IMG/VR virus record: IMGVR_UViG_3300017716_002237
Span: 1 to 34,948 of that record
Origin: a virus
Lineage: Duplodnaviria; Caudoviricetes
Length of the DNA: 34,948 nucleotides
Reading direction: 5' to 3' (one strand)
Part shown: positions 1-34,948 of the stretch, piece after piece
Position numbering within the stretch: the first letter of the stretch is position 1
Layout: each line of letters opens with the position of its first letter
Notes under the pieces: model-generated
Seen by the model: the letters and a program-made list of their open reading frames with translations, nothing else
Told to the model about the DNA's origin: nothing
The model's database searches: none
Position numbers and translations under genes: made by a program

Positions 1-123
1 AAAGAAAGGAAAAGTTGGAAAACCTAGAATTATAGGTTCTCCAGACGACTTATGGGCACTATTTATACAGTATAAACAATGGGTTATAGATAATCCATTT
101 TATATACAAGACTATGTAGGTGG
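1..123. repeat. Terminal direct repeat, left copy (identical to 34826..34948)
   Basis: The first 123 nt (aaagaaaggaaaagttgg...ctatgtaggtgg) recur at the contig end. The duplication lies inside the terS ORF, as expected for a circular assembly overlap. Confidence 0.97.
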
Positions 124-451
124 GCAAGGAAGAGTAGTTGATAGAGAGAAAGCTAGACCTTTAACTAGTGAAGGATTCTCGAATTATTGTGTATCAGTTC
201 TAGAACTTGGGTGGAGAAGTAACATCAAACAGTATCTATACCCTGTGAAAGAGAATGGGCACGCAGAGTATTTACCAGTTGCTGAAAAGATTTTAGGCGA
301 AATCCGACAGAATATGTTAGAAGGCGCACAGGCGGGCATCTTTCACGCAGGCATAGTTTCTCGTTTGTGTGGCTTAGCAGACAAGACCGAAATCAAGGCA
401 GAGATAGAAGTTAGGCAAAAGCCTGAATGGTTACAATCTAAGCTATCATAG
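1..451 (+). CDS. terS: Terminase small subunit, 3' part (P22 gp3-like DNA-packaging protein); continues from 34635
   Basis: Frame 2 is open from the window start (KKGKVGKPRIIGSPDDLW...RPLTSEGF...QNMLEGAQAGIFHAGIVSRLCGLADK) and in frame with track ORF 245..451. It lies directly upstream of terL. Confidence 0.85.
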   Translation, partial: KKGKVGKPRIIGSPDDLWALFIQYKQWVIDNPFYIQDYVGGQGRVVDREKARPLTSEGFSNYCVSVLELGWRSNIKQYLYPVKENGHAEYLPVAEKILGEIRQNMLEGAQAGIFHAGIVSRLCGLADKTEIKAEIEVRQKPEWLQSKLS

Positions 452-452
452 T

Positions 453-1625
453 ATGGCAATCAATCCGAACCTAGCTTTTATAGACAAGCAAATAAAGCGA
501 GAGCGTAAAAGGCTTGTAGTGCTTCAAGGAGGTACAAGGTCTGGCAAGACATACGCAACACTCCATTGGCTCATAAGGCAAGCGCTTGAACACAAGGCAG
601 GAATGGTTGTATCCATAGTGAGAGCCACACTGCCAAGCTTGAAAGCTACGGCCTTGCGTGACTTCGTGGAGATTTTAACAGAGCTGGAGTTGTACGACGA
701 AGCTAACCACAACAAGACTGAGCAAATATACACGCTCAACACAAACACGTTCGAGTTCTTCAGTATTGACAATGCTCAGAAGATTCGTGGTAGGAAGCGA
801 GATATACTCTTCATAAACGAGGCTAACGAGTTAGAGCTGGAGGATTATAGACAGCTAGCCTTCCGTACTATTGGCCCAATCATTCTCGATTACAACCCTT
901 CAATGTTTGAGCACTGGATATACGACTTCATACACCCACGAGAAGATGCAGCTCTTTTGATTACCACGTACAAGGATAACCCTAACCTGCCAGAGTCAAT
1001 CATTCGTGAGATTCAAGAGTTAGAGAATGCTGACCCTGAATACTTCAAGGTGTTTGGTCTAGGAGAGCGTGGACAGCTTAGCGGCCTTGTCTTTACCAAT
1101 TGGGAGAAGGTTCCAGCCATACCACCAGACGCAAGGTTCATGGGTTATGGGCAAGACTTTGGTTTTAGTGCTGACCCTGCAGCATTGGTAGGTGTGTGGC
1201 AAATGAACAAGGAGTTGTACGTTAGAGAGCTGGTATACGACAGAGGTTTGACCAACCAAGACCTAGCCAAGAAGTACATAGACAATGGTGTGTCACGCTC
1301 TTCAGAGGTTATTGCTGATAGCGCTGAACCAAAGTCTATCGAAGAAATCAGGAGGCTAGGGTTCAACATCAAGCCAGCAGCGAAGGGTGCTGATAGCATA
1401 CGAGCCTCAATAGACATTCTCAGAAGGTTCAAGATTAACATAACTGCTGACAGCCCAAACATGCTGAAAGAGTTCGGTACGTACACATGGAGAAAGGATA
1501 AGCAAGGTAAGCAACTAGACGAGCCTGTAGATTTTAACAACCATGCGATAGACGCTTTAAGGTACTTTGCCTTGAACAAGTTGAACGTGTCGTTGGTAGG
1601 CAGGTACTCAGTTCATCAGGCTTAA
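453..1625 (+). CDS. terL: Terminase large subunit (PBSX/Terminase_3 type)
   Basis: Walker A VLQGGTRSGKT, Walker B ILFINEA, coupling motif DYNP, nuclease motifs GQDFGF and NHAIDALRY. Confidence 0.96.
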   Translation: MAINPNLAFIDKQIKRERKRLVVLQGGTRSGKTYATLHWLIRQALEHKAGMVVSIVRATLPSLKATALRDFVEILTELELYDEANHNKTEQIYTLNTNTFEFFSIDNAQKIRGRKRDILFINEANELELEDYRQLAFRTIGPIILDYNPSMFEHWIYDFIHPREDAALLITTYKDNPNLPESIIREIQELENADPEYFKVFGLGERGQLSGLVFTNWEKVPAIPPDARFMGYGQDFGFSADPAALVGVWQMNKELYVRELVYDRGLTNQDLAKKYIDNGVSRSSEVIADSAEPKSIEEIRRLGFNIKPAAKGADSIRASIDILRRFKINITADSPNMLKEFGTYTWRKDKQGKQLDEPVDFNNHAIDALRYFALNKLNVSLVGRYSVHQA

Positions 1626-1764
1626 ATACCCTTGCCACCATTCACGAAACCAACAACCCCTTTCAATGGTACTGTTAAGGCTACCAACACCCCGAAGACC
1701 CACGAACCAAGTGTTGTAAAGGGTTTCAAGAGCCTTTGACAGCATTTTTGGGTTGCATTGCTGG

Positions 1765-1780
1765 TCTATTTATCAGTGTG
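1765..1780 (+). promoter_or_regulatory. Putative late promoter variant TCTATTT-N6-GTG
   Basis: Same geometry as the TATATTT-N6-ATG sites before other late genes. The GTG at 1778 is in frame with ORF 1736..2359. Confidence 0.5.
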
Positions 1781-2359
1781 AGTATCGAAAAAAGTTTCCG
1801 CAAGATGAAGTTGGCTGGCTACCTAAGTATCCAGAACCAGCTACCTACAGAAAGCACTGAAGAGTACGAGTTGCGTGTTCTTGCCGTTGCTCTTGGCTTG
1901 TCAATCGAGCGTGTCAGGTCTATACCAAGCAAGCAAACCTTTAACCTCAAGGAAAGGATGGCTAAGATAGAGTTCGAGCCTCAGAAAATGAGAGGTGATA
2001 TCAAGGTTGGCAAGGTCTGGTATAAGGTGGACTGGAACCTGACTGACATTACGGCAGGTCAATACATTGACTTATCTGCCTTTGCCGTGTCTGAGGCCAA
2101 TATCCACAAGTCTCTTGCTTGTTTGCTCAGGCCTTGCAAATTCTACAAGTGGTTTCCTAGCAAGTACTCAGGAGCCAAACACCCAGCAATATCAGAGCAT
2201 TTGTTAGATAACATGACAATTGAGCAAGCTAGACCGCTAATGGTTTTTTTTTGCACGTTGCTACAGGAATCCGTAGAAGCTACCCAAACCTATTTGGAGA
2301 GCCAGATGAAGGAGCTGGAAACACTTTTGCACAAAAATGGGGATGGCTCGCAACAATAG
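1778..2359 (+). CDS. Putative tail assembly chaperone (gpG-like), upstream frame of a -1 frameshift pair
   Basis: Track ORF 1736..2359 with the start moved to GTG 1778 (alternative ATG 1805). It has a T9 slippery run at 2244-2252 (LMVFF) and an overlapping -1 ORF. Confidence 0.6.
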   Translation: MSIEKSFRKMKLAGYLSIQNQLPTESTEEYELRVLAVALGLSIERVRSIPSKQTFNLKERMAKIEFEPQKMRGDIKVGKVWYKVDWNLTDITAGQYIDLSAFAVSEANIHKSLACLLRPCKFYKWFPSKYSGAKHPAISEHLLDNMTIEQARPLMVFFCTLLQESVEATQTYLESQMKELETLLHKNGDGSQQ

Positions 2360-2508
2360 ACTCGATAGCTCAGCACGACAAAACGAAGTGGAGGCACTTT
2401 CTAGAACTACCTGTAACGGAGTTTATGAACGTGGTATGCTACCACATAGACCATTCAAACGAGGAAGCAAGGAGAATCAATGAACAGAATAAGCCAAAGC
2501 GAGTTTGA
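2251..2508 (+). CDS. Frameshift extension (gpT-like) of the putative tail chaperone
   Basis: This -1 frame ORF begins at the T9 run, has only a TTG start, and encodes FAQKWGWLATIDSIAQHD. Confidence 0.6.
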   Translation: MHVATGIRRSYPNLFGEPDEGAGNTFAQKWGWLATIDSIAQHDKTKWRHFLELPVTEFMNVVCYHIDHSNEEARRINEQNKPKRV

Positions 2509-3109
2509 GGTAATGTTTTCCGACTTAGGTCAAAGCCTGACCATTGTCGAAGATGGAGGTTCCTTAGAAGATGCAGTGTACCAGCTCTGTGTTAGGCTCT
2601 CAGACGCTATCAAGTCTAACCTGACTGAGCAAAACGCTTACTATTCAAGCTCTCAGTTGCTGCAGTCAATAGCTGTAACACCTCCAGATAGCGCAAGAGG
2701 CATTGTTAACGTAACAATTGAGGGTGCTGATTACGCTTTCTTTATGGATTCAGGTGTTGACGGCATGAAGGTTAGACACAACTCAGAGTACAGCTTTAAG
2801 TACAAGTTTGCGTCTAAGAAAATGGTAGCACCCATAAGCAAGTGGATTACAAGACGAGGAATAAAGCTGCACACAACTACCAAGACTAGCAAAGCTAGCT
2901 CAAGGACAGGCAAGCTTCGTGACGTGTCTAAGGCTAGAACGTCATTGGCATGGGCGATAGCAACGGCAGTAAAGAGAGATGGTATTGAGCCTACTCACTT
3001 TATATCTGACGCTTTACAGGAGACCACATTGATTAACTTTTCGCAGGCTCTAGCTAATTGGCTTGGCGAAAAGATAGAAGTTAGATTAGCAAGCAACGTA
3101 ATGAATTAA
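2480..3109 (+). CDS. Virion morphogenesis / tail completion protein (HK97 gp10-like, tentative)
   Basis: 209-aa basic ORF with YAFFMDSG and AIATAVKRDGIEPTHFI, in a structural gene context. Confidence 0.5.
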   Translation: MNRISQSEFEVMFSDLGQSLTIVEDGGSLEDAVYQLCVRLSDAIKSNLTEQNAYYSSSQLLQSIAVTPPDSARGIVNVTIEGADYAFFMDSGVDGMKVRHNSEYSFKYKFASKKMVAPISKWITRRGIKLHTTTKTSKASSRTGKLRDVSKARTSLAWAIATAVKRDGIEPTHFISDALQETTLINFSQALANWLGEKIEVRLASNVMN

Positions 3110-3125
3110 CGAGGGCATATACACA

Positions 3126-4307
3126 ATGGCGATAACAATCACAAATTCACCAAACGACTACCAGAACATGTTTAACGGGATGAAGTTAAGCGTGAGCAGT
3201 ACAAACACAGGGCAACCGAACTTTATGTTCTTGTTCGACGTTTTCATAGTAGGTACAGCAAGCGCTGTAGCTAGGCTGACTTACCCTAAGCAGCCAGCCG
3301 TAACTTCAGTAAGCGCAGATATAGCCTCTGTATTGAGGGGTTACGCAACACCTTCATTCAGTGCTATAACAGCACTTGAAGACGACACAACAAGAAGCGT
3401 GGTTCAGTACTACGTTCAAATTGGGGAGATATACGACGTTGCTACTGTGCCTACCACATTCGGAAACCTCGCTCAATTCGGTACGGCAGTAGCTCATAAG
3501 CATGCTTCATACGCAGTGTTTGACTTCCTTGAATGGAGCAAGGTTGCATTCACTAACATGGCTTCAGCTAGCGGTTCACCTAAACACCTGAACCAGAAGC
3601 TAGCTAAGACCTACATAAGATATGGGCAAGAAGCTATCTTAAGTGTTTACGAGCCAGCGTTAGTAGCCAACTCGATACTTGTTACTGTGTTTGGTCATGA
3701 TGGACTAGTCATAGACCAAGGAGCCAACTTTGTATCAGCAACAAACGCTATCAGGCACCACAACGTAGGTACTAGTCTTTTGTCTAGTCTAGGTTTTGAT
3801 GCTTACATGCAAGATGAGTCAACAGCCTACTATAGGGTCAGGTTGCTTGAAGGTGCTAATGTGTTGGCAGAAAACCTATACTACATAGATGCTTGTCAGG
3901 ACTTGTACGGAACGCAACAATTGCAGTGGTTTTCGAGTCTTGGTTCGTGGGATTCATTCAACTTCTCGCTGGCTAACACAATTAGCTCTCAAATCGAGAG
4001 AAGCCAATTCAAAAAGCGGTTTGACCTAAGAGGTAGCGTACTCCAAAGGTTGAAAACAACCTACTCGACAACCGAAGTAAGGCAGGTAAAGATAACCAGC
4101 CCTGTATTGAACGACGACGAATGGAAAGCCCTTAGAGAGTTGTTGTTAAGCCCACTAGTGTACGTTCACGACCCTTCCCATGGATACGTTCCAGTCAACT
4201 TGATTGAATCAAACTACGATGAACACAAGTGGCTCAATGGTAGAAACCCTAAAGCAATGGAGATAACCTTTGAGTACACGTTCAACAACTACAGACAAAC
4301 GCTATAA
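3126..4307 (+). CDS. Structural tail protein (hypothetical)
   Basis: 393-aa beta-rich ORF (MAITITNSP..., WFSSLGSWDSFNF) abutting the next large tail gene. Confidence 0.6.
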   Translation: MAITITNSPNDYQNMFNGMKLSVSSTNTGQPNFMFLFDVFIVGTASAVARLTYPKQPAVTSVSADIASVLRGYATPSFSAITALEDDTTRSVVQYYVQIGEIYDVATVPTTFGNLAQFGTAVAHKHASYAVFDFLEWSKVAFTNMASASGSPKHLNQKLAKTYIRYGQEAILSVYEPALVANSILVTVFGHDGLVIDQGANFVSATNAIRHHNVGTSLLSSLGFDAYMQDESTAYYRVRLLEGANVLAENLYYIDACQDLYGTQQLQWFSSLGSWDSFNFSLANTISSQIERSQFKKRFDLRGSVLQRLKTTYSTTEVRQVKITSPVLNDDEWKALRELLLSPLVYVHDPSHGYVPVNLIESNYDEHKWLNGRNPKAMEITFEYTFNNYRQTL

Positions 4308-7300
4308 ATGAAAACGAAACTTTACATATCACACAACTCTAGTGCTGGTGTCCTTTTAAAAGGCCAAGAAATTGAACTATCTGATGACGTGGTTATCGAA
4401 GTCAACAGCTCAATATCAGACCTGCAAAACCCAGAGAAGCGCAAGAGCGAATACACCAAGAGCATTGAGGTTGCTGGCACTGAAAGCAACAACGAGCTAT
4501 TCAGCTCTATATTCAGGTTGGACAGAACGACGCTAAACACCACCGCCACTAATTTCCAGCCAGACTTCAACCCGAATCTCAAGGCAGATTGTGTCATAGA
4601 AATTGACGGAATCAATGTTCTCAGGGGTTATCTGCAGCTAGAGTCAATCAGCATTGTTGACGACCACAAAATTGAGTACTCTGTTGTGTTCTTCGGCAGA
4701 AGCGCTAACCTGTTATTAGACCTTGGAGATAAACAGCTGTCCGATTTAGACCTGTCTGATTATGACCACATATGGTCAATGGCGAATGTTGTTTCTAGTT
4801 GGACTGCCCCTATTGGTGTCGGCTTCGTCTATCCACTAATAGACAGAGGTTATGACCCATTAGAGACAACCTACTACCTAGACCAGTCTTACCCTTCAGT
4901 GTACGTGAAGACCCTTGTGGATAAGATTTTCAAGGCAGCAGGCTACAGGTACAGCAGCGCCTTCTTTGAAACAGACCGCTTCAAAAGGCTTATCTTGGCT
5001 TACGGAGGGGATGGATGGAGAATGTCAGCAAATAGAGCCAACGACAAGCTTTTGAAGATTGAGTACAGCGCAGACACTATATTCACAGCCCCAACACCTG
5101 CTACAGCCCTGATAGATTTTGACTTGGCAAGCAAGAATACTGTGCCTTCTGGTATTAGTCTAAGCAAGTTTATTTGCCCTGCTACCTTGCAAGGTAAGTA
5201 CACATTTCGCGTAGAGCTTTCGTGCCAAGCAAAGAATAACTCTGGCTCGACAATTCCTGATATGTCGTTCTACTTCATGATAAACATAGTCATCAAGAGC
5301 GGCGGTGTTACTAGGTCTTTAGCTAATGCACCAATTTTTATTGGGTGGCATGGGTCAGTAGCAGCAAATGCTACAAAAGATTTCAACATTTCGCTGCAAA
5401 CACCAGAAACGTATATATCCCCAACCGACGAAGTATATGCAACATGGACTTTGATACCCTTTCCGAGCGTGTATAACAATCAGCGGTCATACTACCTAGT
5501 AAAGTTTAAACAGGGTAGCGCCTTGTTCAATGGTGTTGATGGTATCTACTCATCTGGAGACCTTGTATATTTAGCTTCAGCTTTGCCAACCGACTTCTCT
5601 CAGGCAGAATTGTTAAAGTGCTTAATAGCTCAGTTCAACCTATACATGGAGCCAGATAAGATTGACTCCAAGAAGCTGATAATAGAACCAAGAGATAGCT
5701 TCTATACTGGAACGGTTGTCGATATAAGCCATAAGATAGACGTGTCTAAGGGTGTGGTTCTAAGTCCAATGGGGGCGCTAGAGTTTAAAACCCTAGAAAT
5801 GGCCTACACAAGAGATGAAGACGACTTGAACAAGGCTTTCAACGACAGGTATGTTGACACCTATGGCTCTAGGAGGATAGAGATAAACAACGACTTCCTT
5901 GTAGAAAAGAAAAGGGTTGAACTGAAGTTAGCGCCAACGTTGCTAGGTAGCCACCCACTTAGCAACAGGATTATTTCGAAAATCAGGTTCTTTGATGATG
6001 CTGGAGCGGTCAAAAACAAGGCAGCCAAACCTAGAATGCTATACTACGGAGGGCTTAGAGATTGCACACAATACATGTGGGGTGACAGACCTGTAGGTTC
6101 AGGAACAGTTACTACAGTAAGAACTCAGTACCCTTATGCTGGCCACTTAGATAACCCAACAGACCCTACATTTGATTTGGGTTTCGGGATACCTAAGGCT
6201 ATATTCTACGGAGCGTCAACCAACCCTAAGATTACTGACGCTAACCTTTACAACATTTACTGGAAAAAGTCCATAGACGAGATAACGGATAAGGATTCTA
6301 AGATTGCTGAATGCTATCTACACATGAATGCTGCAGAGCTAGCGAGTATGAGTTACAGGTTCTACTACTTCTTCGACAAGCAGTATTTCAGGTTGCATTC
6401 TCTAGAGTACAATTCCAATGGAGACGAACCAGTAAAAGCGCAGTTCCTAAAGATTAAAACAGCACCCCTGTTTGTGGCTTCTAGTGGCATTGGAAATGGA
6501 GGGGTTGGTTCAATTGGTTCAGAAATGTTGCCATCTAACAACGATTACAACAGGTTGATAACCGACAAGCTAAAAGACGAAGGTGTTATAAGCGTGAAGG
6601 GCGTTACTAATGAGGCTTACGCTTCAAATGGCGAAGCCTACTTCACTGATAGCAAGGTTTACTTACCAGACCCATTAACGGCAGTAAAGTACAGCGACCA
6701 GAAAACCCAAGAGATTAACGTTATTAACACAGGAACCAGCCCAATAACTGTGGTCAATGAAGTTACTGGAAAAACAATGTACATAGAACCTTTAGAAAAC
6801 GCTATACTAAGGACAGATGGGGTTGAATGGTACAAGACTGGTGGTAGCGGAGAAATAAACCACGAAACACTGATTTCTGCAGGTGCCGTAGCTAGTGCTG
6901 AGCAAGCCGCTGTTCTTTTCGGTTCTGTTCTAGGCGGCATAACGGCAGATAGCGCTACAGATACTTTCCACATAAGCGCTGCCATAAAGGATAGCTGGGA
7001 TGGCCAAGACCAGCAGCTAGAAGTGGAATTTTTCAGTCCAACGAATATAGCTGTAGGCAAGACTATTGTGTTTCAAATTTACTGGAGAGTGCTAGAGTAT
7101 GGCCAGCCATACGGAGCAACACCAGACGCTATGCAGACAATAACATACACTGCTGCTGCGGCTGTCAGTGCAGGTTCGGTATTAAGAACGGAGTTCACAC
7201 TTGACGCAGCCAATGCAGACCAGCCACTAGTGAAGGATTATGGCATTCACGCAGTTGTTTACAGAGATTTAGGCGCTGGCACATACGCTGGAACCATAGC

Positions 7301-7355
7301 TGTAACTGCCTTTAGACACAAGTGGGTTGCTAATTCTGCAAGCCATGCAGAGTAA
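4308..7355 (+). CDS. Large tail tip / baseplate hub-like structural protein
   Basis: 1015-aa beta-rich ORF between tail genes and the tape measure, with a probable C-terminal beta-sandwich region. Confidence 0.65.
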   Translation: MKTKLYISHNSSAGVLLKGQEIELSDDVVIEVNSSISDLQNPEKRKSEYTKSIEVAGTESNNELFSSIFRLDRTTLNTTATNFQPDFNPNLKADCVIEIDGINVLRGYLQLESISIVDDHKIEYSVVFFGRSANLLLDLGDKQLSDLDLSDYDHIWSMANVVSSWTAPIGVGFVYPLIDRGYDPLETTYYLDQSYPSVYVKTLVDKIFKAAGYRYSSAFFETDRFKRLILAYGGDGWRMSANRANDKLLKIEYSADTIFTAPTPATALIDFDLASKNTVPSGISLSKFICPATLQGKYTFRVELSCQAKNNSGSTIPDMSFYFMINIVIKSGGVTRSLANAPIFIGWHGSVAANATKDFNISLQTPETYISPTDEVYATWTLIPFPSVYNNQRSYYLVKFKQGSALFNGVDGIYSSGDLVYLASALPTDFSQAELLKCLIAQFNLYMEPDKIDSKKLIIEPRDSFYTGTVVDISHKIDVSKGVVLSPMGALEFKTLEMAYTRDEDDLNKAFNDRYVDTYGSRRIEINNDFLVEKKRVELKLAPTLLGSHPLSNRIISKIRFFDDAGAVKNKAAKPRMLYYGGLRDCTQYMWGDRPVGSGTVTTVRTQYPYAGHLDNPTDPTFDLGFGIPKAIFYGASTNPKITDANLYNIYWKKSIDEITDKDSKIAECYLHMNAAELASMSYRFYYFFDKQYFRLHSLEYNSNGDEPVKAQFLKIKTAPLFVASSGIGNGGVGSIGSEMLPSNNDYNRLITDKLKDEGVISVKGVTNEAYASNGEAYFTDSKVYLPDPLTAVKYSDQKTQEINVINTGTSPITVVNEVTGKTMYIEPLENAILRTDGVEWYKTGGSGEINHETLISAGAVASAEQAAVLFGSVLGGITADSATDTFHISAAIKDSWDGQDQQLEVEFFSPTNIAVGKTIVFQIYWRVLEYGQPYGATPDAMQTITYTAAAAVSAGSVLRTEFTLDAANADQPLVKDYGIHAVVYRDLGAGTYAGTIAVTAFRHKWVANSASHAE

Positions 7356-7361
7356 ACCCCA

Positions 7362-7377
7362 TATATTTCAAGGTATG
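7362..7377 (+). promoter_or_regulatory. Putative late promoter TATATTT-N6-ATG
   Basis: TATATTT at 7362-7368, ATG at 7375. Confidence 0.6.
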
Positions 7378-7509
7378 GAGCAGTTGAAAAAGTTACACGA
7401 GAAACTCAAATCATTGCCAGCCCTACTAAAGCTAGCAAATAACGACAAAAAATTTAACGACACACTAAGCAAGATAAGCAAAGAGTTATGGCAAAAAAGG
7501 AAGTTTTAG
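7375..7509 (+). CDS. Small hypothetical protein (44 aa)
   Basis: Track ORF 7327..7509 with the start moved to ATG 7375, which follows the conserved motif. It overlaps the tape measure start. Confidence 0.55.
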   Translation: MEQLKKLHEKLKSLPALLKLANNDKKFNDTLSKISKELWQKRKF

Positions 7510-9032
7510 TAAACGTAAAGGTTGACACAGGTTCGTCAGCAGAAAACATAAAGGGAGTAACAAACGAAGTAAAAGACCTTGGAAAAACCAGTAAAGAAAC
7601 TTCGGAGAACACAAAGAAAAGCGGGGAAGCTCTAAAACATCTAAGCCCAGCTCTTGGCGGAGCTAAAGAAAAAGTTGGAGCTCTATCCGACGCATTCAGG
7701 GTTATGCTTCTTAACCCTGTTGTGCTGGTGTTGACGGCTATTGTAGGAACGCTTGCCTTGCTTTACAAGGCTTTTACGTCAACCAATGATGGTGCCGATA
7801 AGATGCAGCAAATATTCACTGGCCTTAGCGCTGTGTTGAACGTTCTTAGAGATAGGTTTCTGGTTATGGCTGAAGGTGTTGGGGAGCTATTCAAAGGCAA
7901 CTTCTCGAAAGCAGCAGACTTGCTAAAGGCTTCGTTTAAAGGTATAGGAGAAGAGATTGCCAACGACTACAAAATAGCCTCTGAAGGTCAGAAAAGGCTG
8001 CAAGAGTTGGAGGATGAAGGCAGGAAAATTAAGGAGGATAGAGCTAGGTTTGACAAGGAAACTGCTGAGCTTAGAGAGAAAGCATCTGACAACGAAAACT
8101 ACAACGCAAAACAGAGGCTTGCTTTCCTAGAGCAGTTGAAAGCTGGAGAAGCAGGGTTATTAAAAGCTGAGCAAGCTCACGCAGCCAACATACTAGTAAC
8201 AAGTGAACAAATGGCTGCTTTGTCAGACCAAAGCGACGAAACACTAGACCACTTGACGCAGCTGAGAACGGAAGCTGATGCTATGGCTCAGCAAAGCGCT
8301 CAAACGCAAAGAACCCTTAACAGGCAAATGAAGTCCTTGAGAAAGGAAATCAAGAGCGATGACCAGAAAGCGTTTGACGACATGATGGTTAACTTCAAGC
8401 TAGAAGAGAAAGCCAGAACCGAACGAAATCAGCTGGAAAAAGATGAAGAAACTCTCATGGCTCAATGGAGGCAAGAGTCTAGAGATGAAGAGCAAGCACA
8501 GAAAACAGCAGCAGCTACAGCAGATATTATCAGGGGTAAAGCTAAGGCTGCTGAAGAAATGGCAGACGAGGAAGCGTTAAAGCACGCCAAGATTGAAAAT
8601 GCGAAGGCTGTTAGCAACGCTTTGTCTGGATTTGCGGCATTGGCTGGGGAGCAGACAGAGGCTGCAAAGGCATTGAGTATAGCAAACGCTTTGATTAACA
8701 CCTACCAAGCAGCGAACCAAGTGCTTGCCGACCCTACGCTACCGACATTCGCAAAGATTTTTGCCACTGCTGGAATTGTAGCGCAAGGTCTAGCTAACGT
8801 CAAGAACATTCGTAAGACAAAAGTTCCTTCTGTTGGTCAGTCTGGCATGTATCCAGCGGCTAATGCTCCAGCCCCAATAGTTAGACCAATAAGCCAGATG
8901 ACCCAATTAGATGGCAGAACTTCTGTAAACACTAGCGACAAGAACCCTCAAAGAGTTTACGTGCTAGAAAAGGATATAACCACAAGGCAAAGACGGGTTT
9001 CAGTAAACCTAGCCAAAGCCACAATAGGTTAG
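7488..9032 (+). CDS. Tail tape measure protein (short, 514 aa)
   Basis: Ala/Lys/Glu-rich helical protein with hydrophobic segment LLNPVVLVLTAIVGTLALLY and a long coiled-coil. Confidence 0.75.
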   Translation: MAKKEVLVNVKVDTGSSAENIKGVTNEVKDLGKTSKETSENTKKSGEALKHLSPALGGAKEKVGALSDAFRVMLLNPVVLVLTAIVGTLALLYKAFTSTNDGADKMQQIFTGLSAVLNVLRDRFLVMAEGVGELFKGNFSKAADLLKASFKGIGEEIANDYKIASEGQKRLQELEDEGRKIKEDRARFDKETAELREKASDNENYNAKQRLAFLEQLKAGEAGLLKAEQAHAANILVTSEQMAALSDQSDETLDHLTQLRTEADAMAQQSAQTQRTLNRQMKSLRKEIKSDDQKAFDDMMVNFKLEEKARTERNQLEKDEETLMAQWRQESRDEEQAQKTAAATADIIRGKAKAAEEMADEEALKHAKIENAKAVSNALSGFAALAGEQTEAAKALSIANALINTYQAANQVLADPTLPTFAKIFATAGIVAQGLANVKNIRKTKVPSVGQSGMYPAANAPAPIVRPISQMTQLDGRTSVNTSDKNPQRVYVLEKDITTRQRRVSVNLAKATIG

Positions 9033-9050
9033 ACTAGGTGTTTCGGTGGG

Positions 9051-9066
9051 TATATTTCTGTTTATG
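9051..9066 (+). promoter_or_regulatory. Putative late promoter TATATTT-N6-ATG
   Basis: TATATTT at 9051-9057, ATG at 9064. Confidence 0.6.
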
Positions 9067-9651
9067 GATTTACCAATTTACGAGCTATTCATAGACGAAG
9101 AGCAAGATAACGGAGTTGCTGCCATTGCCCTAGTAAGCAGGCCAGCTATCGAAAGAACGTGGAAAGCTTTTAGCTCTCAAAAACACAGGTTCCAAGGAGA
9201 CGCGGAACGCAGAATCATAAGTGGTGCTGCCATGATTCCAGACGAGCCTATATACAGGAAGGTTGGCGACAAGGAATTTAACGTGGTTTTCTCAGCAGCT
9301 ACTATTGAGAAGATTTCTCAAAAGTTCTTTTCCAATGGTTTCACTAAGAACATTAACTTGAAGCACGACCCAAAGCTAGTTCCAGAAGGTGTTTACGTGT
9401 TTGAATCGTTCTTGATAGATTCTGCTAGGGGAATACAGGCACCAATTGGTTATGATGATTTACCAGAAGGTTCTTGGTTCATTTCGTGCAAGGTGGATAA
9501 TGATGATGTATGGAATGACTTCGTAGCCACTGGAAAGTTTACAGGCTTCTCTGTAGAAGGTAACTTCTTGCACAATACAGAAGCTTTCATAGAGCCTGAA
9601 AAGAGCGTGTTAGAGCAAATCAAAGACATTTTGAATAGCGTAGAATGGTAG
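9064..9651 (+). CDS. Putative prohead protease (XkdF-like)
   Basis: Motifs AIALVSRPAIE, ISGAAMIPD, INLKH, GSWF and GKFTGFSVEG. It lies upstream of the scaffold and capsid genes. Start moved from GTG 9046 to ATG 9064. Confidence 0.8.
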   Translation: MDLPIYELFIDEEQDNGVAAIALVSRPAIERTWKAFSSQKHRFQGDAERRIISGAAMIPDEPIYRKVGDKEFNVVFSAATIEKISQKFFSNGFTKNINLKHDPKLVPEGVYVFESFLIDSARGIQAPIGYDDLPEGSWFISCKVDNDDVWNDFVATGKFTGFSVEGNFLHNTEAFIEPEKSVLEQIKDILNSVEW

Positions 9652-9652
9652 G

Positions 9653-9670
9653 TATATTTCGTTACAAATG
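9653..9670 (+). promoter_or_regulatory. Putative late promoter TATATTT-N8-ATG
   Basis: TATATTT at 9653-9659, ATG at 9668. Confidence 0.55.
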
Positions 9671-10378
9671 GAAGCAAAAGAAGCATTAAAATCAATCAGG
9701 GTGTTGCTAGGTCTGGAAGACAAGGCAACCCCGACAGCTAAGGCAGAACAAACCTTAGCAGACGGAACAACCGTTATCAGATATGACGAAAAGCTAGAGG
9801 AAGGTGTTGAAGTGTTTGTTGTTACTGCAGAAGGCGAGGTAGCTATACCTGATGGCCTACACGAACTAGCAGATGGAAGCACTTTTACAGCAGAATCAGG
9901 CAAGGTTAAGTCTGTAGAACCTAAAGAAGAGGAAACCCCTAAAAAGGTTGAAAAGACAGAGATGTCTTCTCAAGCTATTGAGGAAATCCTAGCCCTTAAA
10001 GATGGCTTCGCTGCTGGAACACCAGAAGAGCGTATAGCTAACTTGGAAATCGTTTGCAAAGCGTTGATGGAGTACTGCTACGGATGGCAAATGAGAGAGA
10101 AAGAGAACGAAGCTGCTAAACAGCAAGCTATCGACATTGCAACGCAGTTTGCGTCACTTGAAGCCGTTGTAAAGGCAGCTACCAAGGAGAACGAAACCAT
10201 TAGCACCAAGCACAAAGAGGCGTTTGCTCTTGTGGTTGGTATTGTAGAAAGCTTTTCTGGACTACCTAACGGCGAACCAGCTCAAAGGCCTGATTTTTCG
10301 TTTGGCCAGACGCAGGACAGCAAAGCAAAATCATTGGCTGACACAATCGAATCATTCAAAAAACTTAAAACTAAATAA
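9668..10378 (+). CDS. Capsid scaffolding protein (putative)
   Basis: Acidic 236-aa ORF with repeated LADG motifs between the protease and capsid genes. Confidence 0.65.
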   Translation: MEAKEALKSIRVLLGLEDKATPTAKAEQTLADGTTVIRYDEKLEEGVEVFVVTAEGEVAIPDGLHELADGSTFTAESGKVKSVEPKEEETPKKVEKTEMSSQAIEEILALKDGFAAGTPEERIANLEIVCKALMEYCYGWQMREKENEAAKQQAIDIATQFASLEAVVKAATKENETISTKHKEAFALVVGIVESFSGLPNGEPAQRPDFSFGQTQDSKAKSLADTIESFKKLKTK

Positions 10379-10380
10379 AA

Positions 10381-11352
10381 ATGGCGTACAACGTTGCTGC
10401 TCTCGCAGCCTACACTAAAACCAACGAGCGTGACTTAATTGCCAAAGCTCTGTTTCAAGCCAAGTCAATCAGCTTGGCCACCAAAATGCCTGATGTTAAA
10501 AGCACTGCGCAAGTTAACAAGATGGACACAGATGCTGTGTTTCAAGTTGACTCTTGCGGATTCAATAGCTCAGGTACTACCACTTTTACCAACAGGGTAA
10601 TTACTGTTGGAGCTATAAAAGTTAATGAGGCTCTTTGCCCTAAAACTTTGGAGACAAAGTATTTGCAGTTGGCTTTGCCTGCTGGTTCTAACTACGAAAG
10701 TGTTCCTTTCGAGCAACAATACACCGACCTAAAGGCTGGTATAATTGCTGAGCATTTAGAAACCGCTTTCTGGCAAGGTGACACTGGTTCTGGCAACGCA
10801 AACTTGAACAAGTTTGATGGTCTTATAAAGCTTATTGACGCTGCTTCTGATGAGATTGAGGCTAACGTAGCAATCTACATGGTTGGAGCGCCTATTACGG
10901 CAGCAACTGGCATCACTGCCAGCAACGCTATCGCAATTTTCCAAGGTATTTATAAGGCAATTCCAACATCGTTGTTGAAGAAGGCAGACCTTAAAGTATT
11001 CTGCGGTGTTGACGTGTTCAGGACTTATATCCTAGCATTGACCAACGCAAATTTGTTCCATTATACCACTGATGCCTCTGCTGGCACGTTCGAGATTATG
11101 ATTCCAGGAACTAATCTTACTATCGTTGCGGTAGACGGATTGAACGGAACAAATCGTATCTTTGCGTTGCAGACCTCAAATATGTTCTTTGGTACTGACA
11201 TGATGGCCGAAATTGGCGCTGATGGCGCTGATGTTAAGTTTGAAATGTTCTTCGCTAAAGAAGCAAACGAGGTTCGTTACCAAGCAGCTTTCAAGGCAGG
11301 TTCGCAGGTTGGAATCACTAACGAGATTGTTAAATTTACACTAGTGCCTTAG
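10381..11352 (+). CDS. Major capsid protein
   Basis: 323 aa, follows the protease and scaffold. Motifs KVNEALCPKTL, AFWQGD and FDGLIK resemble Bacteroidota phage HK97-fold capsids. Confidence 0.8.
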   Translation: MAYNVAALAAYTKTNERDLIAKALFQAKSISLATKMPDVKSTAQVNKMDTDAVFQVDSCGFNSSGTTTFTNRVITVGAIKVNEALCPKTLETKYLQLALPAGSNYESVPFEQQYTDLKAGIIAEHLETAFWQGDTGSGNANLNKFDGLIKLIDAASDEIEANVAIYMVGAPITAATGITASNAIAIFQGIYKAIPTSLLKKADLKVFCGVDVFRTYILALTNANLFHYTTDASAGTFEIMIPGTNLTIVAVDGLNGTNRIFALQTSNMFFGTDMMAEIGADGADVKFEMFFAKEANEVRYQAAFKAGSQVGITNEIVKFTLVP

Positions 11353-11381
11353 GCGCTAGTTAACCAATAAGGAGGAAGAAT

Positions 11382-11891
11382 ATGAGTTGCGCTATCACAG
11401 GTGGTTATGCATTGGACTGCAGAGATGCAATAGGTGGTTTGAGTGCTATTTATGTTGCCCAGTTTGACGCTACAAACGTCATTACTAAAGACGTAAATGG
11501 AGTCATTACAGCAATTGCTACAGCCTCGTTCAAGAAGTATGAACTAGAGCCAAGATTTGCGAATGGCTATGACGAAAACGCTAACTTGTCAGCGGAAAAT
11601 GGTACTGCTTTCTGGACACAGGAAACAACAACTCAGTTTGCAAAAATGAACGCTGTTAATCAGAAGTTGTTTGCTACTCTTGCTAAGAATCGTATGTTTG
11701 TAGTTGTCGAAACTAAGAACGGAGAGATTTTCTTGCAGGGTGAAGAGTTCGGTGCTATGCTTAGCACAAAGACAGGTACTACTGGCAAGAACATGGGTGA
11801 CTTCAACGGATACAACATAGTGTTTAATGCTATGGAGAGGAATCCAGCTAGCACGCTAGATGACATTGGGGCAATCACAGTTGCTCCATAA
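11382..11891 (+). CDS. Major tail tube protein (putative)
   Basis: 169 aa with MSCAITGGYALDCRDAIGG, ENGTAFWTQ and GDFNGY. Preceded by AGGAGG at 11370-11375. Confidence 0.65.
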   Translation: MSCAITGGYALDCRDAIGGLSAIYVAQFDATNVITKDVNGVITAIATASFKKYELEPRFANGYDENANLSAENGTAFWTQETTTQFAKMNAVNQKLFATLAKNRMFVVVETKNGEIFLQGEEFGAMLSTKTGTTGKNMGDFNGYNIVFNAMERNPASTLDDIGAITVAP

Positions 11892-11930
11892 CAAAGAGCC
11901 TTGTTTTTCATAGTGTTTGTTTGTTTTCTT

Positions 11931-11960
11931 GTGAGGCTGCCTTAGGGTGGCCTCACTTGT
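11931..11960 (+). terminator. Stem-loop / probable terminator after the capsid-tail tube operon
   Basis: gtgaggctgcc-tta-gggtggcctcac hairpin with G-U pairs, followed by ttgtt. Confidence 0.55.
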
Positions 11961-11978
11961 TATATAGCGCAACCAAAG

Positions 11979-11994
11979 TATATTTACGTTTATG
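11979..11994 (+). promoter_or_regulatory. Putative late promoter TATATTT-N6-ATG
   Basis: TATATTT at 11979-11985, ATG at 11992. Confidence 0.6.
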
Positions 11995-12393
11995 ATTCTT
12001 CTGGAAAACGGCACTAACATATTCGCTCTAACGCTCTCAGAGAAAACAACGATATCTGAGCCTACTTACTTGTTGTCATTTGAAAATCAAATGACAGGCG
12101 AGGTTATAAACTTTATAAGCTCTGACACATCTTCATACAAGAAGAGATATAACCTTCTAAGTGTTGAACTTGTAGCCGCAAAAGAAGATGAATCCCCTGT
12201 AGACGCTAAGATTTTCCTAGAAAAGACAGGCTATTACAACTACAAGGCCTATGCTCAAACAGACACAGGGAACCTAGACCCAGCACTAGCAAACGAATTG
12301 GTAGAGCAAGGTAAGGTTCTATATGGCTTTGAGCAAACCGCAACCCCTTCATTCAAGGCAGAAAGAGTACTAAAATCATATGGAAAACAATAA
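11992..12393 (+). CDS. Hypothetical virion protein
   Basis: 133-aa ORF overlapping the portal start. Confidence 0.65.
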   Translation: MILLENGTNIFALTLSEKTTISEPTYLLSFENQMTGEVINFISSDTSSYKKRYNLLSVELVAAKEDESPVDAKIFLEKTGYYNYKAYAQTDTGNLDPALANELVEQGKVLYGFEQTATPSFKAERVLKSYGKQ

Positions 12394-14410
12394 ACACGCA
12401 TTCTCAGTGGATATGGGCGGCTTCGTTAGTCAAAGCTTTGAGGCTAACTATAAAACTCCTTTGTTCATTAAGGAGAAATCCAAGGCTTACGTAAACTACG
12501 GGGAGGATAACCTTTACCCACAATACTTGGTAGAGATTTACAACCGCTCAGCAAAGCACAACGCTATCATACAAGGCAAGACAACTTTCATTCATGGTGG
12601 TGGTGTTAAGATTAAGCCAGAGAAGGGCGAAATTAAAGGCAAGCTAGCTGCGCAAAAGATGCTGGACACACCCAACGCATTTGAAACCTTAGATGAAATA
12701 TACAAGAAGCTCGTAGCTGACAAAGAATTGTATGGTGGATATGCTGTTCAGTTTGTTTGGAACATGTCTAGAGATGCTTGGAGTGAAGTTTACCATGTGG
12801 ATTTTGCTAAGCTTAGGGTTAGCGAAGATGGGAAGACAATTTTCTACTCAGAAGACTGGTCAGCATACAGGCCAAAGATTAAATCGTACCCAGCATTTAA
12901 TCCTAATAGCAAAACGGAAACGCAGATAATGTACTACAAGGAGTACAGACCTCACAGCAAGGTTTACCCACTTCCGACCTATGTAGGAGCTGTTCCGTAC
13001 ATTGAAGTGGACATAGAAATAGCAAGTTTCCACAGAAACAACCTTAAAAACGGCTTTTTCTTTGGTGGTATGGTGTCTTTCAACAATGGAGAACCTGAAA
13101 CCGCTGCTCAGAAAGACGAAATTGTCAAGAGTGTGACCAAGCGTCATCAAGGCAGTGAACAAACAGGCCGCTGGATAGTTACTTTCAATGATGGCAAGGA
13201 TAGAGCGCCAGAGGTTGACACCTTTGAACCAAGCGACTTGGATAAGCAGTTTGAAGCGCTCAACAAGCAGGTTCTAGAAGAGCTTTTTGTTGGTCACAGG
13301 GTTACAAGCCCTATGTTTTTTGGTATCAGAACCGCTGGGCAATTAGGAGGCAGAACAGAGATGGTAGAAAGCTTCAAGTTGTTTGAAAAGAACTATACCA
13401 AGCCTCAGCAAGACCATTTTGCAGGCCTGTTCAACTATATGGCCAAGATGAACGACGCTCCAGAGATATTCTACATAGAACCTTTGGATATGCCATCTCC
13501 AGAGCTGTCAGAAACTACAATGCTTGCAACGCTTAGCAAAGACGAGATAAGAGAAATGCTAGGTTATGCGCCTGTTGACACGTCAACCAACGCTCTAAAC
13601 GATAAGCTTAACACTTTAAGCCCACTTGTAGCTAACAACGTTCTAAGCAACCTTACCATTAATGAGAAGAGAAGCATCATAGGCCTGCCTGCGATTCCAG
13701 ATGGCGACAAATTGGAGCAGCAAATCGATACTACAAAAGACAAAGAGGTTGCGCAGCAAATGCAAAAGTTCTCTTTTACAGACCTGACTATAGACGAAGA
13801 GATAGCAATATTCTCTCAATTTGGCTCAGATGCTGCAGAATATGAGGAAGTGAAGTCCATTGGTCTTGCGTTTGGTGCTGTTGCTGATTCAGAAATCGAA
13901 AATGTTTTAGAAAGCGCAAGCGTTTTGCTTTTTGCTGACCAATACAAAGAGCTCGACGAAACCCAAAGAAAAGCTATTGAGTTTCTAAAGGCCAATCCTG
14001 AGGCAACCAAAAAGCAGTTGTCAACAGAACTTGGTTTAACCGACAAAGAGAGCGAAAAAGTTGTTAAGACCCTAGAGAAGGGTGAATACCTTAGCTACAA
14101 TAAGGGTGTATGGAACATAACGGCCTTGCCGCCAGCAAAAACTCTTGTTGACAAGATTATTGGAGAAGCAAAGAAGTTTGAGGTTAAGTACAGGTACAGT
14201 GGCGCAAAGGATTCCAAGAACAGAGACTTTTGCGCAGCGCTGCTAAAGCTCGAGAAGCTGTACTCTAAGGAGGAAATATCAACAATATCCAAAAGGGTTG
14301 GTAGGAATGTTTGGAGAACACGCGGTGGATGGCAGACCGTAGCTGGTACTGACACACACCTACCTTTCTGTCGTCACACATGGTTAAGCGTACTGGTAAA
14401 GAAAAAATAA
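12380..14410 (+). CDS. Portal protein with C-terminal extension (wHTH-like plus MuF-like Cys/His domain)
   Basis: Portal-type core (YGEDNLYPQYL, SAKHNAII, YPLPTY, HRVTSPMFFGI). The tail has an HTH-like segment and RDFC...GG...PFCRHTW. Confidence 0.8.
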   Translation: MENNKHAFSVDMGGFVSQSFEANYKTPLFIKEKSKAYVNYGEDNLYPQYLVEIYNRSAKHNAIIQGKTTFIHGGGVKIKPEKGEIKGKLAAQKMLDTPNAFETLDEIYKKLVADKELYGGYAVQFVWNMSRDAWSEVYHVDFAKLRVSEDGKTIFYSEDWSAYRPKIKSYPAFNPNSKTETQIMYYKEYRPHSKVYPLPTYVGAVPYIEVDIEIASFHRNNLKNGFFFGGMVSFNNGEPETAAQKDEIVKSVTKRHQGSEQTGRWIVTFNDGKDRAPEVDTFEPSDLDKQFEALNKQVLEELFVGHRVTSPMFFGIRTAGQLGGRTEMVESFKLFEKNYTKPQQDHFAGLFNYMAKMNDAPEIFYIEPLDMPSPELSETTMLATLSKDEIREMLGYAPVDTSTNALNDKLNTLSPLVANNVLSNLTINEKRSIIGLPAIPDGDKLEQQIDTTKDKEVAQQMQKFSFTDLTIDEEIAIFSQFGSDAAEYEEVKSIGLAFGAVADSEIENVLESASVLLFADQYKELDETQRKAIEFLKANPEATKKQLSTELGLTDKESEKVVKTLEKGEYLSYNKGVWNITALPPAKTLVDKIIGEAKKFEVKYRYSGAKDSKNRDFCAALLKLEKLYSKEEISTISKRVGRNVWRTRGGWQTVAGTDTHLPFCRHTWLSVLVKKK

Positions 14411-14411
14411 C

Positions 14412-14930
14412 ATGGTAAAAGCATTATTCATAGATGAAGAGGCCTTAAAGGCTGAGTCAATACTTAACGACAATATTGACCCGAAGTACTTGAAGTACGC
14501 AATAAAGGAAGTTCAAAGCGTTTTTATACTGCCATTAATCGGAACGGCTCTCAACAATGAGCTAGAAGACCAGATAGACGCAGCAAATGTTACTCCTGAT
14601 AACCAAGTCTTGCTTGAAGAGTACATACAACCATGCATGGTTAAGTACTCCATGTACGAACTAACCACCACGTTAAGCTACAAGTTTCAGAACAAAAACG
14701 TAGCCAACAAGAATAGCGAAAACAGCTCTCAGGCTGGCCTTGACGACTTGCGTTACTTGCAAAACAGGTTTAGAGAGCGTGCTGAGTGGTACGCCAAGAG
14801 GCTTGCAGATTTCCTTTGCGCTAACACCACTAAATACCCTAAGTACAAGAATCAGTCTGGCGAAGGAACTGATGCTATTGAGGCGTCTGAACCAAACTAC
14901 AACTGCGGAATGTACTTAGGCCAATACTAG
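14412..14930 (+). CDS. Head-tail adaptor protein (putative)
   Basis: 172-aa helical ORF directly after the portal gene (ILPLIGTAL, LLEEYIQP, YPKY). Confidence 0.55.
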   Translation: MVKALFIDEEALKAESILNDNIDPKYLKYAIKEVQSVFILPLIGTALNNELEDQIDAANVTPDNQVLLEEYIQPCMVKYSMYELTTTLSYKFQNKNVANKNSENSSQAGLDDLRYLQNRFRERAEWYAKRLADFLCANTTKYPKYKNQSGEGTDAIEASEPNYNCGMYLGQY

Positions 14931-14949
14931 AAAACAAAAACACGAGCGA

Positions 14950-15087
14950 ATGAGCAGACCTAAAGGAGTTAGAAATTCAGAGAACTTAGAAAAGCTACGA
15001 GCTTATATGAACAAAAATGGAAATAACACTAAATCAGCTACTATCAAAGTTGAACCAGCTTCAACAAAGCCACATACAGCTAAATGA
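14950..15087 (+). CDS. Small hypothetical protein (45 aa, not in ORF track)
   Basis: ATG 14950 to TGA 15087, MSRPKGVRNSENLEKLRAYM... It fills the intergenic gap and overlaps the next gene. Confidence 0.4.
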   Translation: MSRPKGVRNSENLEKLRAYMNKNGNNTKSATIKVEPASTKPHTAK

Positions 15088-15460
15088 CTACGAATTTGGT
15101 TCGCTTTCCAACTTTGGAGCTAGCAGAGCTATAAAGTACCCAATCATGTGGGTTGACGCGCAGCCAACTTCCTTTGCTGAAAGGCAGACAAGCATCTCTA
15201 TACAGGTTCTTATAGCTGACCTGATTATGAAAGGTCAGGAGAATGAAGCAGAAGTGCTAAGCGATACGCTTCAGATATTTAGCGACATAGTGTCAGCTCT
15301 GGTTCGTGAAAGCGTACTAGACTTTACTATAAACGAGAACCTGCAAGCAACACCTTTTGTAGATAGGTTTGATGACGAGGTTGGTGGGTGGGTGGCAACA
15401 CTAGTATTTCAAACGCCAAACCCTTACGATACTTGCGCTTTTCCAGAAAGGGAAGGCTAA
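15017..15460 (+). CDS. Tail terminator / completion protein (putative)
   Basis: 147-aa acidic ORF (YPIMWVD, TPFVDRFDDEVGGW) after the adaptor. Confidence 0.5.
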   Translation: MEITLNQLLSKLNQLQQSHIQLNDYEFGSLSNFGASRAIKYPIMWVDAQPTSFAERQTSISIQVLIADLIMKGQENEAEVLSDTLQIFSDIVSALVRESVLDFTINENLQATPFVDRFDDEVGGWVATLVFQTPNPYDTCAFPEREG

Positions 15461-15480
15461 GCAAAACACACCTACATTGA

Positions 15481-15496
15481 TATATTTGCTTGTATG
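15481..15496 (+). promoter_or_regulatory. Promoter TATATTTG (Bacteroidota -7 element), TATATTT-N6-ATG
   Basis: TATATTTG at 15481-15488, ATG at 15494. Confidence 0.6.
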
Positions 15497-15772
15497 ATGG
15501 ATTCTCAAAAGATGCTAGGAGGCAATGGTTGTAAACTAGTAAAGGTTGGTTCACCTCAAACTGATGGAAAGTTTTATGCTGTAGTGGTTAACGAAGACTG
15601 CGTTCTTTCTGTGCTAGAAACAGTAGGAGGAACAAACCTTATAGATGAATATGGTTTAGCAGCCGCTACATTAACGGCAGGCGCTTTTCTGCCTATGTTT
15701 AATGGCGACCCTATCAAGAAGGTAACGACTGCTAGCGGTACAGCTATAGCTTACGGCAAAAACTCAGACTAG
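15494..15772 (+). CDS. Hypothetical virion protein
   Basis: 92-aa beta-rich ORF following the promoter motif. Confidence 0.65.
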   Translation: MMDSQKMLGGNGCKLVKVGSPQTDGKFYAVVVNEDCVLSVLETVGGTNLIDEYGLAAATLTAGAFLPMFNGDPIKKVTTASGTAIAYGKNSD

Positions 15773-15773
15773 A

Positions 15774-15896
15774 ATGGTATATACAGGAACCAGAATTTGG
15801 CGCTCTATACGAGCAACTGCATCTGCAGCAGCTGGCTGGCTTTTGGGAGGCAATGCTGGCTCTCAGGTTTGGGGTTACAGAACTGAAAACATTTAA
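15774..15896 (+). CDS. Small hypothetical protein (40 aa, not in ORF track)
   Basis: MVYTGTRIWRSIRATASAAAGWLLGGNAGSQVWGYRTENI fills the gap between 15772 and 15899 almost exactly. Confidence 0.45.
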   Translation: MVYTGTRIWRSIRATASAAAGWLLGGNAGSQVWGYRTENI

Positions 15897-15898
15897 CT

Positions 15899-16696
15899 AT
15901 GATAGGACTAGGCATAGGCATACCATTTTCAAGGAGTAGCGGTGGAGGTAGCGGTTTTGACCCTGCTGCAAAAGCATATTTTGACGCAGTAGTTTCAGCA
16001 GGTGGAAGTCTGTCAGCCCTTGAAAAAACGGCGTATAATACATTTGTTTTAGCAGCCAAGTCAAAAGGATATTATAGCAAATTCAAAGCCTTATATCCTG
16101 TGTTGGGTGGTTCTGCAAGTAGTTGTAAATTCAACTCAATAGACCCTCGTAATTTAGATGCAGCTTATAGACTTTCATTCTTAGGCGGCTGGACATTTAG
16201 TGCAACAGGGATGCAAGGTAATGGAATTAACGGAACGGCTGATACTTTTTTAAATCCTTTTTCAGTTCTAACTTCAACATCATTACACATGATGTTTTAT
16301 TCAAGAACAATTGACGGAAATACCAACTTTGATGTTTGTGCTGGCGGACTTTTTTTTGTTGGAAATTTTGGAGGTACTTTTTACATTGACTTTGAAACAG
16401 GCGGCGGTTATGGCGCTTCGGCATCAACAAATAGTCAAGGCTTTCATTTAGGAAGTAGAATCAATGGAACAAATGTTAATGGCTATAAAAATGCAGCCAA
16501 AGTGATAAACAACTTCCCTCAGTCAGCAGCTTTACAAAACAGTAATGTTTTTATAGCTTCAAGAGGTGGAAGTGGTTTTGAAAGCAGTAGAGAGTATGCA
16601 GGAGTTTCAATCGGTGATGGGTTTACCGATACTGATGCATCAAATTATTATACCGATTTTCAAGCGATGCAAACAACTTTAGGAAGGAACGTATAA
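15899..16696 (+). CDS. Putative receptor-binding / tail fibre-like protein (lectin-like beta domain)
   Basis: G/S-rich linker after MIGLGIGIPF and a Gly/Ser/Asn/Phe-rich beta composition. Last large structural gene before the lysis cassette. Confidence 0.5.
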   Translation: MIGLGIGIPFSRSSGGGSGFDPAAKAYFDAVVSAGGSLSALEKTAYNTFVLAAKSKGYYSKFKALYPVLGGSASSCKFNSIDPRNLDAAYRLSFLGGWTFSATGMQGNGINGTADTFLNPFSVLTSTSLHMMFYSRTIDGNTNFDVCAGGLFFVGNFGGTFYIDFETGGGYGASASTNSQGFHLGSRINGTNVNGYKNAAKVINNFPQSAALQNSNVFIASRGGSGFESSREYAGVSIGDGFTDTDASNYYTDFQAMQTTLGRNV

Positions 16697-16893
16697 TGAA
16701 AGTAGCAAAATTAAATGTTAAGCAGAAAGATATTTTAATAGGCCAAGAAGTTGAGAGCGGAGTAAAGTTTAATCCTATTCAAGATTCAAGTAATGTTTGG
16801 GTAATTTCTTTAGAAGAAGTTGAGAAAGCAAATAGTGAGTGGGTAAAGGGATTACCTTTAATAAACTATAAACCAAAAAAAGTATTTATATAA
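16696..16893 (+). CDS. Small hypothetical protein (possible fibre accessory)
   Basis: 65 aa, TAATG-coupled to the upstream gene, motif FNPIQDSSNVWVIS. Confidence 0.6.
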   Translation: MKVAKLNVKQKDILIGQEVESGVKFNPIQDSSNVWVISLEEVEKANSEWVKGLPLINYKPKKVFI

Positions 16894-17060
16894 TGAAAAA
16901 TTCGATTTTACTGTTTGAAAATATGCTTGTATGGATAGGTGTAACAGCTTCTTATTTCTTAGCACTTCTACCAATCGTTCAAGTGTTTGCAGGATGCGCA
17001 GCTTTTATATTTTCGATTCTCTCAATAGCGAAGTTACTAAAAAACTGGGATAAGAAATGA
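16893..17060 (+). CDS. Small membrane protein, holin-like (55 aa, not in ORF track)
   Basis: MKNSILLFENMLVWIGVTASYFLALLPIVQVFAGCAAFIFSILSIAKLLKNWDKK. Coupled by TAATG and ATGA overlaps; hydrophobic with a basic C-terminus. Confidence 0.6.
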   Translation: MKNSILLFENMLVWIGVTASYFLALLPIVQVFAGCAAFIFSILSIAKLLKNWDKK

Positions 17061-17338
17061 TGTTTGATTACAAAAACTTTAATTGGCGAGAGGCTACAAG
17101 TAATGACAAGGGGCAAAGTAGCGCTGCATTGTTTATTTGCTTTTGGTTTGGATTATCACTTATTTTACTTACCATAATAGTAGGGGTTTTGATGTGCATT
17201 AACGCCTTTCACAAGATAGAAGTGGACTTTACTCCAGTGCTTACATTTGTAGGCTTACAAATGACAGCAGTATTAACGTATTTATTTGGCAGATTAAACA
17301 GTAACAACAAAGTAAAATTATCAAACGAAAATAACTAA
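17057..17338 (+). CDS. Holin-like membrane protein (2 predicted TM segments)
   Basis: Two long hydrophobic stretches, directly upstream of the lysin candidate. Confidence 0.55.
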   Translation: MMFDYKNFNWREATSNDKGQSSAALFICFWFGLSLILLTIIVGVLMCINAFHKIEVDFTPVLTFVGLQMTAVLTYLFGRLNSNNKVKLSNENN

Positions 17339-17349
17339 GTCAACTGTAA

Positions 17350-17757
17350 ATGAAAATTAAAGTAGTTAGAACAACGTTTACGGATAACTCAACCATTGGG
17401 GAGCTATTCGTAAATGGTGTTTTCGAGTGTTACACACTTGAAGACAAGGACAGAAAGCTAGAGAGTGGCGGCAAGAAAGTATATGCTAAGACAGCTATTG
17501 CCAGAGGTCTTTACACTTTGATTCTAAGCTTCAGTAGTAGGTTCCAAAAGCACTTGCCAGAGATACTTAACGTTGCTGACTTTGTTGGTATTCGCATGCA
17601 CTCAGGCAACAAACCAGAGGATTCGGAAGGGTGCATACTTGTAGGTAGCACCAAGTCTAAGGACTTCGTCGGAAACAGCCGCAACACAATGACAGCCCTG
17701 ATGACCAAAATCAAGGCAGTAGAAAAGAAAGAAAAAATAACAATCGAAATAGCATGA
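17350..17757 (+). CDS. Endolysin candidate, DUF5675 / L,D-peptidase-like
   Basis: Motifs STIGEL, CYTLED and GIRMHSGNKPEDSEGCILVG (His...Ser-x-Gly-Cys catalytic motif). Confidence 0.8.
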   Translation: MKIKVVRTTFTDNSTIGELFVNGVFECYTLEDKDRKLESGGKKVYAKTAIARGLYTLILSFSSRFQKHLPEILNVADFVGIRMHSGNKPEDSEGCILVGSTKSKDFVGNSRNTMTALMTKIKAVEKKEKITIEIA

Positions 17758-18155
17758 TACAATTCGCAATACTACTCTTGCTAGCATTTGTGCAGGCATT
17801 TACAGGTGGATACCTTAGGGGTTTATTTGAAGTGGTTATTTTATTTGACAGCGTAGATGACTGGTTAGGCTCTAAATGGTCTTTTAAGTTGTTCACCTCA
17901 GGCAAAGACAGGAACAGAGACGGCAGAACCTCCTTTTGGGAACTGAACTTTCCTAGCGACAGAGGTCACAGAGCGAAGTTAGTTGAACTTTTCTTGTATT
18001 CGGTAGCTATCTGCCTTGTTTCGCTGGCTGGAACCTTTTACACACCTCCTATTGCATTAATCGTGGCTTTACCATTCGTTTTCTGGTTGGTTATAAGTGC
18101 TGGTTTCTTGGCATCTTTCAACAAGTACAGGCACGCTAAAAAGCCTACAGAATGA
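17754..18155 (+). CDS. Membrane protein of the lysis cassette with an EF-hand-like loop
   Basis: About three hydrophobic segments and the loop DRNRDGRTSFWE. Confidence 0.6.
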   Translation: MIQFAILLLLAFVQAFTGGYLRGLFEVVILFDSVDDWLGSKWSFKLFTSGKDRNRDGRTSFWELNFPSDRGHRAKLVELFLYSVAICLVSLAGTFYTPPIALIVALPFVFWLVISAGFLASFNKYRHAKKPTE

Positions 18156-18508
18156 GGCTAGCACAGGTTGTAAAAATTGTTTTAGTTGTCGCCATTGTAG
18201 CCTACATAGTTACTTTGGCTTTTTTGTTTTACAACAAGCCGCAAAAAACTACTGACACTAGCGTTTCAGTTGAAAAGGTTTTAGAGCCAAGCCGCAAGGT
18301 TATAGACAACCTAAATAAACAGGAGAAACAAGAAGTTAAAAGGTGGAAATCTAGAAACACACATTATGAGAAACAAGATAGCATTATTTTTAGCAGCAAC
18401 GATAGCTCTAAGTTCGCTTTGCTCCGCTCAAACATCGAAAGGTATAGATACCTGCTTGACAGCGCAAGACGCAGATATAATCAACCTAGCCTTCAACAAA
18501 CTAGATAA
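18152..18508 (+). CDS. Inner-membrane spanin-like protein (Rz-like)
   Basis: N-terminal TM segment followed by a helical region; located in the lysis cassette and overlapped by the next gene. Confidence 0.55.
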   Translation: MRLAQVVKIVLVVAIVAYIVTLAFLFYNKPQKTTDTSVSVEKVLEPSRKVIDNLNKQEKQEVKRWKSRNTHYEKQDSIIFSSNDSSKFALLRSNIERYRYLLDSARRRYNQPSLQQTR

Positions 18509-18740
18509 GGAACAAGAGCGCTGCGCCTCTCTTAATAAAAGAATTATGCTCAAGGACAGTCAAAACATTGTGCTTGGCTGGCAAGTAGATACGCTAGTAT
18601 CCAGAGACAAGACGCACACCTCAACAATAAAGCAGCTAGCAAAAGAAAACAGGCAACTCGATTACACTAAAAGACTAACGCTAGTGACGGCTCTCGTTGC
18701 TGTAAGCTTGAACATTATACTCCTGAGCTTGTTAAACTAA
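18366..18740 (+). CDS. Second spanin-like component (signal peptide, coiled-coil, C-terminal hydrophobic helix)
   Basis: Overlaps the previous gene by 143 nt. Starts MRNKIALFLAATIALSSLC and ends LTLVTALVAVSLNIILLSLLN. Confidence 0.5.
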   Translation: MRNKIALFLAATIALSSLCSAQTSKGIDTCLTAQDADIINLAFNKLDKEQERCASLNKRIMLKDSQNIVLGWQVDTLVSRDKTHTSTIKQLAKENRQLDYTKRLTLVTALVAVSLNIILLSLLN

Positions 18741-18855
18741 CAGGCTCTAGGCCTTCAAGGTTTCTATACCTATCATAGCCTTTAGCCTGCGCTAAATTCG
18801 GCTAAAAGATTTTCGACCTGAAAATCAATCGTAATCAAAAAAAGTTGGAAAATAT

Positions 18856-18887
18856 TTTGCGAGTATCAAAACTTTCCCCGAAGTTTG
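18856..18887 (+). promoter_or_regulatory. Putative early promoter (Bacteroidota -33 TTTG / -7 TAnnTTTG type)
   Basis: TTTG at 18856-18859, a 20-nt spacer, then GAAGTTTG at 18880-18887 (one mismatch), at the start of the early gene block. Confidence 0.5.
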
Positions 18888-19002
18888 AGCCATGAGTTTT
18901 TCGCAACCAACCACACTACACACCAACCCTAGCCTATCTAGGGTTCCAGCTGGAATGCTTGCAACAGTAAACATCAACATTAACCAACCAAACACTAGCG
19001 AC

Positions 19003-19278
19003 ATGAACAAAGCACGCAAACAACAACTAGCAGCCTTTAACCTTAAAGTTGAAGCGCTTAAAGAACAAATCGCAACACTTAGCGAGGACTTAATCGAGTT
19101 TCTTGAAGAGGAACTAGAACTAGCAGAGAACGTTTCAGAGAATCTTCAAAGCGGTGACGCTTGGGAGTCTAGGCAAGAAGACATTGAAAACCTTGAAGCC
19201 TCCAGCGCTGCATTGGAATCATCTGTCGAGAGCCTGTCAGAATGTATCGAAGAAGCAACCAAAATCACAGAAAACTAA
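19003..19278 (+). CDS. Highly acidic early protein (91 aa)
   Basis: Track ORF 18892..19278 with the start moved to ATG 19003, behind an A/C-rich leader. Confidence 0.7.
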   Translation: MNKARKQQLAAFNLKVEALKEQIATLSEDLIEFLEEELELAENVSENLQSGDAWESRQEDIENLEASSAALESSVESLSECIEEATKITEN

Positions 19279-19304
19279 ACAAACCAATTAAACACATAAA
19301 CAAC

Positions 19305-19757
19305 ATGGCAAACACAGTTAACCAGCTTAGAAGACTAAGCAAACCGCAGTTACAAGTTCAATCTTACCAACTACTAGCTAAGGCTGTAGGGGCTGCATTC
19401 GTAGGAAAAAGCAAAGAGATGTTAGTTGACATCATTCTTTTCCGCAGAGAACTAGCAACAGGAGTTGGTTTGGTTCTCGAGAACAACAAAGTTTTAGGCG
19501 CTCATGTTACTGAGCCAGCAACCGAAGACGAAACGCTTAACGTTTCTCAAGAAGAGGTTGAAATCCCTGCCCGAAAGGCTGCAAGGCCTAAAAAGGAGGT
19601 TACCCCACTTGGAACGCTCGAAGAATTAAAGGCAGCGCTCGAAGCTAGATACGGCAGCAACTCAGGCGAAATGTATCAAGGCCTAATAGAAGGCGGCTTT
19701 AAAGGTTTTAAACTTCGCAAGGCCTTGAACTCAATGATTAACAGAAAACAAAACTAA
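19305..19757 (+). CDS. Hypothetical early protein
   Basis: Track ORF 19242..19757 with the start moved to ATG 19305, behind aaacacataaacaac. Confidence 0.7.
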   Translation: MANTVNQLRRLSKPQLQVQSYQLLAKAVGAAFVGKSKEMLVDIILFRRELATGVGLVLENNKVLGAHVTEPATEDETLNVSQEEVEIPARKAARPKKEVTPLGTLEELKAALEARYGSNSGEMYQGLIEGGFKGFKLRKALNSMINRKQN

Positions 19758-19774
19758 CCAAACAACCAACAAAT

Positions 19775-20254
19775 ATGACAATCAAAAAACAAACAGCCGC
19801 TCAATTAGCATTATCTACATTTGGGCCAAACATTTGCAAACTTGTGTACGCTTCAAAGCTTGCTGGTCTAAGCCCTGAAGAGGCTTACGACTTTAATTTC
19901 GAAGGTTCTGCTAAGTTTACTCCAGTAGCAGAGAAAATCAAGATAGCTGAGAACTTGGCTAAGGTTGGGCAATCACTTGCAAAGTCTAGTAAAGTTAGGC
20001 CGCAAGATACTGACAAGATTACTGAAGGGCTACCTTACCTTGTAGAGCTTAGAGAAATTAGAAGCGTTCCTAGCAAACCAATTCAAACCCACTTTGCAAC
20101 TTGTCAAGAGGCCTTGGAACAACACAGAAAATTGAGAGACCAAGCTTGCAACCTCGCAGCTTTCGCGGACACCCATACCGAAATTGAGATTTACTCTTAC
20201 AGAACTGCAGAAGTTGTAAAGCTTTCAACCTTCAAATCAACACACAATTCATAG
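19775..20254 (+). CDS. Hypothetical early protein
   Basis: 159-aa ORF with an A/C-rich leader. Confidence 0.7.
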   Translation: MTIKKQTAAQLALSTFGPNICKLVYASKLAGLSPEEAYDFNFEGSAKFTPVAEKIKIAENLAKVGQSLAKSSKVRPQDTDKITEGLPYLVELREIRSVPSKPIQTHFATCQEALEQHRKLRDQACNLAAFADTHTEIEIYSYRTAEVVKLSTFKSTHNS

Positions 20255-20288
20255 TCAACAACCAACAACCAACCAAACAACAACAAAC

Positions 20289-21209
20289 ATGGTACAATCA
20301 TTTAACAAGGCAAAATTTGCAGCAGGTCTTTCTATTGAGGAAAGAGTTTTTGAACTTTTGGAGGTTACAGGCCTTAACTGGACAGTGAACAAGGAGCAGT
20401 TGGCTACCAAAGATGGTAGAGATACTGAAAGCTACGGCATTTTCCGTAACGACAACCAGCAGTGGTTAGGCACAATGGGTAGAGCATACACACCTTTTCA
20501 GAACCATGAAGTAGCCGAAACAATCGTTATGGCTTCGGATGGCTTGGGTATAGAAGTTAACAGGGGCGGCGAACTTGCTGGTGGCAGAAGAGTATTCTTG
20601 CAGGCTGAACTTCCTGAGGAATATGTAGGAAAATCTGGCGTTAAGCGTTGGGTTACTTGCACAAACAGCCACGACGGAAGTACTAGCATAGGTTTCGGCT
20701 CGACCAATACAGTAATTGTTTGCGAGAACACGTTTCACGTGGCATACAAGGGTATATCCAAAATTCGCCATACTTCTGGAGCTGCCGACAGAGTTCAGGC
20801 AGCTATGTTAGACCTTAGAACCACAATGGATTTAGACAACACATTGTTTCGCAAGTTCAAGATTCTAGCAGACAACAAGTGTGAAGAGGCTTTCGTCGCC
20901 AGACTTACTAAGAAGTTGTTTGGCGTAGAGATGGAGGCCAAGACCAGCGAAATATCCGCTCGCAAGCGCAACCAAGTAACTGCTTTTATAGACAGCATAG
21001 AGAAAGAGTTTGTTTTAGAAGGGTCAACTCTATGGGGATTATTCAACGGAGTTACTAGGTACACCAACCACGTAGCAGCACCTAAGGAAGAAGCGCAAAA
21101 AGATGACTATCTTTATTCTGGTGGTGGTTACGCTTTGAGCAATATGGCTTTCGACGAAGTAATGAGCTATCTAGATAACAATAGCAGAGAACTTGTTTAC
21201 GCAAACTAA
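20289..21209 (+). CDS. DUF932 / TIGR03299 family phage-plasmid protein
   Basis: Motifs GLNWTV, YTPFQN, GGRRVF, NSHDGS, VIVCENT, IRHT and TLWGLFNGVTRYTNH. Confidence 0.85.
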   Translation: MVQSFNKAKFAAGLSIEERVFELLEVTGLNWTVNKEQLATKDGRDTESYGIFRNDNQQWLGTMGRAYTPFQNHEVAETIVMASDGLGIEVNRGGELAGGRRVFLQAELPEEYVGKSGVKRWVTCTNSHDGSTSIGFGSTNTVIVCENTFHVAYKGISKIRHTSGAADRVQAAMLDLRTTMDLDNTLFRKFKILADNKCEEAFVARLTKKLFGVEMEAKTSEISARKRNQVTAFIDSIEKEFVLEGSTLWGLFNGVTRYTNHVAAPKEEAQKDDYLYSGGGYALSNMAFDEVMSYLDNNSRELVYAN

Positions 21210-21248
21210 TTTTAAATGGGGTTAGGTTTTGAGCCTGACCCCTTAAAA
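21210..21248 (+). terminator. Intergenic stem-loop (terminator or processing site)
   Basis: ttttaa.ggggttagg...cctgacccc.ttaaaa inverted repeat; no downstream U-tract. Confidence 0.45.
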
Positions 21249-21258
21249 CACAAACAAA

Positions 21259-21444
21259 ATGCAACAGGAAACACCGAAAAAAGGCAGGGAGGCGACCAAG
21301 CCAGCAAGAAAGTCAACTAGTTTAGCAGTTGACAAGACATTGTTGCCAAGAATCAAAAAGCTACAGAAAGCTAGGTTCAATCAATCTTTCAACGACCTTG
21401 CGAACGAGGCGCTTAGTGCTTACCTAGTTCAACAGGGATTTTAA
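21259..21444 (+). CDS. Ribbon-helix-helix (Arc/CopG-like) transcriptional regulator
   Basis: Beta strand RKSTSLAV followed by two helices ending SFNDLANEALSAYL. Confidence 0.65.
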   Translation: MQQETPKKGREATKPARKSTSLAVDKTLLPRIKKLQKARFNQSFNDLANEALSAYLVQQGF

Positions 21445-21466
21445 CCAACCATAACCAACCAAACCA

Positions 21467-21625
21467 ATGCACGTAAAAAACTACATAAACAGGTACAACA
21501 AAGTTGACGCTTTGCGAACCATTGCCATTAAGGAAGGTAATATCTACAAGAAAAAACAGGCCGACTATCTTTGTGCTATTATAGCTAAAAAGGTCGGAAA
21601 ACTAGCTAATTTCAGTTTAAACTAA
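21467..21625 (+). CDS. Small basic hypothetical protein (52 aa, not in ORF track)
   Basis: MHVKNYINRYNKVDALR...ANFSLN with an aaccaaccaaacca leader; fills the gap between genes. Confidence 0.6.
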   Translation: MHVKNYINRYNKVDALRTIAIKEGNIYKKKQADYLCAIIAKKVGKLANFSLN

Positions 21626-21634
21626 CCAACAACC

Positions 21635-21832
21635 ATGAACGAAGCACTATTTCACGCAAGAACAGCAGAATCTAACATTGAGGAAGGTTTGCTCCTCATC
21701 AACAAGGCAGGCAAAGACCTTAGCGCAACTTCGCTAATGAAAGCCAAGTCCAAAATAGCAGACGCTTTATTTCACATTCAACAATCCAAACAACACATAA
21801 CACACAATGCTACAAGAACACAAAAAATTTAG
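21635..21832 (+). CDS. Hypothetical protein
   Basis: 65-aa ORF with an A/C-rich leader. Confidence 0.6.
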   Translation: MNEALFHARTAESNIEEGLLLINKAGKDLSATSLMKAKSKIADALFHIQQSKQHITHNATRTQKI

Positions 21833-22256
21833 AGCTGGTAAAACTTTCAGGTTTGTGGACAAACCTAACACCATTCTTATCCTAGTCAAGTATGACGCAA
21901 CATGGGCTGTATGCGACACGACTACATGGGTTTTGTATCCTAACAGGTTCTCGCAAGTGGAGGAGTTTTGCACATCTAGTCAGGTTTGCGTAATGGCTGG
22001 CGGCGAAAATATTGTAGAGTTTTCTAGTCCTTTCGTCAAGTCAGACGCAAGAGAGGCCTTAGAAAAATACGCTCACGAGAAATTAACTGAAGAGGCCGAC
22101 ACCACCAGCAGCTTAGACAGGCTAATGGACTTGGCTAAGCTTAGCGCTTCTATGGGTTTATCGTTCGCTCACGAGAACATTAAAGCTCAAATGAAGAGCC
22201 TAACGGACACGTACTTTGAAGACCTAGAAAACATTGACCACCATAACCAAGGATAA
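21807..22256 (+). CDS. Hypothetical protein
   Basis: 149-aa ORF in the early operon. Confidence 0.65.
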   Translation: MLQEHKKFRAGKTFRFVDKPNTILILVKYDATWAVCDTTTWVLYPNRFSQVEEFCTSSQVCVMAGGENIVEFSSPFVKSDAREALEKYAHEKLTEEADTTSSLDRLMDLAKLSASMGLSFAHENIKAQMKSLTDTYFEDLENIDHHNQG

Positions 22257-22262
22257 ACTAAA

Positions 22263-22814
22263 ATGAGTAAGGAACTAGTAAAAATCGAAACTTTGTATGA
22301 CGACTTAGAGTTGGCATCAAAGAACAATGAGCTAAACAGGCTTTTGGCTCAACCTCCTAAAAAGGAGTGGATAAAGCAAAACAAGTTTGCCGACAACACT
22401 GAATACCTACCTATCGACAAGGTTGAATTCTTGCTGGTGGCTGTATATGGCAAGTTCTCTGTCGAGATAAAAAGCGTTAGCGTTATAGCTAATAGCGTTG
22501 TGGTGGTGGTTAGGCTTCACGTTCGTAACCCAGTATCAGGAGAGCACGAATTTCAAGATGGAGTAGGCGCTGCGCCTATACAGACAGACAAAGGAGCAGC
22601 CGCAACAGACTTTAGCAAGGTTAAGACTAGTGCTGTGCAAATGTGTTCACCTGCAGCAGAAAGCTACGCTATAAAAGATGCAGCAGAAAAGTTTGGCAGG
22701 CTATTTGGTAAAGACCTCAACAGAAAAGACGTTGCCTCCATGTCAGCTTTCATAGAGAACAAGAGCGTTTTGTTCGACGAGATACTTAAAGAAAGGGGAA
22801 TGGACAATGGCTAA
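22263..22814 (+). CDS. Single-strand annealing protein (Rad52/Sak-like)
   Basis: Motifs EYLPIDKVE, QDGVGA and AESYAIKDAAEKFGRLFGKDLNRK; close to the exonuclease gene. Confidence 0.65.
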   Translation: MSKELVKIETLYDDLELASKNNELNRLLAQPPKKEWIKQNKFADNTEYLPIDKVEFLLVAVYGKFSVEIKSVSVIANSVVVVVRLHVRNPVSGEHEFQDGVGAAPIQTDKGAAATDFSKVKTSAVQMCSPAAESYAIKDAAEKFGRLFGKDLNRKDVASMSAFIENKSVLFDEILKERGMDNG

Positions 22815-23184
22815 CGTAACAGGAACCACTAAACAAAAGGCTCAAAAGATAAAACATAGGAACATACAAAGAAGGTTTCTAGATATCCAGAAGCTAAGTT
22901 CTAACCCTACTTGGAGATACAACGTTATCGAGAAAATGGAGGAATGTCTGCCCAGACTTGGCTACCTTTGTATGGCTTTCGCAACTGCGACACGCTGCGA
23001 GTACGACGAAGCCAAGATTGAAAAGTTCATGTGTAAAGTGCTACCTGAGGTTAAGAAGCGCAAGCCAAAGGCAGTGGATAGGACATTCGGAGCGGTTCGC
23101 TGGTTTCAAAGTGGTGACTTATCCAACAGAATGCAATTACTCAAAGACGCAAAGCAAGAAGCAGCACAAAAAACAAACATTTAA
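22807..23184 (+). CDS. Hypothetical protein
   Basis: 125-aa basic ORF. Confidence 0.6.
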   Translation: MANVTGTTKQKAQKIKHRNIQRRFLDIQKLSSNPTWRYNVIEKMEECLPRLGYLCMAFATATRCEYDEAKIEKFMCKVLPEVKKRKPKAVDRTFGAVRWFQSGDLSNRMQLLKDAKQEAAQKTNI

Positions 23185-23198
23185 CCAACACAACAAAC

Positions 23199-23867
23199 AT
23201 GGAAAACGAAGCACAAAGATTATGGAAAATCAAGAGGCTAGCAAGAGCTACCTCTAGCGAGTTCAGTAACATCATAGGGCTAGACAAGAAAGGAAATTTT
23301 CCTTCTGTAGCTGGCGAAACCTATCTGAATACTGTGCTAGCAGAGCTTATGACAGCTCAAGAGGTTACTGACAGCAGGCCGACATTCATGGCTACAGAAT
23401 GGGGTTTAGAAAATGAACCATTAGCATTCGATTCATTCAAAGAGTACTTAGGTCAGGAAGGGTGGGAGTATTTTGGAACCTACGCACCAAAGTTCTTTAC
23501 TTACGGCAAGTGGTGTGGAGGCTCTCCAGACTCGCACAACGCTATGCTTAGGGCTGTCGCTGAATTCAAATGCCCAATGAATAGCGCAATCCACTTGCAA
23601 CACTTGTCTTTCGATACAGTAGAAAAGTTCAAGGCAAAGAAACCTGATGCTTACTGGCAACTTTTAGGTAACGCAGTTATTACTGGTAGCGCAACCTGTC
23701 ACTTTGTAAGCTTTGACAAGAGGTACATACACAAGAACCTACAACTTCATGTGCTTAGCTTTGAACTTCCTAAAGAAGATGCAGAGCTGGTATTTACTAG
23801 ACTAAACCAATGCGTCGAATGGCTAGAAAGCAAAGCGCAAATTTTACTTGAAAGGGCTGTAAACTAA
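23199..23867 (+). CDS. YqaJ / lambda-exonuclease family recombinase nuclease
   Basis: Motifs R..RATSSE, WGLENE, GGSPD, EFKCP, YWQ and FVSFD. Confidence 0.85.
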   Translation: MENEAQRLWKIKRLARATSSEFSNIIGLDKKGNFPSVAGETYLNTVLAELMTAQEVTDSRPTFMATEWGLENEPLAFDSFKEYLGQEGWEYFGTYAPKFFTYGKWCGGSPDSHNAMLRAVAEFKCPMNSAIHLQHLSFDTVEKFKAKKPDAYWQLLGNAVITGSATCHFVSFDKRYIHKNLQLHVLSFELPKEDAELVFTRLNQCVEWLESKAQILLERAVN

Positions 23868-24322
23868 TGACACCAAAGCAAGCAATAACCCTACTGGAAA
23901 ACAAGGGGTATATAGTATTAAAGCCAAAGGAAAGAGGTTTCGGAGACATTAGCAGGCTAAGCAAGAACTCTGAAAGGATACTTGAAAGTTATGCTAGATA
24001 TGCCTGCGAAGCTGTTGGTGTTGGGTTTAACGAGATTAGAGCTAAAGGCAAGAAGCGTGAAAACGTCATCATTAGGCAGGTCATTACCTACAGGATAGAC
24101 GAAACCAAAGCCTTTACGCAAAAAGAGATAGCTGCTATATGGAAACAGGACAGAAGCACGCAAGTTCATTCAGTTCAGTTGATAACAGACCTTTTGGCTA
24201 TCAAAGACCCTTTTGTAGCTAACCTACTAAGCAAGATACCTGCCTTTGTATTCGAGACACCAGCGCCATTTAACCCTAACAGGATTAAAACAGGCCTAGC
24301 AACTGATGAACAAGAAGATTAA
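23867..24322 (+). CDS. DnaA C-terminal (domain IV)-like HTH protein
   Basis: Pattern KKRENVIIRQV...TQKEIAAIWKQDRSTQVHS resembles DnaA domain IV (R..AMYL...S..IG..F.RDHTTV.HA). Confidence 0.65.
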   Translation: MTPKQAITLLENKGYIVLKPKERGFGDISRLSKNSERILESYARYACEAVGVGFNEIRAKGKKRENVIIRQVITYRIDETKAFTQKEIAAIWKQDRSTQVHSVQLITDLLAIKDPFVANLLSKIPAFVFETPAPFNPNRIKTGLATDEQED

Positions 24323-24333
24323 ACCGCAAAACA

Positions 24334-24690
24334 ATGAAAGAAACTAAAAACAACTTGCAAAGCAGAATCGAAAACCTTAGGTTGCTGCTAAACTATGAAC
24401 TAAGAGCTGCGGAAGGTTTGACAGACCTAGAACACAGGAAAAAGAGCGGTAAGGTTGTCGCCAAGTACAGGCAGTTAATAATGTGCGCTTGCGCTTTCAA
24501 GTCCTTGGAATCTATGGAATCTGAGATAGAAAAGCTCAAGCTTAAGATTTCCTATAGACAGGAAGGCGCTAAGCATATTAAAGACAGCAGGCTGTACGGA
24601 GAAAAGCAAACCAAGGAAATGATAGCAGTTCTTGGTATATCAGAGCTAAAATCCCAGTTATCAACACTAATGCATATTTACAATGCGTGA
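24334..24690 (+). CDS. Hypothetical protein
   Basis: 118-aa helical ORF. Confidence 0.6.
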   Translation: MKETKNNLQSRIENLRLLLNYELRAAEGLTDLEHRKKSGKVVAKYRQLIMCACAFKSLESMESEIEKLKLKISYRQEGAKHIKDSRLYGEKQTKEMIAVLGISELKSQLSTLMHIYNA

Positions 24691-24925
24691 GGTTTCGCCA
24701 AGCAAAATTTACACAACACCTAAAGGGGCTAAGGTTAAGCTTACAGGTGTTTGCGTAAAGGATACTAGGTGGTATGGAACAATCCAGAACATAGAAACCA
24801 AAGCCTTTGTAGAGATGCCTTTAGGTGTCATTGACAACTCTCTTGTAGAAACAACAGAGGTTGTCGACCACGAAATTAGTCACAGAGATTATAAACAAAC
24901 TAAAAAACCAAACACAAAACAATGA
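24683..24925 (+). CDS. Hypothetical protein
   Basis: 80-aa ORF overlapping both neighbours. Confidence 0.6.
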   Translation: MREVSPSKIYTTPKGAKVKLTGVCVKDTRWYGTIQNIETKAFVEMPLGVIDNSLVETTEVVDHEISHRDYKQTKKPNTKQ

Positions 24926-25218
24926 ACATTTTAGAAAGAGCTAATGGTATCGTCAACCTAAATGACGAAGAGCATGTAAGGAAGTATGGCAACTTTATCG
25001 CAAACATGGAGAGGTGCGCTAGAATAGCATCAGAAATGAGCGACAAGGAGATTACCACTGAAGACGCTTACAACGTAATAATAGCTGTCAAGTTATCTAG
25101 ACAATCAGTCAACGACAAGGAGGATAACCTGCTGGATGCTGTAGCATACATGGGTTCGCTTAACAACTACCTAGAAAGAGACAGAGTAAAGCTTAGAAAG
25201 GGTCACGCTAATGTTTAA
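24922..25218 (+). CDS. DUF6378-like all-alpha protein (nucleotide-metabolism associated)
   Basis: Motifs ILERA, YG, N..R.A.I.S, VKLSR and DNLLDAVAY. Confidence 0.7.
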   Translation: MNILERANGIVNLNDEEHVRKYGNFIANMERCARIASEMSDKEITTEDAYNVIIAVKLSRQSVNDKEDNLLDAVAYMGSLNNYLERDRVKLRKGHANV

Positions 25219-25903
25219 CAACAAGGTTATACAATACCTTAATTCGCCATACTTGCTGCTAGCAAACCCTAAGTTTAACGACTTTTTCGAGCTTACAGAC
25301 AAGGAAGCTGAAGAGCTGAAAGAATTGAGGCCGCTCATTCAATACCATATGAGGTATGCAATGCTTGGGGAAGCACCTTACGAATTGCTTAGAGAGGGTT
25401 TGGATGCTTACTTTAGGGTTTACCTTTACAAAATATGGTTTCACCTTGGATATTACGGATTGCAAAACAAGGTGTTGCTAGATTATTGCGGCGGCAAAGG
25501 TTCTTATGCCAAGCAATTTGAGGCTGACAATCCACTTAGTACAGCAATAGTGCTAGACAGAGAAGGGGATATATCAGTTGACTTTGAGGCGAAACCAGAC
25601 TGGTATAAGGGTACGCTTCATGAAGGCGTGTACGACTTTGTTCTTCTAAGCGAAATACTTCATTGCAAAAACTTAGAATGGCAAGAGTACCTAATATTTT
25701 CCAGCCATGAAGTCTGCAAGCAAGGCGGAACGCTTATTATAGTAGAAAACGAGGATATCTTTATGGCTGAAAGGCTTGAAGAGTTAAAAGGAACAAAACT
25801 TGTTTCATCTAGAGATATACTCAGGCTTACAGAAGGTTTATTTCAATTAAAAAAATCATTTAAAATCAACGACCACACAATTTATGAATTTAAGAAAATC
25901 TAA
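25211..25903 (+). CDS. Class I SAM-dependent methyltransferase (small-molecule type)
   Basis: Motif I VLLDYCGGKG, post-I IVLD, motif II YDFVLLSEILH and motif III QGGTLIIVE. No DPPY/NPPY or PCQ DNA-methyltransferase motif. Confidence 0.85.
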   Translation: MFNNKVIQYLNSPYLLLANPKFNDFFELTDKEAEELKELRPLIQYHMRYAMLGEAPYELLREGLDAYFRVYLYKIWFHLGYYGLQNKVLLDYCGGKGSYAKQFEADNPLSTAIVLDREGDISVDFEAKPDWYKGTLHEGVYDFVLLSEILHCKNLEWQEYLIFSSHEVCKQGGTLIIVENEDIFMAERLEELKGTKLVSSRDILRLTEGLFQLKKSFKINDHTIYEFKKI

Positions 25904-26909
25904 CAGCAGCAATGGAAGAGTTACTTCTTTCAAGACTTACGCAGAAGCAGAAAGCTTCTTCGTTCACGAGATTTGCCACAATCCAGATTATGTAAACCAC
26001 GACACCAGCGAAATGGTTGGAGTTGGCTTTACACTAACAAATCCATTAGCCAACAAGAACAAGCATAGCAACTACGAGTATGCGCAAGCTTTCTTTGACT
26101 GGTTGATATCTGGTAAAGGAGAGTTAAGCTCTGAAGTACTCAGGCTCAATCCTTGGGCTCAAAGATTCATTGACACAAGCGGCCTTCCTGAAGGTTTTTC
26201 TGGCAGCTACGGAATCAAGCTTGCTGGACAGCTAGATGTTGCTGTCAACGAGTTGAAGGTTCAGAAGGAAGGCAGGCGTAGTTATGTATCTATCTTGTGG
26301 CCAAGCGACCAGATTATACTAACAAGCAAGACAACCCACGAGTATCCATGTACTGTTGGTTTCAGTTTCTTTGTTCGTAACGGAGCGCTGGACATGGTTG
26401 TTAACATGAGGTCTAACAATTGCTTAAATGTTCTGCCCTATGACGTATATAACTTCACGTCACTTCAAAAGATGGTTGCTTTCAGGCTTGGTGTTGACAT
26501 TGGTTATTACACACACTTTGCTAACTCGCTACATGTTTTCAAGAGTGACGTTCGTAGCGTTCTAGAAGGTGGTTACGAGTGGCAGCACGAAACAACCAAG
26601 CTACTATCCAACGAGTTCGAGCCAATCAGAAAGTGGGCTGACAAGGTAGGTATTCTAGCTCAATGCACCTCACACGCTCAGATTGTGAAGCTAGGAGAGG
26701 AGTCAGGCGAATTGTGTAGGCACGTTCTCAGAAACAACAAACAAGGGTACACAGATGCGTTAGGAGACATTCTTATAGTTATGGTGAACTTAGCAGCTAG
26801 CTTAGGAATTTCACTTGAACAAGCGCTTAATTTGGCTTGGCAAGAGGTTCACTCTAGAGAAGGCAAGATAAAGAACGGAACGTTTATTAAGCAAGGGGAT
26901 AACAGTTAG
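25884..26909 (+). CDS. Thymidylate-synthase-fold (dCMP-type) enzyme fused to a C-terminal MazG-like pyrophosphatase
   Basis: TS fold: W..SG, SYG, GRR, YPCT, MRSNN, LPYD and SLHVF. MazG domain (about 26600-26909): W...GI, QIVKLGEESGEL, DALGD and REGKIKNGTFIK. Confidence 0.85.
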   Translation: MNLRKSNSSNGRVTSFKTYAEAESFFVHEICHNPDYVNHDTSEMVGVGFTLTNPLANKNKHSNYEYAQAFFDWLISGKGELSSEVLRLNPWAQRFIDTSGLPEGFSGSYGIKLAGQLDVAVNELKVQKEGRRSYVSILWPSDQIILTSKTTHEYPCTVGFSFFVRNGALDMVVNMRSNNCLNVLPYDVYNFTSLQKMVAFRLGVDIGYYTHFANSLHVFKSDVRSVLEGGYEWQHETTKLLSNEFEPIRKWADKVGILAQCTSHAQIVKLGEESGELCRHVLRNNKQGYTDALGDILIVMVNLAASLGISLEQALNLAWQEVHSREGKIKNGTFIKQGDNS

Positions 26910-26911
26910 TT

Positions 26912-27436
26912 ATGGCAACAAGTTCAGACAGATACTTTATGGAGCGTGCTATGGTAGCGCGCTCCTTTAGCCCTTGCAACCGCCGAAAGGTTGGTGCTGT
27001 CATTACTGTTAATGGCCTGTTTGTTACAAGCAAAACATTCAACCACGTGGAGGGTAAAAGGTACGAGGCTTGCGAGTGCAACGGCAAGTCAAAGCCTAAC
27101 GTTGCTCATGCTGAAGCTTTGGCCTGCAAGGAGTTGAAAGAAAAACATGGTTACAACACAACAACGCTCAAGTACTCTTTATACGTAACAATGCTTCCTT
27201 GCCAACAATGTGCTGAGAAGATTGTTGACGCTGGTATCAAGGAAGTTTTTTGGTGGCAACAACATGGTAGAAAAGGGGTTGTTGAGTACTTGCTAAGCAA
27301 GGGTATATACGTAGAGCGTATAGAAATTCCGTACCTTGAACCTAATGATGTCAAGGCAGATGAAAACCTGTGGAAATTTTTACTAGGCAAATTCGGTAAC
27401 TTGGTATATATTTGCAGAGGTTTGTTTGTCAGCTAA
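26912..27436 (+). CDS. dCMP deaminase (ComEB/CDA family)
   Basis: Motifs SPCNRRKVGAVI, HAE, LYVTMLPCQQCA and AGIKEV. Confidence 0.9.
   Translation: MATSSDRYFMERAMVARSFSPCNRRKVGAVITVNGLFVTSKTFNHVEGKRYEACECNGKSKPNVAHAEALACKELKEKHGYNTTTLKYSLYVTMLPCQQCAEKIVDAGIKEVFWWQQHGRKGVVEYLLSKGIYVERIEIPYLEPNDVKADENLWKFLLGKFGNLVYICRGLFVS
27407..27414 (+). promoter_or_regulatory. Bacteroidota -7 promoter element upstream of the replication operon
   Basis: Exact TAnnTTTG match (TATATTTG) followed by a structured leader. Confidence 0.5.
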
Positions 27437-27497
27437 GCTGACAGAGTTGTTTCAGGAGTAGGGTTTAGTGGCTGTGGTGGCTGCTAGACCCTTTCCT
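27427..27497 (+). other. Palindrome plus stem-loop in the leader of the replication operon
   Basis: TGTCAGCT-A-AGCTGACA at 27427-27443 and an agggtttagtggc / gctgctagaccct stem at 27460-27492. Confidence 0.6.
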
Positions 27498-27541
27498 ATT
27501 TATAGAGGGCTTCCTCTTTAACAACTAAACCAACAACTAAC

Positions 27542-27787
27542 ATGAAACCACAACAATCAAAGACAACAAGCTTTTGTATTTCTAAGGAAGACTTAGTTAT
27601 TTCAATCGTAACATGTACTGCTTTTAATGAAGCAAACGTTAAATCCACGTTTTTCATTAAACACAAAGAAACTAGCGTAGCGATAAAAACAACCAACACT
27701 AAAGAAACTGATGGGCTGGTTGAGGTACTCGAAAGAGCTGTAGTAGAACTAAAAAGGTCTGCAAAGGAACATTCTAACTCCATTTAA
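27542..27787 (+). CDS. Hypothetical protein
   Basis: 81-aa ORF with an A/C-rich leader. Confidence 0.6.
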   Translation: MKPQQSKTTSFCISKEDLVISIVTCTAFNEANVKSTFFIKHKETSVAIKTTNTKETDGLVEVLERAVVELKRSAKEHSNSI

Positions 27788-27788
27788 C

Positions 27789-28769
27789 ATGAAACCTTCA
27801 AAAGAAAACTTTAACTTTCCGCATGACTACAATGCGAAAGACGACCCTAAATGTATGCTTCTTATAGAGCAGATGGGTTTGGAGGGGTATGGAATATTTT
27901 GGGTGTTGCTAGAAACGCTTCGTGTTCAAGAGGACTACAAGTGCCATGTCTCTCTAGTTCCACCAATTGCTAGAAGATACGGAACCAGCATAGAAAAGGT
28001 TAAGTGTGTTATACTAAACTACAACCTATTCACTATAGAAGGTAACGAGTTTTTCTACAGTGCTCCATTCAGGAATCGTATGCTGAAAGTGGATGGAAGG
28101 TCTAAGACCAATAAGGCAAAGGCTATAAAAGCTGCCGCTTCTCGTTGGGGTTCGTCTGGTCTAGCTCTAGAGACGACAACCGAAAATGAGGAATTTTTTA
28201 TGCTCCAAGCAATGCACAAGCAATGCTCCAAGCATAAGGAATGTGAAAATCAATGCGATACGCAAACGGCTTTAAAATGCTCCAAGCAATGCTCCAAGCA
28301 TAAGGAACCTGAAACACAAGCAGATACGCAAACGGCTTTACCTGCCCCTGTCGAAATCGGCGTCTTATTCTCTTCTTTTTCTGATAATTTATATAGTATA
28401 AGTAATAGTATAAGTAAAAAAGAAGGCCAGCAAGAGCATGACCTTATCAAGGCAGAAACTCCGAAAGCATTGGTGTTGTTTGAGCAACCAGCAGAGCAAA
28501 AGCACTACCTTCAGATTCTTGTAGAAAAGAGAACCGAGAACGTTTGCAAGATGAAGAAGCAGCTAACGTTTGACAAGGCCAAGAAACTTGAAGGTGATTA
28601 TGGTAGAGATGTCGTGGTTGGAATCATTCAAGCAATGGAGAACAGGGTTGACTTGACAAAGAAAAACCTTGACGTAAACCTAACAATTAGAAATTGGCTG
28701 GCGATGAGAGGCACAAAGCCTAACACCTCAACAAAAGGCAGTGGTTTAACACACAAAATGACTTTATGA
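27789..28769 (+). CDS. Replication initiator / replisome organiser (DUF4373, Lin1244/Lin1753-like N-terminus)
   Basis: FPHDYNAKDDPK...GLEGYGIFWVLLETL, internal iterons, C-terminal TIRNW; directly upstream of the primase-helicase. Confidence 0.8.
   Translation: MKPSKENFNFPHDYNAKDDPKCMLLIEQMGLEGYGIFWVLLETLRVQEDYKCHVSLVPPIARRYGTSIEKVKCVILNYNLFTIEGNEFFYSAPFRNRMLKVDGRSKTNKAKAIKAAASRWGSSGLALETTTENEEFFMLQAMHKQCSKHKECENQCDTQTALKCSKQCSKHKEPETQADTQTALPAPVEIGVLFSSFSDNLYSISNSISKKEGQQEHDLIKAETPKALVLFEQPAEQKHYLQILVEKRTENVCKMKKQLTFDKAKKLEGDYGRDVVVGIIQAMENRVDLTKKNLDVNLTIRNWLAMRGTKPNTSTKGSGLTHKMTL
28200..28425. repeat. Iteron array plus AT-rich tract: probable replication origin
   Basis: ATGCTCCAAGCA at 28200, 28223, 28277 and 28289, plus a variant ATGCACAAGCA at 28212. 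A block duplication with 66-bp period ends GATACGCAAACGGCTTTA. An AT-rich tract with 2x ATAGTATAAGTA follows at about 28365-28422. Confidence 0.8.
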
Positions 28770-30502
28770 CCTACGAAGAATACGGAATAGATGTTAAGAA
28801 TAGAGCAAGTGGCTCGGTTTACACCACTTGCCCTAAGTGCAGCCCTGACAGACGCAAGAAATCTGACAAGTGTTTGAATGTAAACCTAGACAAAGGAGTG
28901 TTTAGGTGCAACCATTGTGGATGGGCTGGTGGTGTATCTAGCAGAGAGGCCAAGCCAGAGAAGAGAACCTATACACCACCACCAGAACCTAAAACCAAGC
29001 TTACTGACAAAATGGTTGCTTGGTTTGCGACACGCTCGATAACAGCAACAGCACTAAACCAGTTAAACGTAACCTCTGGAGAACAATTCTTTCCTCAGGT
29101 TAACGAGAAGCGAACTTGCCTGATGTTTAACTACTATAGGGATGGAAAGATAGTTAACACCAAGTACAGAGATGGAGACAAGAACTTCAGAATGCACAAA
29201 GGAGCTGAGCTTATATTGTACAACATTGACTCTTTGAAGGGTCAATCCAAAGCCTATCTGGTAGAAGGTGAAATTGACGCTTTAAGCCTGCACATTTGCG
29301 GCTTGACTAATGTTGTAAGCGTTCCGAACGGAGCAACCAAAGAAAAGAACAACCTTGCCTATATAGACAATAGTTGGGAGGATATAAAACACATACAAGA
29401 GTGGGTTATATGCACTGACAACGATTTAGCAGGCCGAAACCTTAGAGAGGAACTATCAATAAGGCTTGGCAAAGAGAATTGCTCATACGTTGTATTTGGA
29501 GAGAACAAAGATGCCAACGATTGCCTTATGAACAGAGGTGTTCAGGCTGTGGTAGAACACTGTACCAAGCCAACCCAGTACAGGATGACAGGTGTGTTTA
29601 GCTTTGAGGATATAGAAGATGAGATTCTAGACTTCTACTACAACGGGCTACCTAAAGGAGCTAAGACTAGCATAGCTCCACTTGACGAGCACCTTAGTTA
29701 CCATGAGGGGTACATTACTGTACTTACTGGAATACCTAGTCATGGTAAAACTAGTTTCCTTGACTTTTTGTGTGCAAGGCTAAACATCATAGATGGATGG
29801 AAAGGTGGTTTCTATTCACCAGAGAACAAGCCTTTAAAGTTGCATGCCTCAAAGCTTGCTAGGATATACACAGGAAAACATTGGGATGGCGAATACAAGA
29901 TGAACCTTGAAGAGCTGAACGACTTTACAGAGTACATTCGAGATGAATTTTGGTTTGTAAAACCTGAGGAAGAGTATAGCGTGAAGAGTATTTTGTCGTC
30001 GGTTTCGCAGCTAGTTAAAAGGAAAGGTGTCAAGTTCTTTGTCATAGACGCTTGGAACAAACTTGACCACAACGACGATAGCACCAGCTACGTAGGAAAG
30101 ACACTAGACGAGATTGCTGCTTTTTGCGAGATGAACCAAGTTCATTGCTTCCTTGTGGTTCACCCTAAGAAAATGCAGAAGAACCGAGACACTGGACTTT
30201 ACGAATTACCTACCCTGTATGACTGCTCTGGTTCCGCGAACTTCTACAACAAGGCAGATGGAGGTATATCTGTATACCGAAACTTTACGGAGGATATAAG
30301 CGAGATATACTTTCAGAAAATCAAGTTTGAGCATTGGGGAAAGGTTGGCGCTGTACCAATGAAGTACGAAAGAATCAGTGGAAGGTATTACCCTTCTGGT
30401 TCTGAGCCTAACAGACAGAATTGGATATATAACCACCCTACCGAAATACTAGTTGAAAACCCTGTAGCATCATTCTCTTCATCTGAAGACTTTCCATTTT
30501 AA
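28766..30502 (+). CDS. Bifunctional primase-helicase (T7 gp4 / Twinkle-like)
   Basis: Zn finger CPKC...CNHC, TOPRIM motifs VEGEIDALS and TDND, KDAND, Walker A GIPSHGKT, VIDAW, VVHP and SGSANFYNKAD. Confidence 0.93.
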   Translation: MTYEEYGIDVKNRASGSVYTTCPKCSPDRRKKSDKCLNVNLDKGVFRCNHCGWAGGVSSREAKPEKRTYTPPPEPKTKLTDKMVAWFATRSITATALNQLNVTSGEQFFPQVNEKRTCLMFNYYRDGKIVNTKYRDGDKNFRMHKGAELILYNIDSLKGQSKAYLVEGEIDALSLHICGLTNVVSVPNGATKEKNNLAYIDNSWEDIKHIQEWVICTDNDLAGRNLREELSIRLGKENCSYVVFGENKDANDCLMNRGVQAVVEHCTKPTQYRMTGVFSFEDIEDEILDFYYNGLPKGAKTSIAPLDEHLSYHEGYITVLTGIPSHGKTSFLDFLCARLNIIDGWKGGFYSPENKPLKLHASKLARIYTGKHWDGEYKMNLEELNDFTEYIRDEFWFVKPEEEYSVKSILSSVSQLVKRKGVKFFVIDAWNKLDHNDDSTSYVGKTLDEIAAFCEMNQVHCFLVVHPKKMQKNRDTGLYELPTLYDCSGSANFYNKADGGISVYRNFTEDISEIYFQKIKFEHWGKVGAVPMKYERISGRYYPSGSEPNRQNWIYNHPTEILVENPVASFSSSEDFPF

Positions 30503-30522
30503 CAACCAAACCAATAACAAAT

Positions 30523-30843
30523 ATGACAGACAAGAAAATTACTGATTGCAAAGAGATGGTTAAGAACCTTCTCACTTCGACACCACACACAAGAGATGAT
30601 GACAATAGGCTTATTGCCAACTTTTGGTGGGCTGAACTAGACAGAGCTAAAAAGAAGGGTTGCAACTCGACCGAGCTTCTTAAAATGCTTAGCGAAGGCC
30701 AACTAACAAGCGGTGAAAGCATTACCAGAATGAGGCGAAAGCTTCAAGAGGAATTCGCAGAGCTTAGGGGTAAGCTGTACGAAGAGCGCCAAGCAAGGCA
30801 GAACCCAGTAAAGAAAGAATTAGGATACAAAACAAACGATTAA
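30523..30843 (+). CDS. Hypothetical protein
   Basis: 106 aa with TRDDDNRL and ESITRMRRKLQE, a pattern I recognise from phage hypothetical proteins. Confidence 0.7.
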   Translation: MTDKKITDCKEMVKNLLTSTPHTRDDDNRLIANFWWAELDRAKKKGCNSTELLKMLSEGQLTSGESITRMRRKLQEEFAELRGKLYEERQARQNPVKKELGYKTND

Positions 30844-30846
30844 AAC

Positions 30847-31200
30847 ATGAAAAACATAGTAAAATTCAGAGGCTTCAAAAAATCAACAAACGAAGCCATT
30901 TACGGAAGCCCTATTTGCGACGACAAAGGAATTGTTTTTGCTATATGCCAGCAAATGACAAGCCCTGTGGAGAATGGTGTTATAAGTGGTTGGGTATTCT
31001 GGGTGAAAGACGCAACTCAGTTCACTGGATTTATCGACACCAACGGCAAGGAAATATACGCTGGAGATACAACAGAAGAGGGGGAGGTTATCTACCATAG
31101 CGAATATGGAGGTTTCTTTATCAAAACAAAGAATTGTACAGAGGATTACTTGCCTTTGTACGACGTGCTACCAGTAACAGTAACAGGAAACATTTTTTAA
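30847..31200 (+). CDS. YopX family protein
   Basis: Motifs VKFRG, QFTGFIDTNGKEIYAGD and VTGNI. Confidence 0.85.
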   Translation: MKNIVKFRGFKKSTNEAIYGSPICDDKGIVFAICQQMTSPVENGVISGWVFWVKDATQFTGFIDTNGKEIYAGDTTEEGEVIYHSEYGGFFIKTKNCTEDYLPLYDVLPVTVTGNIF

Positions 31201-31222
31201 ACAAAACAAACATAACAACAAC

Positions 31223-32335
31223 ATGGAAAACCAAGAACTAAAGGTGTTGACACCTAGAACAGAAATCGAACTAGCGATTACGAAAAACAACCTATCTACA
31301 GAGATAGCCAGCTCATTCAAGGAAAAGTTCTTTCCTCTTATCGAGAAGATTGAGAACTGGAGCAGAGGCGCTAAAGAGTTAGTAATTACTGACATCAGTC
31401 AAAAGCGAGAAATGGCTATGGCTAGAACAGCTAGGTTAGCGCTTAAAGACCTTCGTGTAGAAGCTAGGAAGGTTAAAGAGTCATTGAAAGAGGAAAGCCT
31501 TAGATACAACAAGGCTGTAGATGGAGCGTACAACATCATTGAATTCATGGTGAAACCTATAGAGGAACACCTTCAGAAGCAAGAAGACTTTGAAAAGCGC
31601 TGGAAAGTAGAGCAAGAAGCGGTAGTAAGAGCTGAAAGAGCTACCAAGATAGAGCCTTACAAGGCTTATGCTCCATTCTGTCCAGACCTAGCATTCTTGA
31701 CTGAAGAGCAGTTTGAGAAAATGTTAGAAGATTCTAAGACCTTGATGGAGGTTGCTGTTGACAAGGCTAAGAAAGCTGAAGAGGAAAAGGTTAAGCTAGA
31801 AAAGGAGCAAGCTGAGGCTAAGGCTAAAGCTGAAAAGGAAGCCCAAGCCAAAGCAAAGGCAGACAAAGAGTTGAAAGATAAGGCCGAAAATGAAAGGCTA
31901 GCTAAGTTTGCTGCAGACAAGAAGATAGCAGATGAAGAGCTGGCTAAGAAAAACAAGGCGCTAAAGGAGCAGCAAGACAAGTTAGACCTAGAAAAAGCTC
32001 AAATGGCTAAAGTGGCTGCAGAGCAAAAAGCTAAGCAAGCTGAGCTAGACAAGAAGGCAAAGGAATTGGAGCAGACCAGCAAAAAGCAAGCAGCGCCACA
32101 AGCGAAACCGACACAGGCAGAAATGGCAGCAGCGCAAGCCGTTCCAAACTACTTCAAGACAGGAACTGACAAGGAAAAACTTGCAGCGCTTGGAAAGATG
32201 ATAGGGTTAGTGGTTCTGCCTATCATGGAAACCGAAGAGGGTAAAGCAGCAATGGCTAACATTCGAGTGCTTTTCATCAAGCTAGAGAAGTATGTTTTAG
32301 AGAATTCGGATAAACTAGAAACCCCAAAAGCATAG
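31223..32335 (+). CDS. Long coiled-coil hypothetical protein
   Basis: 370 aa with a K/E/A-rich heptad region. Confidence 0.75.
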   Translation: MENQELKVLTPRTEIELAITKNNLSTEIASSFKEKFFPLIEKIENWSRGAKELVITDISQKREMAMARTARLALKDLRVEARKVKESLKEESLRYNKAVDGAYNIIEFMVKPIEEHLQKQEDFEKRWKVEQEAVVRAERATKIEPYKAYAPFCPDLAFLTEEQFEKMLEDSKTLMEVAVDKAKKAEEEKVKLEKEQAEAKAKAEKEAQAKAKADKELKDKAENERLAKFAADKKIADEELAKKNKALKEQQDKLDLEKAQMAKVAAEQKAKQAELDKKAKELEQTSKKQAAPQAKPTQAEMAAAQAVPNYFKTGTDKEKLAALGKMIGLVVLPIMETEEGKAAMANIRVLFIKLEKYVLENSDKLETPKA

Positions 32336-32338
32336 GTT

Positions 32339-32572
32339 ATGGCAAATAAAAATAAAGCTCCAAAGTTGTGTATGCAAGTTCTCATACACACTGAACCAGA
32401 TGGCCTATGGTACAAGAAGGGTCAAAAGCATTTTGTTCACCCAAACCCAGTAACAGGATTCTCTGGAGGTGGGTTATGCTTTCAGAAGGACTACGGAATG
32501 TTTGGCATACACGTCGAACACTGCAAGATAATAGGAGTGTATGACGCAAAGGCTCTTGATAACAACGACTAA
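32339..32572 (+). CDS. Hypothetical protein
   Basis: 77-aa ORF packed in the operon. Confidence 0.6.
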   Translation: MANKNKAPKLCMQVLIHTEPDGLWYKKGQKHFVHPNPVTGFSGGGLCFQKDYGMFGIHVEHCKIIGVYDAKALDNND

Positions 32573-32575
32573 ACC

Positions 32576-32812
32576 ATGGAAATAACTGAATTTAAAGTTA
32601 GCTTGTATTATGAACCTAAAAAAACCATTGAAATCTATATAGGAAAGGGTGTTTCTGGTTGCAACATTATAGATATTACAGGTCATTGCCCTGAATACTT
32701 CTTTAAAGACAACAACAGGTTAAAGGTTATAAGACAACCACTACTACCAGAAAGAGTAGTTATAGCTCGCACAATCGAAGAAGACGTTATGACTAAAGGC
32801 TTAGTAAAATAA
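32576..32812 (+). CDS. Hypothetical protein
   Basis: 78-aa ORF packed in the operon. Confidence 0.55.
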   Translation: MEITEFKVSLYYEPKKTIEIYIGKGVSGCNIIDITGHCPEYFFKDNNRLKVIRQPLLPERVVIARTIEEDVMTKGLVK

Positions 32813-32839
32813 ACACGCAACAAACCCAATTAAAACAAT

Positions 32840-33241
32840 ATGGACACAACAAACAACAACGAAAAGATTGAGAGCGCTGCTCCAATCCTAAAGAAAACCA
32901 AAGTTAAACAGAACCCATTACTGAAGCACGTTCTACCAACTGCTGAAGATGGTAGCTTTAGAGTGCATACTCCTAAACTGCTTAACGAAATCAAGAACAA
33001 CGCTCTGATGAGGCGCTACAAGGTTCCTGTTTCTATCCTAAGCTCTATCATAGGTGAAGTGGCTTTAGCTGCTGCAAGAATCAATGACAGCGAGCTAAAC
33101 AAGCTGATGTTACAGCTAACGCTATTTACACTAGCTGACCCAGACAGCGAAGACTTCGACCCAGAAGCACTATCTACAATTTTCAACCCTAAAACTAAGG
33201 AGCTGCTAGATGAACAAGCCAAGAGCCAGAAAAAAGACTAG
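32840..33241 (+). CDS. Hypothetical protein
   Basis: 133-aa ORF with an A/C-rich leader. Confidence 0.65.
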   Translation: MDTTNNNEKIESAAPILKKTKVKQNPLLKHVLPTAEDGSFRVHTPKLLNEIKNNALMRRYKVPVSILSSIIGEVALAAARINDSELNKLMLQLTLFTLADPDSEDFDPEALSTIFNPKTKELLDEQAKSQKKD

Positions 33242-33365
33242 GTGGATATTACTACCAAGAGCTTCATGTCCTAAGAATTTGAGGGTGCAAGTTGTGAGAC
33301 CAGATATATTTAAACCTGAATACATGTTGCCACAGATAAATCAAGGTTACTGCTTTTCTGGTTAA
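33210..33365 (+). CDS. Small basic hypothetical protein (51 aa, not in ORF track)
   Basis: MNKPRARKKTRWILLPRASC...GYCFSG, ending just before the terminator hairpin. Confidence 0.35.
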   Translation: MNKPRARKKTRWILLPRASCPKNLRVQVVRPDIFKPEYMLPQINQGYCFSG

Positions 33366-33400
33366 AACAAAGACCGCTAAAATTTGATTCTTCTAGGCTC

Positions 33401-33445
33401 TTAGCCCTGCTTACTAGAAATGAGTGGGGCTAAAGCCGTTTAATT
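33401..33445 (+). terminator. Probable terminator of the early/replication transcript
   Basis: ttagccctgctta-ctagaaa-tgagtggggctaa stem-loop followed by AT-rich sequence. Confidence 0.55.
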
Positions 33446-33485
33446 AATGAGGAAATTTTACGTGAAAATTTTTGGCTACACGGTT

Positions 33486-33501
33486 TAAATTTGCTGCCAT
33501 G
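33486..33501 (+). promoter_or_regulatory. Host-type -7 promoter TAAATTTG, TAAATTT-N6-ATG
   Basis: Exact TAnnTTTG at 33486-33493, ATG at 33499. Confidence 0.6.
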
Positions 33502-34053
33502 AAGGCACAACCAAACCAGACCGAAACGGAATACAGAAACAAGGTTATTCTAGAGCTATACAAAGACACAAAACTCAAGACAGCTTGCAGGAATATAGCT
33601 GGTAGCGATTACGCAGAAGACCTGTTCCACGAGGTTATATTGGCTATATATGACCAGCCGTTTGATAAATTGAAGCGCTCTGTAGATAATGGGTACATAA
33701 AGTGGTTGTTTTTTAAGATAGCCACAAATCAGTTCAACTCTAAGAATGGTAGCTTTTACACGAAATTCAGGCACAAGGATATCAAGGAAGAGCTAGGCAA
33801 GGCTTGTTTTGATATGACCAACGACAACGAGGAACAAGAGCTGAAAGAGGCTTTGATAGTTCGTGTTGAAAAGGCAATGAATGAAGAACTAGACTGGTTT
33901 GATAAAACGCTTGTAGAATTGTTCTCAGAGTTCAAGAGCGTAAAGAAGGTTAGTGAGCAAACCAACATACCATATAAAACAGCAAGCGCCTCAATAAAAG
34001 GCAGCATCGAGAAGATTAAACAGATAGCCAAACACGAACTTAAATCAAAATAA
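33499..34053 (+). CDS. RNA polymerase sigma-70/ECF-like factor (probable late activator)
   Basis: Region 2-like AEDLFHEVILAIY...WLFFKIATNQF and region 4-like LDWFDKTLVELF..SVKKVSEQTNIPYKT. Start moved from TTG 33472. Confidence 0.75.
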   Translation: MKAQPNQTETEYRNKVILELYKDTKLKTACRNIAGSDYAEDLFHEVILAIYDQPFDKLKRSVDNGYIKWLFFKIATNQFNSKNGSFYTKFRHKDIKEELGKACFDMTNDNEEQELKEALIVRVEKAMNEELDWFDKTLVELFSEFKSVKKVSEQTNIPYKTASASIKGSIEKIKQIAKHELKSK

Positions 34054-34055
34054 AC

Positions 34056-34322
34056 ATGGACACACAATCAAAACTTCAGCTAGCATACATGCTGGCGCCA
34101 TTATGTACCTTTTTTGGTATTGCATTTTCGGATTTTTTAAACGAACGTTTCCTATTGCATCTAGGAAAAGCCGCCCCTAAACCTTTTGGTTGTGGGTATT
34201 GCATGGCTTTCTGGATAGGTATGTTCTCTTCGTTTTACTTTGGGTTAGGCGTAATCGGTATATTTACTGGTTGCTTAGCAGCGATTTTGACCATTGTTGT
34301 AACCAAGCACTTAGAGAAGTAA
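34056..34322 (+). CDS. Small membrane protein with CxxC (DUF1360-like)
   Basis: KPFGCGYCMAFWIG between hydrophobic segments. Confidence 0.6.
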   Translation: MDTQSKLQLAYMLAPLCTFFGIAFSDFLNERFLLHLGKAAPKPFGCGYCMAFWIGMFSSFYFGLGVIGIFTGCLAAILTIVVTKHLEK

Positions 34323-34324
34323 AC

Positions 34325-34783
34325 ATGAAGACACTAACAGATATCGAAAAACTGGAGGTTATAGAACTCCTGATGCATTTAGAAGAGAAGCACGAAGATT
34401 TCGTAAAGCTTCAGTACAGCAAGTTTACAGCATTCGACTATGAGCACATCAAAGACGCTATCCATATTATTGCAGGCTTTAGACCAAAGTCTAGTAATTG
34501 TGTTCCGTGTATGTCGGATAATATCAAGATAGCATTCTTCCATTACGGGAAGATTAAGCACGAGCTCAATGCTAAGGCAGTAAAAAACTATATATCAACA
34601 ACAATTAAACACATAGATTTAGGAGGAAACGAAAATGGCGAAAGTAGTAAAGAAAACTCTGGACAAAACAAGCAAGGAAACAAAGCCTCTGTTGAATCCA
34701 GCACCCAAAACAGAACAGACACCTCAAATGGTGGAGGAAAATCAAAACAGCCTATCAGAAAACAACGAGGTTTTGGCAATTGA
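34325..34783 (+). CDS. Hypothetical protein with CxxC
   Basis: Track ORF 34190..34783 with the start moved to ATG 34325, just after the upstream stop. Contains SNCVPC. Confidence 0.6.
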   Translation: MKTLTDIEKLEVIELLMHLEEKHEDFVKLQYSKFTAFDYEHIKDAIHIIAGFRPKSSNCVPCMSDNIKIAFFHYGKIKHELNAKAVKNYISTTIKHIDLGGNENGESSKENSGQNKQGNKASVESSTQNRTDTSNGGGKSKQPIRKQRGFGN

Positions 34784-34948
34784 AAGCGTTCCAGTAACGC
34801 TTGAAATTTCTACAGAAACCCCTGTAAAGAAAGGAAAAGTTGGAAAACCTAGAATTATAGGTTCTCCAGACGACTTATGGGCACTATTTATACAGTATAA
34901 ACAATGGGTTATAGATAATCCATTTTATATACAAGACTATGTAGGTGG
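34635..34948 (+). CDS. terS: Terminase small subunit, 5' part (wraps to 451; about 213 aa if this ATG is used)
   Basis: ATG 34635 follows AGGAGG at 34621. The frame is open to the contig end and continues in frame through the terminal repeat. Confidence 0.7.
   Translation, partial: MAKVVKKTLDKTSKETKPLLNPAPKTEQTPQMVEENQNSLSENNEVLAIESVPVTLEISTETPVKKGKVGKPRIIGSPDDLWALFIQYKQWVIDNPFYIQDYVG
34826..34948. repeat. Terminal direct repeat, right copy (identical to 1..123)
   Basis: Direct sequence identity with the window start. Confidence 0.97.

What the first reader, a model, noticed from the sequence alone, without database searches (positions are those of the whole stretch)
24922..27436. Four-gene nucleotide cluster: candidate folate-independent, SAM-dependent route dCTP -> dCMP -> 5m-dCMP -> dTMP, or a new cytosine modification
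Seen: four tightly coupled genes encode a DUF6378-like protein, a small-molecule class I SAM methyltransferase, a TS-fold enzyme fused to MazG, and a dCMP deaminase. I recognise no DHFR, ThyX, nucleotide kinase or DNA polymerase in this complete genome. Established: MazG enzymes convert dNTP to dNMP. TS-fold enzymes activate pyrimidine C5 by Cys attack at C6, the same activation DNA C5-methyltransferases use with SAM. dCMP deaminases can convert 5-methyl-dCMP to dTMP. Inference: MazG supplies dCMP, the TS-fold subunit activates it, the adjacent MTase supplies the methyl group from SAM instead of methylene-THF, and the deaminase yields dTMP. That would be a thymidylate pathway distinct from ThyA and ThyX. 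Alternatively the product is a modified C or U that enters phage DNA or acts against host defence.
Basis: partly seen in the sequence, partly recalled or inferred. Interest (0 to 1): 0.9.

Follow-up and report, generated by a model that had tools for sequence, protein, structure and literature searches.

The report
Phage route to 5-methoxy DNA base
An uncultured phage pairs a thymidylate-synthase look-alike carrying the residue signature of known cytosine hydroxylases with an O-methyltransferase-like enzyme and a deaminase, so it likely makes a 5-methoxy pyrimidine nucleotide, probably 5-methoxyuracil standing in for thymine, a DNA base our literature searches did not find reported.

Summary
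The four coupled genes are real, but the TS-fold enzyme was misread. It has Asn at ThyA position 169 and Asp at 177. It groups with RB69 gp48 and Thanatos (98/94), which are flavin/O2 5-hydroxy-dCMP synthases (PMC13326640).

The methyltransferase folds like His-base phenolic O-methyltransferases and sits beside a D169N enzyme in 11 of 11 loci. Likely route: dCMP → 5-hydroxy-dCMP → 5-methoxy nucleotide (about 0.72).

The end product is open. Four of five complete carrier genomes still purge cytosine-containing restriction sites, unlike five known or inferred cytosine-modifying controls. The deaminase is linked in 7 of 9 loci. I favour 5-methoxy-dUMP replacing thymidine (0.40) over 5-methoxy-dC (0.28). 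No activity was measured. The scan earlier proposed 5-methoxycytosine on other DNA (e1-10235014); the uracil branch did not appear in those notes.

The parts
24922..25218 (+). DUF6378 protein, 98 aa, four or five helices, function unknown; a common companion of dCMP-specific TS-fold genes and MazG in phages
   Evidence: Pfam; 657 relatives; 63 of 80 DUF6378 viral loci hold a TS-fold gene, all 63 N177D/D169; fold searches gave no clear match
25211..25903 (+). Class I SAM methyltransferase of the Methyltransf_2 O-methyltransferase type, acidic (pI 5.25); predicted 5-hydroxy-pyrimidine nucleotide O-methyltransferase; putative base His151 at 25661-25663
   Evidence: Profile hits are mostly O-MTases; model pLDDT 93; best fold MfnG Z 20.2, rmsd 4.0, 211 aligned; His151 in 80 of 82, Glu148 81 of 82, Arg188 81 of 82; pI
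25884..26579 (+). TS-fold domain, predicted flavin/O2-dependent dCMP 5-hydroxylase: Cys156 (26349-26351) = ThyA C146, Asn179 (26418-26420) = D169N, Asp187 (26442-26444) = N177D, EYPC motif as in RB69 gp48
   Evidence: signature from PMC13326640
26580..26909 (+). MazG-like NTP pyrophosphatase domain fused in frame to the TS-fold domain (boundary approximate); acidic metal motif kept; substrate (dCTP or dTTP) unknown
   Evidence: Pfam MazG and phrog_715/1992; sequence beside the L001 MazG
26912..27436 (+). Zinc deaminase of the dCMP deaminase family, HxE and PCxxC intact; inferred to deaminate the 5-substituted dCMP, or plain dCMP
   Evidence: best solved relative 4P9C, E 7.3e-11

Best explanation
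The cassette likely makes a 5-methoxy pyrimidine deoxynucleotide without folate: the TS-fold domain is predicted to hydroxylate dCMP at C5 using flavin and O2, the neighbouring methyltransferase is predicted to cap that hydroxyl with a SAM methyl, and the deaminase would give 5-methoxy-dUMP, which would enter phage DNA in place of some or all thymidine. Shown here: gene order and linkage, the hydroxylase residue signature and tree position, the O-methyltransferase fold and conserved His, and persistent avoidance of cytosine-containing restriction sites. Taken from the literature on relatives: hydroxylation chemistry and flavin use. Inferred: O-methylation of the 5-hydroxyl, action on the mononucleotide (the MTase is acidic), the order of methylation and deamination, the MazG substrate, phosphorylation by host kinases in this phage (by a phage kinase in L012-L015), and incorporation into DNA. 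Odds: about 0.72 for the hydroxylase + O-methyltransferase core, about 0.40 for the whole route ending in 5-methoxy-dU.
For: Hydroxylase: N179/D187/C156 align to ThyA D169/N177/C146. All 28 relatives share N169/D177. The best solved relative, 9IQU (E 3e-28), shows the same residues as RB69 gp48 over the aligned stretch. The window protein falls in a 98/94 clade of 31 of 41 rows, all with N169, together with RB69 gp48 and Thanatos. PMC13326640 reports that every D169N homologue it tested made 5hodC. Methyltransferase: O-MTase hits by profile and fold; next to a D169N enzyme in 11 of 11 loci, four of them (L012-L015) found by the MTase alone; a different MTase (Methyltransf_24) lies two genes from the D169N enzyme of L002. 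Uracil branch: deaminase in the cassette in 7 of 9 loci with room, against 10 of 63 ordinary DUF6378-TS loci (loci not independent). Strongly avoided palindromes are 7/74, 1/83, 9/88, 6/84 and 9/83 in the five complete carriers, against 0/72, 1/82, 0/87, 0/78 and 2/75 in cytosine-modifying controls (p 0.017, 5 vs 5) and 3-22 of about 80 in five controls taken as unmodified. G002-G004 avoid GC-only sites although they carry their own polymerase, kinase and NTP pyrophosphatase. The window cassette itself has 0 of 9.3 expected GATC/CCGG/CCWGG/GGWCC sites. No second TS-fold gene and no ThyX in 5 of 5 complete carriers, while RB69 and G006 keep a canonical ThyA.
Against: No activity was measured, and D169N is an empirical marker. 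The window protein is only 32% identical to RB69 gp48. The MTase fold group also holds N- and C-methyltransferases (PhzM, BchU, SibL, Fur6), and the window protein is under the Pfam cut-off. For the uracil branch: deaminases also flank cytosine-modifying TS genes (Xp12, L003, L026, L008, L046) and are absent from the L021 and L022 cassettes. The homologous DUF6378-TS-MazG cassette is dCMP-directed in 63 of 63 cases. G001 shows almost no avoidance (1/83). Relief of avoidance at T-containing sites is weak: pooled 2/95 vs 11/76 (p 0.003), but p 0.07 for GC-matched G002-G004 alone. The window lacks GATC entirely, and M6, a true thymine-replacing phage, still avoids T-containing sites (12/20). Site avoidance cannot tell thymine replacement from unmodified or partly modified DNA. 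Three of the five cytosine-modified control labels are inferred from genes.
Confidence: 0.4

Rival explanations
1. Same first two steps, but 5-methoxy-dCMP is phosphorylated and replaces part of the cytosine in phage DNA, as a folate-free mimic of 5-methylcytosine. MazG is a dCTPase and the deaminase only turns surplus dCMP into dUMP for host ThyA, as in T4.
For: The cassette is homologous to DUF6378-TS-MazG cassettes that are dCMP-directed in 63 of 63 loci. All characterised 5-hydroxy-dCMP synthases feed cytosine positions (PMC13326640). Deaminases flank C-modifying genes. L021 and L022 lack the deaminase. G001 hardly avoids sites. This phage has no polymerase or kinase, so partial substitution would leave restriction pressure. 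An earlier scan note reached this reading on other DNA (e1-10235014, unchecked).
Against: G002-G004 have full replacement machinery and have long held the cassette (MTases 41-60% identical), yet avoid 4-6 of 8 GC-only 6-bp sites, where Xp12 avoids 0 of 8. The deaminase is more tightly linked than in ordinary cassettes (7/9 vs 10/63).
Confidence: 0.28
2. The TS domain makes 5-hydroxy-dCMP, but the methyltransferase acts elsewhere (N4 or N3 of the base, the sugar, or 5-hydroxycytosine already in DNA), or the product is a free nucleotide used against host defence or metabolism and never enters DNA.
For: The fold group includes N- and C-MTases. Carrier genomes cannot be told from unmodified phages by site avoidance (p 0.55). 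The window has no kinase or polymerase.
Against: The conserved His and nearest solved relatives suit a phenol-like hydroxyl. The acidic family (70 of 82 with pI under 7) suits a nucleotide rather than DNA. L012-L015 place a dNMP-kinase fusion in the cassette, which points to a dNTP.
Confidence: 0.17
3. The TS domain is an ordinary folate-dependent dCMP methylase or hydroxymethylase that happens to carry Asn169, and the MTase methylates the hydroxymethyl group or is incidental.
For: N177D and an acidic residue three before the Cys also mark hydroxymethylases; MilA is the next solved relative after 9IQU/9IQC (E 3.5e-13).
Against: T4 gp42, Xp12 and all 63 DUF6378-linked enzymes keep Asp169. The tree puts the window with the hydroxylases. 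No DHFR gene was found. Linkage in 11 of 11 loci is not incidental.
Confidence: 0.09
4. One reading: the TS domain only activates C5, the MTase delivers a SAM methyl to carbon, and deamination of 5-methyl-dCMP gives dTMP.
For: Tight MTase-TS-deaminase linkage; no ThyA or ThyX in 5 of 5 complete carriers; genomes look unmodified by site avoidance; the fold group holds C-MTases.
Against: The same TS substitutions work as stand-alone hydroxylases in phages lacking the MTase. SAM bound in a separate Rossmann-fold enzyme would have to reach a covalent adduct buried in the TS cleft (inference).
Confidence: 0.03

Closest known systems
Flavin/O2-dependent 5-hydroxy-dCMP synthases and glycosyl-5-hydroxycytosine pathway (RB69 gp48, DLP3 gp80, Thanatos, RL38JI; PMC13326640, sections 24, 25, 28, 29 read; HY126 work of He et al. 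2026 seen only as cited there)
   Same: TS fold, catalytic Cys, D169N, N177D, EYPC motif, same clade; a second enzyme caps the 5-hydroxyl; an NTP pyrophosphatase accompanies it
   Different: The cap is predicted to be a methyl, not a sugar. No glycosyltransferase or sugar genes were found. The genomes are small, lack ThyA and still avoid cytosine-containing sites. MazG is fused.
Xp12-type dCMP methylase module (TS homologue, dCMP deaminase, DHFR) and the DUF6378-TS-MazG cassettes
   Same: A dCMP-directed TS homologue beside a deaminase and/or MazG and DUF6378; deamination of the C5-modified nucleotide as a source of a T-position nucleotide (recalled for Xp12, not read here)
   Different: These keep Asp169 and use folate; Xp12 avoids no GC-rich sites; here a hydroxylase plus SAM enzyme takes the slot
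5-methoxyuridine in tRNA made by TrmR from 5-hydroxyuridine (PMC6158493, abstract read)
   Same: SAM-dependent O-methylation of a 5-hydroxy pyrimidine
   Different: That is an RNA wobble base modified in the polymer; per PMC13326640 the known RNA hydroxylation routes use no TS homologue; TrmR did not appear among the shown profile or fold hits
Methyltransf_2 small-molecule O-methyltransferases (MfnG, ASMT, Plu4895, MmcR)
   Same: Fold (Z 18-20), motif I, His after strand 4
   Different: Only 14-19% identity; shorter N-terminal part; own phage family of about 80-160 clusters with conserved Arg and Tyr residues

Membership tests
5-hydroxy-dCMP synthase (RB69 gp48 type) | TS fold with catalytic Cys146 equivalent | tested here: met
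   Cys156
5-hydroxy-dCMP synthase (RB69 gp48 type) | D169N diagnostic residue | tested here: met
   Asn179; definition in PMC13326640
5-hydroxy-dCMP synthase (RB69 gp48 type) | N177D (dCMP specificity) | tested here: met
   Asp187
5-hydroxy-dCMP synthase (RB69 gp48 type) | Acidic residue at position 143 | tested here: met
   Glu153 three before the Cys, EYPC as in RB69; the automatic column was shifted by a gap, so this was read from the motif
5-hydroxy-dCMP synthase (RB69 gp48 type) | One clade with verified members | tested here: met
   98/94 clade with RB69 gp48 and Thanatos, one tree search, 41 rows; monophyly not formally tested
5-hydroxy-dCMP synthase (RB69 gp48 type) | FMN binding and O2-dependent hydroxylation | not testable with these tools
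   Needs the enzyme; flavin-contact residues not available (He et al. not held)
ThyA thymidylate synthase | Asn177, Asp169, His147 | tested here: not met
   Asp, Asn, Thr at these places
Folate-dependent dCMP methylase / hydroxymethylase (Xp12, T4 gp42) | Asp169 kept together with N177D | tested here: not met
   Window is ND; T4, Xp12 and 63 of 63 DUF6378-linked enzymes are DD
Glycosyl-5-hydroxycytosine system | Glycosyltransferase and sugar-nucleotide genes; own polymerase and kinase | tested here: not met
   None among 52 scanned ORFs or by phmmer for polymerase and kinase; divergent genes could be missed
Methyltransf_2 O-methyltransferases | Class I Rossmann fold with motif I and acidic motif II | tested here: met
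   D91, G95, G97, D116 in 80-82 of 82; fold
Methyltransf_2 O-methyltransferases | His after strand 4 (general base; role recalled) | tested here: met
   His151 in 80 of 82; aligns to the His of 3MCZ and MfnG in the profile alignments
Methyltransf_2 O-methyltransferases | Pfam PF00891 cut-off and dimerisation domain | tested here: inconclusive
   Window protein 17.2 bits against 22.3; several longer family members pass; PF08100 only in the distant tail
Methyltransf_2 O-methyltransferases | Methyl transfer to oxygen | not testable with these tools
   The fold group holds O-, N- and C-MTases
dCMP deaminase family | HxE and PCxxC zinc motifs | tested here: met
   H66, E68, P96, C97, C100 invariant in 9 rows
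dCMP deaminase family | Substrate is dCMP; tolerance of C5 substituents | not testable with these tools
   PMC12697855 (passages) shows family members acting on dCTP, so the label does not fix the substrate
All-alpha NTP pyrophosphatase (for DUF6378) | MazG-like fold | tested here: inconclusive
   No Foldseek match at E 0.001; best Z 7.0 to unrelated helices

The most novel reading that the evidence does not exclude
These phages replace thymine with 5-methoxyuracil, made from dCMP by flavin/O2 hydroxylation, SAM O-methylation and deamination: a new DNA base and a T-position nucleotide supplied without folate, ThyA or ThyX, shared by at least two distant phage groups.
Probability: 0.38. Interest if true: 0.9.

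Novelty: new variant of a known kind. Interest (0 to 1): 0.74.

Why it matters
5-Hydroxycytosine nucleotides are so far described as handles for sugars. A methyl cap would add 5-methoxy-C or 5-methoxy-U to the bases of natural DNA; searches of the open-access library found no such report (subscription papers, He et al. 2026 among them, were not readable, and one supplement was only term-searched). If the uracil branch holds, phages would fill the T position without folate, which bears on antifolate-independent replication and on evasion of T-reading nucleases. The three small enzymes can be tested at once with the published E. coli plasmid LC-MS assay. The restriction-site signature also offers a cheap way to ask, for any uncultured phage, whether its cytosines are really shielded.

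Tried and rejected
SAM-to-carbon thymidylate route: rejected, see rivals. Single-protein locus search with the fused TS found nothing; alignments did. The genome-contig scan gave one 25-residue match (L043) that the family profile did not recognise, so no prophage or host was identified. No MTase homologue was found in 50,697 GenBank phages, so no cultured carrier is at hand. The putative major capsid protein (window 10381-11352) also had no match there. DUF6378 as a MazG-like pyrophosphatase: the fold searches gave no support and no exclusion, and the Atlas gave only DUF6378 clusters. The idea that ThyA or ThyX normally fills this slot beside DUF6378 failed for TS-fold genes, which were dCMP-type in 63 of 63; ThyX was not searched in those 80 loci. 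MTase-TS identity correlation r 0.95 over 10 loci mostly reflects two clades and is not used as proof of co-evolution. The supplement of PMC13326640 held none of five search terms, so I cannot say whether one of its tested metagenomic enzymes belongs to this MTase-linked group. No complex prediction was run, since binding would not separate the readings. No TS structure was predicted.
Full report
Observation. The window is a 34.9-kb phage record classed as complete, with terminase, portal, primase-helicase and recombinase genes. The four genes are present and coupled: DUF6378 (24922-25218), methyltransferase (25211-25903), TS-fold + MazG fusion (25884-26909) and deaminase (26912-27436). No ThyX, second TS, DHFR, kinase or polymerase was found.

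The TS-fold enzyme. Its best solved relatives are 9IQU and 9IQC (E 3e-28), far above MilA (E 3.5e-13) and ThyA. The 9IQU stretch shown matches RB69 gp48 as aligned; that it is HY126 AfhB I take from earlier scan notes. Its best hits among 50,697 phages are RB69-like, Marfa and Thanatos proteins. PMC13326640 (abstract, introduction and sections 24, 25, 28, 29 read) shows that RB69 gp48 and DLP3 gp80 make 5-hydroxy-dCMP with oxygen from O2, that RB69 gp48 carries FMN, and that D169N marks the activity in every homologue it tested. Aligned to E. coli ThyA, T4 gp42 and RB69 gp48, the window protein has Cys156 (C146), Asn179 (D169N) and Asp187 (N177D) and the EYPC motif. All 28 relatives share N169/D177. 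In a 41-row tree the window sits in a 98/94 clade of 31 rows with RB69 gp48 and Thanatos, apart from the D169 enzymes. The enzyme is therefore most likely a dCMP 5-hydroxylase; this is inferred from signature and tree, not assayed.

The methyltransferase. A profile search of 1.84 billion representatives gave 162 hits, 79 at 1e-10 or better; sampled members of the distant tail are ordinary Methyltransf_2 O-methyltransferases. A profile of 82 members finds O-methyltransferases first in the PDB. The model (pLDDT 93) matches MfnG (Z 20.2), 3MCZ, Plu4895, MmcR and ASMT best, but N- and C-methyltransferases of the same group follow closely. His151, Glu148, Arg188 and motif I are nearly invariant. 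The family is acidic (70 of 82 with pI under 7), which suits a mononucleotide substrate. A 5-hydroxy pyrimidine is a phenol-like acceptor, and the same chemistry is known in tRNA (PMC6158493, abstract).

Linkage. Eleven distinct loci hold this MTase (the window, L001, L012-L015, L019-L023), and in all 11 a D169N TS-fold gene is adjacent or one small ORF away. L012-L015 were found by the MTase alone and form a second, GC-rich phage group with an NTP pyrophosphatase-dNMP kinase fusion in the cassette and their own polymerase A. The reverse does not hold: D169N enzymes of RB69, Marfa, Thanatos, L003 and L024 lack it, and L002 has a Methyltransf_24 enzyme instead. DUF6378 is widespread: of 80 viral loci, 63 hold a TS-fold gene, all of the dCMP-directed D169 type, 45 hold MazG, 10 a deaminase, and none this MTase. 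The window cassette thus looks like that common cassette with hydroxylase + methyltransferase in place of the folate enzyme.

Which base? If cytosines were shielded, cytosine-containing restriction sites should not be purged. The window has GATC 0/64, CCGG 0/15, CCWGG 1/56 and GGWCC 0/29, and the cassette itself 0 of 9.3 expected such sites. Counting palindromic 4-6-bp sites with at least 8 expected and under a fifth observed, the five complete carriers give 7/74, 1/83, 9/88, 6/84 and 9/83. Five cytosine-modifying controls (Xp12 43 of 64 kb, RB69 60 of 168 kb, G006 80 of 123 kb and two Manatee Spring records; the last three labelled from their genes, Xp12's label recalled) give 0/72, 1/82, 0/87, 0/78 and 2/75. 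Five phages taken from recall as unmodified give 14/81, 8/77, 5/84, 22/79 and 3/80, and M6 (thymine-replacing, recalled) gives 17/72. Carriers differ from the cytosine-modified set (p 0.017) and not from the unmodified set (p 0.55). Among 6-bp sites they avoid T-free ones as often as unmodified phages (14/24 vs 14/33) and two-T ones less (2/95 vs 11/76), but that relief is weak in the GC-matched subset (p 0.07) and absent in M6. The deaminase is in the cassette in 7 of 9 loci with room, against 10 of 63 ordinary cassettes, and none of the five complete carriers has ThyA or ThyX, whereas RB69 and G006 keep ThyA. Together these favour deamination to 5-methoxy-dUMP and use at T positions. Against it: deaminases also flank cytosine-modifying genes, L021 and L022 lack one, G001 barely avoids sites, G002-G004 are kin, and partial cytosine substitution would give the same signature in a phage without its own polymerase.

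Mechanism and odds. MazG and host pools supply dCMP (inferred). The TS domain makes 5-hydroxy-dCMP (about 0.85, from relatives). The MTase O-methylates it or its deaminated form (core about 0.72). The deaminase yields 5-methoxy-dUMP for DNA (0.40 overall), or 5-methoxy-dCMP enters DNA at C positions (0.28).

Novelty. The hydroxylase is a new member of a family described in 2025-2026. The methyl cap and its MTase family were not found in searches; 'methoxy' and 'methyltransferase' do not occur in the main text of PMC13326640. He et al. 2026 could not be read, and Mahler et al. 2025 was seen only as a citation. An earlier scan note proposed 5-methoxycytosine for a related block on other DNA; the word methoxyuracil occurred in no note. 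Verdict: new variant of a known kind, interest 0.74.

Noticed in passing
window, whole genome: Near-total absence of GATC, CCGG, CCNGG and GGNCC and strong depletion of CGCG and ACSGT, pointing to a host with several type II restriction systems.
   Followed up: yes
L078-L157 (80 DUF6378 viral loci): DUF6378 marks a very common phage cassette with dCMP-directed TS homologues (63 of 63 N177D; both methylase-like and hydroxymethylase-like types) and MazG; DUF6378 has no clear fold match.
   Followed up: partly
L002 6388-8569 (G005): A D169N TS-fold gene lies between a dNMP kinase and a Methyltransf_24 methyltransferase: possibly a second, independent recruitment of a methyl cap for 5-hydroxy-dCMP.
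   Followed up: partly
G001 2829-3893 (- strand); L003 7640-8710; L024 1-654: U32 peptidase-like genes accompany D169N enzymes; G001 holds both the MTase cassette and a U32 gene very like that of glycosylating L003 (E 2e-140), and is the carrier with least site avoidance.
   Followed up: no
L012 5258-6622, L013-L015 likewise: Fusion of an NTP pyrophosphohydrolase (phrog_671) with a dNMP kinase (phrog_761) at the head of the cassette, with a divergent deaminase at its end.
   Followed up: partly
L020 912-1609: The TS-fold gene appears split by a frameshift near its 3' end; an assembly error or decay.
   Followed up: no
window 1-123 and 34826-34948; G004 ends: Both records have end repeats of exactly 123 bases, so the repeat is likely an assembly overlap of a circular contig rather than a biological terminal repeat.
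   Followed up: partly
L160 39541-42211 (MW202455): Two TS-like genes plus ThyX, an NTP pyrophosphatase, a kinase and an unannotated deaminase-like ORF in one 44-kb myovirus record, with little site avoidance; likely another cytosine modification.
   Followed up: no
L003, L046, Xp12, M6: A shared dinucleotide bias (TA low, TC high; CC low in L003 and L046) that the MTase-carrying phages lack.
   Followed up: no

Follow-up and report, generated by a model that had tools for sequence, protein, structure and literature searches.

The window analysed here, 34,948 bp long and carrying direct terminal repeats, is a whole virus genome whose completeness was rated 100%. It contains structural and recombination genes (terminase, portal, head, tail and YqaJ/Sak), as well as genes encoding a replication initiator and a primase-helicase. 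Annotation of its 47 ORFs using Pfam and PHROG detected no DNA polymerase, kinase or glycosyltransferase and no sugar-nucleotide genes, divergent forms of which could escape these profiles, and no tRNA genes were found in the 34,948-bp genome. A phage dNMP kinase was searched for in the window using PF02223, a custom kinase profile and RB69 gp159, and none was found; the ORF at 19242-19757 contains a Walker-A-like string, but it was rejected as a kinase because kinase evidence was absent. The 676-aa portal protein (12380-14410) gave a weak winged-HTH-like match near residues 525-568. Since the nearest terminase relatives belong to Flavobacterium phages (39% identity) and the sequencing runs matching the window are freshwater metagenomes, a Bacteroidota host is plausible.

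The genes considered here overlap or abut one another in the order DUF6378 protein, methyltransferase (MTase), thymidylate synthase (TS)-MazG protein and deaminase, and a hairpin follows them (Table 1). Four terminator-like sites were found in the window versus 6.1 in shuffled sequences, that is, this class of site is not enriched.

Table 1. Features of the gene run (window positions)
Feature	Position	Strand	Evidence or description
DUF6378 protein, 98 aa	24922..25218	+	Pfam DUF6378, E 1.7e-10; Atlas DUF6378 clusters, score 0.95
SAM-dependent methyltransferase, family-2 (phenol O-methyltransferase-like), 230 aa	25211..25903	+	Predicted 5-hydroxypyrimidine O-methyltransferase
TS-fold domain, predicted flavin/O2 dCMP 5-hydroxylase (5hodCMP synthase)	25884..26582	+	Residues 1 to ~233
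TS active-site codons	C156 26349-26351; E153 26340-26342; N179 26418-26420; D187 26442-26444	+	
MazG-like all-alpha dNTP pyrophosphatase domain, in frame with TS	26583..26909	+	Pfam MazG, E 1.2e-5; PHROG, E 5e-20
Zn-dependent dCMP-type deaminase	26912..27436	+	Pfam dCMP_cyt_deam_1, E 1.5e-15
Terminator-like hairpin	27460..27492	+	15 pairs and T tail, consensus match, just 3' of the deaminase gene

The ORF at 25884-26909 (plus strand) encodes a protein of 341 aa that matches Thymidylat_synt in Pfam (E 4.9e-12) and carries the MazG domain at its C-terminus. The TS domain was aligned with E. coli ThyA (NC_000913), T4 gp42, RB69 gp48 and HY126 AfhB, and a homologue alignment of 29 sequences was composed of the window protein and 28 matches among 233 candidates. 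The ThyA residues R126/R127, C146, R166/S167 and H207 are kept in the window protein as R131/R132, C156, R176/S177 and H217, and N177, E58, D169, G173 and Y209 are altered to D187, F70, N179, V183 and F219, respectively. All of these kept and altered residues had been named in an earlier note on this DNA, and the alignment to E. coli ThyA placed each of them as claimed; the pairwise BLAST alignment with ThyA spans residues 111-209 only, and the mapping of E58 relies on the multiple alignment. The same note had stated that dCMP hydroxymethylases keep E58, D169 and G173, which is seen in T4 gp42, while F70, N179 and V183 stand at these positions in the window protein. In contrast to canonical ThyA, where N177 confers dUMP specificity, the window protein has D187 at this position, and its TS NCBIfam scores were far under the cut-offs.

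It was revealed that D169N, N177D, L143E, C146, R126, R127, R166, S167 and H207 occur in 29/29 sequences, E58F in 28/29 (Tyr in one) and G173V in 28/29 (Thr in one). The possibility that the substitutions are unconserved decay, which had been raised earlier, is therefore not borne out. These residues make up a conserved active site, of which Y209F does not form part, this position being variable (13 Phe, 16 Tyr). Y209F had been listed among the changed residues; the substitution is indeed present in the window protein, but the MilA equivalent of Y209 was described as ribose-binding (PMC5175136) and is not a folate residue. L143E (window E153), which was absent from the earlier list, belongs to the published signature discussed below. 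The ThyA R21 loop (window 25884-26010) is shortened or missing in the methyltransferase-linked TS proteins. One TS homologue (L012:903-1606) is split in two frames near 1454-1490, either through an assembly error or as a broken copy. When longer or fused forms of the TS were looked for, a single distant match (530 aa) emerged.

The PDB entries closest by sequence were 9IQU/9IQC (E 1e-28), compared with 1e-13 for MilA and 1e-3 for E. coli ThyA, and the window TS domain is 35% identical to HY126 AfhB. Modeling using AlphaFold led to a model with a pLDDT of 89.5, for which the top fold match was 9IQC ('Monooxygenase dependent on riboflavin with dCMP and FAD', TM 0.86), with 9IQU ('phage HY126 dCMP hydroxylase-AfhB') next to it at the head of the matches. 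RB69 gp48 and HY126 AfhB share E58F, D169N, G173V and Y209F with the window protein. In a tree of 34 rows, the latter is placed inside the D169N clade with RB69 and HY126 (support 100/99), and this clade stands apart from six D169 enzymes, of which E. coli ThyA and T4 gp42 form long branches. Thus, by sequence, fold and tree the TS domain is a member of this family, and its own catalytic activity is predicted.

The accessible part of Lee et al. (2026, PMC13326640) describes RB69 gp48 and DLP3 gp80 as making 5-hydroxy-dCMP from O2, with incorporation of 18O2, and RB69 gp48 as carrying FMN. In the same part of that paper, N177D and L143E are present in the 5hodCMP synthases and D169N is diagnostic of them, nine diverse D169N homologues all yielded 5hodC in vivo, and 5hodC in DNA was reduced to traces when the phage kinase was missing (PMC13326640). 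One of these nine homologues could belong to the clade of the window protein. Judging from the residues and the model, the TS domain is very probably a flavin/O2-dependent dCMP 5-hydroxylase, an enzyme type that is already known. The D169N/N177D/L143E signature of the dCMP 5-hydroxylases, a family described in 2025-2026, explains the apparently lost folate residues. The earlier reading of a dCMP-specific enzyme that has given up folate chemistry in favour of another C5 electrophile agrees with this, but its further suggestion of SAM as the C5 donor or of a non-canonical role is not needed, since the electrophile is known for the family, namely flavin-activated O2, which gives 5-hydroxy-dCMP.

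L001, L013 and L014 encode MazG as a protein of its own, and the TS-MazG fusion is particular to the window genome. An assembly error at the junction was considered and rejected, as contigs of the sequencing runs X1 (the possible source), X2 and X3 span it without differences. The DUF6378 gene is also located directly upstream of the MTase gene in L013 and L014, and from family context we take its product to be a possible second nucleotide pyrophosphatase. The closest PDB match of the deaminase was the dCMP deaminase 4P9C (E 7e-11). In the alignment its HAE and PCxxC motifs are intact and the allosteric G(Y/W)N(A/G) motif, as defined in PMC12088426, is replaced by KTFNH; this motif is also lost in the deaminases of L028-L030 and kept in that of L001. 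C5-modified dCMP is usually accepted by dCMP deaminases, and in XP-12 5-methyl-dCTP is deaminated to dTTP (PMC12088426).

The MTase contains the SAM motif DxGxG (D91/G95/G97) together with D116. With an E limit of 0.001, a search among 50%-identity representatives gave 74 matches, including the protein itself and one chance match (P0078, a 1351-aa repeat protein, which was rejected as a relative). In an alignment of 67 rows (the window protein, P0031, P0032 and 64 of these matches, leaving out the self hit, P0078 and short fragments), H151 and R188 are conserved in 67/67 sequences and E179 in 65/67. A tblastn search of 50,697 phage records with two MTases as queries gave no match, and a candidate from a prokaryote genome (L032) was discarded, since its single 25-residue match was not confirmed by the family profile.

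Modeling of the MTase gave a pLDDT of 93.7. The best structural matches were small-molecule enzymes of family 2, namely the tyrosine O-methyltransferase MfnG (Z 20.2, rmsd 4.0, 211 residues aligned) and ASMT (Z 18.5), and MfnG, ASMT and DnrK ranked first in the profile search. Foldseek ranked PhzM first and also listed BchU and RdmB; the structural neighbours therefore include N-methyltransferases (PhzM, RosA), C-methyltransferases (BchU, Fur6) and RdmB, and the identity to all solved matches was 20% or less. H151 aligns with the His of the ASMT motif VLH and E179 with the Glu of VIE; these are presumably the positions of the catalytic His/Glu pair in plant-type O-methyltransferases. The N-terminus, the site of the dimerisation domain in family-2 enzymes, is short and helical, the structural alignments begin at residue 12, and the Methyltransf_2 Pfam score (17.2) is below the cut-off of 22.3; longer homologues retain a W..GLL..LT..G segment at the N-terminus. 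A predicted complex of the TS dimer with the MTase received a score of 0.01 and was counted neither for nor against an interaction. The simplest reading of the sequence, the model and the available analogy is that the MTase would O-methylate the 5-OH of the hydroxylase product, since 5-hydroxypyrimidines are chemically phenol-like and TrmR sets a precedent in tRNA. A methyl cap would shield the oxidation-prone and repair-prone 5-hydroxy base. O-methylation is less than proven, because enzymes that methylate N or C, as well as a SAM-dependent hydroxylase, also have family-2 folds.

To evaluate the linkage of these genes, two TS-seeded scans were performed, which gave 25 loci, namely the window itself, seven close loci (six distinct, 44-53% identical) and 17 more distant ones; duplicates were counted once (L009 is the window, L010 and L027 match L001, and L053-L060 repeat L001 and L028-L031). 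The same MTase gene was found directly upstream of the TS gene in 6/6 distinct close loci. No match to it was found in the 17 more distant loci, several of which have a thymidylate-kinase-like gene nearby. An MTase-seeded viral scan revealed a TS with D169N/N177D/L143E immediately downstream in 5/5 loci, and no additional genomes came from two more viral scans that started from other MTases. Four of these five loci (genomes G002-G005) represent a separate high-GC lineage, and their TS proteins branch elsewhere within the D169N clade. With the window counted, the deaminase is linked in 8/11 cassette loci; none was found in the fragments L011, L013 and L014 (1-6 kb). A pyrophosphatase-kinase fusion is carried beside the cassette in G002-G005, no dNMP kinase was detected in G001, and each scanned genome among G001-G004 has its own PolA. 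No glycosyltransferase or sugar-nucleotide genes were found by Pfam in the 119 ORFs of G001 and G002. The cassette around the TS domain, with the MTase as its partner, is new, the enzyme type itself being known.

A number of neighbouring genes were also observed in these scans. At L028:6258-7622 and equivalent positions in L029-L031, the gene that immediately precedes the MTase gene encodes a PRA-PH/MazG-like pyrophosphatase joined to a P-loop nucleotide-kinase-like domain, and no PDB match was found for a fusion of this type. The region L002:5388-7569 contains a more distant D169N TS beside kinase-like, MazG-like and different methyltransferase (Methyltransf_24) genes; a methylating partner may have been recruited independently there. 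U32-family proteins were found with weak Pfam matches at L038:2829-3893 (G001) and at L003:6640-7710, directly after a D169N TS; the available part of PMC13326640 gives a predicted collagenase protease as a match of RB69 gp50, and the U32-family proteins are a possible oxygen-independent backup for hydroxylation. Genes of DenV-like Pyr_excise glycosylases are located at L040:8937-9335 (G001) and L042:14657-15241 (G002), and none was found in the window.

The gene order, residues, fold and tree position, together with the fact that a phage kinase, polymerase and glycosyltransferase were not detected, allow us to propose the following pathway. Cys156 would attack dCMP at C6 and C5 would be hydroxylated by a flavin-oxygen species in what was once the folate pocket, yielding 5-hydroxy-dCMP, a step in which we have high confidence. 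The family-2-like enzyme would move the SAM methyl to the 5-OH by means of His151/Glu179, most likely on the mononucleotide. For these two steps jointly, and with an end in 5-methoxycytosine included, we consider it fairly probable that the cassette product is a 5-methoxy-pyrimidine. The deaminase could then turn the 5-substituted dCMP into 5-methoxy-dUMP, a thymidylate analogue made without folate, which host kinases and the host DNA polymerase would place for some or all of the T; a shift in the dNTP pool would be brought about by the MazG domain and perhaps by DUF6378. That 5-methoxyuracil replaces thymine in the window phage by this folate-free route, installed by host kinases and polymerase, is the end point that we favour, as a tentative proposal held at distinctly less than even confidence.

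Restriction-type palindromes were counted as an indirect test of a modified base. The observed/Markov expected counts in the window were 0/15 for CCGG, 1/40 for CCNGG, 2/25 for GGNCC, 7/39 for CGCG and 0/64 for GATC, so that the four GC-only sites occur 10 times versus 119 expected. Comparison of the genes with codon-preserving shuffles gave similar values (CCGG 0/26, CCNGG 1/27, GGNCC 2/26, CGCG 7/26, GATC 0/64). GGCC, GCGC and GCNGC were not depleted in the window; ACNGT was depleted (36/82). The near-total absence of CCGG, CCNGG, GGNCC and GATC, with the depletion of CGCG and ACNGT, suggests that the host possesses several type II restriction systems. The avoidance extends into the cassette (1 versus 10 expected for the five sites, P 4e-4), and this, together with a similar GC3, makes it less likely that the cassette was acquired very recently from a donor without such avoidance.

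The control phages gave the expected picture. In the C-modified RB69 and T4, of which 63 kb and 54 kb were sampled, respectively, the four GC-only sites were found at 0.83-1.24 of expectation, and in the T-modified SPO1 (49 kb) GGCC was found at 0/46 and CGCG at 0/19. Since the GC-only avoidance in the window is like that of SPO1 and unlike that of T4 and RB69, the cytosines of the window phage look unprotected, those of the cassette included. FpV9, which we assumed to be an unmodified control, also lacks some sites (CGCG 0/32), and so the avoidance indicates unprotected C, not modified T. As the T-containing GATC is absent, a T substitute would not be protecting this site. In the complete cassette genomes G001-G004 the values were 0.85-0.99 for CCGG, 0.87-1.31 for CCNGG and 0.55-0.75 for GGNCC, a weak avoidance that fits a protected cytosine. 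The near-absence of GC-only sites in the window and the adjacent deaminase thus tilt the choice towards 5-methoxyuracil over 5-methoxycytosine, and the fork stays open because these four other cassette genomes are without strong avoidance; different lineages may use different forks.

The other branch of this fork, within the 5-methoxy-pyrimidine reading, is that the same hydroxylase and O-methyltransferase end in 5-methoxycytosine replacing C, fully in the relatives bearing polymerase and kinase and partly in the window phage. MazG would then be a dCTPase, the deaminase would just feed dUMP for dTMP as in T4, and methylation would take place on the nucleotide or on DNA. We regard this outcome as unlikely but deserving serious attention. 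The TS-MazG fusion suggests dCTP-to-dCMP channelling, favouring C replacement, which is also consistent with the dCMP-type N177D site; the pyrophosphatase-kinase fusions of G002-G005, as in C-replacing phages, count against the uracil route, and CCGG and CCNGG in G001-G004 are near the T4/RB69 levels. All known 5hoC pathways finish in C derivatives according to the accessible part of PMC13326640, whose trace-only 5hodC without a kinase argues the other way, as a phage kinase was not detected in the window or G001. The near-absence of the four GC-only sites in the window, cassette too, also speaks against protected C.

A low probability is likewise assigned to a dCMP hydroxylase whose MTase partner performs other chemistry, namely cytosine N4-methylation, modification of another metabolite or cofactor, or a SAM-dependent reaction other than methylation. 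The N- and C-methyltransferases and RdmB among the structural neighbours, at no more than 20% identity, would allow for such a role. The strict pairing with D169N hydroxylases (5/5 MTase-seeded and 6/6 close TS loci), the leading profile matches to phenol O-methyltransferases and the position of the MTase where known systems have the transferase for the 5-OH argue for a reaction on the 5-OH instead.

It is highly improbable that, as the earlier note had hinted, the TS Cys activates C5 of dCMP for SAM as the electrophile, with folate-free 5-methyl-dCMP and, after deamination, dTMP as products. The folate residues are gone around an intact nucleotide site, the MTase and deaminase are adjacent, and the deamination of 5-methyl-dCTP to dTTP in XP-12 (PMC12088426) would be a parallel; however, the same substitutions mark proven hydroxylases that lack such an MTase partner, and the MTase is a separate protein with a small-molecule methyltransferase fold. 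A decayed or non-catalytic thymidylate synthase, as the R21 loop missing or shortened in the clade and the split homologue L012 might suggest, is scarcely credible in view of the 29/29 conservation of C146, R126, R127, R166, S167, D169N, N177D and H207 and the model pLDDT of 89.5.

A comparison of the predicted hydroxylase with HY126 AfhB (PDB 9IQC, 9IQU, 9IR2), RB69 gp48, DLP3 gp80 and RL38J1 gp216, all of which are 5hodCMP synthases in the accessible part of PMC13326640, indicated that the TS fold, C146, L143E, D169N and N177D are shared, as is the clade with RB69 and HY126. The window protein differs in the fused MazG domain and the shortened R21 loop, and its partners are an O-methyltransferase-like protein and a deaminase. 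T4 gp42 dCMP hydroxymethylase and MilA CMP hydroxymethylase also have the TS fold, the catalytic Cys, N177D and an acidic residue at 143, but E58, D169 and G173 are retained in them and methylene-THF is their cofactor (for MilA Glu68, PMC5175136). Unlike the glycosyl-5-hydroxycytosine systems of RB69, DLP3 and RL38J1, the window is without detected glycosyltransferases, sugar-nucleotide genes, a dNMP kinase or a DNA polymerase. Like the hmdU phages of the SPO1 type and XP-12, it combines a dCMP deaminase with a TS homologue in a pathway that would be pre-replicative; the avoidance of GC-only sites resembles SPO1 and the proposed deamination of a C5-modified cytosine nucleotide to a T nucleotide resembles that of dCTP in XP-12, whereas the TS homologues of these phages use folate one-carbon chemistry. 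SPO1 presumably encodes its own polymerase and kinase. TrmR, as described in the available part of PMC6158493, converts 5-hydroxyuridine in tRNA in a SAM-dependent manner, a change from 5-hydroxypyrimidine to 5-methoxypyrimidine like that proposed here; it acts on tRNA U34, unlike the phage MTase, the best matches of which are MfnG and ASMT. TrmR was not among the best 50 structural matches listed for the phage MTase.

Our searches of open-access papers found no report of 5-methoxycytosine, 5-methoxyuracil or methoxy-nucleosides in a phage, and subscription papers could mention them; the words 'methoxy' and 'methyltransferase' do not occur in the accessible part of Lee et al. (PMC13326640). 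In the 5-hydroxycytosine pathways described there, sugars are added to DNA in large phages with their own replication enzymes. The cassette predicts instead a small sugar-free methoxy cap, possibly as a substitute for thymine whose synthesis would need neither folate nor thymidylate synthase. If this is true, it would represent a new natural DNA base and a route round folate- or dTTP-limiting defences, and the MTase family (approximately 70 clusters at 50% identity) would be a marker for finding such phages.
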